Source: a virus. Taken from it: a stretch of 53,316 nt of DNA. The position numbers and the translations under genes were made by a program. Each line of letters opens with the position of its first letter. The first letter of the stretch is position 1. The notes under the pieces are model-generated. The model was not told where the DNA came from. It made no database searches and saw nothing but the letters and a program-made list of their open reading frames with translations. The DNA lies in the IMG/VR virus record IMGVR_UViG_3300032007_000120. The stretch is one strand, 5' to 3'. Below are positions 1-53,316 of the stretch, piece by piece.

Positions 1-127
1 AGCATGACGCGGACGTGGAGAAGCGGTTAAGAGACGAGAATCGCAGACATCTGGACGAGATTCGGAAGAAATGCGACCACAGAAAATGCGGAGAAAGTCT
101 GAAAAGGATCATGAAGATCGAGGAACT
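1..127. repeat. Terminal overlap copy A (identical to 53190-53316)
   Basis: Read directly: agcatgacgcggacgtggag...gaagatcgaggaact occurs at both window ends. The exact 127-bp length suggests a circular-contig assembly overlap. Confidence 0.9.
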
Positions 128-344
128 GCGAGTCATGAGCGGACTCAAGCAGAAAACGTCCCTGCATCTAAGGAGAATGCCTACGAAGTATTACAAGGCT
201 GCGTGGCACTTAATGCACTGCTACAACTACATCTGGAGTCTGGACGATCCCTACAACGTCTACTATGACGACGAGACGCAGAGAGTCAAGACGGAAGATC
301 TCTACAGACGGAAGTATAAACTGAACATTCTGCCTGCAGTCTGA
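1..344 (+). CDS. Putative DNA-binding/regulatory protein, C-terminal part of a gene that wraps across the linearisation point
   Basis: In frame with the open ORF that starts at 52862 and runs off the right end. Joined length is 672 nt (223 aa), with the stop at 342-344. Confidence 0.6.
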   Translation, partial: HDADVEKRLRDENRRHLDEIRKKCDHRKCGESLKRIMKIEELRVMSGLKQKTSLHLRRMPTKYYKAAWHLMHCYNYIWSLDDPYNVYYDDETQRVKTEDLYRRKYKLNILPAV

Positions 345-467
345 AAAACGCTTCTGGAGCGTCCAAAATCATTCGGACGATAAGTTTATCGGGAATGATG
401 AGAAAACGCGTCAGAACGAACGAGAATAATGTAAAATGGGATTTATTTAGTATTTTATAATAACAAC

Positions 468-1076
468 ATGAAAAAGAATAGCAATGACGGCAATGTGAAT
501 CGTCTGGAGGTAAGCAACATTCCAGACTCATTCCTGCAACAGATGAAACACCAGTTCGACGACGATCCGCGGATTCGGCAAATGAGAGTCGACCAACAAC
601 TGGAAGCGAAGCGCGGAAACATCATGGGCGCGCTCCAGATCGGCAAGACCATCGACCTTCTGTTCAAGAAGGTCGTAGCGACATATCTGGAGGAAGCGGA
701 CAAGGAAGCGGAGTCAATCGACCTATGCAATGTGAAAATGTCAAAGGAGGACATGGACGAGATGATGACTCTGATCGTCGCGACGTTCATGTGCTGCGAC
801 ATCATCGACACTCTGATCATGAACTCCAACGACCTGCTGCACCACTACGACAATACGCTCCAGTTGGAGTTCTTCAACGACCTAAAGGACATCTCCAGAA
901 TGGTTCGCGAGAAGGTCAACTATCTGGCGGAGAACTCGAAATACACAAACGATCTTTTCTGGGCATACAAGACCGACGATATGTACGAGATGATCAAGAA
1001 CAAGGCTCGCGCAATCAGACGTAAGCGGAAATCTGAAAACTGGGGTAAGAACAAAGAAAAAATCGAGGGAAAATGA
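468..1076 (+). CDS. Hypothetical protein (202 aa)
   Basis: Long ORF with ordinary composition. Its stop overlaps the next start (ATGA). Confidence 0.6.
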   Translation: MKKNSNDGNVNRLEVSNIPDSFLQQMKHQFDDDPRIRQMRVDQQLEAKRGNIMGALQIGKTIDLLFKKVVATYLEEADKEAESIDLCNVKMSKEDMDEMMTLIVATFMCCDIIDTLIMNSNDLLHHYDNTLQLEFFNDLKDISRMVREKVNYLAENSKYTNDLFWAYKTDDMYEMIKNKARAIRRKRKSENWGKNKEKIEGK

Positions 1077-1351
1077 GTATTTTGACTATCGCGATCCTGC
1101 AGTTGATACTGCTCCTGCTGATCGTTATTCCTGCACTGCGCTTAGCGTTTAAGGAAGGCTACAAAGAAGGTTACGGCGAAGCAGTAAAAGACTCCGCAGT
1201 CGCATTTGAGGTGTTAAGAAAGACCGCGGAAGAGTTCTTCGGTCAAGACGAAGCGGAAAAGTTCAACGCTCGTCTGGGTGCGAACTGCCATAGCAAGATA
1301 ACGGAGATACAATTCAACAAAAACAAGGAAAACGAAGATGAACGGAATTAA
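1073..1351 (+). CDS. Small membrane protein (92 aa)
   Basis: N-terminal hydrophobic helix ILTIAILQLILLLLIVIPAL. Translationally coupled to both neighbouring genes. Confidence 0.5.
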   Translation: MSILTIAILQLILLLLIVIPALRLAFKEGYKEGYGEAVKDSAVAFEVLRKTAEEFFGQDEAEKFNARLGANCHSKITEIQFNKNKENEDERN

Positions 1352-1796
1352 CAAGGCGATAATAGTCGGATATGTCGGACAAGATCCGAAGATCCAGAGT
1401 TTTTCCAATGGCGGAAAGGCTGCGAACTTCACCGTAGCGACGACGGAGCGCGGTTACACGACGAAGTCTGGCAGGCAGGTAGCGGAGCAGACGGAATGGC
1501 ACAACGTCGTCTGCTATGGATCTCTGGCAGGTGTCGTGGAGAGATATATCCGCAAGGGTACTCCAGTATATGTCGAGGGTAAACTGCATACGCGGATCTA
1601 TGATGGCAGGGATGGAGCGAAGCACTACGTCACAGAGATCAACGTCGACACTCTCCAGATGTTAGGATCGCGTCAAGAGCAACAGCAGCAGCCACAACAG
1701 CCATATCAGCAGCAGGGCGCACCTGCAGCGCAGCCACAGAGCGCGAATAATACACCGCAGGAGACTGACGGAAAGGAAGACGATCTGCCATTCTGA
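1338..1796 (+). CDS. ssb: Single-stranded DNA-binding protein
   Basis: OB-fold SSB N-terminus (NKAIIVGYVGQDPK, WHNVVCYG, VYVEGKLHTRIY), a Q/P-rich linker and the acidic C-terminal tip DDLPF. Confidence 0.92.
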   Translation: MNGINKAIIVGYVGQDPKIQSFSNGGKAANFTVATTERGYTTKSGRQVAEQTEWHNVVCYGSLAGVVERYIRKGTPVYVEGKLHTRIYDGRDGAKHYVTEINVDTLQMLGSRQEQQQQPQQPYQQQGAPAAQPQSANNTPQETDGKEDDLPF

Positions 1797-1924
1797 AAAA
1801 ATGCAGAAGAAACTATCTGATATATAGCATAGTATATGAGTATATATAATAATATATATTAGTTATCACAATATGCGCGGAAAGGTGAACGGAATACTTT
1901 TTCTGATCACTTTTTCGCGTTTTA

Positions 1925-1939
1925 GTGCTTATTAGGCAC
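1925..1939. promoter_or_regulatory. GTGCTTATTAGGCAC palindromic motif, copy 1 of 3
   Basis: Near-palindrome 10 nt upstream of the -7 box at 1950-1957. The same motif occurs at 14683-14697 and 39439-39453. Confidence 0.5.
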
Positions 1940-1949
1940 GATTATTCAC

Positions 1950-1957
1950 TATATTTG
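1950..1957 (+). promoter_or_regulatory. Bacteroidota-type -7 promoter box TAtaTTTG
   Basis: Matches the TAnnTTTG consensus and lies about 20 nt upstream of the ATG at 1977. Confidence 0.55.
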
Positions 1958-1976
1958 CAATTAAATATAAATTATT

Positions 1977-2555
1977 ATGTCGAAATCAACTTCATCAACA
2001 GCGAGTAAAGGCGCGGTGAGGGACGCGGATCTCTCCGAACTGATACCAGACAACAAGAATTTCAACCGTCATACGGAGTTCGGAATGCAGTGTCTGGAGA
2101 AGTCCATTCGCACCAACAAGTTCGGACGCTCCGTACTGGTCGACAAGGACAACCGCATCATAGCAGGTAACGGGGTCGTGGAGACTGCTGCAGCCATAGG
2201 AGAGACGAAGATCAAGATTGTGGAGACGACTGGCGACGAACTGGTCGTGGTGAAGCGGACGGATCTTTCTCTGGACTCGAAGGCAGGACGCGAGATGGCA
2301 CTGGCGGATAACTCGGTGGCTGCGGTGGATCTGGACTTGAACGAGGACGAGATTCGGAAAGCGGTCGAGGACTTCAACATCGACGCGGAGAAGTACGGAT
2401 ACAATCTGGAGCAGGAGATCAAGGAGACGGATATACAGCCAGACGAAGAACACCAGAAATATCGTCTGCAACTGGACTTCACCGACGAGGACTCAATGAG
2501 ACACTGCTATCAAGATCTCATGCGTAAAGGCTACGACGTGAAGATAATTGACTGA
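1977..2555 (+). CDS. ParB/Srx-like nuclease-domain protein
   Basis: 192 aa. ParB-N-like motifs LIPDNKNFNRH and VLVDKDNRIIAGNGVVETAAAIG. No methylase domain is attached. Confidence 0.6.
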   Translation: MSKSTSSTASKGAVRDADLSELIPDNKNFNRHTEFGMQCLEKSIRTNKFGRSVLVDKDNRIIAGNGVVETAAAIGETKIKIVETTGDELVVVKRTDLSLDSKAGREMALADNSVAAVDLDLNEDEIRKAVEDFNIDAEKYGYNLEQEIKETDIQPDEEHQKYRLQLDFTDEDSMRHCYQDLMRKGYDVKIID

Positions 2556-2563
2556 CGACAACG

Positions 2564-2983
2564 ATGGAAATGGAAAAAGAGACAATTTACGGACAAGTGA
2601 TACCGAAGTCGAACAACTACATGACCGTTCCGAACGATAACGGACATGGAGGACGCAGGCTGATCAAGAACAAGGCAATGCACGAATATGAGAAGTCCTT
2701 CTGCCTGCAATGCAGGAAATATCGAGGACGCAGAATCTCGTCGAATTTCCGTCTGTACTGCGTCGTCTACCAGAGGTCGAAAAGGTTCGATCTGGACAAC
2801 TCCATCAAGACAATACTGGACTGCCTGCAGTACGTCGGTGCGATAACGGACGACAACCTATGCGTGGAGATCGTCGCGAAGAAACGAGTCGACAAGGCGA
2901 ATCCGCGAGTGGAATACGGTCTGCAGGAAGTCGTGACGGAGCAGTCGTTATTCGAACTTCACGACTCCTATAACCGTAGGTGA
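2564..2983 (+). CDS. rusA: RusA-like Holliday-junction resolvase
   Basis: 139 aa. Asp-rich RusA-type segment FDLDNSIKTILDCLQYVGAITDDNLC. Confidence 0.65.
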   Translation: MEMEKETIYGQVIPKSNNYMTVPNDNGHGGRRLIKNKAMHEYEKSFCLQCRKYRGRRISSNFRLYCVVYQRSKRFDLDNSIKTILDCLQYVGAITDDNLCVEIVAKKRVDKANPRVEYGLQEVVTEQSLFELHDSYNRR

Positions 2984-3043
2984 TTGTATTAACCGTATTG
3001 TGTGAGTATAAATTATAATAATAAATATATCTACGTAAGAACT

Positions 3044-3397
3044 ATGGACGCAAAAAACGAAAATAACAGAGAGTTCGAAGCAGTCTGCAACGAACTGATA
3101 GAACTCCACAAGAAGAAGAACTCGGACTATGGCGACGCGTACTCCGAAGCATACCAGAAGATCGGAAACGGCTACGCGGTCGGTCTGCTCTACAACAAGG
3201 TCAACCGTCTGATCTCGTTACTCTGCGATGATAAGGAGCAGCACGTCAATGACGAGTCTGTCGACGACACTCTCAATGATCTGGCTTCATACGCTATCAT
3301 GCTAAAGATGGAACGGGACAAGGAAAGACGCGCAGAATCAATGCGAAAGGAGATCCGTTTTGATAATGGTGAAAGCGTCTATGAGGTATTGAAATAA
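3044..3397 (+). CDS. All-alpha DUF1599/MazG-like phage protein (tentative)
   Basis: 117 aa from the first ATG; the track ORF begins at a GTG at 3002. Carries the KKNSDYGDAY motif seen in helical NTP-pyrophosphohydrolase-like phage proteins. Confidence 0.45.
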   Translation: MDAKNENNREFEAVCNELIELHKKKNSDYGDAYSEAYQKIGNGYAVGLLYNKVNRLISLLCDDKEQHVNDESVDDTLNDLASYAIMLKMERDKERRAESMRKEIRFDNGESVYEVLK

Positions 3398-3418
3398 CCA
3401 TAATCTGGAGGAACGCTT

Positions 3419-4006
3419 ATGGACAACCAAGACAAAAAAGCGCGACCGAACGCAGGCGCAAAGACGAAATGCACACCAGAGTTGATAATGCAGGTCTGCA
3501 ACATGATAATCGACGGAAAAACTAACAAGAGTATCTGTAGCGCGGTGGGTATTTCGGAAACATCCTTCTATGCATGGCTCGATCCGAAAGACCAACAATT
3601 TCGCTCGGAATTTCTTGAGTCAGTTAATCTCGCGCGTAAAATACTTCGCGAGAGTTCAATCAATAGAGCGACCGCGTCCTTGCTTGATGTAGCGATCGGA
3701 CACGACGCGGAGGAATCGTCGACGAAACTGGCAACGGACAGAAAAACTGGCAAGGTCTACGTGAAGGAAAAGACAACCTATCACAAGCATTTCGAACCGA
3801 ATGTGCAGGCTCTGATCTTCTATCTGACGAACCGCGATCCAGACAACTGGAAGCAGAGACAGACAAGCGAGATCACTGGCAAGGACGGAAAGGACTTGAT
3901 AACAAAGGAAATCAATCTGGACGAACTTACGGACGAGCAGAAGGCTGCGATCCTCTCCATCGGAGAGAACGCGCTGCGCGACCGCGAGAAGGACGTGAAA
4001 GAATAA
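3419..4006 (+). CDS. terS: Terminase small subunit
   Basis: 195 aa. N-terminal HTH-like segment ICSAVGISETSFYAWL. Sits just upstream of the large terminase. Confidence 0.65.
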   Translation: MDNQDKKARPNAGAKTKCTPELIMQVCNMIIDGKTNKSICSAVGISETSFYAWLDPKDQQFRSEFLESVNLARKILRESSINRATASLLDVAIGHDAEESSTKLATDRKTGKVYVKEKTTYHKHFEPNVQALIFYLTNRDPDNWKQRQTSEITGKDGKDLITKEINLDELTDEQKAAILSIGENALRDREKDVKE

Positions 4007-4010
4007 GACT

Positions 4011-4142
4011 ATGGAACTGGAGTTGACAATAGGCGGTAGTGACATCGACGAGTTCATCGTACAAGAAGAACTGGCGGACTTCGCAGACCATCTCAAGTCG
4101 GAGTATGGCTGCGCGGTGAGTTATCGCAGAAAGAAGGGCTGA
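4011..4142 (+). CDS. Small acidic hypothetical protein (43 aa)
   Basis: ATG at 4011 and TGA at 4140-4142, fitting exactly between terS and terL. Below the ORF-track size cutoff. Confidence 0.35.
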   Translation: MELELTIGGSDIDEFIVQEELADFADHLKSEYGCAVSYRRKKG

Positions 4143-4143
4143 A

Positions 4144-5604
4144 ATGGTTAAGTTGACAAGAGATATGGCAATACACGCGGTGGCAGAGGAATGTCGGAAT
4201 AACTTCTTCTACTTCGTGAAGACGTTCTGGGACGTGATAATCCAAGAGCGTCCAGTCTATAACTGGCACATTCCGTATCTCTGCCATGAACTGCAGGAAC
4301 TCTCCGTCTCCGTCGTAGCCAGAGAGCCTAAACCATACGATCTGATAATAAACATTCCACCTTCCACCACCAAGTCCACCATCGTTACAATCATGTACCC
4401 TGCGTGGCTCTGGACGCAAGATCCTACTCTGCGAGTGATCAGTAACTCTTACTCCGCGTCGCTTTCCATAGACCATGCGTCGAAATCGAAGGACATCATT
4501 TCGTCGGAGCGTTATCACCTACTATTCCCAGAGGTTCAGATCCGACACGACAAGAGCGGAAAGCAGTACTACGTCAACACCGAAGGCGGATTCCGTTACG
4601 CGACATCAACTGGAGGAACGATCACTGGTATGCACGCGCACATCATCATCAACGACGATCCGCAGAATCCTAAGCAGGCGGAGTCGGACGTTATGCGCAA
4701 GGCTGCGACGGATCACACCAAGACTCTTTCGACGCGTAAGGTGGACAGAGCAGTAACACCTATGATCACGATCATGCAGCGTCTTCACCAAGGAGACGTG
4801 ACTGGCTACCTGCTCTCCAAGAAAGGAGAGGAAATCAAGCACATCAACCTACCTGCAGAGGACTGCGACGACGTACAGCCTGCGTCCCTGCGGAAGTACT
4901 ACAAGGACGGACTGCTTGATCCAGTACGACTTTCCAGAAAGATACTGGACGAAGCAAAGATAGATCTTGGAAGTCGTGGATATGCAGGTCAGTATATGCA
5001 GCGTCCGTCCGCGGAAGGCGGTAACATCGTCAAGGAAGCATGGTTCAAACACATCTCGCAGGCGGAGTTTCATGCTCTGCGATTCAACGAGACGATCCAT
5101 TTCTTTCTTGATACGGCATACGAAGAGAAAAAACAGCATGAGCAGAACGATCCGTCTGGCATACTCGCAGCCTGCAAGATCGGAGGAAATATCTACATCG
5201 TCAAGGCGCAGCAGGTCTGGAAGAACTTTCCAGATCTGATCAAGTTTCTGCCAGAGTTCATGCGATCCTGCGACGCAGATCCGAACTCCACTCTCCGCGT
5301 AGAGCCGAAAGCAAACGGTATTTCTCTTGTCCAGACTCTGGAATCCATCTCGGAGATAAACTGCGTCCGCACACCGTCTCCGACTGACTCCAAGGCTGAC
5401 AGACTCCATGCAGTTTCTCCAAAGATAGAAGCAGGACGCGTCTGGATCGTCGAGGGTGACTGGAATGACGAGTTCATAGACGAGGTCTGCGGATTTCCAA
5501 CAAGGCTACATGACGAATACGTCGATATTCTCGGATATGCGATCAACTACTTCGAGAGCGACGACTTCTTAGTTATTCCGAAGAATCTGGATAACTTATT
5601 CTGA
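4144..5604 (+). CDS. terL: Terminase large subunit
   Basis: 486 aa. Walker A-like IINIPPSTTKST, Walker B HIIINDDPQ and a C-terminal RNaseH-like nuclease region (FFLDTAYEE, NDPSG). Immediately precedes the portal gene. Confidence 0.9.
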   Translation: MVKLTRDMAIHAVAEECRNNFFYFVKTFWDVIIQERPVYNWHIPYLCHELQELSVSVVAREPKPYDLIINIPPSTTKSTIVTIMYPAWLWTQDPTLRVISNSYSASLSIDHASKSKDIISSERYHLLFPEVQIRHDKSGKQYYVNTEGGFRYATSTGGTITGMHAHIIINDDPQNPKQAESDVMRKAATDHTKTLSTRKVDRAVTPMITIMQRLHQGDVTGYLLSKKGEEIKHINLPAEDCDDVQPASLRKYYKDGLLDPVRLSRKILDEAKIDLGSRGYAGQYMQRPSAEGGNIVKEAWFKHISQAEFHALRFNETIHFFLDTAYEEKKQHEQNDPSGILAACKIGGNIYIVKAQQVWKNFPDLIKFLPEFMRSCDADPNSTLRVEPKANGISLVQTLESISEINCVRTPSPTDSKADRLHAVSPKIEAGRVWIVEGDWNDEFIDEVCGFPTRLHDEYVDILGYAINYFESDDFLVIPKNLDNLF

Positions 5605-5625
5605 AAACCAAAATAGAAAAATAAA

Positions 5626-7092
5626 ATGATTATTTGGAACTCATTTGTCAACCTGCTCAACGCAGCAGTCGGTCGAAAGCAGGACTTCGACGAACTTGTG
5701 CAAAGTGGAGACATCAGTCGCGTAATGTCCAAGATGGATAGTCACGCAACGGAGACGGAGATCGCAATGAGAGAATACGATCCGCGTCTGCATCTCATTA
5801 ACAAGCGCGCGGACAAGATCATTCTGGACAAGAATGGCAACTTCAAGCGCAAGATCAAACGGTGGAAACTGCCAGTCGGCTATCCAAAGTTCATCAACGA
5901 GATAGCAGTGGTATTCATCTACGGACAGCCAGTCAAGTGGGGACAGACATCGGAAGGCACTGACAACGCGTTCAAGGCATTCACGAATCTGCTTCGACAC
6001 GTACACTTCGACTCCAAGATCCGCGAGTGCAAGCGTATCGCAGGAGCGGAGACCCAGTCTGCAATGTTATTCCGCGTCTATCGAAATGACGACGGAAAGG
6101 CGGACTGCCAGATCCGCGTACTGGCGAAGTCGAAAGGCGACACCATCTACTCGCGGTGGGATCAGTATGAGAATCTGATCTCCGTAGGTTGGGAGTACTA
6201 TCTCACAGAAGGCGACAACACCGTACAACACTTCGATCTGTTCATGCCAGACACGATCTACCACTGCAAGAAGTCCTCTATGGGGTGGGAGATCACACCA
6301 GAGAAGAATCTGATAGGCAAGATACCTATCATTCTCTTTCAGCAGGAGAAGGAATGGGCAGGAGTCGAACCTCTGATATATCGCGAGGAATATATCGCTT
6401 CTCATACCGCAGACGTGAACGACTACTTCTCTGATCCTATGCTCGTTCTGGACGCTGACATCATCAAGAATATGCCAGACAAGGACGACGAGAACAAGAC
6501 TCTGATCAAGAAGAACGGAACGAGCGCGGACGCAGCAGCCAGTTATCTGACATGGGACTCTGCGCCAGAAAGCAAGCAGAAGGAACTTGAATGGCTGCAG
6601 AACCATATTCTCTCGAAGACGTTCACTCCGAACATCGACTTCGAGAACATGAAGTCTCTAAGCAACGTTACTGGCAAGGCTCTGCGTCAGATGATGATTC
6701 TGGCTAACATCAAGGCTGCGAAGCGTAAGGACAAGCACGACGAACTTCTCGACCGCGTAGGCAATCTCTGTACGTCCATCATCGGCAACGTTCTCAACGT
6801 CCAGTTGAAAACAGAATGCGACAAACTGGCTCTCACTCATGATTTTCAAGATCCGTTCGGAGAGGACATCACAGAGACCATCAAGAACCTTACTACAGCC
6901 AAAGACTCTGGTATCATGTCGACGGAGTCAGCAGTCGAACAGAATCCTATGGTCAAAGATCCTACACGCGAAATGCAGCGAATGAACGACGAGTCGGAGA
7001 AGTCTACGCAGGAGCAGCAGGACATCTTCAACCAGTACGCAAAAGCAGGACTCGGTCTGGAGGAAGGATTAGAACAAGCAACAGCAAAATAG
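5626..7092 (+). CDS. Portal protein
   Basis: 488 aa. Size and position directly after TerL fit a portal. SPP1 gp6-like segment REYDPRLHLINKR. Confidence 0.8.
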   Translation: MIIWNSFVNLLNAAVGRKQDFDELVQSGDISRVMSKMDSHATETEIAMREYDPRLHLINKRADKIILDKNGNFKRKIKRWKLPVGYPKFINEIAVVFIYGQPVKWGQTSEGTDNAFKAFTNLLRHVHFDSKIRECKRIAGAETQSAMLFRVYRNDDGKADCQIRVLAKSKGDTIYSRWDQYENLISVGWEYYLTEGDNTVQHFDLFMPDTIYHCKKSSMGWEITPEKNLIGKIPIILFQQEKEWAGVEPLIYREEYIASHTADVNDYFSDPMLVLDADIIKNMPDKDDENKTLIKKNGTSADAAASYLTWDSAPESKQKELEWLQNHILSKTFTPNIDFENMKSLSNVTGKALRQMMILANIKAAKRKDKHDELLDRVGNLCTSIIGNVLNVQLKTECDKLALTHDFQDPFGEDITETIKNLTTAKDSGIMSTESAVEQNPMVKDPTREMQRMNDESEKSTQEQQDIFNQYAKAGLGLEEGLEQATAK

Positions 7093-7103
7093 TCTCTTGA
7101 GTT

Positions 7104-10100
7104 ATGGCAAAGAGCAAGAAAGACACAATCATAGACCGTTACGCGCAAGGTATGTTCATCAGACAAGATCTATATGCTTCGCGCGTTCGGTCGTTATACG
7201 ACGACGCGGTCGGTCAACTGCTCGCTCTTGCAAACCAGATACCAGACCTATCGTCGTCGAAGAAGTTTAACTTCTCGGACAATCCCAGAGTCGGCAAGGA
7301 AGCGACGCGGATCATCAGAGAACTCTACACCAAGGTCTACACAGAAGTGAAGAACGACTGCACAGCAGAATGGCAGTTGGCAAACCTCTCCTGCGACAAG
7401 ATAATCCAGAGCGCGTTCGGTTGGAAACTCAAGGATCGCAACGTACTGGCTAAATGGTGGGATCGCAACCAGTCTGCTCTCGACCAGTTCTTCGCTCGCA
7501 AGTCGCAGTATGGCGGTCTGAACCTATCGCAGAAGGTATGGAAGTACACTGGAGACCTGCGGACGGAGATGGAGAACGCGATCACCGTCTCTCTGGGCGA
7601 AGCGGACACAGCGCAGGAAATGTCGAAGAAGGTGCGCCAGTATCTTCAATATCCAGACAAACTATTCCGCAGGGTACGCGGTGCGGACGGAAAACTCCAT
7701 CTCTCCGCGAATGCGAAAGCGTTTCACCCAAGTACTGGTGTCTATCGCTCCAGTTACAAGAACGCTATGCGTCTGACGCGCACAGAAACGAACGCAGCGT
7801 ACCGCTCTGCGGACGAGGACAGATGGCAGAGAATGGACTTCGTGGTCGGTTTCGAGGTCAAGAAGTCGAACAATCACCCAGAGCCAGACATCTGCGACGA
7901 TCTGGCAGGCAAATACCCGAAGGACTTCAAGTTTACCGCGTGGCATCCGCAGTGCAGGTGTTATGTCGTCCCTATTCTGGCGACTCCAGACGAACTTCTG
8001 AAAATGCAGAAGGCGGTACTGGCAGGAAAGAATCCGTCCATCATACTCGTCGAGAAACCAGACTATGACGGTCTGGACAAGATCAACACGTGGATCAAGA
8101 ACAATCACGACCGCATCTTGAGAGCGTCCGCGAAACCTTACTGGATCGTCGACAACTTCAAGTACGGCAACGTGGACAAGGGTCTCAAGTTCGACGTACA
8201 TACGAAGACTCCTGCGGAAGCAGCGAAACTCCGTCACCAGAACCGAGACGCGAAGAAGATCTCCGACGCATGGCACGAACACAAGATGCAGGAGATCCAG
8301 ACGCGGATCAGCGACGCGGACATCGAGGTCAACGAAGCAATGCAGGGACGTATCAACGCGCTCAAGTCAGCGTTCACCTCTGGAGACAACGCAGCGATCC
8401 AAGCAGCGTTCAAGAAGGCTATCTCTGGTATCGAGACGCAGGCAAAGTGGGACAAGATCGTCTGGGAAGGCTTCACTCCAGAGCAGAAGAAGAACCTGCG
8501 CGACTTCGGTAATACCATCGGAGTGAAAAAAGGTCGTCGCATGACGCATGAGCAGGCAGACTCTGGAAAGGTCAATCCTCTGTATCAACCGCATTATCTG
8601 ATCGACCCGAAAGGACACTACGTCGATAAGAATCACGTCCATTACTCGCTCAATCCGAAGTACGTGAAAGGCTATACGATCAACTGCCAGACCTGCGCTC
8701 CAGTCTATACGCTGCGCAGGTGGGGATTCAACATTGAAGCGCGCGCCAACAACAAGTCGACGGCATTCCAGTACATGGAGAAGCACTCGCATGAGTTCTG
8801 GATCAATTCGGACGGATCTGTTCTTGGTGGAAAAGGAGTTCACCAGACGACGCGAAAAACGGAGATGTTCGACTGGTTGGATCATCAGCCAGACGGAACG
8901 TACCAGATCGCCTGCACATGGAAAGGCGGACACAGCGGACACACGTTCTCCTACGTCAAGGAAGGCGGAGAAGGACACTTCTATGATCCGCAAACGAACC
9001 GTCTGTTCAAGGATCTCAACGATTTCCGCGAGTACTCGGACAGTGTATCACCGAAGTATGGTTGGAGGTTCTGGAAGGTCGAGAATCGCGGTGTCAACAT
9101 TCCCAGAGTCAAGGATCTTATCGAGACGACGATACACCCGACACTCACGCGAGAGGAACGCATCAAGCAGATAGCAGAGCAGCGTCACGCAAAGAGAGAC
9201 GCAAAGAAACTGCAGGAAGCATGGACACAGCGCAGACTGGAGTCGGCACGCAAGCAGATCGTAGACATCACGAAGGAAGTGAACAAGAAGTTCGATCCGT
9301 CGGAACTCAAAGACCTGCACGTCCGCGTCAGATCCGTCTACAACGCTATCAAGCAGGGCGAGTCTCCTGCAAAGATCAACACTCTGGTGGATCGCGTCCA
9401 GTCTGGTGTTAAGACGAAACTGGAATGGCAGGAGCGCAAGCAGCATAACTTGATCATCAAGACCGCGAAGAACGTCATAAACGTCTCCAAGGACTATCCA
9501 GAACTGCAGCAGGACATCGCGTCCCTGCAGTCAATGGTGGGCGCAGCTAACTATGACAAGGCAAGCAGCATGACGAAGGATCTGGCGCACAAGTTGTCCG
9601 ACATCAAGAAGCAGCAGGCGGAGATCGCGAAAGTCATTCCTCACATGGACGCGTGGTCGAAGACGCTCACGACCGACGAACTCCAAGGTGTCGCAGACGC
9701 GGTCAATGCAAAGTTGAAGCAGTGGTCGTCGCTTACTCTGGAAGAGCAGGCGCACAAGGCTAACTTTGAAGCAAACGAGTTTCTGGCTAAGAATATGCAC
9801 AACGTCCAAGACAAATATCCGAAGACGTGGAAGGTGTCGCAGGACGCATACCTGCAGAAACTCGACGAGTGCAACAAACAGATCAAGTGGAATACTCTCG
9901 ACAAGGACTACAAGACTCTGAAAGCGTTCAAGACGAAGTCAGTCAAGTTCGCGGACTATCTGGACAAGTATCTGGACGCAGTCAACGCAGGAGACCAGAC
10001 TTCTGCAGAGTTCTGGATTGACGCAGCGAAGAACACCAAGACGAAACTGCAGGCGATCGCGCAGAAACGCGCGTCTAAGGACGTTTTGAAGAACGCAGGA

Positions 10101-10826
10101 AAACCACCAGTGTTCAAGGAGTCGGACTACACGCAGGAACGCAAGGACGCTGCAATGTGGGCGAAGGACGGAATGGAAGCATACAACGAACTCGCTCCGC
10201 AGAGTTCTGCGGTCTGGCTCGCTTCTACGAAGGAGGAACGGACTGCAATCTATGCGTACACGTACACCTATCACAACATCAACGAACCTTTGCGAGGACT
10301 GGTCTACTACGGATCTGCAGAAGACAAGCAGGCAGGACTCGACCGCATTCCACTTATAGAGAAGGTCATCGGAAAGACATCACTCAAGCGAGATTGTTGG
10401 TTTCAGCGCGGTGGTGGCATGGTCGAACTCAAGAAGTTCGGTCTGACGAACTACAACTACGCGACTGACGACGAGATCAAGGCTCTGGTAGGCAAGGAAG
10501 GTACGGAAGGCGCGTTCATGTCCGTAGGATCAAGCAAGGGTAACGGATTCTCTGGAGAATGTGTCTTCAACATCTATTGTCCTAAAGGTACGAAGGGAAT
10601 GTACGTCGAACCGTTTTCACAGTTTGGAAACGGAGCGAAGTCGGCAGACTGGGACGGAGTCTGCAACCAGAAGACCGTAGGTGGTGAGAATGAGACTCTT
10701 CTGCAGCGCGGTACAAAATTCCGCGTAACGAAGGTCGAGAAGAGCGGTGGAAAATGGTACATCGACATGGAAGTGATCGAACAGAAGCCAGTCGCGTTCC
10801 CTTACGTGGGCGACTATCCGTTCTAA
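7104..10826 (+). CDS. MuF/SPP1 gp7-like head morphogenesis protein fused to a papain-like Cys-His domain and a C-terminal ADP-ribosyltransferase domain
   Basis: 1240 aa. MuF region: RLTRTETNAAYRSADEDRW...WHPQCRCYVVPI. Papain-like region: TINC(528)QTCA...GGHSGHTFSYV...YDPQ. ART R-S-E signature: PLR(1064)G, FMS(1140)VGSS, GGE(1195)NE(1197)TLLQRG. Confidence 0.8.
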   Translation: MAKSKKDTIIDRYAQGMFIRQDLYASRVRSLYDDAVGQLLALANQIPDLSSSKKFNFSDNPRVGKEATRIIRELYTKVYTEVKNDCTAEWQLANLSCDKIIQSAFGWKLKDRNVLAKWWDRNQSALDQFFARKSQYGGLNLSQKVWKYTGDLRTEMENAITVSLGEADTAQEMSKKVRQYLQYPDKLFRRVRGADGKLHLSANAKAFHPSTGVYRSSYKNAMRLTRTETNAAYRSADEDRWQRMDFVVGFEVKKSNNHPEPDICDDLAGKYPKDFKFTAWHPQCRCYVVPILATPDELLKMQKAVLAGKNPSIILVEKPDYDGLDKINTWIKNNHDRILRASAKPYWIVDNFKYGNVDKGLKFDVHTKTPAEAAKLRHQNRDAKKISDAWHEHKMQEIQTRISDADIEVNEAMQGRINALKSAFTSGDNAAIQAAFKKAISGIETQAKWDKIVWEGFTPEQKKNLRDFGNTIGVKKGRRMTHEQADSGKVNPLYQPHYLIDPKGHYVDKNHVHYSLNPKYVKGYTINCQTCAPVYTLRRWGFNIEARANNKSTAFQYMEKHSHEFWINSDGSVLGGKGVHQTTRKTEMFDWLDHQPDGTYQIACTWKGGHSGHTFSYVKEGGEGHFYDPQTNRLFKDLNDFREYSDSVSPKYGWRFWKVENRGVNIPRVKDLIETTIHPTLTREERIKQIAEQRHAKRDAKKLQEAWTQRRLESARKQIVDITKEVNKKFDPSELKDLHVRVRSVYNAIKQGESPAKINTLVDRVQSGVKTKLEWQERKQHNLIIKTAKNVINVSKDYPELQQDIASLQSMVGAANYDKASSMTKDLAHKLSDIKKQQAEIAKVIPHMDAWSKTLTTDELQGVADAVNAKLKQWSSLTLEEQAHKANFEANEFLAKNMHNVQDKYPKTWKVSQDAYLQKLDECNKQIKWNTLDKDYKTLKAFKTKSVKFADYLDKYLDAVNAGDQTSAEFWIDAAKNTKTKLQAIAQKRASKDVLKNAGKPPVFKESDYTQERKDAAMWAKDGMEAYNELAPQSSAVWLASTKEERTAIYAYTYTYHNINEPLRGLVYYGSAEDKQAGLDRIPLIEKVIGKTSLKRDCWFQRGGGMVELKKFGLTNYNYATDDEIKALVGKEGTEGAFMSVGSSKGNGFSGECVFNIYCPKGTKGMYVEPFSQFGNGAKSADWDGVCNQKTVGGENETLLQRGTKFRVTKVEKSGGKWYIDMEVIEQKPVAFPYVGDYPF

Positions 10827-10830
10827 TACG

Positions 10831-10871
10831 AAAAAAAGAGTGGGACATCTGCGTCTCACTCTTTTTCTTTT
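10831..10871. terminator. Bidirectional rho-independent terminator between convergent genes
   Basis: Stem aaagagtgggac / gtctcactcttt, flanked by an A-run on the left and a T-run on the right. Confidence 0.7.
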
Positions 10872-10872
10872 G

Positions 10873-11199
10873 TCATGCGTAATATTTCTCGGTGTAGAAC
10901 GTCTGGAATGGTTTCACGTTCTCGATCATCGGAAGTCCAGTCGACTTGCAGTAACGATTGAAAAGCAACGCTTTCAGTGTTACTGGTGTGTCGTCGTCGA
11001 ATCGGAAGTCTTTCAGACCTACAGCCAGATATTCGTTCACCATCTGTTCGAAGAATCCAGTCTGTCCAGACTCTAAGGTCTGCAACCAGTCCTTCTCATA
11101 GAACCAGAACATCTTCTTGTCATTGTCTCGGAAAGGACATTCGCTCTCTCCGTTGTAATACCTGCAGAACTGCAGGAGTCTGCTATCATTCTTGCTCAT
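10873..11199 (-). CDS. Hypothetical protein (108 aa)
   Basis: Last gene of the leftward island. Motif CRYYNGESECPF...FWFYEKDW. Convergent with the ART-fusion gene. Confidence 0.6.
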   Translation of the reverse strand: MSKNDSRLLQFCRYYNGESECPFRDNDKKMFWFYEKDWLQTLESGQTGFFEQMVNEYLAVGLKDFRFDDDTPVTLKALLFNRYCKSTGLPMIENVKPFQTFYTEKYYA

Positions 11200-11203
11200 A
11201 GTC

Positions 11204-11425
11204 TTATTCTTTAATCATGTTTGAATACTGGAATCCTCTCGCTGTCCAGAACTGGTCGTCTGGTGTGGCAATGATCCAGAGCGGTAAACCTAAGTCTCTC
11301 TGCTCTTGTGTGTCCGCGAGATAGATTCTGTCTCCGTTGTTCACTCCTACGAACTTCGCGTAGTCATAGCCTTTGTTCTGCGCGATCTTGTTCGCTTCAT
11401 CATCTCTCTGTTTGTCTGTCTTCAT
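11204..11425 (-). CDS. Hypothetical protein (73 aa)
   Basis: ORF in the tightly packed leftward operon. Confidence 0.5.
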   Translation of the reverse strand: MKTDKQRDDEANKIAQNKGYDYAKFVGVNNGDRIYLADTQEQRDLGLPLWIIATPDDQFWTARGFQYSNMIKE

Positions 11426-11678
11426 CTTTCTGGTGTTTTGGTTGTTGTTTCTTCGTTACCAGAACTCCGCTGCGGATAATGCAGTGTCTGTTCTTGTAGA
11501 CGGTCTCTTGTCTAAGATCGCAGTTCTTTCTCACTCCGTTGTATGAGATACCAAGACGATCTCTGGTGTAAACGTCGAAGATCGCAGCCAGAGAACCGAA
11601 ATAGGTGTGCTGACGCTCTCCTTCCTGCGGATCAAGGAGTTCAACGTGGTAAACGGATAGATTCTTCTTCTCTGTCAT
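11400..11678 (-). CDS. Hypothetical protein (92 aa)
   Basis: ORF in the leftward operon. Overlaps the downstream gene by 26 nt. Confidence 0.5.
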   Translation of the reverse strand: MTEKKNLSVYHVELLDPQEGERQHTYFGSLAAIFDVYTRDRLGISYNGVRKNCDLRQETVYKNRHCIIRSGVLVTKKQQPKHQKDEDRQTER

Positions 11679-11920
11679 TGTAGGTATGTGTTTATGTAGC
11701 CAATCATCTTCTGCAGTTGTGTCGTTCCGAAGAGTCTGTCACGCAGGACTCGTTTCTTCTCCTTTCTCTCGCGGAACAACTGATAATACTTCGTAAAAAG
11801 GGTGTCGTCGACGCGTATGACAAGCGTCTCCAAGTTCACTTCTGTTCTGTATTCCTCTATCAAGTCACTGCTGTTATCTTCGTCATAGACGAAAAGCGCA
11901 TGGTCTGTCTGTATCATCAT
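11675..11920 (-). CDS. Hypothetical protein (81 aa)
   Basis: 4-nt start/stop overlaps with both neighbours. Confidence 0.5.
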   Translation of the reverse strand: MMIQTDHALFVYDEDNSSDLIEEYRTEVNLETLVIRVDDTLFTKYYQLFRERKEKKRVLRDRLFGTTQLQKMIGYINTYLQ

Positions 11921-12150
11921 AATCCAAGTGGTTTTACAAGTTCTCTAATAATATTGATCCATTCATCTACGGTGTAGTCGGAAAATCTGGAGGTGTAGAT
12001 ACCAGTCTCGTTCAGACTGGAGATCTTCTCCGCGAGTTCTGGATCGTCGGAATATATCCAGAGATAGTCTCGATCCTTCCATAACTCGACCTTTCCAAGT
12101 CCTGCTGCGTCCATCGCAGCGCGGAACTTCCTATATCTGATCCTGCTCAT
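11917..12150 (-). CDS. Hypothetical protein (77 aa)
   Basis: 4-nt start/stop overlaps with both neighbours. Confidence 0.5.
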   Translation of the reverse strand: MSRIRYRKFRAAMDAAGLGKVELWKDRDYLWIYSDDPELAEKISSLNETGIYTSRFSDYTVDEWINIIRELVKPLGL

Positions 12151-12338
12151 AACGTATGCTCAATTATCTCTTCCATCGCTGCGACCGCTTGATCCAGACA
12201 CCTTGCAATGTCGGAAACTGGGCAATCTTCGCGGTCTGTACCGTATTTGTCGTAATACTTCTCGCGCAGGCGGTCGATCCGTCCCTGCATTCTGGTGATC
12301 TGTTCCAGATCTCTCTTTGTTATGTTCCAGTTCTCCAT
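12147..12338 (-). CDS. Hypothetical protein (63 aa)
   Basis: Translationally coupled ORF in the leftward operon. Confidence 0.45.
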   Translation of the reverse strand: MENWNITKRDLEQITRMQGRIDRLREKYYDKYGTDREDCPVSDIARCLDQAVAAMEEIIEHTL

Positions 12339-12390
12339 CTTTCTTCGGTGTTAAGGAGCAGGAGGTCTGTCTCCTGCTCCAGTGTTGTCG

Positions 12391-13269
12391 TTATGCGTTC
12401 GTAATGATGAATCTCCAGTGAGGTGTAACGATGGCGGAGAACTGCGCTACGAAGATCGAACGCGCGTGCATTGTCTTCGCTCCGTCGGTGACATAAATGT
12501 CGAATGCTTTCGCGTCTGTATCGCTGATCGACTCGACCTTAATCTTGTCTGCGTCCAGTCCTGCTTTCTCGCACCTCTTTGCCACCAGTGTCATAGCACT
12601 CAAGAAGTTGTCCTCTGCGTCTCTCTTCTGCTGATCCATGTAGTAACCGTAGTCGTAGTCGTGACTCATGACGCGGAACTTGCGGATCATTCTCATGATG
12701 TAACTGCGTCTCTCTGGAGTCTCATAGACCAGATCGCTTTCCGTCTTCACGTTCTTGTACTGCTCCATCTTGCAGTACACCACCTCTGCTTGGTGCAGGA
12801 GGTTCTTCACATAATGCTCATGGAAGCCTGCGGTCTGCTCGGTAAGGCTCTCGACCATCATCTTGAGGGTGTCGTCCTTGCTCTCATGGCGAGCGTCCAG
12901 AATCGACTGCAGGGCGCGAACCTTCTTCTCTACCCAAGGATAACGACGGGAGGAATGAGAGTCGATATACTTCTGCGAGCGGTTGATCAATGACTGAATG
13001 AACTCGTCCGTCATGCCTGCCAGAGCGACGCGGAGTTTAGCGGAAGACTCTGGGAAATCCCAGTATCTATTCCAGACAAGCATATCGCTATCGTCGTACT
13101 GGTCGTGAGTCTTGATGATCTCCAGACCTATTCCGTAGATCTGGTGTGCGATCTCCTTGATCTTGTTGGAGTCGATACCGTACTTCTTTGCGGTCTCTTT
13201 CTTGTTGTCTACATCGACGTTCGTTGCGTCGTTAAGAATCTCGCTGATTGAAAAATTGTACTGCTTCAT
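12391..13269 (-). CDS. Hypothetical protein (292 aa), first gene of leftward transcription unit 2
   Basis: Largest island ORF with ordinary composition. The antisense ORF 12382..12993 is Cys/Val/His-rich and looks like a frame shadow. Confidence 0.65.
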   Translation of the reverse strand: MKQYNFSISEILNDATNVDVDNKKETAKKYGIDSNKIKEIAHQIYGIGLEIIKTHDQYDDSDMLVWNRYWDFPESSAKLRVALAGMTDEFIQSLINRSQKYIDSHSSRRYPWVEKKVRALQSILDARHESKDDTLKMMVESLTEQTAGFHEHYVKNLLHQAEVVYCKMEQYKNVKTESDLVYETPERRSYIMRMIRKFRVMSHDYDYGYYMDQQKRDAEDNFLSAMTLVAKRCEKAGLDADKIKVESISDTDAKAFDIYVTDGAKTMHARSIFVAQFSAIVTPHWRFIITNA

Positions 13270-13301
13270 AATAGTATATTGCTTAATGTTTATTTCTGGT
13301 G

Positions 13302-13335
13302 CAAATATAGGACATATTTCTCAAATATGTCCTAT
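13302..13335 (-). promoter_or_regulatory. Leftward promoter (-7 box TAtaTTTG, 13302-13309) fused to the palindromic operator AGGACATATTT-ctc-AAATATGTCCT (13309-13333)
   Basis: Perfect 11-bp arms (13 bp counting the flanking AT), read directly. A paralogous block lies at 14600-14633. Confidence 0.65.
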
Positions 13336-13362
13336 TTGCGGCAATAATTTAATGTAAATTAA

Positions 13363-13398
13363 CGAAAAAGCAGGAGAAAGACGGTGTCTCGCTCCTGC
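13363..13398 (-). terminator. Rho-independent terminator ending leftward transcription unit 1
   Basis: Stem agcaggag / ctcctgct, followed on the minus strand by TTTTT. Confidence 0.65.
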
Positions 13399-13404
13399 TG
13401 ATGG

Positions 13405-13512
13405 TTAATCTTCCCTCGTTCTCATGTACTTTGCGAAGATCTGGCAGGTCATGCACCTGCAGTCGCAGTCTGTCTGCTTTTCGCAGATCTGGTCCAACTC
13501 TTGTTCTGTCAT
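13405..13512 (-). CDS. Cys-rich micro-protein (35 aa)
   Basis: MTEQELDQICEKQTDCDCRCMTCQIFAKYMRTRED. Lies between the upstream gene and the terminator. Below the ORF-track cutoff. Confidence 0.35.
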   Translation of the reverse strand: MTEQELDQICEKQTDCDCRCMTCQIFAKYMRTRED

Positions 13513-13521
13513 AGTCGTTTG

Positions 13522-13749
13522 TTATTTGGTCGCCAGAGCGATCCTATAATCCCAGAAGATCATCGCTACGGTGTCGACCAGATCTGGGCAATCTCTCTGC
13601 GAATGTCGTATTACCAGATAATGGAAGAACTCTTTGTCGCTTCCACCGACGATCGCGCGACATTGTCTCACAAGGCAGGCTCTGTCACCTGCGAAGCGGA
13701 GGAGACCTTTGTAGGTCTCGTCCACTGGCTGTAGGAATCTGCTTTTCAT
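13522..13749 (-). CDS. Hypothetical protein (75 aa)
   Basis: ORF with a 4-nt overlap with the upstream gene. Confidence 0.5.
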   Translation of the reverse strand: MKSRFLQPVDETYKGLLRFAGDRACLVRQCRAIVGGSDKEFFHYLVIRHSQRDCPDLVDTVAMIFWDYRIALATK

Positions 13750-13955
13750 TTCTGGTTCTCCTTCTTTGCTATGCTACGGAAGCAGGCGGTCGTCAAGTCG
13801 AATAACTTCGCTACGTTGTGATCCGCGCATGATATGATCTGGCTGAATCCGTACTTCTCTTCCAACTCGTCGTATGCGGTCTGGAGACCGTTGAATAATA
13901 ACTCTCTTGTTTCTGGAGTGAGATCGTCCAGAGTTATGTCTTTATGTGCTGTCAT
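13746..13955 (-). CDS. Hypothetical protein (69 aa)
   Basis: ORF in leftward unit 1. Acidic and predicted helical. Confidence 0.5.
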   Translation of the reverse strand: MTAHKDITLDDLTPETRELLFNGLQTAYDELEEKYGFSQIISCADHNVAKLFDLTTACFRSIAKKENQK

Positions 13956-13973
13956 TTTCTTGTCTTGTTAAGT

Positions 13974-14126
13974 TTACGTTGATATGTTTTCGTCATTGAT
14001 CCTGCAATTCCTTCGCTCGGATCGAAATCGTCGCATGGTGAAGTGTTTTGGTGGTGCAATGTCCAGATAGATATACTTGCACCACCAACACGTCTGGAAT
14101 CCTATTCTTTCGTCGTTATGCGTCAT
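13974..14126 (-). CDS. Possible small protein (50 aa)
   Basis: ATG at 14126 and stop at 13974. It contains the 12-bp inverted repeat at 14048-14088, so the stretch may be structured RNA rather than coding. Confidence 0.25.
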   Translation of the reverse strand: MTHNDERIGFQTCWWCKYIYLDIAPPKHFTMRRFRSERRNCRINDENIST

Positions 14127-14184
14127 AGTCTTGTATGTTATTGTGGAGCGGTTGTGGAGCGATGGTTTACCGCTCCGTTACCTT

Positions 14185-14574
14185 CTATTTGATGTTCAAG
14201 TATGCTTTCAAGTCTCTGGCGATCTCTATGCAGTACTTGAATCTGTTCACGTCTCCGTTCGGTGTCTCCATCGAGATCCCTGCGGTCTGGAGAGTCTTCA
14301 CTTCTCTGTCGGTGAGATGGCGGACTGCGATCTGGTAGTATTCCTCTGGAGCGATCCAGATCATGTTTGCCAATATACGCAGGAGTGAATCGCGGAAGTC
14401 CTGCTTCCTTTCCTCTTCCTTGTGTCTCTGGACGCGACTCTTGTTCATCTTTGCCCAGACCTTGCAGAACTCGTCCTTGTCGAGGTCGGAATTCATGTAG
14501 ACTTCGTTGATGTGAGCGAACTCGTCAGCGGTGACGTTCATCTGTACTCTGGTTTGAAATTCTTGCTGTAACAT
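14185..14574 (-). CDS. Hypothetical protein (129 aa), first gene of leftward unit 1
   Basis: Start moved to the ATG at 14574 (MLQQEFQ...). The longer track ORF would run through its own promoter and operator. Confidence 0.55.
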   Translation of the reverse strand: MLQQEFQTRVQMNVTADEFAHINEVYMNSDLDKDEFCKVWAKMNKSRVQRHKEEERKQDFRDSLLRILANMIWIAPEEYYQIAVRHLTDREVKTLQTAGISMETPNGDVNRFKYCIEIARDLKAYLNIK

Positions 14575-14599
14575 ATTGCTTAATTTTTTAATGACACCG

Positions 14600-14633
14600 C
14601 AAAGATAGGACATATTTGCGAAATATGTCCTAA
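14600..14633 (-). promoter_or_regulatory. Leftward promoter (-7 box TAtcTTTG, 14600-14607) fused to the palindromic operator AGGACATATTT-gcg-AAATATGTCCT (14607-14631)
   Basis: Same palindrome-plus--7-box arrangement as 13302-13335. Both leaders contain attaagcaat. Confidence 0.65.
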
Positions 14634-14682
14634 AACGGAGAAGGAAACGCGTTTTATTAATAATAATTAACAGAAATATTTG

Positions 14683-14697
14683 GTGCTTAATAAGCAC
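14683..14697. promoter_or_regulatory. GTGCTTAATAAGCAC palindromic motif, copy 2 of 3
   Basis: Perfect 7-bp arms, 18 nt upstream of the -7 box at 14716-14723. Confidence 0.5.
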
Positions 14698-14715
14698 TGC
14701 AACATTTTTTTGCAT

Positions 14716-14723
14716 TATCTTTG
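14716..14723 (+). promoter_or_regulatory. Bacteroidota-type -7 box TAtcTTTG for the head-gene operon
   Basis: Consensus match about 27 nt upstream of the ATG at 14750. Confidence 0.55.
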
Positions 14724-14749
14724 GCTATCGAAATATCAGTCACTCACTC

Positions 14750-15370
14750 ATGAACAAGAAACTTCAAGAGAAATTACAAGACGCAGTCAAGGACTGCGGA
14801 TTGTCAAAAGACGCAATTAGCGCGCTTATCGAGAACGCGTCTAAGGGTGTCGCAGATGATGCGTCCGACGACGACATCACCAAGATCGTAGAAAATTACA
14901 CGAGCATTGCAAAGATCATGCAAGGCGAGACAACGCGCAAGGTTCAAGCGGTCAAGAATCCTTCATCTGACGATTCTCACAAGGAAGGGAAAGATGATGG
15001 AAAAGACGATGGAGACGAGCCTGCTTGGTTCAAGAAGTATCAGAAGGAGCAGGACGAGAAACTGCAGAAGTTACTCGACGAGAACGAGAAAATGAAAGCA
15101 GAGAAGTCCGCAGCCGAAAGATCAGCACTTATCTCCACCACTGCCAAGAAACTTGGAATCCCAGACTACCTCATGAAACACGTCTCCATCAAGGACGACG
15201 AGGACATTGAGAAGACTCTCGGTGAGTACAAGCAGGACTTGGTCAACAACTCTTTATTACCGAAGGATTCTGGCGAAGGAGGATCTGCAAAACAAGACAA
15301 GCAGATGGAAGAGGACGCGGAAGCATGGGCAAAGACTCTGCCAGACGCGAACCCGACCCAGACGGAGTAA
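14750..15370 (+). CDS. Putative scaffolding protein
   Basis: 206 aa, strongly acidic with K/E-rich helical character. Lies two genes upstream of the major capsid gene. Confidence 0.5.
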   Translation: MNKKLQEKLQDAVKDCGLSKDAISALIENASKGVADDASDDDITKIVENYTSIAKIMQGETTRKVQAVKNPSSDDSHKEGKDDGKDDGDEPAWFKKYQKEQDEKLQKLLDENEKMKAEKSAAERSALISTTAKKLGIPDYLMKHVSIKDDEDIEKTLGEYKQDLVNNSLLPKDSGEGGSAKQDKQMEEDAEAWAKTLPDANPTQTE

Positions 15371-15407
15371 TGTTCGGTAATCATACATCAACTAAATCGA
15401 AAGCAAA

Positions 15408-16007
15408 ATGAGCGTATCATTTGAAAGAACCACCTATTCTGGTCGTCAGCAGGCTTTCTGGCGCGGTGAAGCGAAAATGCTCCCTAACGGTTACAAGTTG
15501 GAGAACGCTATCGCTGCAGGTACGGTACTGCTTCGCGGTGCGTTCGTGCATATCGACACCGACAAGCAGACTGGCGCAGTCGTCAAGTTCGCGAAGGTGG
15601 TAAAAGGTGGCACGACCTCTGCTCCCAGAGTGGAGAAAGGTTCGTACATTCAAGCAGGTGACACTGTGCAGATCATCGGTGGCACTGCTACGCAGGTTGT
15701 GACCGCTGTAGACACAAGCAATGCAGAGTATGACGTAATCACTCTCAAGGCTGCTCTCACTGGAGCAACAGAGGGCGCGTTTGTAATCGAGTCAGACGGT
15801 GCTGCAGAAACTCCTGCTCCTAAGTATCTGCCGAACGCAGTACTGGGCGCAGACCGCAAGGTCGAAGCAAACGACATGGTAGCACTCGACGTAGCATACG
15901 ACGTGGTAGTACTCAAGAACGTCGTTCCGTCATTCCCTGCAGAATGGCTCGCAGATGGAGGTCTGGTCTTGAAGACCAATCCTAACATCATGTTCATTCA
16001 CTCTTAA
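15408..16007 (+). CDS. Capsid-associated protein (decoration-like, tentative)
   Basis: 199 aa, Gly/Ala/Thr/Val-rich. Immediately precedes the major capsid gene, as lambda gpD precedes gpE. Confidence 0.4.
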   Translation: MSVSFERTTYSGRQQAFWRGEAKMLPNGYKLENAIAAGTVLLRGAFVHIDTDKQTGAVVKFAKVVKGGTTSAPRVEKGSYIQAGDTVQIIGGTATQVVTAVDTSNAEYDVITLKAALTGATEGAFVIESDGAAETPAPKYLPNAVLGADRKVEANDMVALDVAYDVVVLKNVVPSFPAEWLADGGLVLKTNPNIMFIHS

Positions 16008-16020
16008 ATTTTGAAGCACT

Positions 16021-17124
16021 ATGGCACAATTTGAGTATTCATCTCTTTTTGGCGAGTTGACGCGCAACACGCAACTCCGCTTCGACGCTGCTTCAAAACT
16101 TAACAAGCAGTTGTTCGACAATGCGATCTATGAGCAGTTTCTCGACTGGGACACTCCGTCCATCGGTCTGAACTTCGAGGAATTGATCGGTCGCTATAAC
16201 ATCACCATCGCTGCACCGACAATCGGTGACAACTCAAAGGAAAGCGTACTCGGTACGGAAGGTCTCCAGACCTACGCTAACCGCGTATTCAAGCACGCTC
16301 TGACTCGTCCTATGACCATGCAGGAGTACCGCAAGGCTCTGTCGATTCTTGACTCCAAGTCAATCAGTGACACCGCCAAGAAGAACGAACTGGTCAAACT
16401 CATGTGGGGCGGTGTCGAGGAAGTCGTGAACGCAGTCAAGGCGAAGATCGACATCATCTTCTTGGGCGCGCTCTCGAACTGCGGTAAGTTCACCTTTGAC
16501 GACACCAACAATCCAGAGGGCGGTGTGAAAGGCTCTATCGACTTCAATATGCCGACCGAGAACATCGCTTCCGCCAATACCGCTTGGACTGACGAGAACA
16601 AGGATTCTGTCGATCCTTTCAACGACATTCAAGAGGTTATGGACGCTGCGGACGACAAGGTGAAGATCACCAAGATTCTCGCATCTCCTGCGAAGGTCGC
16701 CTATATGCTCAAGTCAACCAAACTCAAGCAGGTGATCTTTGGCAAGGACAAGAACGAGTCTCCGCTGACTCTCGCTGCTCTTAACAACTTCATGACCGCG
16801 AACGATATGCCAGTGATCCAGAAGATCCGTCGTATCGTCCGCATCAAGAACGGTAATAGTATCACCTCTCTGACTCCGTTCAACTCCAAGAACCTTGTGT
16901 TCGTCCCAGATGGTAAACTTGGTATCATCAAGAATGCTTATGCGGACAACGAACTCAAGCAGGAGACTGGTGTCACCTACTCCAACTACGGACGTATCCG
17001 CGTCAGCCAGTGGGGTGTCGGTGAGACACAGAACTCCAACGGTACGGAGTTCACGAAGGCAGAGTCTCTGTCTATCCCAGTGATCACCGAAATCAACGGT
17101 ATCTACACTCTCAAGACAGAGTGA
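16021..17124 (+). CDS. Major capsid protein
   Basis: 367 aa. Position and size fit a lambda gpE-like/HK97-fold capsid. Head-tail joining genes follow. Confidence 0.75.
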   Translation: MAQFEYSSLFGELTRNTQLRFDAASKLNKQLFDNAIYEQFLDWDTPSIGLNFEELIGRYNITIAAPTIGDNSKESVLGTEGLQTYANRVFKHALTRPMTMQEYRKALSILDSKSISDTAKKNELVKLMWGGVEEVVNAVKAKIDIIFLGALSNCGKFTFDDTNNPEGGVKGSIDFNMPTENIASANTAWTDENKDSVDPFNDIQEVMDAADDKVKITKILASPAKVAYMLKSTKLKQVIFGKDKNESPLTLAALNNFMTANDMPVIQKIRRIVRIKNGNSITSLTPFNSKNLVFVPDGKLGIIKNAYADNELKQETGVTYSNYGRIRVSQWGVGETQNSNGTEFTKAESLSIPVITEINGIYTLKTE

Positions 17125-17148
17125 TCAAAGAGTTAGAAAGGAACGTTT

Positions 17149-17490
17149 ATGAACAGAAGCAATTCAGATGTATGTCGGGCAAAGTGCAAGTTGATCTGCA
17201 ACACCTGCTACGTTGATGATGACGTTGTCAACGACGTGATCATCGAGGAAGGTCTCGACCCAGACGCAGAATATGACTCCGCGAACGTCGCTGCGGTCGT
17301 GAAGTGCGCTATTCTGGTCGTCAGAGGGTGGGTGGAGACATCTCGCAGCGAGGGAGGTGTGTCAACCGCTACGGACGCGGAGAAGGTGAAGCAGAACATC
17401 ATCTTCTGGTGCAACAAGTACGGACTCGACGCGTCTGAACTGCTATCTGGTTCACTCTCACAGATTGAGAACGGATCTCAACTATGGTAA
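17149..17490 (+). CDS. Head-tail connector/head completion protein (tentative)
   Basis: 113 aa. Assigned by position after the capsid gene. Confidence 0.4.
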   Translation: MNRSNSDVCRAKCKLICNTCYVDDDVVNDVIIEEGLDPDAEYDSANVAAVVKCAILVVRGWVETSRSEGGVSTATDAEKVKQNIIFWCNKYGLDASELLSGSLSQIENGSQLW

Positions 17491-17491
17491 T

Positions 17492-17818
17492 ATGAGGACG
17501 AACGGTTATCTCACATATCGCATCTCTGGCGAGCCTGCGTTCAACGATGACGGAGAACCAGTCGCTGCAGCGGACACGCAGCCAGACAAGATAAAGTGCT
17601 TCATCGAGACCAACACCCACAACGTCAACGGAAAGTATTCCGACGGAGAGTTCACGGTCTCCAGTTACACGGTTCTTGCGCAGCGCGGTTCTGTTCCTGC
17701 TGACATCAACTCCGTACATCTGTACCGCAAAGACTCCAGAAAGGAGCAGGATCTCGGAGAGTTCGAGGTGCAGGACAACCAAGAGATCTCTCTGGACAGA
17801 ATCAAGATCACGGTCTGA
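17492..17818 (+). CDS. Head-tail adaptor (tentative)
   Basis: 108 aa from the ATG lying 1 nt after the previous stop. An alternative start at 17465 would overlap the previous gene by 26 nt. Confidence 0.4.
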   Translation: MRTNGYLTYRISGEPAFNDDGEPVAAADTQPDKIKCFIETNTHNVNGKYSDGEFTVSSYTVLAQRGSVPADINSVHLYRKDSRKEQDLGEFEVQDNQEISLDRIKITV

Positions 17819-17819
17819 A

Positions 17820-18263
17820 ATGCCTATCAAGATCAAGACACCGAACGCGACTATCAAGGCTTCTTTCGACAAGCAGTACAACGAAAGAGTACTGCAGGCT
17901 CTCATTATGACGCTTGAGTACGTCGGAGAAGCCTGCGTCAAGGAAGCGCGAGATGGCGGTACGTACACGGATAGAACTGGCAACTTGAGATCTTCCATCG
18001 GTTACGTCATAGTTCACGATGGCACGATCGTCCGCAGAGGTTCGTCGGATCAGTTCAAGAACGGATCGGAAGGTATCAAGACGACGCAGGACTTTCTTAC
18101 GTCAGTCGCGAAGGAATACCAAGGTATCACTCTGATCGTCGCAGCAGGTATGAAGTACGCTGCTGCGGTGGAAGCGAAAGGCTACAACGTCCTCACTTCC
18201 GCGGAACTGCTTGCAGACAGACTCGTCCCACAATTACTGGGTCAGTTAGGTTTCACAAAGTAA
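17820..18263 (+). CDS. HK97 gp10-like tail-completion protein
   Basis: 147 aa from the ATG at 17820. Motifs TGNLRSSIGY and AAGMKYAAAVEAKGYNV. Confidence 0.6.
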   Translation: MPIKIKTPNATIKASFDKQYNERVLQALIMTLEYVGEACVKEARDGGTYTDRTGNLRSSIGYVIVHDGTIVRRGSSDQFKNGSEGIKTTQDFLTSVAKEYQGITLIVAAGMKYAAAVEAKGYNVLTSAELLADRLVPQLLGQLGFTK

Positions 18264-18268
18264 AGACA

Positions 18269-18691
18269 ATGGCAGACATCAAGACAGAGACACAGATCGA
18301 GAAGGACATCTTCCGAATCGTCAGCGCGAGTCCTATCAAGGACTTGATCGGTGGCAAGGTGTACCGTCGCGGAATGCGTCCCAGAGACTCGAAAGAAGAG
18401 GACTGCGTCGTGCAGTTCTTGACTGGTCTGGAGGGACAAATCCAGTCTGGCACGGTCAACGTGAACATCTACGTCCCAAAGGTCAGTGTCGGAAAGTCGA
18501 CCAACAAAGTCGAGAACCTAAAGAGAGTCGAGGAACTGGAGATCAAGATCAAGGAGTTGTTCGAGGAATCAGTCTTCGAAGATCCAGAGTACAATCTTGA
18601 GATCCGCTCCACTCCGCAGGCAATCGAGGAAGAAGGTATCGACCAGACGAAGATCAACACGAGAGTCTACTATGAACGCTCCGCAATGTAA
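18269..18691 (+). CDS. Tail terminator/neck protein (tentative)
   Basis: 140 aa. Lies between the gp10-like protein and the major tail protein. Confidence 0.4.
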   Translation: MADIKTETQIEKDIFRIVSASPIKDLIGGKVYRRGMRPRDSKEEDCVVQFLTGLEGQIQSGTVNVNIYVPKVSVGKSTNKVENLKRVEELEIKIKELFEESVFEDPEYNLEIRSTPQAIEEEGIDQTKINTRVYYERSAM

Positions 18692-18716
18692 GTCAAACAA
18701 TTAAAACGCGAAAGAT

Positions 18717-19238
18717 ATGGCTAAAAAAATAATGGCTTGGTCGAAGTGTAAGATCGAGATCGGTAAGACTGGCGACGCTGACGCTATGGCTACAGAACTT
18801 ACTGACATCGGTGTTATCTCCAACCAGTCGTCTACTCTGTCAGCAGAAGCAGGCGACGCGCTCACAGCAACCGCAACTGGTGGCGAGATCGTTGCGGAAG
18901 AACCGCAGGAAGGCACTCTGCAACTCCAGACAACCGTAATCGAGCCTACCAACGACCTTCTCAAGACTCTTGGTATCGCTGACGCAAACGGAAAGGTGAC
19001 TACACACGTAGTCAGTGGTAACTGGTCAGTCAAGGTGACTCCTAAGAACAAGGGAGCAATCGGTATCAAAGCACCTAAGACAACCATCTCCTACGCTCCT
19101 GCATGGGACGAACAGAACGGTAACACTGGTGTTCTGACGTTCAATATCTTGAAGACCACAGAGGTCGCTGCAGGCACAGATGGCGCAGACCAGAACTACT
19201 GGTACGAGCGTTTCACCACTGACGCTGCACTCAAGTAA
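18717..19238 (+). CDS. Major tail (tube) protein
   Basis: 173 aa. Directly upstream of the chaperone frameshift pair and the tape measure. A strong terminator hairpin follows. Confidence 0.6.
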   Translation: MAKKIMAWSKCKIEIGKTGDADAMATELTDIGVISNQSSTLSAEAGDALTATATGGEIVAEEPQEGTLQLQTTVIEPTNDLLKTLGIADANGKVTTHVVSGNWSVKVTPKNKGAIGIKAPKTTISYAPAWDEQNGNTGVLTFNILKTTEVAAGTDGADQNYWYERFTTDAALK

Positions 19239-19266
19239 TAATACAGAGTTAATCAAATGTATCATT

Positions 19267-19307
19267 AAAGGGGAGTAACGGAGTGAATTGCTCTCGTTAC
19301 TCCCTTT
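19267..19307 (+). terminator. Rho-independent terminator/attenuator after the major tail gene
   Basis: Stem aaaggggagtaacg / cgttactcccttt, followed by T residues. Confidence 0.65.
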
Positions 19308-19325
19308 TACTTTAACACTTTCACG

Positions 19326-19826
19326 ATGACGGTAGAAAAGAAAGTATCAGACTCAATCCTGCAGACGAAGGAGGACATCACGATAGGCGGAAAGACATAC
19401 AAGATCGGAAAGCCTACGGTGGCAACGGTCATCATGTGTTCGGAACTTATCTCCAGAATGCCTGCGGTCGCGCAGGTGTCCGCGGACAAGATCGTCTTCG
19501 AGGTTCTGCACACCGCAAAGGACATGAAAGTGCTTGGTCAGATATGCGCAATCCTCATTCTGGGGGCGAAGAAGGTGAAGGAGATACGCGAGGACGCACA
19601 GAAGCGCACCCACAAGCGTCTCTTTTCATTCCTGCGGAAGACTGACAAGCCGAATGAGTTCGACGCGCTCTCGGAAGAAATTCTGGACAATGCGTCGAGC
19701 AAGGAAATGTCGGAACTTATCTCCAAGAGACTGGTCGATCTCGATCTCGGAGATTTTTTCGGAGTTACCACTTCTCTGGCAGAAGCAAATCTTCTAAAAC
19801 CGACAAAAAGAGAAGTGGACGACTGA
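19326..19826 (+). CDS. Tail assembly chaperone (gpG-like, zero-frame product)
   Basis: 166 aa. Lies between the major tail gene and the tape measure. Contains the slippery heptamer at 19754-19760. Confidence 0.7.
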   Translation: MTVEKKVSDSILQTKEDITIGGKTYKIGKPTVATVIMCSELISRMPAVAQVSADKIVFEVLHTAKDMKVLGQICAILILGAKKVKEIREDAQKRTHKRLFSFLRKTDKPNEFDALSEEILDNASSKEMSELISKRLVDLDLGDFFGVTTSLAEANLLKPTKREVDD

Positions 19827-20056
19827 ACGACTCCGTCTGGGCAATGGTCTTGGGAATGTGCAAGAACATAGGCTGCACACCAGATCACGTCCTCTATGAG
19901 ATGACCTACGAGAACCTTATCATGTACGGATATGCGACTCCAGTATATGATCCAGACGATAAGAGCGATTGGGACGAGTCTTTGGACGCTAACAATCCAG
20001 AACTCGCGAGGAAGATCTCTCATGGCGAAGGAAAAGTAACGAATCCATTCATCTAA
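19326..20056 (+). CDS. Tail assembly chaperone -1 frameshift fusion (gpGT-like, about 244 aa)
   Basis: The -1 frame is open from 19646 to 20056. T_TTT_TTC lies in the overlap, with the zero frame reading GAT TTT TTC. Confidence 0.6.
19754..19760 (+). other. Programmed -1 ribosomal frameshift slippery heptamer T_TTT_TTC
   Basis: X_XXY_YYZ register checked against the zero-frame translation ...LGDFFGV... Confidence 0.6.
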
Positions 20057-20062
20057 CGCAAT

Positions 20063-23000
20063 ATGGACAACAACAACGGATCAGTAAAGTATTCAGTCAG
20101 CCTTGACGATAGCAAGATGGGATCTGACGCTAACCGCGTCATCAACACCTTCAACCAGATAGGACAGACCGCGGAGCAGGAGGGAAGCAGGATCGACAAG
20201 GCTTTCTCCACCGCTGCTGCCAACATCGGAAAGGCTTTCGCTGCAATCGGTATCGCAGGAACACTGCAGGAACTCGGAAAGAAGATCCTCACGGTGCGCG
20301 GTGACTTTCAGAAACTGGAGGTCGCTTTCGAAGTCATGCTCGGATCTGCGGACAAGGCTAACACTTTGATGAAGCAACTCGTCCAGACCGCTGCGACGAC
20401 TCCTTTCGACCTGCAGGGAGTCGCAGATGGCGCAAAGCAGTTACTTGCTTACGGTGTCTCCGCTGACGAGGTCAACGACACGCTGATCCGTCTGGGAAAC
20501 ATCGCGTCTGGTCTGTCCATTCCTCTGAACGATCTGGTAATGCTCTACGGCACTACAATGACGCAGGGTCGTCTGTTCACGCAGGATCTGCGTCAGTTCA
20601 TGGGTCGCGGTATTCCTCTTGCTGACGAACTGGCAAAGCAGTTCGGAGTCACAAAGGACAAGGTGGGCGATCTCGTCACCGCAGGAAAGGTCGGTTTTCC
20701 GCAGGTGAAGAAAGCGATCGAGGATCTGACGAACGAGGGAGGAAAGTTCGCAGGTCTTATGGAGAAGCAGTCTCACACGATAGCAGGTCAGATCTCCAAC
20801 ATCGGAGACGCTATCGACTCAATGTTCAATGAACTTGGAAAGAAGAACGAGGGAGTGATCAACGACGCTCTCTCCGCGGTGTCGTACCTTATCGAACACT
20901 ACGAGACGCTCGGAAAGGTTCTTCTGACGCTCGTCGCTACCTATGGCACTTACAAGGCTGCACTCATGGCGACCGTCGCGATCCAGAAGTCGAAGGCTAT
21001 CATGGAGAATATCCAGTTGATGATGATGTTCCGCAAGGAACTCGGTCTGGCTACCGCAGCGCAGCAGGCTTTCAACATCACCGCGAAGGCTAATCCCTAC
21101 GCTCTGATCGCGTCTGGTCTGGCTCTCGTCATCACCTCACTCACCATGTTTGCCGACTCTACGGACAACGCAGCGGACAAGGAGGACAATCTGAACAATA
21201 TCCGCGAGCAGGCTGCGGAGAAGGTAGCGGAGGAAAAGTCGGAGATCGAGACGCTCGTCGCTGCAGCGCGCAACGAGAAGTTGTCTCTGGATCAGCGCAA
21301 GATCGCTATCCAGAAACTGAACAAGCAGATCCCCAACTACAACGCTTACTTGAACGAGACGACCCAGAAGTACTATGAGAACAAGGACGCTCTGGACGCT
21401 TATCTGGACTCCCTGCAGAGAATGTACGAACTGGAGGGTGCAAAGGACGTACTCAAGGATCTGGGCAAGAAGATCGCGAAGAATGCGGTCGACATCAAGA
21501 TGGCGGAGCAGAAAGTCCGCGACGCTACCGCGAAGGACAACGAGGTCGCTGCCAACACTGGCGGTGTCTATGCCTACACTCTGTCAAACCAAGCAGAGGA
21601 CGAACTAAAGAAACTCAAGAAGGAGCGCGAGGAACTAAACAAGCAGAAGAAAGCAGTCCAGTCTGTCTATGGCGAGGATCTGCAGAATCAAGCGACTGGC
21701 GGTAAGAAGAAAGGTGGCAAGACTACCACAACCACCTACGCGGACGACGTAAAAAAGGCAAGACAGAACTACCAGAAGGCAAACAAGGAACTAAAGGCAC
21801 TTCTCAAGGATCGTCACTCCACCACTCAAGCAGTCAAGCAGGCACGCGCTGACGTGGAGCAGGCGGAGAAGGACTTGAAGGACTTGACTGGCGAGAGTCC
21901 TACCAAGACCGCAAAGACCCAGAAGACCACCGCTGACAAAGTCCACAAGCAAGTCGTTAACACTCGCAAGGAGAACGCGGAATACGCGGAGACCCAACGT
22001 GAGATCGCGCAGGACAAGATCAAGCAGGCGCAGCAGAACGAACTGGAGGTGCGTCAAGCGGAGATCGACGCGCAGGAGAACTCCACCAAGAAGCAGATCG
22101 AACAGATAAAACTCGACCGCGACAAGAAACTGGCGGAGATCGAGGACGAGTACAATCAACTCAAGGAGAAGAAGATTCAGCAGGCAAAGCAACTCTGGGA
22201 AGCGAATCCGAAACACGACGAGACTCCATTCAAACTCAACGAGAACGATCCTGCCTATGCTTATACCGACGACGAGAAGAAACTCCGCCAGACAAAGATC
22301 GACGCTGCTAACAAGGAGTACAACGACAAAATGCACGATCTGGAACAGCAGAGACTACAGTATCTGTACGACTATCTCAAGGCTTATGGCACTCTGCAGG
22401 AGCAGAAATATGCTATCGCAAAGGAATACGACGAGAAGATCGCGAAATCGCATGACGAATGGCAAAAGAAGTCTCTGGAGCAGGAGAAAAAGAATGCTAT
22501 CGCTGACGCTGATGCGCGCAATCTTTCTACGCGTATCGACTGGTCTGGCACATTCGGCAACGTCGGAAAGGTACTCAAGGACATCGCAGTCGAGACGTTG
22601 AAGCAGGTCGAGGAATATATGAAGACTGACGAGTTCAAAGGACTCGGAGCAGACCAGAAGAAAACGTATTCAGAACTGCGAACCAAACTGCAGCAGGAGA
22701 CTGGCGAGAACTCCGTTTCTCCGTTCAACTTCAAGATCTGGGGGACGATCGAACAGCAGGTCAAGGCTTATCAGCAGTCAGTCAAGAACCTTCTGGACGC
22801 ACAGAAGAAACATACAGACGCGGTCGAGAAACTGGAAAAGGCGGACAACGACTACAAGAATGCCACAGACGACGCAGCCAAGGCAATAGCGAAGACCGCA
22901 GTGGACGCAGCGAAAGCGGACGTGGAAAAGACTGGCAAGGATCAGACGGACGCGCAGGCGAAGGCGGACAAGGCTAAATCAGACCTCACAGACTCCACCA

Positions 23001-24520
23001 ACGCTGCTGCGCAGGGAATTCAGAACTTTTCCAACTACCTTTCGGAAATGACGAACGGATCGCTCTATGGTTTCGCGAATGGTATCAGCAAACTCATAAC
23101 ATCACTCACAAAGGGTTCAGAAGGATTTGGAAAGTCTATCGAAGAACTGGGAGGAAAGATAGGCGGTATCATAGGTGCGATCCTACAGCTCTTAGATGCT
23201 ATGGGGGACAATCCTAAGCAGTTCATCAATGATCTGTTTGACAAGGTAACGAACGCGGTGGAAACGATCCTTTCAGATCTACCTAATTTGGTCGGAAACA
23301 TCGTCCATGACGTGGGCAATCTCGTTGTGGGTGTCTTCGAGGGTATCGGATCAATGTTCGGAGCGAAGGACGGTTGGATCAACGGATCGAACGCAAAGGA
23401 GGTCAAGGAACTGACCGACAAACTGACCAAATCAAACGACCGACTCCAGAACTCCATCGAGAGACTCAAGGACTCCATCGACAAGAACGGAGGTGTGCAG
23501 GCGGTCAAGGACTATCAGCAAGCATACAAGGACGAGCAGGACTTGATCAAGAACACGATGGCGATCCTGCAGGCGCAGATGGGGTATCACGACCACCATC
23601 ACTCCAACAACTACTACTGGAGAAAGAGTATCGGGAGCGCGGACTATGCTGCGATCAACGAGACTCTGGCGCAGTACGCTCTGAACAATCCGAACGCTAA
23701 GACGACGCGCAACTCCGTAGCGTCCCTGCAGGACATCTACCAACTCACTCCAGAGCAGATGCAGGCTATCGCAGACCACAACGTCGACATCTGGACGAAA
23801 ATGCTCGACGCAGGAAAGTACGACAAGTCGGAATACTGGGAGAACTACATCGAACTCGCAGGCAAACTGGAGGAACTGACGGAGCAGATCAACGAGAACC
23901 TCACGCAGGTGTCGTTCGACTCGCTCAAGTCGGATTTCGTCGACGACATCATGGATATGTCGAAGACCGCGTCGGACTTCTCCAAGGACTTCACGAAGAT
24001 GATCGCGAAGGCTTGGACGAACGCTGCGGTGTCGAACCTCATGCAGAAAGACCTGCAGAACTTCTACAACAACTGGGCGGACAGAATGAAGGACGCGGAC
24101 GGACTCTCCAAGGAGGACATCGCGGAACTCAAGAAGCAGTACGACGCTCTGGTGAGCAACGCTATATCCATACGCGACGACATGACGAAGATTACTGGCT
24201 ACACTGGCGACGAGTCATCGCAGGAAGCGTCTTCTGGCGCATGGCAGTCAATGTCGGAGGAAACTGGCGAGGAACTCAACGGACGCTTTACCGCTATCCA
24301 GTCGACGACGGTAATGATCTACGAGCAGATCAAACTGAACGCTGCGTCCATCGCGACGATCAGTCAGACATCTGGACAGAACTTTTCCGTACTCTCGGAG
24401 ATGAACAATCTCGTCCTCACCTGCTCGGAATACCTGCAGAGGATCGTGGCTAACACCGACGTTCTTCCGAACATGAACCGAATGATCGAGAAGATAAAGA
24501 TCAACACTGACAAACTATAG
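20063..24520 (+). CDS. Tape measure protein
   Basis: 1485 aa. N-terminal TMP-type domain (TPFDLQGVADGAKQLLAYGV...LGNIASGLSIPLNDLVMLYGTTMTQGRL) and long coiled-coil K/E/Q-rich regions. Confidence 0.9.
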   Translation: MDNNNGSVKYSVSLDDSKMGSDANRVINTFNQIGQTAEQEGSRIDKAFSTAAANIGKAFAAIGIAGTLQELGKKILTVRGDFQKLEVAFEVMLGSADKANTLMKQLVQTAATTPFDLQGVADGAKQLLAYGVSADEVNDTLIRLGNIASGLSIPLNDLVMLYGTTMTQGRLFTQDLRQFMGRGIPLADELAKQFGVTKDKVGDLVTAGKVGFPQVKKAIEDLTNEGGKFAGLMEKQSHTIAGQISNIGDAIDSMFNELGKKNEGVINDALSAVSYLIEHYETLGKVLLTLVATYGTYKAALMATVAIQKSKAIMENIQLMMMFRKELGLATAAQQAFNITAKANPYALIASGLALVITSLTMFADSTDNAADKEDNLNNIREQAAEKVAEEKSEIETLVAAARNEKLSLDQRKIAIQKLNKQIPNYNAYLNETTQKYYENKDALDAYLDSLQRMYELEGAKDVLKDLGKKIAKNAVDIKMAEQKVRDATAKDNEVAANTGGVYAYTLSNQAEDELKKLKKEREELNKQKKAVQSVYGEDLQNQATGGKKKGGKTTTTTYADDVKKARQNYQKANKELKALLKDRHSTTQAVKQARADVEQAEKDLKDLTGESPTKTAKTQKTTADKVHKQVVNTRKENAEYAETQREIAQDKIKQAQQNELEVRQAEIDAQENSTKKQIEQIKLDRDKKLAEIEDEYNQLKEKKIQQAKQLWEANPKHDETPFKLNENDPAYAYTDDEKKLRQTKIDAANKEYNDKMHDLEQQRLQYLYDYLKAYGTLQEQKYAIAKEYDEKIAKSHDEWQKKSLEQEKKNAIADADARNLSTRIDWSGTFGNVGKVLKDIAVETLKQVEEYMKTDEFKGLGADQKKTYSELRTKLQQETGENSVSPFNFKIWGTIEQQVKAYQQSVKNLLDAQKKHTDAVEKLEKADNDYKNATDDAAKAIAKTAVDAAKADVEKTGKDQTDAQAKADKAKSDLTDSTNAAAQGIQNFSNYLSEMTNGSLYGFANGISKLITSLTKGSEGFGKSIEELGGKIGGIIGAILQLLDAMGDNPKQFINDLFDKVTNAVETILSDLPNLVGNIVHDVGNLVVGVFEGIGSMFGAKDGWINGSNAKEVKELTDKLTKSNDRLQNSIERLKDSIDKNGGVQAVKDYQQAYKDEQDLIKNTMAILQAQMGYHDHHHSNNYYWRKSIGSADYAAINETLAQYALNNPNAKTTRNSVASLQDIYQLTPEQMQAIADHNVDIWTKMLDAGKYDKSEYWENYIELAGKLEELTEQINENLTQVSFDSLKSDFVDDIMDMSKTASDFSKDFTKMIAKAWTNAAVSNLMQKDLQNFYNNWADRMKDADGLSKEDIAELKKQYDALVSNAISIRDDMTKITGYTGDESSQEASSGAWQSMSEETGEELNGRFTAIQSTTVMIYEQIKLNAASIATISQTSGQNFSVLSEMNNLVLTCSEYLQRIVANTDVLPNMNRMIEKIKINTDKL

Positions 24521-24524
24521 GCTT

Positions 24525-24947
24525 ATGAAAGGTGAACTATATATCAACGGACTCGACGCGTGGGAGAACTGGGGGATCATGCTCGACGGAACATCTCTCT
24601 CGTCCCTTATGACTCCTGCGTCGGTCAAGGACTATCCGACCAACAAGTCACGTCTGGAGAACGGAACTCGCTATCTCATCGACGGAAACGTCAAGACCGC
24701 GGAGCGCGACATTACCGTCAAATTCCAGATCGTGGCGGACACCAAGGCGAAGTTCTATGCCAACTATGAGTCGTTCTGCGAGCAACTCAAGACTGGCAAG
24801 ATCAATATATCTACCAAGTATCAGTCTGGAGTGGTATACAAGACGCTCTACCGCTCCTGCACTCAATATCAGCAGTATCTGGGCAAGGTGGGCAAGTTCA
24901 CGCTGCGTCTGACCGAACCTAATCCAGAAGACCGTAAATCAGAGTAA
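24525..24947 (+). CDS. Distal tail protein (tentative)
   Basis: 140 aa. Immediately after the tape measure gene. Confidence 0.4.
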   Translation: MKGELYINGLDAWENWGIMLDGTSLSSLMTPASVKDYPTNKSRLENGTRYLIDGNVKTAERDITVKFQIVADTKAKFYANYESFCEQLKTGKINISTKYQSGVVYKTLYRSCTQYQQYLGKVGKFTLRLTEPNPEDRKSE

Positions 24948-24949
24948 AG

Positions 24950-27826
24950 ATGAAGGAACGGACAAAGAACGAGATAGCAATCAAGAGAACGGTGAACGGA
25001 GCGACTAAGACCGTTGCAATCGTACCTATAACGGAGGACTCGACGCGCACGTTCTCACTCATGAGCGAGGACAATATTACGCTTGTCTTCGAGACGGTGA
25101 AGCCTATCTTCTTCCGTCTGGGAGACTTCATCGACGACGAGTTGTTCGGAGAGTTCGTCATTACGGATCTGGCGAATATGCCTTCCTACGACACAGAGAC
25201 TGGCGCGTATCGTTACAACCTGCAGTTCGACGCTGACTACTTCCTCTGGAAGAACAAGATCTGCAAGTACATACCAGACGCGGAAGCGAAGGAGACATCA
25301 TTCACTCTGACTGCGAACATCGAGACTCACTGCGACGTGATCGTCCGCAACCTCACTGCACTTGGATTCAAGCATGGCGGAAAGTACTACACCGTCAACT
25401 ATACGACGTACAACATCAACGACGTGATCGACACAGAGAAAGCAGAACTGGTGTCTTATGACTCTGTCAGTATCTACGACGCTATCTCCGCAATCGCGGA
25501 AGCCTTCGACTGCGAGTGGTGGGTGGACGGATCGGTGATCTTCTTCGGAACTTGTCAGAACGCAGGACAGACCGTCTTCCAGTTAGGAGACAACGTCTCG
25601 GATATGAGTCGGTCTGGCACGACGGAGAAGGCTGCGTCAAGAGTCTATTTCTTCGGATCAGACAAGAACCTTCCGACGACATACCGCCAGTCTGGGACTA
25701 CACCAGACGTTACTCATGACGGAGTCGTCCAGAAACGTCTAATGCTACCTGCGACCACCTATCCTTACGGCTATATGCAGGACGCGGAAGTCGAGACAGA
25801 GGATCAAGCAGTCGAAAAGGTAGTCGTATTCGACGACATCTATCCAGTAACTCGACTGAAAGTTAGTCGAATTTCGACTTATACAAGTACGAAAACAGAC
25901 GACACGACTGGAGAGACCTATTCGCAGACGTTCTGGAGAGTGAAGGAAGACTCCGACTTCCTCAAGAACTTCACGAAGGACATGATCATCGACGGACTGA
26001 CGCTACACATCGTATTCACGTCTGGAGTCCTCAACGGAATGGACTTCGAGTGCGTTCTGGTCACAGACGACTCAACGATCGGAAAATGCTTCGAGATCGT
26101 CTCGAACGACACCTATGGCAGGGATCTGCCAGACTCGGTGTTGTGTCCGTCCGCAGGCGACGAGTTCTGTCTGTATAACTGGGACGCGACAAAAATGTCC
26201 TCTCTGGGACTTGTAGAGAAGGCGGAGACGACGCTTGCAGAGCGCGCGGTGGAATACTTCAAGCAGTCGAAGATCGACGCGTCTACGTACACTGTCACGC
26301 TTTTCAGCGAGTACGCATACAACAGCGGAACGTTCAAGTACTTTCTTGCAGGAGACCAGATCAAACTGATCAACGGAGCGTACTTCACACAAGTCGACTC
26401 TGACGGAAACCACTACAGACTCTCCAGAATCATCGGCTTCGAGTTCAAACTGGACAAACCTTACGACTCTCCGCAGTACACTCTCGGAGAGAAACCAGAG
26501 AAGTCGAACACGATGAAGTCTATGCAGGAGACGATCGACTCCATCAAGGTCAACGGAGCAACCTACATCAACCAGACTGGATCTGGATCTGGCGGAACGT
26601 CAGTCTACGTGATCGGAATGAGTGACAACACTCTGGCGACGGACGCGAATGTCTATTCCGCTCGTCGCTCTGATCAGCAATACCTGCGCAAGGATCGCGA
26701 CGACACCGCTAACGGAACGATCTCCTTCAAGAAGCAGGACATTCACTCCGACGGACTCCAGATCGGTGACTCTTACGTAGGTGGGCAGGCAGGTATCGGA
26801 GGACGTATCGACAAAAAAGGCGCAGCAGAACTGGAATCCATGTCCCTGCGATCCTTCTTGGAAGCACCAGAATATAGATTCAACAAGATCGACATCTTCG
26901 TGGGCAACCAGTGGAGGGCGAGCGGTGGCGGAGTCATAGAGTCAGTCACTCCAGACACCAAAAACGACGGAACGACCGCGACAACTGGCATTGCAGTACT
27001 CCATCTGGAGGACGGAGCGATCGGGCATATAGACGTGGACGACATCTGTCAAGGTATCTACCATGACGGAATAACGCTCTCAAACAATGATACGGTGGAT
27101 CTGGACGACTCCTACGGAAACTTCAAGTTTGCAGGATTCTTCACTTCGTACTTCCGTATCACAGAGATACTGGAGTCTGACGGAGTCAACAAGAAATTCA
27201 GATACGCGCTGCGTAATGACGACGACTGGAAAGCATTACATCACCCAGTCGCGTTAATGCACTTCGTCTGCTACGGAAACTTCTCGAACACGAAACGTCA
27301 GTCAAGCAGATACTCTACTCTCACTTACGAACGCTATCTCACTGGTGTCAACACGTGGAAGTTCTCCGCAGCCAACATCGCAGCGCAGGAAGGCGATCTT
27401 TCGAATCTCTCGGTGTTCGGTCTGAACATGACTGGTTACTCCGCTTACTACAACAACATCTATCTGTCTGGAGCGATCAAGCAGATCGAGGATCTTCCGT
27501 ACCGCATAGAGTTCGACACTCATGGCTACGACATCTTAAGTTTCGGAGAGGTCATGGTTCTGGACTGCTACGTCTACAAGGGATTCACAGACAAGACGAG
27601 TACAGTCAAGACGTGGAAGATAACGAGAGACACTGGAGACTCCACAGAGGACGCTTCATGGTTACTCAAGGACAAGGTCAAAAACTTCTCTGGAGAGATA
27701 ACGATCAGTTTCACGAAGGACGAGAACGACCTATCTACGAATGACAAGGTAATAACGACATTATTCACGATCACTGCATACGGAGAGGACGGAGAAGAGA
27801 TCGCGAATGGAACTCTAACATTATAA
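24950..27826 (+). CDS. Tail hub/tail-associated (Tal-like) protein
   Basis: 958 aa. Second gene after the tape measure, which is the canonical siphovirus order. Confidence 0.5.
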   Translation: MKERTKNEIAIKRTVNGATKTVAIVPITEDSTRTFSLMSEDNITLVFETVKPIFFRLGDFIDDELFGEFVITDLANMPSYDTETGAYRYNLQFDADYFLWKNKICKYIPDAEAKETSFTLTANIETHCDVIVRNLTALGFKHGGKYYTVNYTTYNINDVIDTEKAELVSYDSVSIYDAISAIAEAFDCEWWVDGSVIFFGTCQNAGQTVFQLGDNVSDMSRSGTTEKAASRVYFFGSDKNLPTTYRQSGTTPDVTHDGVVQKRLMLPATTYPYGYMQDAEVETEDQAVEKVVVFDDIYPVTRLKVSRISTYTSTKTDDTTGETYSQTFWRVKEDSDFLKNFTKDMIIDGLTLHIVFTSGVLNGMDFECVLVTDDSTIGKCFEIVSNDTYGRDLPDSVLCPSAGDEFCLYNWDATKMSSLGLVEKAETTLAERAVEYFKQSKIDASTYTVTLFSEYAYNSGTFKYFLAGDQIKLINGAYFTQVDSDGNHYRLSRIIGFEFKLDKPYDSPQYTLGEKPEKSNTMKSMQETIDSIKVNGATYINQTGSGSGGTSVYVIGMSDNTLATDANVYSARRSDQQYLRKDRDDTANGTISFKKQDIHSDGLQIGDSYVGGQAGIGGRIDKKGAAELESMSLRSFLEAPEYRFNKIDIFVGNQWRASGGGVIESVTPDTKNDGTTATTGIAVLHLEDGAIGHIDVDDICQGIYHDGITLSNNDTVDLDDSYGNFKFAGFFTSYFRITEILESDGVNKKFRYALRNDDDWKALHHPVALMHFVCYGNFSNTKRQSSRYSTLTYERYLTGVNTWKFSAANIAAQEGDLSNLSVFGLNMTGYSAYYNNIYLSGAIKQIEDLPYRIEFDTHGYDILSFGEVMVLDCYVYKGFTDKTSTVKTWKITRDTGDSTEDASWLLKDKVKNFSGEITISFTKDENDLSTNDKVITTLFTITAYGEDGEEIANGTLTL

Positions 27827-27830
27827 GACT

Positions 27831-29039
27831 ATGGAAACTTCGAAGAAAAGAGTAAGAATTGACTATGCTCCACTGAACGTCGCGGTGTCTCTGGTCTGTC
27901 TGACCTCTGGTTCTCCGCTGACGCAGGTGTTCAACGCTAAGGCAAACACCTACGAGCCTAATAGAGAGTTGACTCCTACGGTGATCAAGCCAAATGTCAC
28001 GATCAACGCGAACGATGGCAGTATCAAGACACCTTACGGAAACTCCATGCTCGCAAGCATGAAGTGGTTCGTCAACGGTACGGACATCTCTACACTGGAC
28101 GAATGGAAGAACAAGTACACGATCCTCACAGACGGAGCGAACAGAGGTAGCATTCAGATCTCGAAGAACGTCGAGGTCGAGAAGGTCTACAGCCTGCACT
28201 TCGAAGCAGAGGTGGCAGACAGACGACTGGGTGTCAACATACCTATCAAGACGGATTCAGTCAATTTGTCCACAACGGACAAGTCAGAGACGGACTACTC
28301 TCTGTCTGTTCTGGAAGATCCAGTGATCATCTACAATCCGTTTCTTGACAAACTACTTGCGTATGATTACAAGGTCGCTCATGGGCTTATCACTGCGTCC
28401 TCTGACGCACGCAACGAGGCTCTGGACGTGAATTCCTACGAACGGACGATACCTATCTATCTGTATCGTGGCGCAGGACTCTCGGAGAACTCTTATACGG
28501 TGAAAGTCTTCAAGATCAACAGCGATAAAACAGAGACAGAAATCACCGCTGCAGACGACAACGAGTTCAACGAGATCGCTTACGATCACATCACGATGGA
28601 TCTGCGAATGGTCACGAAGCAGGACTATATGTTACGCGCTTACGTCGACGGAAAGAACGTGGATCAATGGCAGTTCTCCGTCGGCAGGGTCTATCCAGAC
28701 TATAGGATCAGAGGAACAAACGGAACGTCCATCGCACCTACGGACACAGACCGCTACGACAAAGCAATGGTGGACTGCGACGGAAACATCGTCGAGAACG
28801 CGGAGAATATCATCTCCATACTCTGGTACACTGCGACTGCAAGCAATAGCAGGGTGCAGCATAACGAAGGCGGAGAGACGCTATATACGCTCGAATCCAC
28901 TGGCATAGGAAAAGACTATAACAACGACTGGCTCGACGAATGGACGGAGAGCGGACAAAAGGAAGAATATTCCGTTGCTCTGGACGAGTCTGGCAACGAA
29001 CTTGTCGACGAAAACGGAGACACATTAATCATAAACTAA
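27831..29039 (+). CDS. Baseplate/tail fibre module protein
   Basis: 402 aa. Assigned by position only. Confidence 0.4.
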   Translation: METSKKRVRIDYAPLNVAVSLVCLTSGSPLTQVFNAKANTYEPNRELTPTVIKPNVTINANDGSIKTPYGNSMLASMKWFVNGTDISTLDEWKNKYTILTDGANRGSIQISKNVEVEKVYSLHFEAEVADRRLGVNIPIKTDSVNLSTTDKSETDYSLSVLEDPVIIYNPFLDKLLAYDYKVAHGLITASSDARNEALDVNSYERTIPIYLYRGAGLSENSYTVKVFKINSDKTETEITAADDNEFNEIAYDHITMDLRMVTKQDYMLRAYVDGKNVDQWQFSVGRVYPDYRIRGTNGTSIAPTDTDRYDKAMVDCDGNIVENAENIISILWYTATASNSRVQHNEGGETLYTLESTGIGKDYNNDWLDEWTESGQKEEYSVALDESGNELVDENGDTLIIN

Positions 29040-29040
29040 T

Positions 29041-29259
29041 ATGCAGTATATCATCGCAAACAAGAGCAAGGCGATTCCGAAAGGCTTCACCGTCATGGGT
29101 CACAGAACGCATGGAGACAAGATTCTGCTCAATGAGAAGGAGATTTTGGACTCTAACGAACTCACTGGAGACCTCAATGAAAGGGCAAAAGAGATAGACG
29201 GTATCGTTTATTCAGAGCCTAAAGTTATCAACGTAATACAAATGGAGGGCTGGAAATGA
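29041..29259 (+). CDS. Hypothetical protein (72 aa)
   Basis: ORF coupled to its neighbours within the tail module. Confidence 0.4.
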   Translation: MQYIIANKSKAIPKGFTVMGHRTHGDKILLNEKEILDSNELTGDLNERAKEIDGIVYSEPKVINVIQMEGWK

Positions 29260-30293
29260 GCAAAAGTTATTCCGCACAAGGTTCAATAACCATCAAGCGA
29301 CTCCGCAGCGGAGATACGTTGTATATCTCTTTCGACACGAACGGAAAACCGCTATATCAAGGTGTAGACACGACGAAGACTGGCAAGGTTACTCCAGACT
29401 GGACGGTAGCAGCAAATCAGCCAGTACGTATTCCGAACATCACTACCATCAAAGGACAGACGGTGTCAGTATCTAACCACCAGTGGAAACACAACGGAGT
29501 CGTACTGACATTCAACGGAGACACCGACGGAGAATACATCAAGGATTCTACTGGCAAGTTCGAAATGAATCCAAGCAATGGAGCAATCAAGATCATTGCA
29601 AATCTTGCGTCGAAAACCAACTACGCGAACGACTCTCTGGAATATTCCTGCGTCGCTACGCTTGCAGGTGTCGAGTACAACCTCTCGAAGTCAACGGACA
29701 TCATTATCCAGAGCGTAGGCGCGTCGTCATATAATGGCATGGTCTGGGCAATCACAGAGCAACTGACTGGATCTGTAACTTCTACAAAAGTCTACTCTCA
29801 GTTGACACTGGCAGGATCTAACATTTCTTCATACGTCAAGTGGTACAAGAACTCCGTAACAACCAACAACGCATGGACGGATAAGAACGGGAAGAGTGAG
29901 ATTGACGTTACACGCGACGACGTGAACGGAACTACTCTCTTTATTGCAGAGTTCTATCTTGCTTCCACTGATACCACTCCAGTATTCAGAGCAGCCTGCA
30001 GGATCAAGGACGCAGCAGACGACTTCCAGATCGTCTACTACATCTCTTCGGACAACAAGACCGTAGACAAAGGAAAGGACGTGGAGGTAACTGGAAAGAT
30101 CGTGAACATGAGAACGAACTCCGAAGTCACTGCGTCTTCCGCATCGTGGAAAACCTACGTCATGGACAAGAAGAACTGGACACCGACACAGACGGTATCT
30201 TCCAACGTTGTAACCGTCACAACTGCGGACACCGACACAGACGCAGGAGAGAACGACGTGGAAGTGACTGGAGAGGTCAACTGGGACGAGTAA
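29256..30293 (+). CDS. Tail module protein, beta-rich (345 aa)
   Basis: Thr/Ser/Val/Asn-rich composition. Assigned by position. Confidence 0.4.
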   Translation: MSKSYSAQGSITIKRLRSGDTLYISFDTNGKPLYQGVDTTKTGKVTPDWTVAANQPVRIPNITTIKGQTVSVSNHQWKHNGVVLTFNGDTDGEYIKDSTGKFEMNPSNGAIKIIANLASKTNYANDSLEYSCVATLAGVEYNLSKSTDIIIQSVGASSYNGMVWAITEQLTGSVTSTKVYSQLTLAGSNISSYVKWYKNSVTTNNAWTDKNGKSEIDVTRDDVNGTTLFIAEFYLASTDTTPVFRAACRIKDAADDFQIVYYISSDNKTVDKGKDVEVTGKIVNMRTNSEVTASSASWKTYVMDKKNWTPTQTVSSNVVTVTTADTDTDAGENDVEVTGEVNWDE

Positions 30294-30326
30294 TCAACTT
30301 TATAAACAACAATAAAACAGAAGAAA

Positions 30327-31607
30327 ATGAGTAAGAAAAGTCTTGCAACTGCTACTGCGGTGACATCAATGCTAAAAACGAACTCAATCGTCGTTGAGAT
30401 AGGAGGATCTATCCGTCGTATCACTCTGGACAACTTCATGAACGCGATACAGACTGGCGCGCTTGAACTCCGCCAGTATGCGTGGGGTGTGCCTATCATG
30501 CAGAGTAAGCAGTTCTCTCCTGCGTGGGGACGCGTCGGAAATCTGGATATGTGGGCAGAGTACAAGTCACAGATGGGACGTTACCTGCTGACGAACAACG
30601 GACTTATGGCAAAACTCTCCGCCAGTGACTCTACAAAGTTCGCGGACGGAACAACGGTGGACGAGACCAAAGGTCACGTCGTTTTTCATGCTCCAAGACT
30701 CTACTATCTGGTCAAGGAGGACTCCATAACTGGTGTTCCTTATCTCTGGGGTAGTATGCAGCCTATCTCTGGACACTACATCGAAGCACCTACGATCGGT
30801 GCGTACAAAGGTTATGTTCTGAACAACAAACTGGTGTCTCGTTCTGGCTACGCTCCGACTGGCAGTAAGACCATCAACGATTTCTGGAATGCAGCAAGAG
30901 CCAACGGAAACAACTTTGGTCTGACTAACTACGACCATCGTCGTTTTATGAAGATGATCTCGCTCTTCGAATTCGGAAATACCAACGATCAAGAAAATGT
31001 CGGTTATGGTTGTTGCGGTGACGGAAATACTTGGGATAAGACAAACGGTCTGCTCACTGGCGCAACCGCATCTCTGGGAGACGCTTGCGGATCTATAGAC
31101 ATCAGCAGCGTTGCAGGAAACTCCAAGTCTTCTCGCGTCAACTTATTCGGTATCGAAGATCCTTGGGGTTGGCAATGGGAGTTTACGCAGGGTATCTACT
31201 GCGGTAACTCTGGCAACGACGCGCAGTCTGGAAAAGAAGTATTCATCTATCAAGGAAACAGACTTCCATCTGACTCCGAACTCAAGACGACACCTTCTGG
31301 AGACTTCCGCCAGTTGACACGTATTGCTACTTCTACTGAAGGTTGGATAGGAGAGGAAACTCTCGGAGAATACTTCGATCTCATTCCTACAAGACATGGA
31401 GGTGATAGTAACAGCTACTGGTGCGATTATCACTGGGGCAACACTACTGGTCAAGTCGTTCTGTTTGGCGGTTCTGCGCGCGACGGTGCGGGCTGCGGTC
31501 TCGCTTTCGTCCGCTCGCATACCGCGTGGTCGGCCGCGTGGACGGCTTACGGCTCTCGCCTTGCTTATTATGGTACACCCACAATAGTGAACGGAGCAGA
31601 CTTGTAA
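30327..31607 (+). CDS. DGR target protein (tail fibre/receptor-binding candidate) with a C-terminal variable region
   Basis: 426 aa. The last ~50 codons contain VR 31454-31567. The C-terminus WGNTTGQVVLFGGSARDGAGCGLAFVRSHTAWSAAWTAYGSRL resembles C-type-lectin-fold DGR variable proteins. Confidence 0.85.
   Translation: MSKKSLATATAVTSMLKTNSIVVEIGGSIRRITLDNFMNAIQTGALELRQYAWGVPIMQSKQFSPAWGRVGNLDMWAEYKSQMGRYLLTNNGLMAKLSASDSTKFADGTTVDETKGHVVFHAPRLYYLVKEDSITGVPYLWGSMQPISGHYIEAPTIGAYKGYVLNNKLVSRSGYAPTGSKTINDFWNAARANGNNFGLTNYDHRRFMKMISLFEFGNTNDQENVGYGCCGDGNTWDKTNGLLTGATASLGDACGSIDISSVAGNSKSSRVNLFGIEDPWGWQWEFTQGIYCGNSGNDAQSGKEVFIYQGNRLPSDSELKTTPSGDFRQLTRIATSTEGWIGEETLGEYFDLIPTRHGGDSNSYWCDYHWGNTTGQVVLFGGSARDGAGCGLAFVRSHTAWSAAWTAYGSRLAYYGTPTIVNGADL
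31454..31567 (+). repeat. DGR variable repeat (VR)
   Basis: 114 bp aligned to the TR at a constant offset of +261. There are 18 mismatches, all opposite TR adenines. Confidence 0.92.
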
Positions 31608-31643
31608 AGCAGAGAGTAATTAAGTAAGCCAAGTCTTCTGGCG

Positions 31644-31682
31644 GTCGGTCGCGCGGACGCAAGGGAGCGCGACCCGACTTTT
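31644..31682 (+). terminator. GC-rich hairpin plus TTTT between VR and TR
   Basis: Stem gtcggtcgcgc / gcgcgacccgac with one bulge, a 12-nt loop, then tttt. Confidence 0.6.
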
Positions 31683-31714
31683 GGAGCAAAAAAAACAAGG
31701 TGGAGAGAAACAAG

Positions 31715-31828
31715 AGTCGTTCTGTTTGGCGGTAATGCGAACAACGGTGCGAACTGCGGTCTCGCTTACGTCAACTCGAATAACGCGTGGTCGAACGCGT
31801 GGACGAATTACGGCTCTCGCCTAACTTA
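31715..31828 (+). repeat. DGR template repeat (TR)
   Basis: Non-coding copy of the VR containing 25 adenines, 18 of which differ in the VR. In the VR frame it reads VVLFGGNANNGANCGLAYVNSNNAWSNAWTNYGSRLT (AAY-codon design). Confidence 0.92.
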
Positions 31829-32023
31829 GATATTAATCGCTGCGGTCGTCAAGTTGATGTTCTTTCAATACTGACGACGGACGAGTTTCTCAAACCGCGA
31901 CGACAAAGAGAAATCTGTAAGTCGAAAAATATATGCAGGAAAGTCCTACGACTTGCACGAATAGGACAAGCAGTGTTAGTAACCATCAATGGAGAACGCT
32001 CTGGGCGGAGAAAATAAGCAAGC

Positions 32024-33547
32024 ATGAAGACAACAAAGAACGTGATAGATCAGATCGCAGACAGAACGAATCTGGAGATCGGAGCGGACGACGCACGCAC
32101 AGCGGTACGGAAGCAGCACTCCGTCAAGCGGAGGAAAGAGAAGAATGAGAAAAACAAGGAAAAAGAATACGACTGGAGACCGACGTTCATCAAAAGGTTC
32201 GACGAGAACAAAACCGAATATATGGACGCGATCCAGAACATGGTCATACTGGGAGTATATCCTGCGAAGGAATATCACGCAGTTACACATCATGCAGTCG
32301 ACAAGGACAGAGTAATCTATCCACAGCCTTTCTATCCTTGGTCAATACTTTTCCATACTGTAAAGAACGTCATAGAGCCTATAGTTGAGAAGAATCTCAT
32401 TCTGGACACGTCTGCAGGAAGAAAAGAAAAAGGGCAGACATTATGCGAGAAACGCATGAGAATGTTCGTGAGACGTTATCCAGAGTATAAATGGTTCGTC
32501 AAGATCGACTTGAGGAAGTTCTATCCTACATTACCACATCGAGAGGTAATTGCAGCGTTAAGAAGTATCATCAAAGACGATCTGTTCATGAACTTGATCG
32601 AGAACACAATGCTCGACTATGAGTCTGACATGGTAGATCTCCTGCAAGAGGAAGTCAAGAAGAAGGAATTATGCAAATGGAGATCCACAGAACCACTGCC
32701 AGACTGGTACTGGACTTGCAAACGAGGAATAACGATCGGATCTTGCATCTCGCAGATCATCGGGAATCTGGTTCTCTCCAGAGTCGATCACAAGTTCAAG
32801 GAGGTATATAAATGTAAGGTCTATCACAGACACTGCGACGACATCGTGATTCTGGCACATACGAAAGAGGAAGCGTACTACTATTTCAATCGCATGGACT
32901 ATGAGATGAACCAGATCGGAATGTGCGTCAAGGCTTCATCAATAATCGCTCCAATAGAAGACGAGGAAGATATATTTAACAACGGACGCAAGATAGACTT
33001 CTGCGGATATGTCTACACCAGACACAACGTCGGAATGCGAAAGCGTAACAAGGTACGCTGCGCGAAGGCACTCCACAGAGTGAAGTCCAGAAAGCGAAGG
33101 CAGGAGATACTTGCTGCATACTACGGAATAGCGAAGTGGGGAAACTGCAGAAATCTATGGCGCGTCCTAACTGGTAAGAATATGAGTTTCGCGGATCATG
33201 GTATTAAGACAGAGGTGGTGAGTCGTGCAAAGGACGGAAAGCGGTTCTTCGATTGCCCAGAAACAACGCAGGCACAACTTGCGCAGGACGAGACAGACAT
33301 CATCATTTATGACTTCGAAGACGGTCTAACAATAAACGGAAAATCGAACAAGTGTGCGATCCTATTCAGAAACATCTCTGACAAGGACAACACTCGGAGA
33401 AAGTTCATCACGTCGTCTTCCAGAATCATCGACAAACTGAACAAGGCTCGCGACATGGAGAAGAATGGAGAGAAGATCTTTCCACAGCCTACGAAAGTTT
33501 TCGAGGTGCGTCTGAAAGGCGGACGTTATACATACGATATTGAATAA
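32024..33547 (+). CDS. DGR-type reverse transcriptase (extended, 507 aa)
   Basis: RT motif A: FVKID(162)LRKFYPTLPH. DGR-signature motif: ITIGSCISQIIGNLVLSRVDH. Catalytic box: YHRH(270)CDDIVIL. Lies 195 nt downstream of the TR. Confidence 0.88.
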   Translation: MKTTKNVIDQIADRTNLEIGADDARTAVRKQHSVKRRKEKNEKNKEKEYDWRPTFIKRFDENKTEYMDAIQNMVILGVYPAKEYHAVTHHAVDKDRVIYPQPFYPWSILFHTVKNVIEPIVEKNLILDTSAGRKEKGQTLCEKRMRMFVRRYPEYKWFVKIDLRKFYPTLPHREVIAALRSIIKDDLFMNLIENTMLDYESDMVDLLQEEVKKKELCKWRSTEPLPDWYWTCKRGITIGSCISQIIGNLVLSRVDHKFKEVYKCKVYHRHCDDIVILAHTKEEAYYYFNRMDYEMNQIGMCVKASSIIAPIEDEEDIFNNGRKIDFCGYVYTRHNVGMRKRNKVRCAKALHRVKSRKRRQEILAAYYGIAKWGNCRNLWRVLTGKNMSFADHGIKTEVVSRAKDGKRFFDCPETTQAQLAQDETDIIIYDFEDGLTINGKSNKCAILFRNISDKDNTRRKFITSSSRIIDKLNKARDMEKNGEKIFPQPTKVFEVRLKGGRYTYDIE

Positions 33548-33575
33548 ATCATCATCAACTTAAAAAAGTAACACT

Positions 33576-33980
33576 ATGAAGGTATTCACTATTCTGGAAA
33601 ATGGCATTCCTACAGATGGAATCAACACCGTAGAGGAAGGATCTCTACTCCGTATCTACTTCGACTATGCAGTGTATGACATGGCGCAGACAGACGAATC
33701 TGGCAACGAGACGAAGGTCGAGAACTCCTATTCCTGCGAGAACGTGGACATCGACGGGAAGAGAGACTATTCTTCGATCGTTGCAGCAATCGTCTCAAGC
33801 AAGTACTCTAACGACGACGTTACTGCTATCATCGCGAACAAGGCTCTGGCTGACGACTCGACATCTGACATCACCGACGCGAAGCGGACGGAATATCAGA
33901 CAGAATACACCAACTTCCAGACATGGCGCAGTCATGCTAAGGAGGTGGCGGACAAGGTGATCAGCAAACTGGAGTCTTAA
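33576..33980 (+). CDS. Acidic hypothetical protein (134 aa)
   Basis: ORF between the RT and the next fibre gene. D/E/T-rich. Confidence 0.5.
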   Translation: MKVFTILENGIPTDGINTVEEGSLLRIYFDYAVYDMAQTDESGNETKVENSYSCENVDIDGKRDYSSIVAAIVSSKYSNDDVTAIIANKALADDSTSDITDAKRTEYQTEYTNFQTWRSHAKEVADKVISKLES

Positions 33981-33999
33981 GCAATAAAATCAGAAGGAA

Positions 34000-35802
34000 A
34001 TGGTAAATAGGTCTGCACAAGGTCATTTGACGGTGGTCAGACAGCGCAACGGCAAGGACGGAAGCACTGGCAATGGTATCAAGACCATCGTCAAGGAATA
34101 CTATAAGTCTACGTCTTCTATATCTCTTGTGGGCGGATCATGGTCTACAGACGTACCGACGTGGACGAACGGAACATACATCTGGACGCGTGATCATATC
34201 ACCTACACAGACGGAACGGAAGTCTACACGAATCCAGTAAACACGACTGGAGCGCAGGGAGCGCAGGGAGAGCAGGGTGCGATACTACGTCTATCAGAAT
34301 GGAACGCGAACGTACCGCGAGAGTATCTGGCAGGCAATCGAGGGGAGAAATATCATGACGTGATCGTCTACAATGACAACTTCTACGACTGCATTCTCTC
34401 GCATATCTCGTCCACCACAACTCCAGACCAAGACACTACTCACTGGAAGCAGGGAGACCAGAGAGACTTCGTCGCGACTAAAGTACTGCTCGCGCGGAAC
34501 GCTCTGATCAAGATTCTGGCAAGTAACCAGATCACCGTCTACGACAACGACGGAAACGTCTCTGGAGGTATGCAGGGAAATCCTGCAATTCCTATCTTCT
34601 GGGCAGGCGCGGAGAATCCATCATCTGGAGCATACCAACAGAATATCGACGGAAGCGCGACGTATGGAAATCCGCAGGGAGAACACATTCTTCTCGATCC
34701 TGCAGGAAAGACCATCAAGTTCTTCAACTCAAGCAACCAGTTCGTAACGGAGCATAACGCGAAGACATTCTCTAATCTGTCTTCGATCCTTCCTGCAGGA
34801 TGTACGGTCACTCTGTCAAGCAGCAACACTCTGGTAACGATCAATCCAAGCGTAGATAGGATCTGGTACGGAGTGCAGGGTACTGACACCAGTTACTTCA
34901 CAAGCGTCTGGGCTGCATCTGCGAACGGTATTCTGACGGTCAACATGAACCAGATGTTGGTGTCGATTACGACGGAGTATCATAGCAACCAGAATGTCGG
35001 AGGATTGGCAACCGTATCACTCTGCCTATACAGATACAGCGACTCTGCAGGCACGAAGCAGTCTGCGAGATCCATTCTATACACTTTGACGCGACAAGGT
35101 AAGAACGACGGAGCAGCATGCCAGTCAATAGAGAATAACTTCCATGTATCGACTCGCATCTATTCTGGAGGTTACTATCGTCTGGGTGTCGAACTCTCCT
35201 ATTTCGGTGGAGGATCAAGCAACGTCTCGACCTGCTTTGCGAAGTACAACGCTCTGTCTGCTTCGATCGAGTCTGACGTTTATTCGAATATGTTCTTCGG
35301 AAACGGATTGGTCTTGTCAAAGTCTACAGATAACTACTTCGCAGCAATGCTTGAGAACTCGACAAATATGAGAATGGCGATCTCTAACTCAAGTTACGGA
35401 CTGGACGTGAGCAACGGGAACGGAGTAATGATGAAGAAGGGAACACTCTGGCATAAGCAAATGATTACTCTCTTCGCTATGCGGATCACTGGCTATTCGA
35501 CTGGTGTCTCCATCATCTGCAAGAGCAATGCCACCTTTAACCCGAATACTACGTCGGCAACGACGAACGCAGGATCGGTCTACAGAGTCAAGGAAGGTGT
35601 CTATCGCATCTATTTTCCGACCGCGTGGTCTACTTATAAGATAGGTACTAACGGAGTCTGCTTCGTTACCGCTATCGAGAACGAGACTACCCACGGTTGG
35701 TTGGCGCGCGTCTATGAGATCACCGACACCTACGTAGAGGTATGCACGTCGGACGACCGTTCTCCGAACGAGGGAAAATTATTTGTCGAACTTAAAATAT
35801 AA
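34000..35802 (+). CDS. Tail fibre protein
   Basis: 600 aa. Short collagen-like run TGAQGAQGEQGA, with a beta-rich remainder. Last structural gene before the lysis cassette. Confidence 0.6.
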   Translation: MVNRSAQGHLTVVRQRNGKDGSTGNGIKTIVKEYYKSTSSISLVGGSWSTDVPTWTNGTYIWTRDHITYTDGTEVYTNPVNTTGAQGAQGEQGAILRLSEWNANVPREYLAGNRGEKYHDVIVYNDNFYDCILSHISSTTTPDQDTTHWKQGDQRDFVATKVLLARNALIKILASNQITVYDNDGNVSGGMQGNPAIPIFWAGAENPSSGAYQQNIDGSATYGNPQGEHILLDPAGKTIKFFNSSNQFVTEHNAKTFSNLSSILPAGCTVTLSSSNTLVTINPSVDRIWYGVQGTDTSYFTSVWAASANGILTVNMNQMLVSITTEYHSNQNVGGLATVSLCLYRYSDSAGTKQSARSILYTLTRQGKNDGAACQSIENNFHVSTRIYSGGYYRLGVELSYFGGGSSNVSTCFAKYNALSASIESDVYSNMFFGNGLVLSKSTDNYFAAMLENSTNMRMAISNSSYGLDVSNGNGVMMKKGTLWHKQMITLFAMRITGYSTGVSIICKSNATFNPNTTSATTNAGSVYRVKEGVYRIYFPTAWSTYKIGTNGVCFVTAIENETTHGWLARVYEITDTYVEVCTSDDRSPNEGKLFVELKI

Positions 35803-35808
35803 TAAGGT

Positions 35809-36189
35809 ATGAGAAGTTTATCTGATAAGAGGCTGATCGTGCAGTGCGCGATCAACGGAGAGGTGGCACGATTTCTTCTGGACACTGGCGCAAGCGTAGG
35901 TCTGATCAACTATCGCGAGCGTAAGAGATACCAGATCAAGGTCGGCAGACGTTTTCCGACAAAACTGGTGGGAGCAGGCGGAGATCTGGACGCGTATTAC
36001 TGCAATACGTTCGTCTGGTTTCAGAACCGCCAGATCGCGCAGTTCTTACTTGCGGACATCAACAACGTCGTGGAATCCATCAAGCAGGAGACTGGGATCG
36101 AGATACAAGGAATCATCTGTCTGCAACAGATGAAAGACGTGGGTATCGACATCGACGCTAACTCAAACGACATTTCTATAGAGGACTGA
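35809..36189 (+). CDS. Retropepsin-like (clan AA) aspartic protease
   Basis: 126 aa. Active-site motif FLLDTGASVGLI, a flap-like VGAGG and the C-terminal IQGIICLQQM (GILG-like) motif. Confidence 0.65.
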   Translation: MRSLSDKRLIVQCAINGEVARFLLDTGASVGLINYRERKRYQIKVGRRFPTKLVGAGGDLDAYYCNTFVWFQNRQIAQFLLADINNVVESIKQETGIEIQGIICLQQMKDVGIDIDANSNDISIED

Positions 36190-36251
36190 CTGACATAAGT
36201 GGTAAGTGACTGATACCATAACATTAATAACTTTAATAAGAAAAGAATCAA

Positions 36252-36794
36252 ATGAGAATACCACAAAGTGTTACAAACACCACAGCAGGACTTATAACTC
36301 CTGCTGCGGTAATGTTCCTCAACGACTCCATCAAGGACATGATACCTTGGTTGATAACGATGTTCTTCGTCGTCATAGCGGACTTGATCGCAGGAGTAAG
36401 AAAGTCGCTCAAACTGAACATTCATGTTTCAGTAAGCATGGCATTCCGCGAAACGATGGGTAAACTGATCACCTATACTGCTTTCGTTCTCATGGTCTGC
36501 ATGATCGACACAGCGTCGAACCATACGATGTTACTGGCGAAGTGGGGTTGTCTGTTCATCGCTTTTCTGGAAGGAATCTCCGTAATCGGAAACATTCTCA
36601 AACCTATGGGAATCGACCTATCCATGAAGTCTTTCCTCAAGATCTTCGCGAATAGAGTCGTACACATAGACAGCGAAGAAGCGTCCGAACTCGTCGGAGA
36701 GAACGATACTCTGAATGTGATCAAGCACAGAGAGAAGGAGCGGTGGGAACACCGAAAACGTCATGAATACGGAGCAAAAAAGAAGGAGGACTGA
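36252..36794 (+). CDS. Holin
   Basis: 180 aa with several TM helices (WLITMFFVVIADLIAGV, LITYTAFVLMVCMI, WGCLFIAFLEGISVIGNIL). Directly upstream of the endolysin. Confidence 0.65.
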   Translation: MRIPQSVTNTTAGLITPAAVMFLNDSIKDMIPWLITMFFVVIADLIAGVRKSLKLNIHVSVSMAFRETMGKLITYTAFVLMVCMIDTASNHTMLLAKWGCLFIAFLEGISVIGNILKPMGIDLSMKSFLKIFANRVVHIDSEEASELVGENDTLNVIKHREKERWEHRKRHEYGAKKKED

Positions 36795-36796
36795 CT

Positions 36797-37372
36797 ATGG
36801 CAACAATAGATCATCTTATTCCTAAGATCATAAAATGGGAGACTTCTGTTACGGGGCAAGGTCTTTCCAACGAGCAGTTGTTTGAGAAAGCGCGCCAGAA
36901 AGGGTACGCGAACCAGAAGTACGACCGCGGTGGAGCAACGATGGTGGGAGTTACGATCGCAACCTTCACAGCCTACAGAAAAAAGAAAGGATTCAAGACT
37001 ACGACCGTCGACGACTTGAAGAAGATGGATTTCAAGACGTGGAGAGATCTCTTGAAGACTATGTTCTGGGACAAGTGGAAGGCGGACGAGATCCGCAACC
37101 AGTCAATGGCGGAACTTGTCGTGGACTGGTACTGGGGTTCTGGAATCTGGGGTGTCAAGAATCCGCAGCAGTGTCTCGGTGTGCCAAACGATGGTATCGT
37201 AGGCGCGCAGACCATTAAAGCGATCAACTCCTGCGACCAGAAGGCTATGTTCACCAAGATCTGGAAAAGACGGAGGAACTTCTACTACTCCATCGTCGCG
37301 CATGACTCGACGCAGAGAATCCACCTTAAAGGGTGGCTCAACAGACTCAATGACCAGAAGTATGAAGCATAG
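36797..37372 (+). CDS. Endolysin (GH108-like lysozyme with a peptidoglycan-binding-like C-terminus)
   Basis: 191 aa. Motifs IIKWE and YDRGGATMVGVT, plus a Trp-rich C-terminal half. Confidence 0.7.
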   Translation: MATIDHLIPKIIKWETSVTGQGLSNEQLFEKARQKGYANQKYDRGGATMVGVTIATFTAYRKKKGFKTTTVDDLKKMDFKTWRDLLKTMFWDKWKADEIRNQSMAELVVDWYWGSGIWGVKNPQQCLGVPNDGIVGAQTIKAINSCDQKAMFTKIWKRRRNFYYSIVAHDSTQRIHLKGWLNRLNDQKYEA

Positions 37373-37907
37373 GACTCTTAATGTTATCACGATCGTCTTT
37401 ATGGCGGTCGTGATTTCCCTGCTCTTGACTGCGTGCAGGTCGTCGAAAGCAGTCGCGGAGAAAACCGTTATCCAGACAGACACCATCTACCAGACGCACG
37501 ATTCCGTCATTGTGAAGGAAAGATCCGTACCAGTCCGCGTGGAGATACCAGTGGAGAAACTTGTCAAGGTGACACCGAAGGACACAACGAGCGTTATCAA
37601 GTCGAGACTCTACAAGTCGACCGCGTGGATCGAGGGCGGACTCCTGCATCACAAACTGGAGACACTGCCAGATGCGACTCTGGAGACAACGGCAAAGGTC
37701 GCGGACACGACTAAGATCTCCAACAACAACCAGACTATCCGAAACAATAACCAGACAACCAAGACGAACACCGTCTACGTGAACAGACTCACTGCTTCAC
37801 AGAAGTTCTTCTGCAGGACTGGAAAGATCCTCTGGGTGGCTGTAATACTTGTGATACTTTATTTTTTGATCACATTTTTTCTTCGGAAGCAAGGAATCTT
37901 GAAATAA
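37362..37907 (+). CDS. Unimolecular spanin candidate (lipoprotein with a C-terminal TM anchor)
   Basis: 181 aa from the ATG at 37362. Lipobox LLLTAC after a signal helix. C-terminal TM ILWVAVILVILYFLITFFL. Overlaps the endolysin 3' end. Confidence 0.6.
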   Translation: MKHRTLNVITIVFMAVVISLLLTACRSSKAVAEKTVIQTDTIYQTHDSVIVKERSVPVRVEIPVEKLVKVTPKDTTSVIKSRLYKSTAWIEGGLLHHKLETLPDATLETTAKVADTTKISNNNQTIRNNNQTTKTNTVYVNRLTASQKFFCRTGKILWVAVILVILYFLITFFLRKQGILK

Positions 37908-37912
37908 ATTAG

Positions 37913-37920
37913 TACTTTTG
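37913..37920 (+). promoter_or_regulatory. Possible -7 box TActTTTG with no ORF downstream
   Basis: Consensus match 6 nt after the spanin stop. The next terminator is at 38156-38186. Confidence 0.35.
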
Positions 37921-38155
37921 CAGTGTGTTATTGCTTTTTGCGGTAGCATATTGCTTAAAACTCCGCGTCGGGAAACTGGCGCGGACAAGCGAAAAATCTT
38001 CATTCTGGTGCAATTTTGTTGCTCGGAATTTTACAAATATACGTAACGTACTGATAATGAAAGAGAAACCAAGCGCGGACGATTATCACGCGGATATAAT
38101 TACCGCCAATTTTCAATAGGTAACTATATATAATATCGAAGTAAAATTCGGTAGG

Positions 38156-38186
38156 AGACCTGCGGAAATGCAGGTCTTTTTCGTTT
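38156..38186 (+). terminator. Rho-independent terminator upstream of int
   Basis: Stem agacctgc / gcaggtct with loop ggaaat, followed by tttttcgttt. Confidence 0.7.
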
Positions 38187-38284
38187 CTGCTAAACTTTGC
38201 TAAATTACTTAATGTTACCTTGCATTTACCGAAATTATGTTGTTATTTTGTTGCGCGTTATAATTCGAACAACAAAACAACAAA

Positions 38285-39436
38285 ATGAGAATCCAGAAAG
38301 ATCCTATCCGTCTTCGCCAGAGATTATGCAAGGACGGAAGCAAGTCGTTATATCTCGACATCTACATGAACGGAGTGAGAAGGTATGAGTATCTGAAACT
38401 TTATCTCATACCAGAGAAGAATGCAAAGGACAAGCAGAAGAACCGCGAGACGCTGCGTCTGGCGGAAGCGGTAAGAGCGCGCAAGATCGTGGAACTCCAG
38501 AACGGAAGGTTCGGCTTCTCTGGAGCGCAGGATCGTCTGAACACACCTTTCCTTCCATACTTCCAGAAGATAGTCGAGCGCAAGAAACTAAGCGGAACGA
38601 TGATGTTTCACAACTACGAAGCCTGCCTAAATCATCTCAAGAAGTACTGCAGGGAGTCTACGACATTCAGAGAAATCGACGATAAGTTCTGCGAGGGTTT
38701 CGTGGAATACCTGCAGACCAGAGCGCGGAAACTGAACACGAAAGCGGACAAACCTATCTCAAGGAATGCGCAGCACCTATACTGGACGAAGTTCAAATCA
38801 GTAATGATCCAAGCAAAGAAGGACGGAATAATCCAGAACAATCCGACCGAACGCGTTGAAGGTATCAGTGCGGAGGAATCGGAGAGAACCTATCTGACGA
38901 TCGAGGAACTGCGGAAGATGGCAAAGACGGAATGTGAATATCCAGACGTGAAACGAGCATTTCTTTTCTCCTGCCTAACTGGACTCCGCAAGTCCGACGT
39001 TCTGGCTCTGACGTGGGGAGAACTCTCTAAGATCGACGGAATGTGGAGAATCACGTTCCGCCAGATCAAGACGAACGGAATGCAGTATCTGGACATATCA
39101 GACGAAGCCAGATCCTATCTTGGAGAGCAGGGAGACGCAGCAGGCACAGACAAGATCTTCGACTGGTACTACTCCGACAAAACAAATATGGCTCTTCGTG
39201 AATGGGCGCAGCGCAGCGGAGTGGACAAGCATATCTCCTATCACTCGTCCAGACACACCTTCGCACTCCTGCTCCTAAACAACTCGACGGACATCTATAC
39301 GGTATCGCGTCTCATGGGACACACGTCGGTAAGGACGACGCAGATCTATTCTCATATTCTGGACTCAAAGAAGCAGGCTGCAATCAGATCACTGCCAAAG
39401 ATCAACCTGCCAGACGAAGAAAATAATAAAAAATAA
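38285..39436 (+). CDS. int: Tyrosine-type site-specific integrase
   Basis: 383 aa. Catalytic residues in LTGLRKSDV, HSSRHTFA and GHTSVRTTQIYSH. N-terminal arm/SAM-like region typical of Bacteroidota integrases. Confidence 0.9.
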   Translation: MRIQKDPIRLRQRLCKDGSKSLYLDIYMNGVRRYEYLKLYLIPEKNAKDKQKNRETLRLAEAVRARKIVELQNGRFGFSGAQDRLNTPFLPYFQKIVERKKLSGTMMFHNYEACLNHLKKYCRESTTFREIDDKFCEGFVEYLQTRARKLNTKADKPISRNAQHLYWTKFKSVMIQAKKDGIIQNNPTERVEGISAEESERTYLTIEELRKMAKTECEYPDVKRAFLFSCLTGLRKSDVLALTWGELSKIDGMWRITFRQIKTNGMQYLDISDEARSYLGEQGDAAGTDKIFDWYYSDKTNMALREWAQRSGVDKHISYHSSRHTFALLLLNNSTDIYTVSRLMGHTSVRTTQIYSHILDSKKQAAIRSLPKINLPDEENNKK

Positions 39437-39438
39437 CA

Positions 39439-39453
39439 GTGCTTATTAGGCAC
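39439..39453. promoter_or_regulatory. GTGCTTATTAGGCAC palindromic motif, copy 3 of 3
   Basis: Identical to copy 1. Lies 16 nt upstream of the -7 box TAtaTTTG at 39470-39477. Confidence 0.5.
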
Positions 39454-39469
39454 TATTAGAAAAAAGTTA

Positions 39470-39617
39470 TATATTTGCATTGTTTTTCATACGACACGAA
39501 TTATAACGAGCTAATCATTTATGCTAAGGTTTCAATGGGTCAGCGGATCACTCAAATATCTTTATAATTAATCATAAGCGAAAGAGCGTTATGTTGCGAA
39601 AACATGACGCTCTTTTT
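39470..39617 (+). ncRNA. Candidate small RNA: promoter box to terminator with no credible ORF
   Basis: -7 box at 39470-39477 and a terminator hairpin at 39581-39615 followed by a T-run. The only ORF in between is 16 codons. Confidence 0.3.
39581..39617. terminator. Bidirectional terminator between int and the leftward lysogeny operon
   Basis: Stem aaagagcgttatgtt / aacatgacgctcttt, followed by ttt. Confidence 0.65.
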
Positions 39618-39619
39618 GT

Positions 39620-39892
39620 CTATCCGCGGAACATCGTTCCAGATCCAGTCAATAGATAGTCTGGTGACGCTCCGTATTTACGCACCAAGGTAGTCAGCCA
39701 GTGAGACTCGAAATAACCGCGATAAGGATCTTTTCTCTGCGCGTAGAGGTGTCTCTTGTCTATGTCGTTATCAGCACAGAATCCAGACATGGATACTTTC
39801 TTATCCTTGACAAGAGAGTCCAGACAAAGGAAGAATCTGGACATCACGTCGAGGGTGTCTTGATGATAATTCCTGCGTCTGCTCATAGTCAT
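39620..39892 (-). CDS. HTH transcriptional regulator (Bacteroidales CI-type HTH)
   Basis: 90 aa. C-terminal YLLTGSGTMF motif. Confidence 0.6.
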   Translation of the reverse strand: MTMSRRRNYHQDTLDVMSRFFLCLDSLVKDKKVSMSGFCADNDIDKRHLYAQRKDPYRGYFESHWLTTLVRKYGASPDYLLTGSGTMFRG

Positions 39893-40032
39893 TCCATATT
39901 AGTCAGAAGATCCAAAACGTCGTTTCTGGCGGACTCCAGACGATCCGTCGGTAAGTTGTTCACCACCGCTCTGTCAAGCGCAAGAGAGAGCGAAAGGTAG
40001 GCTCTGGAGACATAATCCTTAATACTTTCCAT
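39889..40032 (-). CDS. Small hypothetical protein (47 aa)
   Basis: ATG at 40032. Its stop overlaps the next start (ATGA). Below the ORF-track cutoff. Confidence 0.35.
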   Translation of the reverse strand: MESIKDYVSRAYLSLSLALDRAVVNNLPTDRLESARNDVLDLLTNME

Positions 40033-40034
40033 AG

Positions 40035-40376
40035 TTACACATCTTTAGTTTTTACATCTTTCCGAATTTCCGAATCGTCATTGACATCTTTCGTCATGAC
40101 GCAGACGAGGTGTCCAGTGTTAGCGACCAGAACGTAGGTTTCGACGACCTTCCAGTCTCTCGCAGCCATATAGTTGACAACTTCCATCACAGAGTTGAAG
40201 ACTTTCTTCTCTCCTTTCTCGTCGAGAATGTAGCCTTCCTTTGAACCGTCACCGAAGTCTACGGTGGCAATGAACTTTCCAGACTTCTCGGTGACACAAA
40301 TCTGGCTGTAGACGGTCTTCGCATTCATGCAGACAGCCAGAAGAACAGCACTCATTAATAATAATAGTCTCTTCAT
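40035..40376 (-). CDS. Lipoprotein co-transcribed with the repressor (superinfection-exclusion candidate)
   Basis: 113 aa from the ATG at 40376. Signal peptide and lipobox MKRLLLLMSAVLLAVC. Confidence 0.6.
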   Translation of the reverse strand: MKRLLLLMSAVLLAVCMNAKTVYSQICVTEKSGKFIATVDFGDGSKEGYILDEKGEKKVFNSVMEVVNYMAARDWKVVETYVLVANTGHLVCVMTKDVNDDSEIRKDVKTKDV

Positions 40377-40398
40377 AGTCTTATAGTTGAATTTTGAC
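40369..40398. repeat. 30-bp direct repeat copy A (ctcttcatagtcttatagttgaattttgac)
   Basis: Identical to 40433-40462 at an offset of 64 bp. Confidence 0.9.
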
Positions 40399-40402
40399 TC
40401 TT

Positions 40403-40430
40403 GGACATTTTGGGACATTTTCGGACACTG
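40403..40430. repeat. Three GGACA(T/C) repeats with an exact 10-bp period
   Basis: GGACATTTTG, GGACATTTTC and GGACACTGCC start at 40403, 40413 and 40423. Confidence 0.8.
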
Positions 40431-40432
40431 CC

Positions 40433-40462
40433 CTCTTCATAGTCTTATAGTTGAATTTTGAC
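40433..40462. repeat. 30-bp direct repeat copy B
   Basis: Covers the last codons and stop of the repressor gene and includes a copy of the lipoprotein start region. Confidence 0.9.
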
Positions 40463-41110
40463 GGATAGTATATTCTCAACGATGAACAACTTGCGGATCT
40501 TGTCTTTCCGCATAGTTATGTCGTCGTAGTTTGGGTTCGCGGAGCGTAGCAGGAAGTAATGATCTTCGTCCTGCTCATACTTGCGAACGTACTTAATCAT
40601 ACGATACTCACTTGTCACAACGACGTAGATCTGTCCGTAGAAAACGTCGTCAAAGTCATAGACCTCTCGGATAGCGATCCAGTTACCATCGCAGATGGTC
40701 GGGATCATGGAATCTCCGTTGGCGCGAATGATCTTGCAGTCACGCGAGATGTTCGGAAGATCTATCGAACCGATCACAATATCATCAGTGAAGTCAATGT
40801 CGCGCGGATTCTTTCCGCACGTCGCGTCAACGTCATAGACGAGTATTCCGTTGCGGTTCGGCTGCACCTGCACGACTTGCGGAGGGTCGTTCGTGGAGTT
40901 CAAGATCATTTCTCCTTCACCGTAAAGCAGCCAGTCGCGGTTAAGGTCTGGAAACGCGGTCAGAACATTGTTCAGTTTCTCGCGACCGAATCCTTTTCTC
41001 ATTGAGGTGACGTAACCAGTTGACAATCCGCACATTGATTCAAAGTCCTTCATTTTAAGTCCCTTGTATTCAATGAAATCTTTCACTCTATCTTTAATCG
41101 TCTTTTCCAT
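40445..41110 (-). CDS. CI/LexA-like repressor (N-terminal HTH plus C-terminal S24 peptidase)
   Basis: 221 aa. HTH with DWLLYGEGEM. S24 motifs: ANGDSMIPTI (Ser nucleophile) and MIKYVRK (Lys). Confidence 0.85.
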   Translation of the reverse strand: MEKTIKDRVKDFIEYKGLKMKDFESMCGLSTGYVTSMRKGFGREKLNNVLTAFPDLNRDWLLYGEGEMILNSTNDPPQVVQVQPNRNGILVYDVDATCGKNPRDIDFTDDIVIGSIDLPNISRDCKIIRANGDSMIPTICDGNWIAIREVYDFDDVFYGQIYVVVTSEYRMIKYVRKYEQDEDHYFLLRSANPNYDDITMRKDKIRKLFIVENILSVKIQL

Positions 41111-41182
41111 ATCGAATATATAATTAATGTTAAAATCAGAACATTTACCAGAGCAATGTTTTGAAGTTTCAGAACTTTGTTA

Positions 41183-41190
41183 TAAATTTG
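41183..41190 (+). promoter_or_regulatory. Rightward early promoter -7 box TAaaTTTG
   Basis: Consensus match, with TTTG 19 nt upstream (41160-41163). Confidence 0.5.
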
Positions 41191-41213
41191 CACACAGAAT
41201 TACAAACGACATT

Positions 41214-41221
41214 GCAAATAT
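41214..41221 (-). promoter_or_regulatory. Leftward repressor promoter -7 box TAtaTTTG (minus strand)
   Basis: The reverse complement of caaatata matches the consensus. It lies to the right of the rightward box, so the two 5' leaders would overlap. Confidence 0.4.
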
Positions 41222-41236
41222 AATAAATTTCAGCAA

Positions 41237-41443
41237 ATGGAACAAGTAAAAATCATCAAATCTCCAAACATTTCCGAAACTCTTCGGAATATGGCAGTCG
41301 GTGTGAAGATGATCGCTCTCAAAACCAAGTTGTCTATGTCAGCAGTCCGCAGCACTGCGAGCAGGCTAAAAGACGAAGGACTGGTGTTCACGATCGAGGA
41401 CGAACCTCTGACGAATAAGTTCTACGTCACACGACTCCAATAA
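41237..41443 (+). CDS. First early-operon protein (Cro/antirepressor position)
   Basis: 68 aa, divergent from the repressor gene. No motif recognised. Confidence 0.45.
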   Translation: MEQVKIIKSPNISETLRNMAVGVKMIALKTKLSMSAVRSTASRLKDEGLVFTIEDEPLTNKFYVTRLQ

Positions 41444-41467
41444 TCAATCCTCTAAACTTTAAGCAAT

Positions 41468-41641
41468 ATGACCAACGAAAGAACAATAACAATCATTTTC
41501 ATTATCGTCTGCACGATATTAGGAGCAGCGTCAGTAATGGCAGGTGTCTGGACTCTCAAGGTTCACGCAGTACTTATCGGATTCGCTTTCCTATGGTTCG
41601 CGCGAGTTTTCCATCAAGAATTGAAAGATGAACGAAATTAA
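41468..41641 (+). CDS. Small two-TM membrane protein (57 aa)
   Basis: MTNERTITIIFIIVCTILGAASVMAGVW...IGFAFLWFARVF. Below the ORF-track cutoff. Confidence 0.4.
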   Translation: MTNERTITIIFIIVCTILGAASVMAGVWTLKVHAVLIGFAFLWFARVFHQELKDERN

Positions 41642-41891
41642 CGAGACTCTGAGACGTATCGAGAAGTTCGTTCTCCTGCAGGCTAAGGAAGCATTAAGCG
41701 TAGATGATCTGATCCTTCTGACTGGATTCAAGAGACAAACCATCTACAATCTGGTCAGTCAGAAGAAGATCCCATGCTACAAGAGTCATGGACTTCACTT
41801 CAAGAAGTCGGAGATCAACGAATGGCTACTCTCGGACAAACAGAAGACGGACGAAGAAATCAATCAACAAGCATTATTAACAACGTTATAA
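41628..41891 (+). CDS. Excisionase/MerR-type HTH protein
   Basis: 87 aa. HTH_17-like segment LSVDDLILLTGFKRQTIYNLVSQKKIPCYK...FKKSEINEWL. Confidence 0.6.
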   Translation: MNEINETLRRIEKFVLLQAKEALSVDDLILLTGFKRQTIYNLVSQKKIPCYKSHGLHFKKSEINEWLLSDKQKTDEEINQQALLTTL

Positions 41892-41901
41892 TTCGCTAAC
41901 T

Positions 41902-43863
41902 ATGGACATAACCATCAAGAAAATCTCTCTTGTAAACTTCAAGGGAGTGAGAAATTTCTCCGCGGACTTCGACGCAAAGGAGACTACGTTCCGCGGTGAC
42001 AACGCAACTGGCAAGACTACGCTCTTCGACGCTTTCACGTGGTGTCTCTATGACAAGGACTCCGCAGGTCGCAGCAACTTCCAAGTGAAGACTCTGGACG
42101 AGCATAACGAGGTGATCTGGAAGCAACCTCACGAAGTGACCGTAGTACTGGACGTAGACGGAGAGGAAGTCACGATCCGCAAGTCTCTCAAGGAAGTCTG
42201 GACTAAGAAGCGCGGTAAGATGGAAGCAGAGTTCACTGGTCACACCGTAGAGCGTTTCTGGAATGACGTACCAGTCAAGGAGAAGGAGTTCAACGAGAAG
42301 ATCAACGAGATCTGCAAGGAAGAAACTTTCCGTCTTATCACGAATCCTATGTACTTCTTGAACAATCTGTCAGTGAAGGATCAGCGCGAGTTCTTGATCA
42401 GACTCGCAGGAGAGATCACTCCAGAGGACATCGCAGCCAAACACGCAGAGTTTCAGAAACTCGTCGAGGATATGTCTGGCAAGACTGCAGACGAGTACGC
42501 TCGCGAGATAGGCGCGAAGATCAAGCGTATCAAGGCGGAGTCAGAGACACTTCCTGCACGTATCGACGAGCGCAAGCGCGATACTCCAGACTCCTACGAC
42601 TGGGACGCTATCAAGTCGGAGATCAACGACAAGCAGGCAGAACTTGACAATCTGGACAAGTCTCTCCAGTCTATGGTCGACGCTTACAACACTGCCAACA
42701 AAGAGCAGCGCGCAAGACTCCAGAAGAAGTCTGATCTGGAGATGAAACTGCAGCAGAAGCGCAACGAGTTGAAGAACGAACTGACGAAGTCTTACTATGA
42801 GAACAAGAGCAAGCAGGCGCAGTTGAAGCAGCAGATCGACACCTGCGAGCGCGACATCAAGTATTACAACGACCAGAAGGAATCCTTCATGGACGACGAC
42901 AAGGAGTTGTCCCAACAGCGCGAGTCTCTGGTCGCAGAATGGCGCGAGATCAAGGCTCGCAACTTCGACCGCGACTCCATCAACCGCGACGAGTTCGTCT
43001 GTCCTACCTGCCATCGCAAACTCGAAGAGTCCAACATCGACGAGCAGATCGACAAGATGGAAGGAAACTACAACGCGGAGACATCGCGTCTACTGGACGA
43101 GAACAAGAAGAAAGGACTCTCCGTCAAGGCTAAACGCGCGACGATCATACAGAACATCGCAGACATCGAAGAGAAGGTGAAGGAAATCTCTGGGAAACTG
43201 GAGACTCTGCGGAAAGATCCGTACTGCGACGCGGTTTTTGACGAGCCAGACACTTCTCATATCGACGACAACATCGACGTGAAAAATATTCAGAAAGAGA
43301 TCGAGACTGCGGACAACGAGATCAGAACGCATATTGTCGCAGAACCTTCTACTGGAGAAATCAAGACCAAGCGCGCACAACTCCAGAACGAGATCAACGA
43401 ACTCAACGTCCGTCTGGGCAACAAGGCGATCATAGAGCGCAACAACGCGCGTATCGAGGAACTGGAGAACCAGTACAAAGAGCAGGTGGAGCAGATCACC
43501 GAACTGGAAGGAATACAATATCAGATAGACCAGTACAAGCATACCGTCATAGACGAGGTGGAGTCCAAGATCAACGGAATGTTCTCTTTCGTCCGCTTCA
43601 AGATGTATGAGCAGCAGATAAACGGTGGAGAACGAGAGACCTGCGAGGCTCTGGTCAACGGTGTACCATACTCGACGAACGTCAACACTGCAGCACGCGT
43701 GAACGCAGGTATCGACATCATCAACGCTATCTGCAGGAAGGAGAACGTACACGCTCCTATCTTCATCGACAACAGAGAGTCAGTGACGAACGTCATCGAC
43801 ACCGACTCGCAGATCGTGAATCTGGTGAAGGACGAGAACTACACGTATCTCACAAGAATGTAG
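41902..43863 (+). CDS. Rad50/SbcC-like AAA ATPase with a coiled coil and a CxxC zinc hook
   Basis: 653 aa. Walker A: RGDNATGKTTLFDAF. Long coiled coil. FVCPTCHRKL at mid-length. Walker B/D-loop: APIFIDNRESV. Confidence 0.75.
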   Translation: MDITIKKISLVNFKGVRNFSADFDAKETTFRGDNATGKTTLFDAFTWCLYDKDSAGRSNFQVKTLDEHNEVIWKQPHEVTVVLDVDGEEVTIRKSLKEVWTKKRGKMEAEFTGHTVERFWNDVPVKEKEFNEKINEICKEETFRLITNPMYFLNNLSVKDQREFLIRLAGEITPEDIAAKHAEFQKLVEDMSGKTADEYAREIGAKIKRIKAESETLPARIDERKRDTPDSYDWDAIKSEINDKQAELDNLDKSLQSMVDAYNTANKEQRARLQKKSDLEMKLQQKRNELKNELTKSYYENKSKQAQLKQQIDTCERDIKYYNDQKESFMDDDKELSQQRESLVAEWREIKARNFDRDSINRDEFVCPTCHRKLEESNIDEQIDKMEGNYNAETSRLLDENKKKGLSVKAKRATIIQNIADIEEKVKEISGKLETLRKDPYCDAVFDEPDTSHIDDNIDVKNIQKEIETADNEIRTHIVAEPSTGEIKTKRAQLQNEINELNVRLGNKAIIERNNARIEELENQYKEQVEQITELEGIQYQIDQYKHTVIDEVESKINGMFSFVRFKMYEQQINGGERETCEALVNGVPYSTNVNTAARVNAGIDIINAICRKENVHAPIFIDNRESVTNVIDTDSQIVNLVKDENYTYLTRM

Positions 43864-43867
43864 GCTT

Positions 43868-44341
43868 ATGGAGCAGATCAGAGAATTGTCGCTTTTCGAC
43901 TTGATGCAGCAGCCAAAGACGGAAGTAAAACACCGTAGGAAGCACCACCGCATCAGTCGGAAGCGCAGCGAGAACGTCAAGGCTTTCAGATCGTTTCTCA
44001 TTGCCTACAAGATGGATATGGACAAGGGAATCAAGGTCAATGTCAAGAAACTGCAGAACCAGTTTCACGTCGGACACTTTCCAAAATCCTACATACCAGT
44101 CGCGAAACTCCGCGAGAGCAGTCTGGAGGACATCAACGATGGTTTCGCGAAGATCTGCTACAAGGAGATTCAGAAGTACAACCAAATGAGAGACTCGACC
44201 AAGACGAGCAAATCTATGAGTACAACGACAACAAGCAATAACGTGAAGGTCAGCAGCGAGACTGCGGTGCAGTTAATCGACTCCGCAATATCATCGCTGC
44301 AGGATCTCAAGAAAAGATTAACTGAATTAATTAACGCATAA
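43868..44341 (+). CDS. Hypothetical basic protein (157 aa)
   Basis: ORF between the ATPase and RecT. Confidence 0.5.
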   Translation: MEQIRELSLFDLMQQPKTEVKHRRKHHRISRKRSENVKAFRSFLIAYKMDMDKGIKVNVKKLQNQFHVGHFPKSYIPVAKLRESSLEDINDGFAKICYKEIQKYNQMRDSTKTSKSMSTTTTSNNVKVSSETAVQLIDSAISSLQDLKKRLTELINA

Positions 44342-44346
44342 TTATT

Positions 44347-45255
44347 ATGGCAACAAGTAACACAAAAGAGGTCGCAGTATATCAGAAGAATATCAGCGAC
44401 CAAGTTCTGGCAAAGATCAAGAACTTCGAGCAGGTCGGACTTCGACTCCCTGCCAACTACGCTATCGACAACGCTATGAAGGCTGCATGGCTCGTCCTGC
44501 AGGACACGGAAGACCGCAACCACAACAAGGCTCTGGACGTATGCACCAAGGAGTCGATCGCAAACTCCCTTCTCGACATGGTTCTGCAGGGTCTTAGCGT
44601 GGCGAAGAAGCAGGGTTACTTCATCGTCTACGGAAACAAACTGAACTTCCAGAGATCCTACTTTGGTACGGTGTCCGTCGCTCTCCGTTCTGGCAAGATC
44701 AAGGAAGAGCCAGTCGCCAACATCATCTACGAGGGTGACGACTTTGTCTACACCATTGATCCTGCTACTGGACGCAAGAAGATCGTCAAGCACGACCAGA
44801 AGATAGAGAACATCGACAATAACAAGATCAAGGCTGCGTACTGCATCATTCAGAGAAGCAACGGAGAGTCGGATCTGGAGATTATGACTCTCAAGCAGAT
44901 TCACGACGCTTGGAATCAAGGAGCGACAAAGGGAAAGAGTCCTGCACACCAGAACTTCTCCGACCAGATGTGCAAGAAGACCGTCATCAACAGAGCCTGC
45001 AAGATGATCATCAACTCTTCCGACGACGCTTGGCTCTACGAGGGCAAGACCGACGAGTTCGACGCTACACCAGAGGATCAGCGCGACCAAGAGATCAACG
45101 GTACTCAACAGAAGAAGTTCGTGGAAGAAGCAGAAGCGGTTGAAATCGGCTCGTCAGACGCTTCGAATGCTCCGACTGGAACAACTGCCCAGACAAAGAA
45201 AGAAAACGCGTCACAGACCGCAAAGAATGCGTCTGACGACGAACCAGAGTATTAA
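44347..45255 (+). CDS. recT: RecT-family single-strand annealing protein
   Basis: 302 aa. RecT-like core: SIANSLLDMVLQGLSVAKKQGYFIVYGNKLNFQRSYFG. Acidic C-terminal tail. Confidence 0.75.
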   Translation: MATSNTKEVAVYQKNISDQVLAKIKNFEQVGLRLPANYAIDNAMKAAWLVLQDTEDRNHNKALDVCTKESIANSLLDMVLQGLSVAKKQGYFIVYGNKLNFQRSYFGTVSVALRSGKIKEEPVANIIYEGDDFVYTIDPATGRKKIVKHDQKIENIDNNKIKAAYCIIQRSNGESDLEIMTLKQIHDAWNQGATKGKSPAHQNFSDQMCKKTVINRACKMIINSSDDAWLYEGKTDEFDATPEDQRDQEINGTQQKKFVEEAEAVEIGSSDASNAPTGTTAQTKKENASQTAKNASDDEPEY

Positions 45256-45273
45256 TCAATAACCGTCTGTCTT

Positions 45274-46008
45274 ATGAAATTGAGAATATTAGGATCGAAC
45301 TCAAGTGGTAACTCCTACATCTTGGAGAATGACAACGAAGCACTGCTGATCGAAGCAGGTATCGACTTTAGGGTCGTCAAGAAGGCTCTTGGTTACAACC
45401 TGCGCAAGGTGGTAGGCGCGGTGATTTCCCACAGACACGGTGATCATGCGAAGTTCGTCGCTTCTCTGGTCAAGAGCGGTATTCAGACGCTCGCTCTGGA
45501 TGACGTATTCGCAAGTCATGGGATAGACGGTAATCCTTTCAGTCATTCGGTTATTCCGAACAAGTCGTACAAGGTAGGCGGATTCATCTGCACTCCGTTT
45601 GCGGTATCTCACGACGTACCCTGCGTCGGTTGGCTTATCAAGCACGACGAGTTCGGAAAACTCCTATTCGTGACGGACACGATGAAACTCGACTACACGT
45701 TCGACGGACTGACGGAGATCATGATCGAGACGAACTACGCTGACGACATCTTGGACGGTCGTCTGGAACGCGACGAGATCAATCTCCAGATGTATAAGCG
45801 AATCATCAACTCGCACATGAGCCTATCGACCGCGAAGTACATTTTGAAGTCCAACGACCTCTCGCAAGTCGACAACATCGTTCTGATTCATCTATCGAAC
45901 GGAAGCAGTGACGAGCAACGCTTTGTTAGCGAGATCAAGCGTCTCACTGGCAAGCAGGTCACTGCAGCCGACAAGGGAGTGGAGATAGAACTTTTAATTC
46001 CGTATTAG
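45274..46008 (+). CDS. Metallo-beta-lactamase-fold hydrolase (candidate recombination nuclease)
   Basis: 244 aa. HxHxDH motif ISHRHGDHAKF plus downstream His/Asp ligands (VSHD, LIHLS). Confidence 0.8.
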   Translation: MKLRILGSNSSGNSYILENDNEALLIEAGIDFRVVKKALGYNLRKVVGAVISHRHGDHAKFVASLVKSGIQTLALDDVFASHGIDGNPFSHSVIPNKSYKVGGFICTPFAVSHDVPCVGWLIKHDEFGKLLFVTDTMKLDYTFDGLTEIMIETNYADDILDGRLERDEINLQMYKRIINSHMSLSTAKYILKSNDLSQVDNIVLIHLSNGSSDEQRFVSEIKRLTGKQVTAADKGVEIELLIPY

Positions 46009-46011
46009 CAA

Positions 46012-47010
46012 ATGAGCAACGAATGGATCAAGATAAATCGCAACTTTCTGGAATGGGAATGGTACGACGACATCAATACAAAGGTTCTGTTCCTGCACTT
46101 GCTTCTCAAGGCTAACACGAAAGACAATGACTGGAACGGAAAGAAGATCAACCGAGGTCAACTCGTCACAAGTCTGTCGATCTTGAGCGAAGAAACTGGA
46201 CTATCAGTTAAGCAAGTAAGATTGTCATTGAACAAACTTGAAAGTACTGGAGAAACGACAAGCAAAAGGGCAAGCAACTTTCGTATCATAACCATCTGTA
46301 ACTATGATAGTTACGAGGAAGAAGAAAACGAAGAGGGCAAACCAAAGGGCAAACCTCAAGAAATCGAGGGCAAACCAAAGGGCAAACCAAAGGGCAAACC
46401 TTACAACTTTGCAAGTTCTTTTATTACAAGCGATTACAACGACGACAATAGTAACGAGGGCAAACCAAAGGGCAAACAAAACGACAAACCAGATAATCAA
46501 GATGGCAAAGAAGAAAAGAAAAAAGAAAATCTTTCCCCCACACCCCCTATAAAAGAAATAAATAAAAGAAGAAATACTCCTAACGGAGGGTTGCCGACAA
46601 CTACGTCGTCGGCTTTGAATGGAGGGGCAAGGAAAGTCTTTGAGAGTTTCTTCAACAAGACTTACGGATCAGCCTACTACTGGTCAGCAAAGGACGCAGG
46701 ACACATGACGAAACTTCTAAAGAAGATTCAGTTCGCGCGAAACTCAAGAGGACTGCCGATAGACGACGACTCGACGTTGAAGGCTTTGGGGTTATTCCTC
46801 GAATCCATCAAGGACGACTGGATCTTACAGAATTTTTCCGTTTCGGTCATCAACTCAAAGTATAACGAGATAGTATCACAAGCAAGACAAATAGGACATG
46901 GAAGCAATAACAGAAACGATCAAAGGTCTCTTGAGCAGGCGCAAAGACAATCAGAAGTCGTTGACCTTCTCTCCAGACTTAGAGCGGAAGACGCAACTGA
47001 TCAAGGATAG
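46012..47010 (+). CDS. Replication organiser/initiator with an N-terminal winged helix
   Basis: 332 aa. N-terminus: WIKINRNFLEWEWY...GQLVTSLSILSEETGLSVKQVRLSLNKLES. Internal GKPK repeats. Confidence 0.6.
   Translation: MSNEWIKINRNFLEWEWYDDINTKVLFLHLLLKANTKDNDWNGKKINRGQLVTSLSILSEETGLSVKQVRLSLNKLESTGETTSKRASNFRIITICNYDSYEEEENEEGKPKGKPQEIEGKPKGKPKGKPYNFASSFITSDYNDDNSNEGKPKGKQNDKPDNQDGKEEKKKENLSPTPPIKEINKRRNTPNGGLPTTTSSALNGGARKVFESFFNKTYGSAYYWSAKDAGHMTKLLKKIQFARNSRGLPIDDDSTLKALGLFLESIKDDWILQNFSVSVINSKYNEIVSQARQIGHGSNNRNDQRSLEQAQRQSEVVDLLSRLRAEDATDQG
46336..46479. repeat. Seven copies of the 12-bp unit GGGCAAACCAAA (iteron-like array)
   Basis: Units start at 46336, 46348, 46369, 46381, 46393, 46459 and 46471. 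An A/T-rich tract follows at about 46505-46575. Confidence 0.8.
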
Positions 47011-47497
47011 GTTCGGTGACTTGAACTCCTGCTTGAACATCTTCAATCCAGACAACCAAGCGACTCTGGCGAAGCGACACAACGACTCTTGGATCACCGC
47101 AGACGTTCCGACACTGGCACTCCTAAACCAGACATACGGAAAGACCGCCTCTGTTCAATGGCTCGTCGTCCAGATCTACAACCTCTCGGAGTTCTGCGGT
47201 TGCAAGGACAAGTTATCCACAGCGCAGATCCATGAGTTGTCAAGGATCATCGACACCAGCTACTATCATCTCAAACTGACGGAACTCATGATGTTCTTCT
47301 TCAACTTCAAGATGGGAAAGTACGGAAAGTTCTACGGAGCAGTCGATCCTATGGTTATTACCTGCGCGCTCCGCGAGTTCATGCAGGAGCGAAACCAGAA
47401 GATCGACGAGGTCGAGAGCGAGCGACGGAAGAAGCAGGACGAGGAAGACCGCAAGAAAGCAGTCACCTACGAGGAATATCTCAAAATGAAGAAATAA
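46898..47497 (+). CDS. Hypothetical replication-module protein (start uncertain)
   Basis: 199-aa ORF that overlaps the upstream gene by 113 nt. There is no internal ATG until far downstream. Confidence 0.5.
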   Translation: MEAITETIKGLLSRRKDNQKSLTFSPDLERKTQLIKDRFGDLNSCLNIFNPDNQATLAKRHNDSWITADVPTLALLNQTYGKTASVQWLVVQIYNLSEFCGCKDKLSTAQIHELSRIIDTSYYHLKLTELMMFFFNFKMGKYGKFYGAVDPMVITCALREFMQERNQKIDEVESERRKKQDEEDRKKAVTYEEYLKMKK

Positions 47498-47534
47498 ACA
47501 AATAAGTAGACGTTTAACACCAATAAATTTAGTT

Positions 47535-47981
47535 ATGAAGCAATTATTTGAAGACGCTGACCCTATTCAGCGCAAGCAGTTACTGATCGACAACTGCGAC
47601 GAGGTTGTCGAGATGTCGTACCACAAGTCTTTCGATTCAGACCAGTTGGCAAACCGCAAGGAAGATCTGGTGAACACTTCCATCAAGATCGCGGAACTGG
47701 AGAAAGACATCGCAGACTACAGAGCGCACGTAAACGAGGAACTGAAACCTCTCAAGAAGCAGCGCGACCAGTTGATCTCGGATCTAAAGTCGAAAGGCGA
47801 GGACGTATTCGAGAAGTGCTACAAGATGGTGAACACCGAAGAGAAGGTAGCGGAGTTCTACAACGCAGAAGGTTACTGCATCATGACGCGTCCTGCAACA
47901 CGCGAGGAACTATCACCAAACATCTTCCGCATGAGCAAGGCTGCAGCAGAAGACAAAGAGCAGCAAAAAGAAGCATTATAA
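47535..47981 (+). CDS. Hypothetical protein (148 aa)
   Basis: ORF with ordinary composition and a coiled-coil-like centre. Confidence 0.55.
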   Translation: MKQLFEDADPIQRKQLLIDNCDEVVEMSYHKSFDSDQLANRKEDLVNTSIKIAELEKDIADYRAHVNEELKPLKKQRDQLISDLKSKGEDVFEKCYKMVNTEEKVAEFYNAEGYCIMTRPATREELSPNIFRMSKAAAEDKEQQKEAL

Positions 47982-48005
47982 ACCTTACATCAACACACAG
48001 CAATT

Positions 48006-48749
48006 ATGGAAGCAGAAAAGTTACAAGTGAACATGGGCACGAAAGATGTCCAGACACTGATCATTCGCGAAGCAGAAGGAGTCAATGAACTCCCAGTACT
48101 CGAACCTCTCAAGAACGAGATCAACGGAACAATCGACGCTCCGTTCCGCTATCTGGAGAAGCGGTGGAACGCATCAGACGGACAGATAGACCACTGCAGG
48201 ACTCACATCGAGGTGGATCGCGACAATTACTCTCTCCTGCTGATCTGCAACGAGACAGACGCGCGGAACATTCAGCAGATCTGCGGACGGATTCAGTTCT
48301 CCAAGCAGTATCTGGACTTCCACATCAACGATGGCTACCAATGGATTCCAGAGGAACTGGGTCAGTTCTGCAAGTTGTTCCGCACCTACTTCCCAGACAA
48401 GCAGCAGAACATGAAGTTGGTGTCGATCCTCAAGGGATTCAAGGCTAAGATCAATACTGACGTTCAGCGCGACGTGAAGGAGAACGGCTCGTATACCGAC
48501 AACTACTCGCAGATCGTCGACTCCAACATTCCGTCGTCCTTCCATATTCGGATTCCTATCTACAAGGGACAGAAGCAGGAGGATCTGGAGGTGGAGACAA
48601 TGGCTCACATCGACGGACGCGACGTTACCCTGCAGTTGATCTCCGCAGGCGCGGTTGACACCATTGAGGAAGCGCGCGACCGTCTGATCGACGAGGAGAT
48701 CGCTAAGATCCTGGACATCGCTCCAGAGATACCTATCATCGAAAAATAA
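48006..48749 (+). CDS. Hypothetical protein (247 aa)
   Basis: ORF with ordinary composition. Confidence 0.55.
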   Translation: MEAEKLQVNMGTKDVQTLIIREAEGVNELPVLEPLKNEINGTIDAPFRYLEKRWNASDGQIDHCRTHIEVDRDNYSLLLICNETDARNIQQICGRIQFSKQYLDFHINDGYQWIPEELGQFCKLFRTYFPDKQQNMKLVSILKGFKAKINTDVQRDVKENGSYTDNYSQIVDSNIPSSFHIRIPIYKGQKQEDLEVETMAHIDGRDVTLQLISAGAVDTIEEARDRLIDEEIAKILDIAPEIPIIEK

Positions 48750-48811
48750 TCACTCACTCACGATCTCTCCATCGTCGCTCTGGCGGTGGAGAGGTTCTAA
48801 AGAAAAACGGA

Positions 48812-49471
48812 ATGGACAACAAACAAGACATTTGTGAGATCTGCGGAAAGGTACTGACACCAGAGAACAGATCCAAAGCATACAGACACCGCTGCAAGGA
48901 ATGCGTGGCAGAGCAGGAACGACAGAAGAGACAGATGAAGAAACTGAATCGCGACGCAAAAGATCTCCTGCAGGAAGCAGACGACTTCACTCACACCATC
49001 AAGATCGAACTCTGCGGAGGGTGTGTTCCACAGAGAAAACACGTAGGAGACGCTTGCTATGATCTTTTCGTACCAGAGGACACAGAACTCAAGGACGGAA
49101 GACAAGTAATCAATCTCGGAATCAAGATCCAGTTACCTCATGGATTCTGCGCACACATCAGACCGCGGTCTGGCTACGCTTCGCAGGGTGTAGAGATCAA
49201 AGGTACTGACAAGCGACACGACGCAGACGTGATCACTGGAGTCGTAGACGAGAACTACCGCGGAGAGATCGGTGTCATAGTTGATAATCACAAATGGCGC
49301 GTAATGAACGACGAAGGAAAGATCGTCCGTCCAGTCATAGCAAAAGGAACTCGAATCGCACAGATGGAAATCGTCGCTGTTCCACAAACAGAATTTCAGA
49401 TCGTGGAATCTCTCGATCCTAACGAATACAGAGGTGAAAACGGTTGGGGATCATCAAACAAGACAGCATGA
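48812..49471 (+). CDS. dut: dUTPase with an N-terminal zinc-ribbon extension
   Basis: 219 aa. dUTPase motifs: GDACYDL, RPRSGYA, GVVDENYRGEIGVIV and RGENGWGSS. N-terminus: CEICG...CKEC. Confidence 0.88.
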   Translation: MDNKQDICEICGKVLTPENRSKAYRHRCKECVAEQERQKRQMKKLNRDAKDLLQEADDFTHTIKIELCGGCVPQRKHVGDACYDLFVPEDTELKDGRQVINLGIKIQLPHGFCAHIRPRSGYASQGVEIKGTDKRHDADVITGVVDENYRGEIGVIVDNHKWRVMNDEGKIVRPVIAKGTRIAQMEIVAVPQTEFQIVESLDPNEYRGENGWGSSNKTA

Positions 49472-49683
49472 GCAGGAAGAAAGCACTCGAGTTCTATTCA
49501 CTCGTCAAGACAATGCGGTCGTACCAGAAGCAGTACTTCGCAGCAGCAAAGGACTCTCCAGAGAAGAAAGACTTCCTGCAGAAGTCCAAGCAGTTCGAGT
49601 ACAAGGTCGACGACATCATCAGAAAGACAGAAGACAGACTCAAGGGTCTGAATATGTTCAACCAACAAAATCCAGAGATATGA
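49468..49683 (+). CDS. Hypothetical protein (71 aa)
   Basis: Start taken at the ATGA overlap with the dut stop. The track ORF starts at 49444. Confidence 0.45.
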   Translation: MSRKKALEFYSLVKTMRSYQKQYFAAAKDSPEKKDFLQKSKQFEYKVDDIIRKTEDRLKGLNMFNQQNPEI

Positions 49684-49814
49684 AGTTATTGTTGTTCGCA
49701 GCATTTATCCTGCTGTTCACCGTAAGTGGTTCTTTTGTGACCGCGTTGATGTTCATCAAGTATGGCGACTCTTGGGAGTATCGTCACTTCAATGACAAGG
49801 AGGACAAGAAATGA
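49680..49814 (+). CDS. Small membrane protein (44 aa)
   Basis: MKLLLFAAFILLFTVSGSFVTALMFI... with ATGA overlaps at both ends. Confidence 0.4.
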   Translation: MKLLLFAAFILLFTVSGSFVTALMFIKYGDSWEYRHFNDKEDKK

Positions 49815-50089
49815 AACAGAATGAAATCGAGATATACAAGGAAGCATTGAATAAGTGGGGAGAATTTTCCCAAATTATGATGCTTTTCGAGGAAATGAGC
49901 GAATTGCAAAATGCTATCTGTAAGTTCTATCGAGGAAGATGTCAGAGCAAAGACGTGGTGACGGAAATCGCAGACGTGATGATAATGACAGAGCAAATGG
50001 CAGTCTTGTTTGGTGCAGATGAAGTCGTAAGCGAAAAGAAAAGAAAGATCGAACGCTTACAGAAACGATTAGAAAGAGGTGAAAAATGA
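49811..50089 (+). CDS. MazG-like nucleotide pyrophosphohydrolase (small)
   Basis: 92 aa. EExxE...ExxD pattern: MLFEEMSELQNAI...VVTEIADVMIM. Confidence 0.5.
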   Translation: MKQNEIEIYKEALNKWGEFSQIMMLFEEMSELQNAICKFYRGRCQSKDVVTEIADVMIMTEQMAVLFGADEVVSEKKRKIERLQKRLERGEK

Positions 50090-50739
50090 AAAAAGAACAA
50101 AGAGTATGGTTAAGTGGTGTACCTTCACATGGACAAGAAGTGATCAAGGCACTTCAAAAACTCGGTGGAGAAAACGTCTACGGACTTGATGGTAAAAGAG
50201 AAGATTCTATTTACTTCATCAATCATGAAGGAATAATTTCTTCCACAATAAAAGACGAGACTGGGAGACTCATCATGGATTTCTACCAGAAGATAGAACC
50301 TGCAAAATGGGAGGAAGGAGATATTCTCGTAAAGAATGGAAATGCTATATACTGCGTATATAAGCACGCTGACAATAAACTTATAGGAGCGTTTTCTTTC
50401 TTCTTCATAACGACGCTTGTCGGTATCTCTTATGGAGGTTTAGAAAGAGTCAGAGACTATCATCTTGCTTCAAAGGAAGAACTGAAGAATTTCTACGCTT
50501 TCCTTCACAAAGTTGTAGGAGACTGGGACGCAAAGAATAAAACTCTTATTAAATGGAGATGGAATCCGTTTAAACTTTATGAATGCTATTACTTTATATC
50601 AGCAGCAGGAGAAGTCAAGAAGGGAATGTTCTATGAGAATGACGAGAACTTAGTTCAGTTATGCAATTTCGGCAACTGCTTCAAAACTCGCGGAGAAGCA
50701 GAAACGAAAGCTAAACAGATAAGAGAAATATTAAAATAA
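50086..50739 (+). CDS. Hypothetical protein (217 aa), AT-rich gene
   Basis: ORF with visibly different codon choice (AAA, GAA, TTA) from the rest of the genome. Confidence 0.5.
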   Translation: MKKEQRVWLSGVPSHGQEVIKALQKLGGENVYGLDGKREDSIYFINHEGIISSTIKDETGRLIMDFYQKIEPAKWEEGDILVKNGNAIYCVYKHADNKLIGAFSFFFITTLVGISYGGLERVRDYHLASKEELKNFYAFLHKVVGDWDAKNKTLIKWRWNPFKLYECYYFISAAGEVKKGMFYENDENLVQLCNFGNCFKTRGEAETKAKQIREILK

Positions 50740-50745
50740 CAGAAC

Positions 50746-50880
50746 ATGAAACATAATTGTTTGAACTGCAAGCACTGCTTTTCCAAGGACGGTCAACTTG
50801 GTTACTGCCTGCCAAATGAGTACGCGGTCAACCGTAGGATCGTATGTGAAGAATACAAGTCTGTAGAAGCGGAGAAATGA
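50746..50880 (+). CDS. Cys-rich micro-protein (44 aa)
   Basis: MKHNCLNCKHCFSKDGQLGYCLP...VCEEY. ATGA overlap with the next gene. Confidence 0.35.
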   Translation: MKHNCLNCKHCFSKDGQLGYCLPNEYAVNRRIVCEEYKSVEAEK

Positions 50881-51215
50881 TCATGGAAAATGGAAATGAC
50901 ATGGTAATAGAACTGAACGGGAAACCTATACTCTGGTTGAACGAGCCTATAGTCTTCGCGGATAAACTGGAGATCATCGGAGACGACATTCCGCATCATG
51001 ACTATACTCCAGACGGAGTTACCAACATCTCGTTTGAAGGTAAGATGATATTCGTTCCACAGACACCTTTCCAGAAGGCTCACAAGGAATGGTTTCGGAA
51101 GAACATCTTCCGAAGTCTGACTTCCTTCGACATTCCAAAGAACAGACGCAAGAACAGAACAAAGATTCTGGACTGGCGGAGAAACCACAGAAACAACAAA
51201 AACAAGAAAAAATGA
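50877..51215 (+). CDS. Hypothetical protein (112 aa)
   Basis: ORF with a basic C-terminal tail. Confidence 0.5.
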   Translation: MIMENGNDMVIELNGKPILWLNEPIVFADKLEIIGDDIPHHDYTPDGVTNISFEGKMIFVPQTPFQKAHKEWFRKNIFRSLTSFDIPKNRRKNRTKILDWRRNHRNNKNKKK

Positions 51216-51325
51216 TACTGATCATCGTAGGCGCAGTCATAGGATTCATCGTCGGAGTCTTTTCAATAGGACTTGTATCAGACGCGCGACACTATTTCGA
51301 CGATACTGACAAAGGCAAAGAATAG
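51212..51325 (+). CDS. Small TM protein (37 aa)
   Basis: MILIIVGAVIGFIVGVFSIGLV... with an ATGA overlap with the upstream gene. Confidence 0.35.
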   Translation: MILIIVGAVIGFIVGVFSIGLVSDARHYFDDTDKGKE

Positions 51326-51435
51326 CCAAATTCGGCTCACAGAAGGACGCTGACAGCGTTCTGCGGTCTCGGTGGAATAGTTACCCACAGAACCAAAAGA
51401 GTCGCTCATAATTCAAATAAACAGCTAAAAACGAC

Positions 51436-51678
51436 ATGAATACTGAATCGAACCATTTATCAGTCATACCAGACTTGAACAAGTCGAGGATAATCAACGC
51501 GGTGAGACGCATCGCGAGGAAAGGACTAAGGACTGACAAGGTATGGATCGTAGACCGTAAGAACAAGGACGGTGTCATCACCCACTCGCTCGTTCTTCCG
51601 TACTCATACGTCAAGGAACTGACACCGAACCTGCAGAAGATGGCGGTCATCTACATGGGAGAGATCTGCGTTCGGTAG
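51436..51678 (+). CDS. Hypothetical protein (80 aa)
   Basis: ORF with ordinary composition. Confidence 0.45.
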   Translation: MNTESNHLSVIPDLNKSRIINAVRRIARKGLRTDKVWIVDRKNKDGVITHSLVLPYSYVKELTPNLQKMAVIYMGEICVR

Positions 51679-51703
51679 TATTAATCATCAAAATCAAAAC
51701 ATC

Positions 51704-51856
51704 ATGGAGTATCAAGTAAAAGTAATCATCATGGATCGCGGTTTTGTAGTCGAGGACTCTGACCGTCACGAAGCCTGCAACGATGGCAAGGAACTGATTA
51801 ATTGTCTGTCTCGGATCAAGAAGGTCGCGGAGACTGACTTTTCTACGGAGGACTGA
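51704..51856 (+). CDS. Small hypothetical protein (50 aa)
   Basis: ATG at 51704 and TGA at 51854-51856. Below the ORF-track cutoff. Confidence 0.3.
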   Translation: MEYQVKVIIMDRGFVVEDSDRHEACNDGKELINCLSRIKKVAETDFSTED

Positions 51857-51858
51857 TC

Positions 51859-52302
51859 ATGGAGAAGGAAGTCTGGAAAAACAAGTGGAAAGAGAACTGG
51901 AAACGTCTTTTCAAGGCTCTGGTCGCGATCATCGTACTGCTCGGAATAGGTTTGGTGTCAGCAGCCAGACACCTATTCCGCAGGATCGTAGAATGGTGCA
52001 GGAAGTACAAGGGAATGACGATAACGATCGGTTTCGCGCTCTTCATGCTCTTGTTCGTCGGACAGACGTTACACTTCAAGATGGAGGAAAAGAAGCAGGA
52101 TCTCGCTTTCGACTCTCTGGCTCGTTACTGCGACTCCATCGAGAACTGCTCCACCTATGAGAGCGGTTACGCAGCAGGAATCCGCGAAATGAGCGGTCGG
52201 ACGCAGGACTTGCGACCAGTTACTTATAACGAACCGAAAAAGACCGTCAGACGCGACAGAACGCGCCAGAAAGAGATTATTACAAACGACTCAACAAAGT
52301 GA
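51859..52302 (+). CDS. Membrane protein (147 aa)
   Basis: Two hydrophobic helices: LVAIIVLLGIGLVSA and ITIGFALFMLLFVG. Confidence 0.5.
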   Translation: MEKEVWKNKWKENWKRLFKALVAIIVLLGIGLVSAARHLFRRIVEWCRKYKGMTITIGFALFMLLFVGQTLHFKMEEKKQDLAFDSLARYCDSIENCSTYESGYAAGIREMSGRTQDLRPVTYNEPKKTVRRDRTRQKEIITNDSTK

Positions 52303-52865
52303 TCATGGAAATAAAAATCGAAAGAGTAACAAGTTGGCAGCGAGTCGTCGACGCTGCAAGGTTCACGGAGCGCAAGGACGCTCTCGGACACGAACCATCA
52401 GACCAGTTCAAGCGTCATATCCTGCGCTCCGAACACTCTCCTATCCGTCTACTGGAGTACGACATCAAGATCTACGACATTCCGTACTTCTCCGCTATGC
52501 ACTTCGTCAGACATTTCATGGGAATCGAGAAGTTCGTATCTACGCAGCGTCCAGACCGCACGCATTCTGGAAAGACGCGTCATGAACTACCGCAGGACGC
52601 TCCAGTCAACGTCTGGCTCTCCTGCAACGCGCAGGCTCTGATCAACATCTCACGCGTAAGGATCTGCAACAAGGCGGACGCGACAACTCGGAATTTCTGG
52701 TTGGAAGTCGTCGAAAAGATCAGCGAGATAGATCCTATCCTATATGAATTTCTCGTACCTTCCTGCGTCGCGAAGGGCTTTTGCCCAGAGATCCAACCAT
52801 GCGGTTACACAGACACGCAAGGCTACAAGCAATTACGGTATGATTATGTAGAAGGCGCGAAATGA
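52299..52865 (+). CDS. ThyX-like flavin-dependent thymidylate synthase (variant motif)
   Basis: 188 aa. SAMHFVRHFMGIEKFVS fits the ThyX pattern SxMxxxRHRx7S, except that the second Arg is Phe. Confidence 0.5.
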   Translation: MIMEIKIERVTSWQRVVDAARFTERKDALGHEPSDQFKRHILRSEHSPIRLLEYDIKIYDIPYFSAMHFVRHFMGIEKFVSTQRPDRTHSGKTRHELPQDAPVNVWLSCNAQALINISRVRICNKADATTRNFWLEVVEKISEIDPILYEFLVPSCVAKGFCPEIQPCGYTDTQGYKQLRYDYVEGAK

Positions 52866-53316
52866 GTTGGGAGTTATACATTCCGCCAGCCGTCAAGCAG
52901 AAGCGCACAAGTGTACGGATTACGCAAGAGCAGCGTCAGTTCATCATCGACCATATCAATGACAGACCGCGGAGAAAGATAATAGAGCAGGCGCAGGTCA
53001 GTCTTGCTACGTTCTACCAGATCGTGAAGGAGAATGGCGGACAGATAGACCACTCGCTCTCGACGCGCAACAGAGATCTGGAGAAGTTCATCATCGAGAA
53101 CTTCTCGCGAATGTCTACGACGGAGATCATGCAGCATACTGGCGCGCTCCGCTCGCGTATCAATCGCATCGCGAAGGAACACCATCTCAAGCATGACGCG
53201 GACGTGGAGAAGCGGTTAAGAGACGAGAATCGCAGACATCTGGACGAGATTCGGAAGAAATGCGACCACAGAAAATGCGGAGAAAGTCTGAAAAGGATCA
53301 TGAAGATCGAGGAACT
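52862..53316 (+). CDS. Putative DNA-binding/regulatory protein, N-terminal part (continues at 128..344 after circularisation)
   Basis: The ATG at 52862 overlaps the previous stop (ATGA), and the ORF stays open to the window end. HTH-like segments: RRKIIEQAQVSLATFYQIV and STTEIMQHTGALRSRINRIAK. Confidence 0.6.
   Translation, partial: MSWELYIPPAVKQKRTSVRITQEQRQFIIDHINDRPRRKIIEQAQVSLATFYQIVKENGGQIDHSLSTRNRDLEKFIIENFSRMSTTEIMQHTGALRSRINRIAKEHHLKHDADVEKRLRDENRRHLDEIRKKCDHRKCGESLKRIMKIEE
53190..53316. repeat. Terminal overlap copy B (identical to 1-127)
   Basis: Read directly. Confidence 0.9.

What the first reader, a model, noticed from the sequence alone, without database searches (positions are those of the whole stretch)
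31608..33980. Non-canonical DGR parts list: no Avd-like gene, a 507-aa RT with extra N- and C-terminal regions, and HCDD instead of YxDD
Characterised DGRs usually carry a small, basic, four-helix Avd gene next to the TR. Here the VR-TR gap (107 nt) and the TR-RT gap (195 nt) hold no credible ORF, and the 134-aa protein after the RT is strongly acidic. The RT core runs from motif A (D162) to the thumb at about residue 370. It is flanked by a ~100-aa N-terminal region containing a Lys/Arg/Glu-rich stretch (VKRRKEKNEKNKEKE) and a ~140-aa C-terminal domain I cannot assign. The catalytic box reads YHRH(270)-C-D-D, with His where RTs normally have Tyr/Phe. The extensions may substitute for Avd in RNA binding or priming, which would be an undescribed DGR variant.
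Basis: partly seen in the sequence, partly recalled or inferred. Interest (0 to 1): 0.65.

Follow-up and report, generated by a model that had tools for sequence, protein, structure and literature searches.

The report
Active phage DGR that lacks Avd
This is a working diversity-generating retroelement in a 53-kb cattle-gut phage, of the already described Avd-less type found in Bacteroides-type phages. Its less-studied parts are a His in the catalytic box, an extra C-terminal domain on the reverse transcriptase, a conserved small acidic gene and a structured spacer RNA, which make it a good model for how such elements work without Avd.

Summary
The VR (31454-31567) and TR (31715-31828) differ only at TR adenines. 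No Avd gene lies in the cassette or anywhere in this closed circular genome. The RT is 507 aa and reads H270-C-D-D where BPP-1 bRT has YMDD. It also carries about 120 extra C-terminal residues.

Two points are wrong. The "N-terminal extension" aligns to residues 3-100 of BPP-1 bRT, so it is ordinary; only a disordered Lys/Glu insert is extra.

"Undescribed variant" is not supported. Wu et al. 2018 described Avd-less DGRs (26% of DGRs; lineage 3; target-TR-RT; a small acidic accessory gene, CH1; C-terminal RT extensions in about 20%). HCDD is fixed across a whole clade (39 of 40 protein clusters).

The element is active in nature. In two bovine-gut metagenomes the otherwise clonal 53-kb assembly splits only at the VR, and 18 of 19 variable sites are TR adenines.

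New here:
- The C-terminal domain has no PDB match and weakly resembles phage ssDNA-binding proteins.
- That domain can also be a separate ORF.
- The TR-RT spacer holds a covarying two-hairpin RNA.

Verdict: a new member of a known kind, of moderate interest.

The parts
30327..31607 (+). DGR target gene (426 aa), a phage tail or receptor-binding protein. The VR forms its 3' end.
   Evidence: ORF. phrog_5302 'tail protein', E 1e-45. The syntenic LoVEphage-type homologue is annotated as a tail protein with an Mtd_N domain.
31454..31567 (+). Variable repeat (VR)
   Evidence: It differs from the TR only at TR adenines. In runs X2 and X3 it is the one place where the clonal contig splits into alternative unitigs, and 18 of 19 variable sites are TR adenines. 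It is the only VR in the genome.
31644..31683 (+). GC-rich hairpin (arms 31644-31654 and 31667-31678) followed by TTTT, just after the target stop codon. It may be a terminator, a DGR target-site hairpin, or both.
   Evidence: Read directly from the sequence. Its 12-nt loop exceeds the limit of the terminator scan. The function is inferred only.
31715..31828 (+). Template repeat (TR), 25 adenines
   Evidence: It is identical in sister contigs whose VRs differ.
31890..31973 (+). Conserved structured RNA motif inside the 195-nt TR-RT spacer (31829-32023). It has two covarying hairpins joined by invariant single-stranded stretches (..GCRGAAAG.. and ..CAAGC..).
   Evidence: Hand-defined structure on A9: 94.8% of cells paired against 33-48% when partners are slid, and 8 of 11 pairs compensatory. 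Model R1 finds it upstream of the RT in 20 further loci that were not used to build it. Over 24 distinct sequences, 96.3% of cells are paired and 60 are compensatory. No Rfam family matches.
32024..33547 (+). DGR reverse transcriptase, 507 aa, pI 9.3
   Evidence: Pfam RVT_1 and phrog_1423. AF2 model pLDDT 89.6. Best PDB fold match is BPP-1 bRT 8ub7_A, E 4e-16, TM 0.83 over the target. Profile against bRT gives E 5e-44.
32129..32179 (+). Lys/Arg/Glu-rich insert (residues 36-52), a disordered loop between two N-terminal helices
   Evidence: pLDDT about 53, with segments below 50. Absent from most homologues in A2.
32735..32755 (+). DGR signature motif I238-G-S-C-I-S-Q244 ([I/V/L]GxxxSQ). I238 corresponds to bRT I181.
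   Evidence: Alignment to bRT. Motif definition and the role of I181 are from PMC7826257.
32831..32842 (+). Catalytic box H270-C271-D272-D273, equivalent to bRT Y-M-D-D
   Evidence: C271, D272 and D273 are invariant in A2. His is found in 39 of 40 clusters of the near clade and Tyr in the hankyphage-like clade.
33179..33544 (+). C-terminal domain of the RT (residues 386-507), an alpha/beta domain beyond the thumb
   Evidence: AF2 domain model pLDDT 94. No PDB sequence or fold match: best fold hit E 0.58. BFVD: other RTs carrying the same domain, then phage ssDNA-binding proteins at TM about 0.5. 350 cluster representatives at E<=1e-3. Encoded as a separate ORF in L170, L171 and L172.
33576..33980 (+). 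Small acidic ORF (134 aa, pI 4.3), a CH1-like candidate accessory gene
   Evidence: An acidic ORF of 114-165 aa follows the RT in 80 of 83 loci. Searching from the ORF side, 76 of 79 loci have the RT upstream, 71 of them within 70 nt. No Pfam, PHROG or PDB match.

Best explanation
This is a functional phage DGR of the Avd-less kind (Wu et al. lineage-3 type, order target-VR-TR-RT) that diversifies a tail or receptor-binding protein.

Shown here:
- The TR differs from the VR only at adenines.
- The RT is a true DGR RT. It has the bRT-like fold and N-terminus, the IGxxxSQ motif, and equivalents of bRT R74 and I181.
- The HCDD enzyme works: VR alleles differing at TR-adenine positions coexist in single natural samples.

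Inferred mechanism:
- The TR and its 195-nt spacer are transcribed as one RNA.
- The conserved two-hairpin spacer RNA docks on the RT, as the Sp RNA does on bRT-Avd.
- cDNA is made with misincorporation opposite adenines and replaces the VR.
- The scaffolding and nucleic-acid-holding roles that Avd plays in BPP-1 are taken over by lineage-specific parts: the C-terminal domain fused to the thumb (possibly binding single-stranded nucleic acid) and/or the small acidic protein encoded just after the RT.
- His270 is a clade-fixed replacement of the YxDD tyrosine. It is compatible with activity; any effect on fidelity is unknown.
For: - VR and TR differ only at TR adenines.
- Activity in situ: in runs X2 and X3 the circular 53,118-nt contig is interrupted only at 31449-31579 by alternative 131-nt unitigs. 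18 of 19 variable positions are TR adenines.
- A sister strain with a 97%-identical RT has the TR conserved (112 of 114 nt) but a different VR, with all 17 mismatches to its own TR at adenines.
- Every locus of the HCDD clade with an ungapped VR/TR alignment shows 11-21 mismatches at adenines, with at most one exception each.
- RT identity: bRT is the best fold and sequence match. K94/R96 correspond to K72/R74, and I238 to I181, within IGxxxSQ.
- No Avd or HRDC match in the closed genome.
- Known precedent for this architecture.
- The C-terminal domain is conserved from this RT to the hankyphage RT. It occurs fused or as a separate adjacent ORF.
- Acidic ORF linkage.
- Spacer RNA covariation.
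- A metatranscriptome contig covers 31560-32100.
Against: - No experiment shows which part, if any, replaces Avd.
- The acidic protein (pI 4.3) is unlikely to bind RNA as basic Avd does.
- The hankyphage counterpart of the acidic ORF carries DUF4376, a domain of unknown function that I recall mainly from phage tail-fibre proteins (from memory, not checked). The gene also persists in L126, where the RT is deleted. It could therefore be a tail gene.
- The fold similarity of the C-terminal domain to ssDNA-binding proteins is weak: TM about 0.5, and PDB E above 0.5.
- crAss-like relatives lack the C-terminal domain altogether, so it cannot be a universal Avd substitute.
- Lineage-3 placement rests on homology to hankyphage and crAss-like RTs. 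I built no tree against Wu's reference set.
- The structure used for the RNA model was derived from the same sequences, and the larger alignment is fitted to the model.
- The run data are assembly unitigs, not raw reads.
Confidence: 0.8

Rival explanations
1. One reading: this is an undescribed DGR variant in which N- and C-terminal extensions of the RT replace Avd in RNA binding or priming.
For: The C-terminal domain is real, conserved and unassigned. It weakly resembles ssDNA-binding proteins. It can be a separate ORF beside a short RT, as an accessory protein would be.
Against: Avd-less DGRs and C-terminal RT extensions were described in 2018. The N-terminal region equals the bRT N-terminus. 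The Lys/Glu stretch is a disordered, lineage-specific insert. crAss-like Avd-less RTs lack the C-terminal domain.
Confidence: 0.25
2. The small acidic ORF is a tail-fibre assembly or structural gene that travels with the target gene. It is not part of the retrohoming machinery, and the RT plus RNA alone suffice.
For: The hankyphage-type ORF matches Pfam DUF4376 (E 1e-6), which I recall mainly from phage tail-fibre proteins (from memory, not checked). A second DUF4376 gene sits among downstream genes in L173. The ORF is kept in L126 without an RT, and lies upstream of the target in L150. It always sits between the RT and the next tail gene.
Against: It follows the RT, usually within 70 nt, across hankyphage-, LoVEphage-, crAss- and window-type RT lineages. 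Wu et al. found CH1 only in DGRs without avd, HRDC or MSL.
Confidence: 0.35
3. An Avd is supplied in trans by the host or another prophage, or is too divergent for HMMs to detect.
For: [quoted passage not shown] I scanned about 55 predicted proteins with Pfam, and only the 43 small ORFs with NCBIfam as well; the host genome is unknown.
Against: No hit in the closed genome. Wu's profile search found no remote avd for avd-less DGRs. The whole lineage, spanning several RT sub-lineages that include hankyphage, LoVEphage and crAss-like phages, lacks it.
Confidence: 0.1
4. The cassette is a decaying, inactive DGR, and His in place of the catalytic-box Tyr is an inactivating change.
For: Tyr is the norm in YxDD. 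Broken RT genes are common among relatives.
Against: Adenine-site VR polymorphism occurs within single samples. HCDD is fixed in 39 of 40 clusters with full-length ORFs, and their VRs are diversified.
Confidence: 0.03

Closest known systems
Avd-less DGRs of Wu et al. 2018: lineage 3/3A, architectures A1 (target-TR-RT) and E1 (with CH1), PMC5758913
   Same: No avd. Order is target-VR-TR-RT on one strand. The hosts and phages are Bacteroides-related. A small acidic ORF with no motif lies directly after the RT. The RT has a C-terminal extension with no recognised motif.
   Different: The acidic ORF here is 134 aa, against 160-169 aa for CH1, and is only indirectly linked to the hankyphage-type ORF (hhalign: window type to crAss type E 2e-7; crAss type to hankyphage type E 5e-4; window to hankyphage none). 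The catalytic box is HCDD rather than YCDD. There is an extra insert of about 35 aa at residues 198-232. I built no tree against Wu's set.
Hankyphage (Bacteroides phage p00, BK010646) DGR
   Same: The RT is homologous over residues 62-504, including the C-terminal domain (27% identity). The layout is the same, with a 161-aa acidic ORF after the RT.
   Different: YYRYCDD-type box (FYRYCDD in p00 itself), a 434-aa RT, a very large target protein, and a DUF4376 acidic ORF. The spacer RNA motif R1 was not detected there.
LoVEphage / Bacteroides phage BI-TP1 DGR (MW660583, PQ571265)
   Same: Closest annotated phages. They share the synteny of tail genes, target, TR, RT and a 131-aa acidic ORF that is clearly homologous to the window's. 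They also share the spacer RNA motif.
   Different: The RT reads LHRYCDD and is split over three frames in all records. RT identity is only about 41%. There is no nucleotide-level match.
Bordetella phage BPP-1 DGR (bRT-Avd-RNA RNP, PDB 8ub7)
   Same: RT fold, N-terminal extension, IGxxxSQ motif, R74/I181 equivalents, adenine-specific mutagenesis of a tail-fibre VR, and a structured RNA downstream of the TR.
   Different: BPP-1 needs pentameric basic Avd and has an Avd-binding stem-loop. Here there is no Avd, the box is HCDD not YMDD, and there is an extra C-terminal domain and an acidic ORF. The published survey of conserved RNA elements covered only DGRs with Avd.
crAss-like phage DGRs (crAssphage LMMB, PMC7290462; cr50_1 etc.)
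   Same: Avd-less TG-VR-TR-RT cassette, assigned to lineage 3. The RT is homologous over residues 1-392. It is followed by a 115-aa acidic ORF homologous to the window's.
   Different: These RTs are about 346 aa and lack the C-terminal domain. Their box is Y[HY]R[YH]CDD.

Membership tests
Diversity-generating retroelement (DGR) | A TR/VR repeat pair whose differences fall at TR adenines | tested here: met
   18 of 18 differences at adenines over 114 nt. 86 of 86 non-A positions identical.
Diversity-generating retroelement (DGR) | RT of the DGR clade with the [I/V/L]GxxxSQ motif and catalytic aspartates | tested here: met
   GITIGSCISQ (I238-Q244). D162, D272 and D273 are invariant. Best match is BPP-1 bRT.
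Diversity-generating retroelement (DGR) | VR at the 3' end of a target gene encoding a ligand-binding (C-type lectin or Ig) domain | tested here: inconclusive
   The VR is at the 3' end of a tail protein (phrog_5302), and a homologue is annotated with an Mtd_N domain. The C-type lectin fold itself was not modelled. No PDB sequence hit.
Diversity-generating retroelement (DGR) | Ongoing adenine-directed hypervariation of the VR | tested here: met
   Alternative VR unitigs within runs X2 and X3, with 18 of 19 variable sites at TR adenines. VRs differ between near-identical strains.
Canonical (BPP-1-type) DGR, architecture B | An avd gene (small, basic four-helix-bundle protein; Pfam PF05635 / TIGR02436) next to the TR | tested here: not met
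   No ORF in the 107-nt and 195-nt gaps. No Avd-family hit in the Pfam scan of about 55 proteins of the closed genome, or in the NCBIfam scan of the 43 small ORFs.
Avd-less DGR lineage 3 (Wu et al. 2018) | No avd, HRDC or MSL; core order target-TR-RT | tested here: met
   Definition.
Avd-less DGR lineage 3 (Wu et al. 2018) | RT falls in the lineage-3 clade of the reference RT tree | not tested
   Indirect only. The RT is homologous to hankyphage and crAss-like RTs, and the crAss-like RT was placed in lineage 3 by Morozova et al.. Wu's reference sequences are not held.
CH1 accessory gene (Wu et al. 2018) | Small acidic protein (160-169 aa, pI about 4.7) with no motif, flanking the RT in avd-less DGRs | tested here: inconclusive
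   The position and charge match: 134 aa, pI 4.3, starting 29 nt after the RT. The size is smaller. Homology to the 161-aa hankyphage ORF is only indirect. CH1 sequences are not held.
MutS_I / MSL-like C-terminal extension | Similarity of the RT C-terminal extension to the MutS mismatch-binding domain | tested here: not met
   Pfam at E<=1 gives no MutS_I. There is no significant PDB profile or fold hit, and MutS is not among the listed matches.
OB-fold / phage ssDNA-binding proteins (for the C-terminal domain) | Significant structural match to a solved ssDNA-binding fold | tested here: inconclusive
   PDB best hits are Pf3 SSB (E 0.58) and PRD1 P12 (TMq 0.40). BFVD predicted phage SSBs give E 3e-3 to 8e-2 at TM 0.46-0.55.

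The most novel reading that the evidence does not exclude
Avd-less phage DGRs use a different accessory apparatus from BPP-1. It would consist of an ssDNA/RNA-binding module that is either fused to the RT thumb or encoded as its own ORF, a small acidic partner protein, and a dedicated two-hairpin spacer RNA. In one large clade the catalytic Tyr has also been replaced by His, possibly retuning dNTP selection. This cattle-gut phage is active in situ and would be the natural system in which to define Avd-independent mutagenic retrohoming.
Probability: 0.3. Interest if true: 0.6.

Novelty: new member of a known kind. Interest (0 to 1): 0.4.

Why it matters
Mechanistic knowledge of DGRs comes largely from the BPP-1 bRT-Avd-RNA complex. 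The published survey of conserved DGR RNA elements covered only DGRs that have Avd. About a quarter of DGRs, including those of hankyphage, LoVEphage and crAss-like phages, have no Avd. In the library searched here, only Wu et al. 2018 uses the term "Avd-independent" for DGRs, and only as an inference.

This locus supplies a compact parts list for such an element, backed by evidence of activity. It offers concrete, testable candidates for the missing function, and a natural HCDD catalytic variant of possible interest for engineered DGR mutagenesis tools. As a discovery it is incremental, because the architecture itself is already catalogued.

Tried and rejected
- Megablast of the cassette against 50,697 phage records found no match. 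Relatives appear only at protein level.
- C-terminal domain:
  - Pfam found nothing.
  - A PDB profile search found nothing.
  - A PDB fold search found nothing significant.
  - MutS_I, suggested by Wu et al. for three RTs, was not found.
- Acidic ORF: no Pfam, PHROGs or PDB hit. Direct profile-profile comparison with the hankyphage DUF4376 ORFs gave no link.
- The k-mer-seeded homologue search for the acidic ORF gave only 9 hits, so I searched IMG/VR by pattern instead.
- Most of the roughly 105-aa "stand-alone" hits to the C-terminal domain are gene-calling products of frameshifted RTs or RTs with an in-frame stop (L168, L173). Only L170, L171 and L172 look like real separate ORFs.
- Folding the spacer alone is not distinctive (z -1.04). 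MAFFT plus RNAalifold misaligned the 3' half, so only the two 5' hairpins were modelled. A third nested stem seen by eye was not tested.
- Rfam has no match.
- Supplements of Wu et al. are not held, so CH1 and the lineage-3 reference sequences could not be compared.
- No second VR or remote target exists in the genome.
Full report
WHAT IS THERE

The window is a complete phage genome. Its first and last 127 nt are identical. In two bovine-gut metagenomes the same sequence assembles as a circular contig of about 53.1 kb. Genes at 24950-36189 form a tail module.

Inside that module lies one DGR cassette, all on the + strand:
- a 426-aa tail protein (30327-31607, phrog_5302), whose last 114 nt before the C-terminal tail form the VR (31454-31567);
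- a 107-nt gap after the stop codon, containing a GC-rich hairpin and a T-run (31644-31683);
- the TR (31715-31828);
- a 195-nt spacer;
- the 507-aa RT (32024-33547);
- 28 nt later, a 134-aa ORF (33576-33980, pI 4.3);
- then a 600-aa tail-fibre-like protein.

The VR and TR differ at 18 positions, all of them TR adenines. All 86 non-adenine positions of the 108-nt core are identical. No other copy exists in the genome.

No Avd: confirmed. The two gaps have the stated sizes and hold no credible ORF. The scans were:
- Pfam and NCBIfam on 43 small ORFs from across the genome;
- Pfam and/or PHROGs on about 18 further proteins and protein segments around the cassette.

None gave a hit to the Avd family (PF05635, TIGR02436) or to HRDC. 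In the Pfam run, four weak families (E above 0.026) were not displayed.

N-terminal region: not an extension. A profile of 36 homologues aligns to BPP-1 bRT (PDB 8ub7) starting at bRT residue 3. Window K94/R96 fall on bRT K72/R74. R74 is one of the two residues shown to promote adenine mutagenesis (PMC7826257). The bRT N-terminal extension is itself a known RNA-contacting element. Only the Lys/Arg/Glu stretch (residues about 36-52) is extra. It is predicted to be disordered (pLDDT about 53) and is absent from most relatives.

RT identity. The RT carries the DGR signature [I/V/L]GxxxSQ as I238-GSCIS-Q244, with I238 equivalent to bRT I181. The whole-protein AF2 model (pLDDT 89.6) has bRT as its best structural match (E 4e-16, TM 0.83 over the target).

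HCDD: confirmed. H270 aligns with the Tyr of bRT YMDD, and C271, D272 and D273 are invariant. It is not a private mutation.
- 39 of the 40 90%-identity clusters closest to this RT that show the box (41-97% identity, 366-590 aa, nearly all 476-523) read HCDD, and one reads FCDD.
- The more distant hankyphage-like clusters read YCDD.
- The full-text library holds no paper pairing "HCDD" with reverse transcriptase in this sense.

C-terminal domain: confirmed as extra, about 120 aa (386-507). bRT ends where the thumb ends. The domain is conserved from this RT to LoVEphage and hankyphage RTs.

IS THE ELEMENT ALIVE?

Yes.
- In runs X2 and X3 the 53,118-nt contig matches the window with no differences, except that it breaks at 31449-31579. 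There the region is represented by alternative 131-nt unitigs of comparable depth carrying 11-17 differences. Of the 19 variable positions, 18 correspond to TR adenines.
- A strain whose RT is 97% identical has an almost unchanged TR (112 of 114 nt) but a different VR, and all 17 mismatches to its own TR lie at adenines.
- Every locus of the HCDD clade with an ungapped VR/TR alignment shows 11-21 mismatches at adenines, with at most one exception each. VRs differ among near-identical phages.
- A metatranscriptome contig covers 31560-32100, spanning the TR, the spacer and the start of the RT.

So an HCDD RT without Avd supports mutagenic retrohoming in nature. The caveat is that these are assembly unitigs, not raw reads.

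- In 80 of 83 loci carrying a relative of this RT (the window, hankyphage, LoVEphage and 80 IMG/VR loci), the RT is followed within 83 nt or less by an acidic ORF of 114-165 aa (pI 4.3-5.4).
- 53 of the 54 distinct sequences form one BLASTP-linked set.
- Searching IMG/VR from the ORF side, independently of the RT, 76 of 79 loci have the RT upstream, 71 of them within 70 nt. One exception is a contig edge.
- The window type is clearly homologous to the LoVEphage type and to the crAss-like 115-aa ORF (hhalign E 2e-7). The link to the hankyphage 161-aa ORF is weak (crAss type to hankyphage type E 5e-4; window to hankyphage none).
- The hankyphage ORF matches Pfam DUF4376 (E 1e-6).

This gene fits the description of CH1 in Wu et al. 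2018: small, acidic, without a motif, and found only in DGRs lacking avd, HRDC and MSL, within Bacteroides lineage 3A. I could not compare sequences because the supplements are not held.

Its role is open. DUF4376 is a domain I recall mainly from phage tail-fibre proteins (from memory, not checked). In addition, L126 keeps the ORF after losing the RT, and L150 has it upstream of the target. Both points favour a tail-related role.

THE C-TERMINAL DOMAIN

Modelled alone, it is confident (pLDDT 94) and mixed alpha/beta. It has no PDB sequence match and no significant PDB fold match. The best hits, at E above 0.5, are the ssDNA-binding proteins Pf3 SSB and PRD1 P12.

Against predicted viral structures, it matches other RTs bearing the same domain, followed by many small phage proteins annotated as ssDNA-binding at TM about 0.5. 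This is a lead, not an assignment.

A profile search of 1.84 billion cluster representatives finds 350 members. Typically the domain sits at the C-terminal end of RTs of 410-583 aa. Many hits of about 105 aa are artefacts of broken RT genes (L168, L173).

Three loci do encode it as its own ORF:
- In L170 and L172 a 328-aa YADD-type RT ends and the domain ORF starts in another frame, overlapping at an A-run.
- In L171 the domain ORF follows an acidic ORF.

Fusion in some lineages and separation in others argues that it is a functional partner of the RT. crAss-like RTs lack it, so it is not universal among Avd-less DGRs.

THE SPACER RNA

Spacers of RTs only 43-51% identical share invariant single-stranded motifs and two hairpins whose sequences covary.
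- On seven sequences, 94.8% of cells pair, against 33-48% when partners are slid. 8 of 11 pairs show compensatory change.
- A covariance model built from these finds the motif upstream of the RT in 20 further loci, including LoVEphage types, but not in hankyphage types.
- Over 24 distinct sequences, 96.3% of cells pair, with 60 compensatory cells.
- The window copy is at 31890-31973.
- Rfam has nothing here.

Caveats: I derived the structure from these sequences, and the larger alignment is fitted to the model.

By analogy with BPP-1, where RNA downstream of the TR wraps bRT and Avd and primes cDNA synthesis, this is the likely RT-docking and priming RNA. That is inference.

COMPARISON WITH WHAT IS KNOWN

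Wu et al. 2018 (PMC5758913) already reported the following:
- 74% of DGRs have avd, so 26% do not.
- A profile search found no remote avd in those genomes.
- Architecture A is TR-RT with no accessory gene.
- Lineage 3A is restricted to Bacteroides and relatives and carries CH1.
- About 20% of DGR RTs have C-terminal extensions of up to about 150 aa without recognisable motifs.

The crAss-like DGR has the same avd-less layout and was placed in lineage 3. The hankyphage cassette has the same layout. The locus is therefore a new member of a described kind.

What I could not find described in the library searched:
- the clade-wide Tyr-to-His change;
- the nature and split/fused distribution of the C-terminal domain;
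- the breadth of the acidic-ORF linkage beyond the 14 CH1 cases;
- the spacer RNA motif.

Handa et al. surveyed RNA elements only in DGRs with Avd.

VERDICT

The mechanism of adenine mutagenesis and VR replacement is as in other DGRs: sequence signatures and in-situ variation are shown here, while the chemistry is inferred from BPP-1. Which component stands in for Avd is not known. My ranking is:
- the structured spacer RNA plus the RT itself as the core;
- the C-terminal domain as a probable nucleic-acid-holding module (about 0.4);
- the acidic protein as a retrohoming cofactor (about 0.4) against a tail-associated protein (about 0.35).

Interest is moderate at 0.4. It is useful as a tractable, demonstrably active model for Avd-independent retrohoming, but it is not a new kind of system.

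Noticed in passing
L002 4782-6325; L050-L078; GenBank MW660583, PQ571265, PQ571302, OY725593: The LoVEphage-type DGR RT gene is split over three overlapping reading frames (ORFs of 180, 106 and 194 aa) in about 28 IMG/VR contigs and six GenBank genomes. Yet 21 distinct VRs occur among 24 contigs, with 11-26 mismatches each, nearly all at TR adenines. The DGR looks active, which suggests programmed frameshifting or a multi-piece RT rather than a dead gene.
   Followed up: partly
window 35809-36189 (+): A 126-aa retropepsin-like aspartyl protease (Pfam Asp_protease_2, E 9.5e-8; gag-asp_proteas, E 4e-7) lies between the tail-fibre gene and the holin/lysin genes. It is conserved in sister contigs L165-L167. 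This is an unusual gene for a tailed phage.
   Followed up: no
window 1-127 and 53190-53316: The two ends are identical over 127 nt, and Logan contigs of 53,118 nt close on themselves. The window is a complete circular assembly of 53,189 bp, seen in bovine-gut metagenomes.
   Followed up: yes
window 31732-31812 (TR core): Assembly depth is about three times that of the rest of the genome in runs X1 and X2. Several other contigs align only here, with 4-10 differences, so other DGR elements in the same samples share this TR core.
   Followed up: no
window 32615-32719 (RT residues about 198-232): An insert of about 35 aa lies between RT motifs A and B, with a conserved Cys-x-Trp. It is well ordered in the AF2 model. 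It is present in the HCDD clade and in the nearest Tyr-box relative (P0042), and absent from hankyphage-like RTs and from bRT.
   Followed up: no
L173 296-1660: This RT has a single in-frame stop codon inside the thumb, while the rest, including the C-terminal domain, stays in frame. It could be stop-codon recoding or a recent pseudogene.
   Followed up: no
L170 1215-1250; L172 1-100: A 328-aa YADD-type DGR RT ends, and the C-terminal-domain ORF begins in another frame, overlapping at AAAAAATG. This arrangement is seen in two divergent contigs. It indicates either translational coupling of two genes or a frameshift fusion.
   Followed up: partly
window 14185-14715, 40445-41110 and other small ORFs (exact ORFs not resolved): Family scans of the small ORFs report dUTPase, ThyX, an S24/LexA-like peptidase, an excisionase-type HTH and an HTH matching the MADS1 defence-system regulator (NF047737, E 2.8e-10). 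This suggests a temperate lifestyle. The tool output did not say which ORF gave which hit.
   Followed up: no
L126 2083-3000; L150 2761-4078: There are exceptions to the RT-acidic ORF linkage. L126 keeps the target and the acidic ORF but has lost the RT. L150 has the acidic ORF directly upstream of the target gene.
   Followed up: partly
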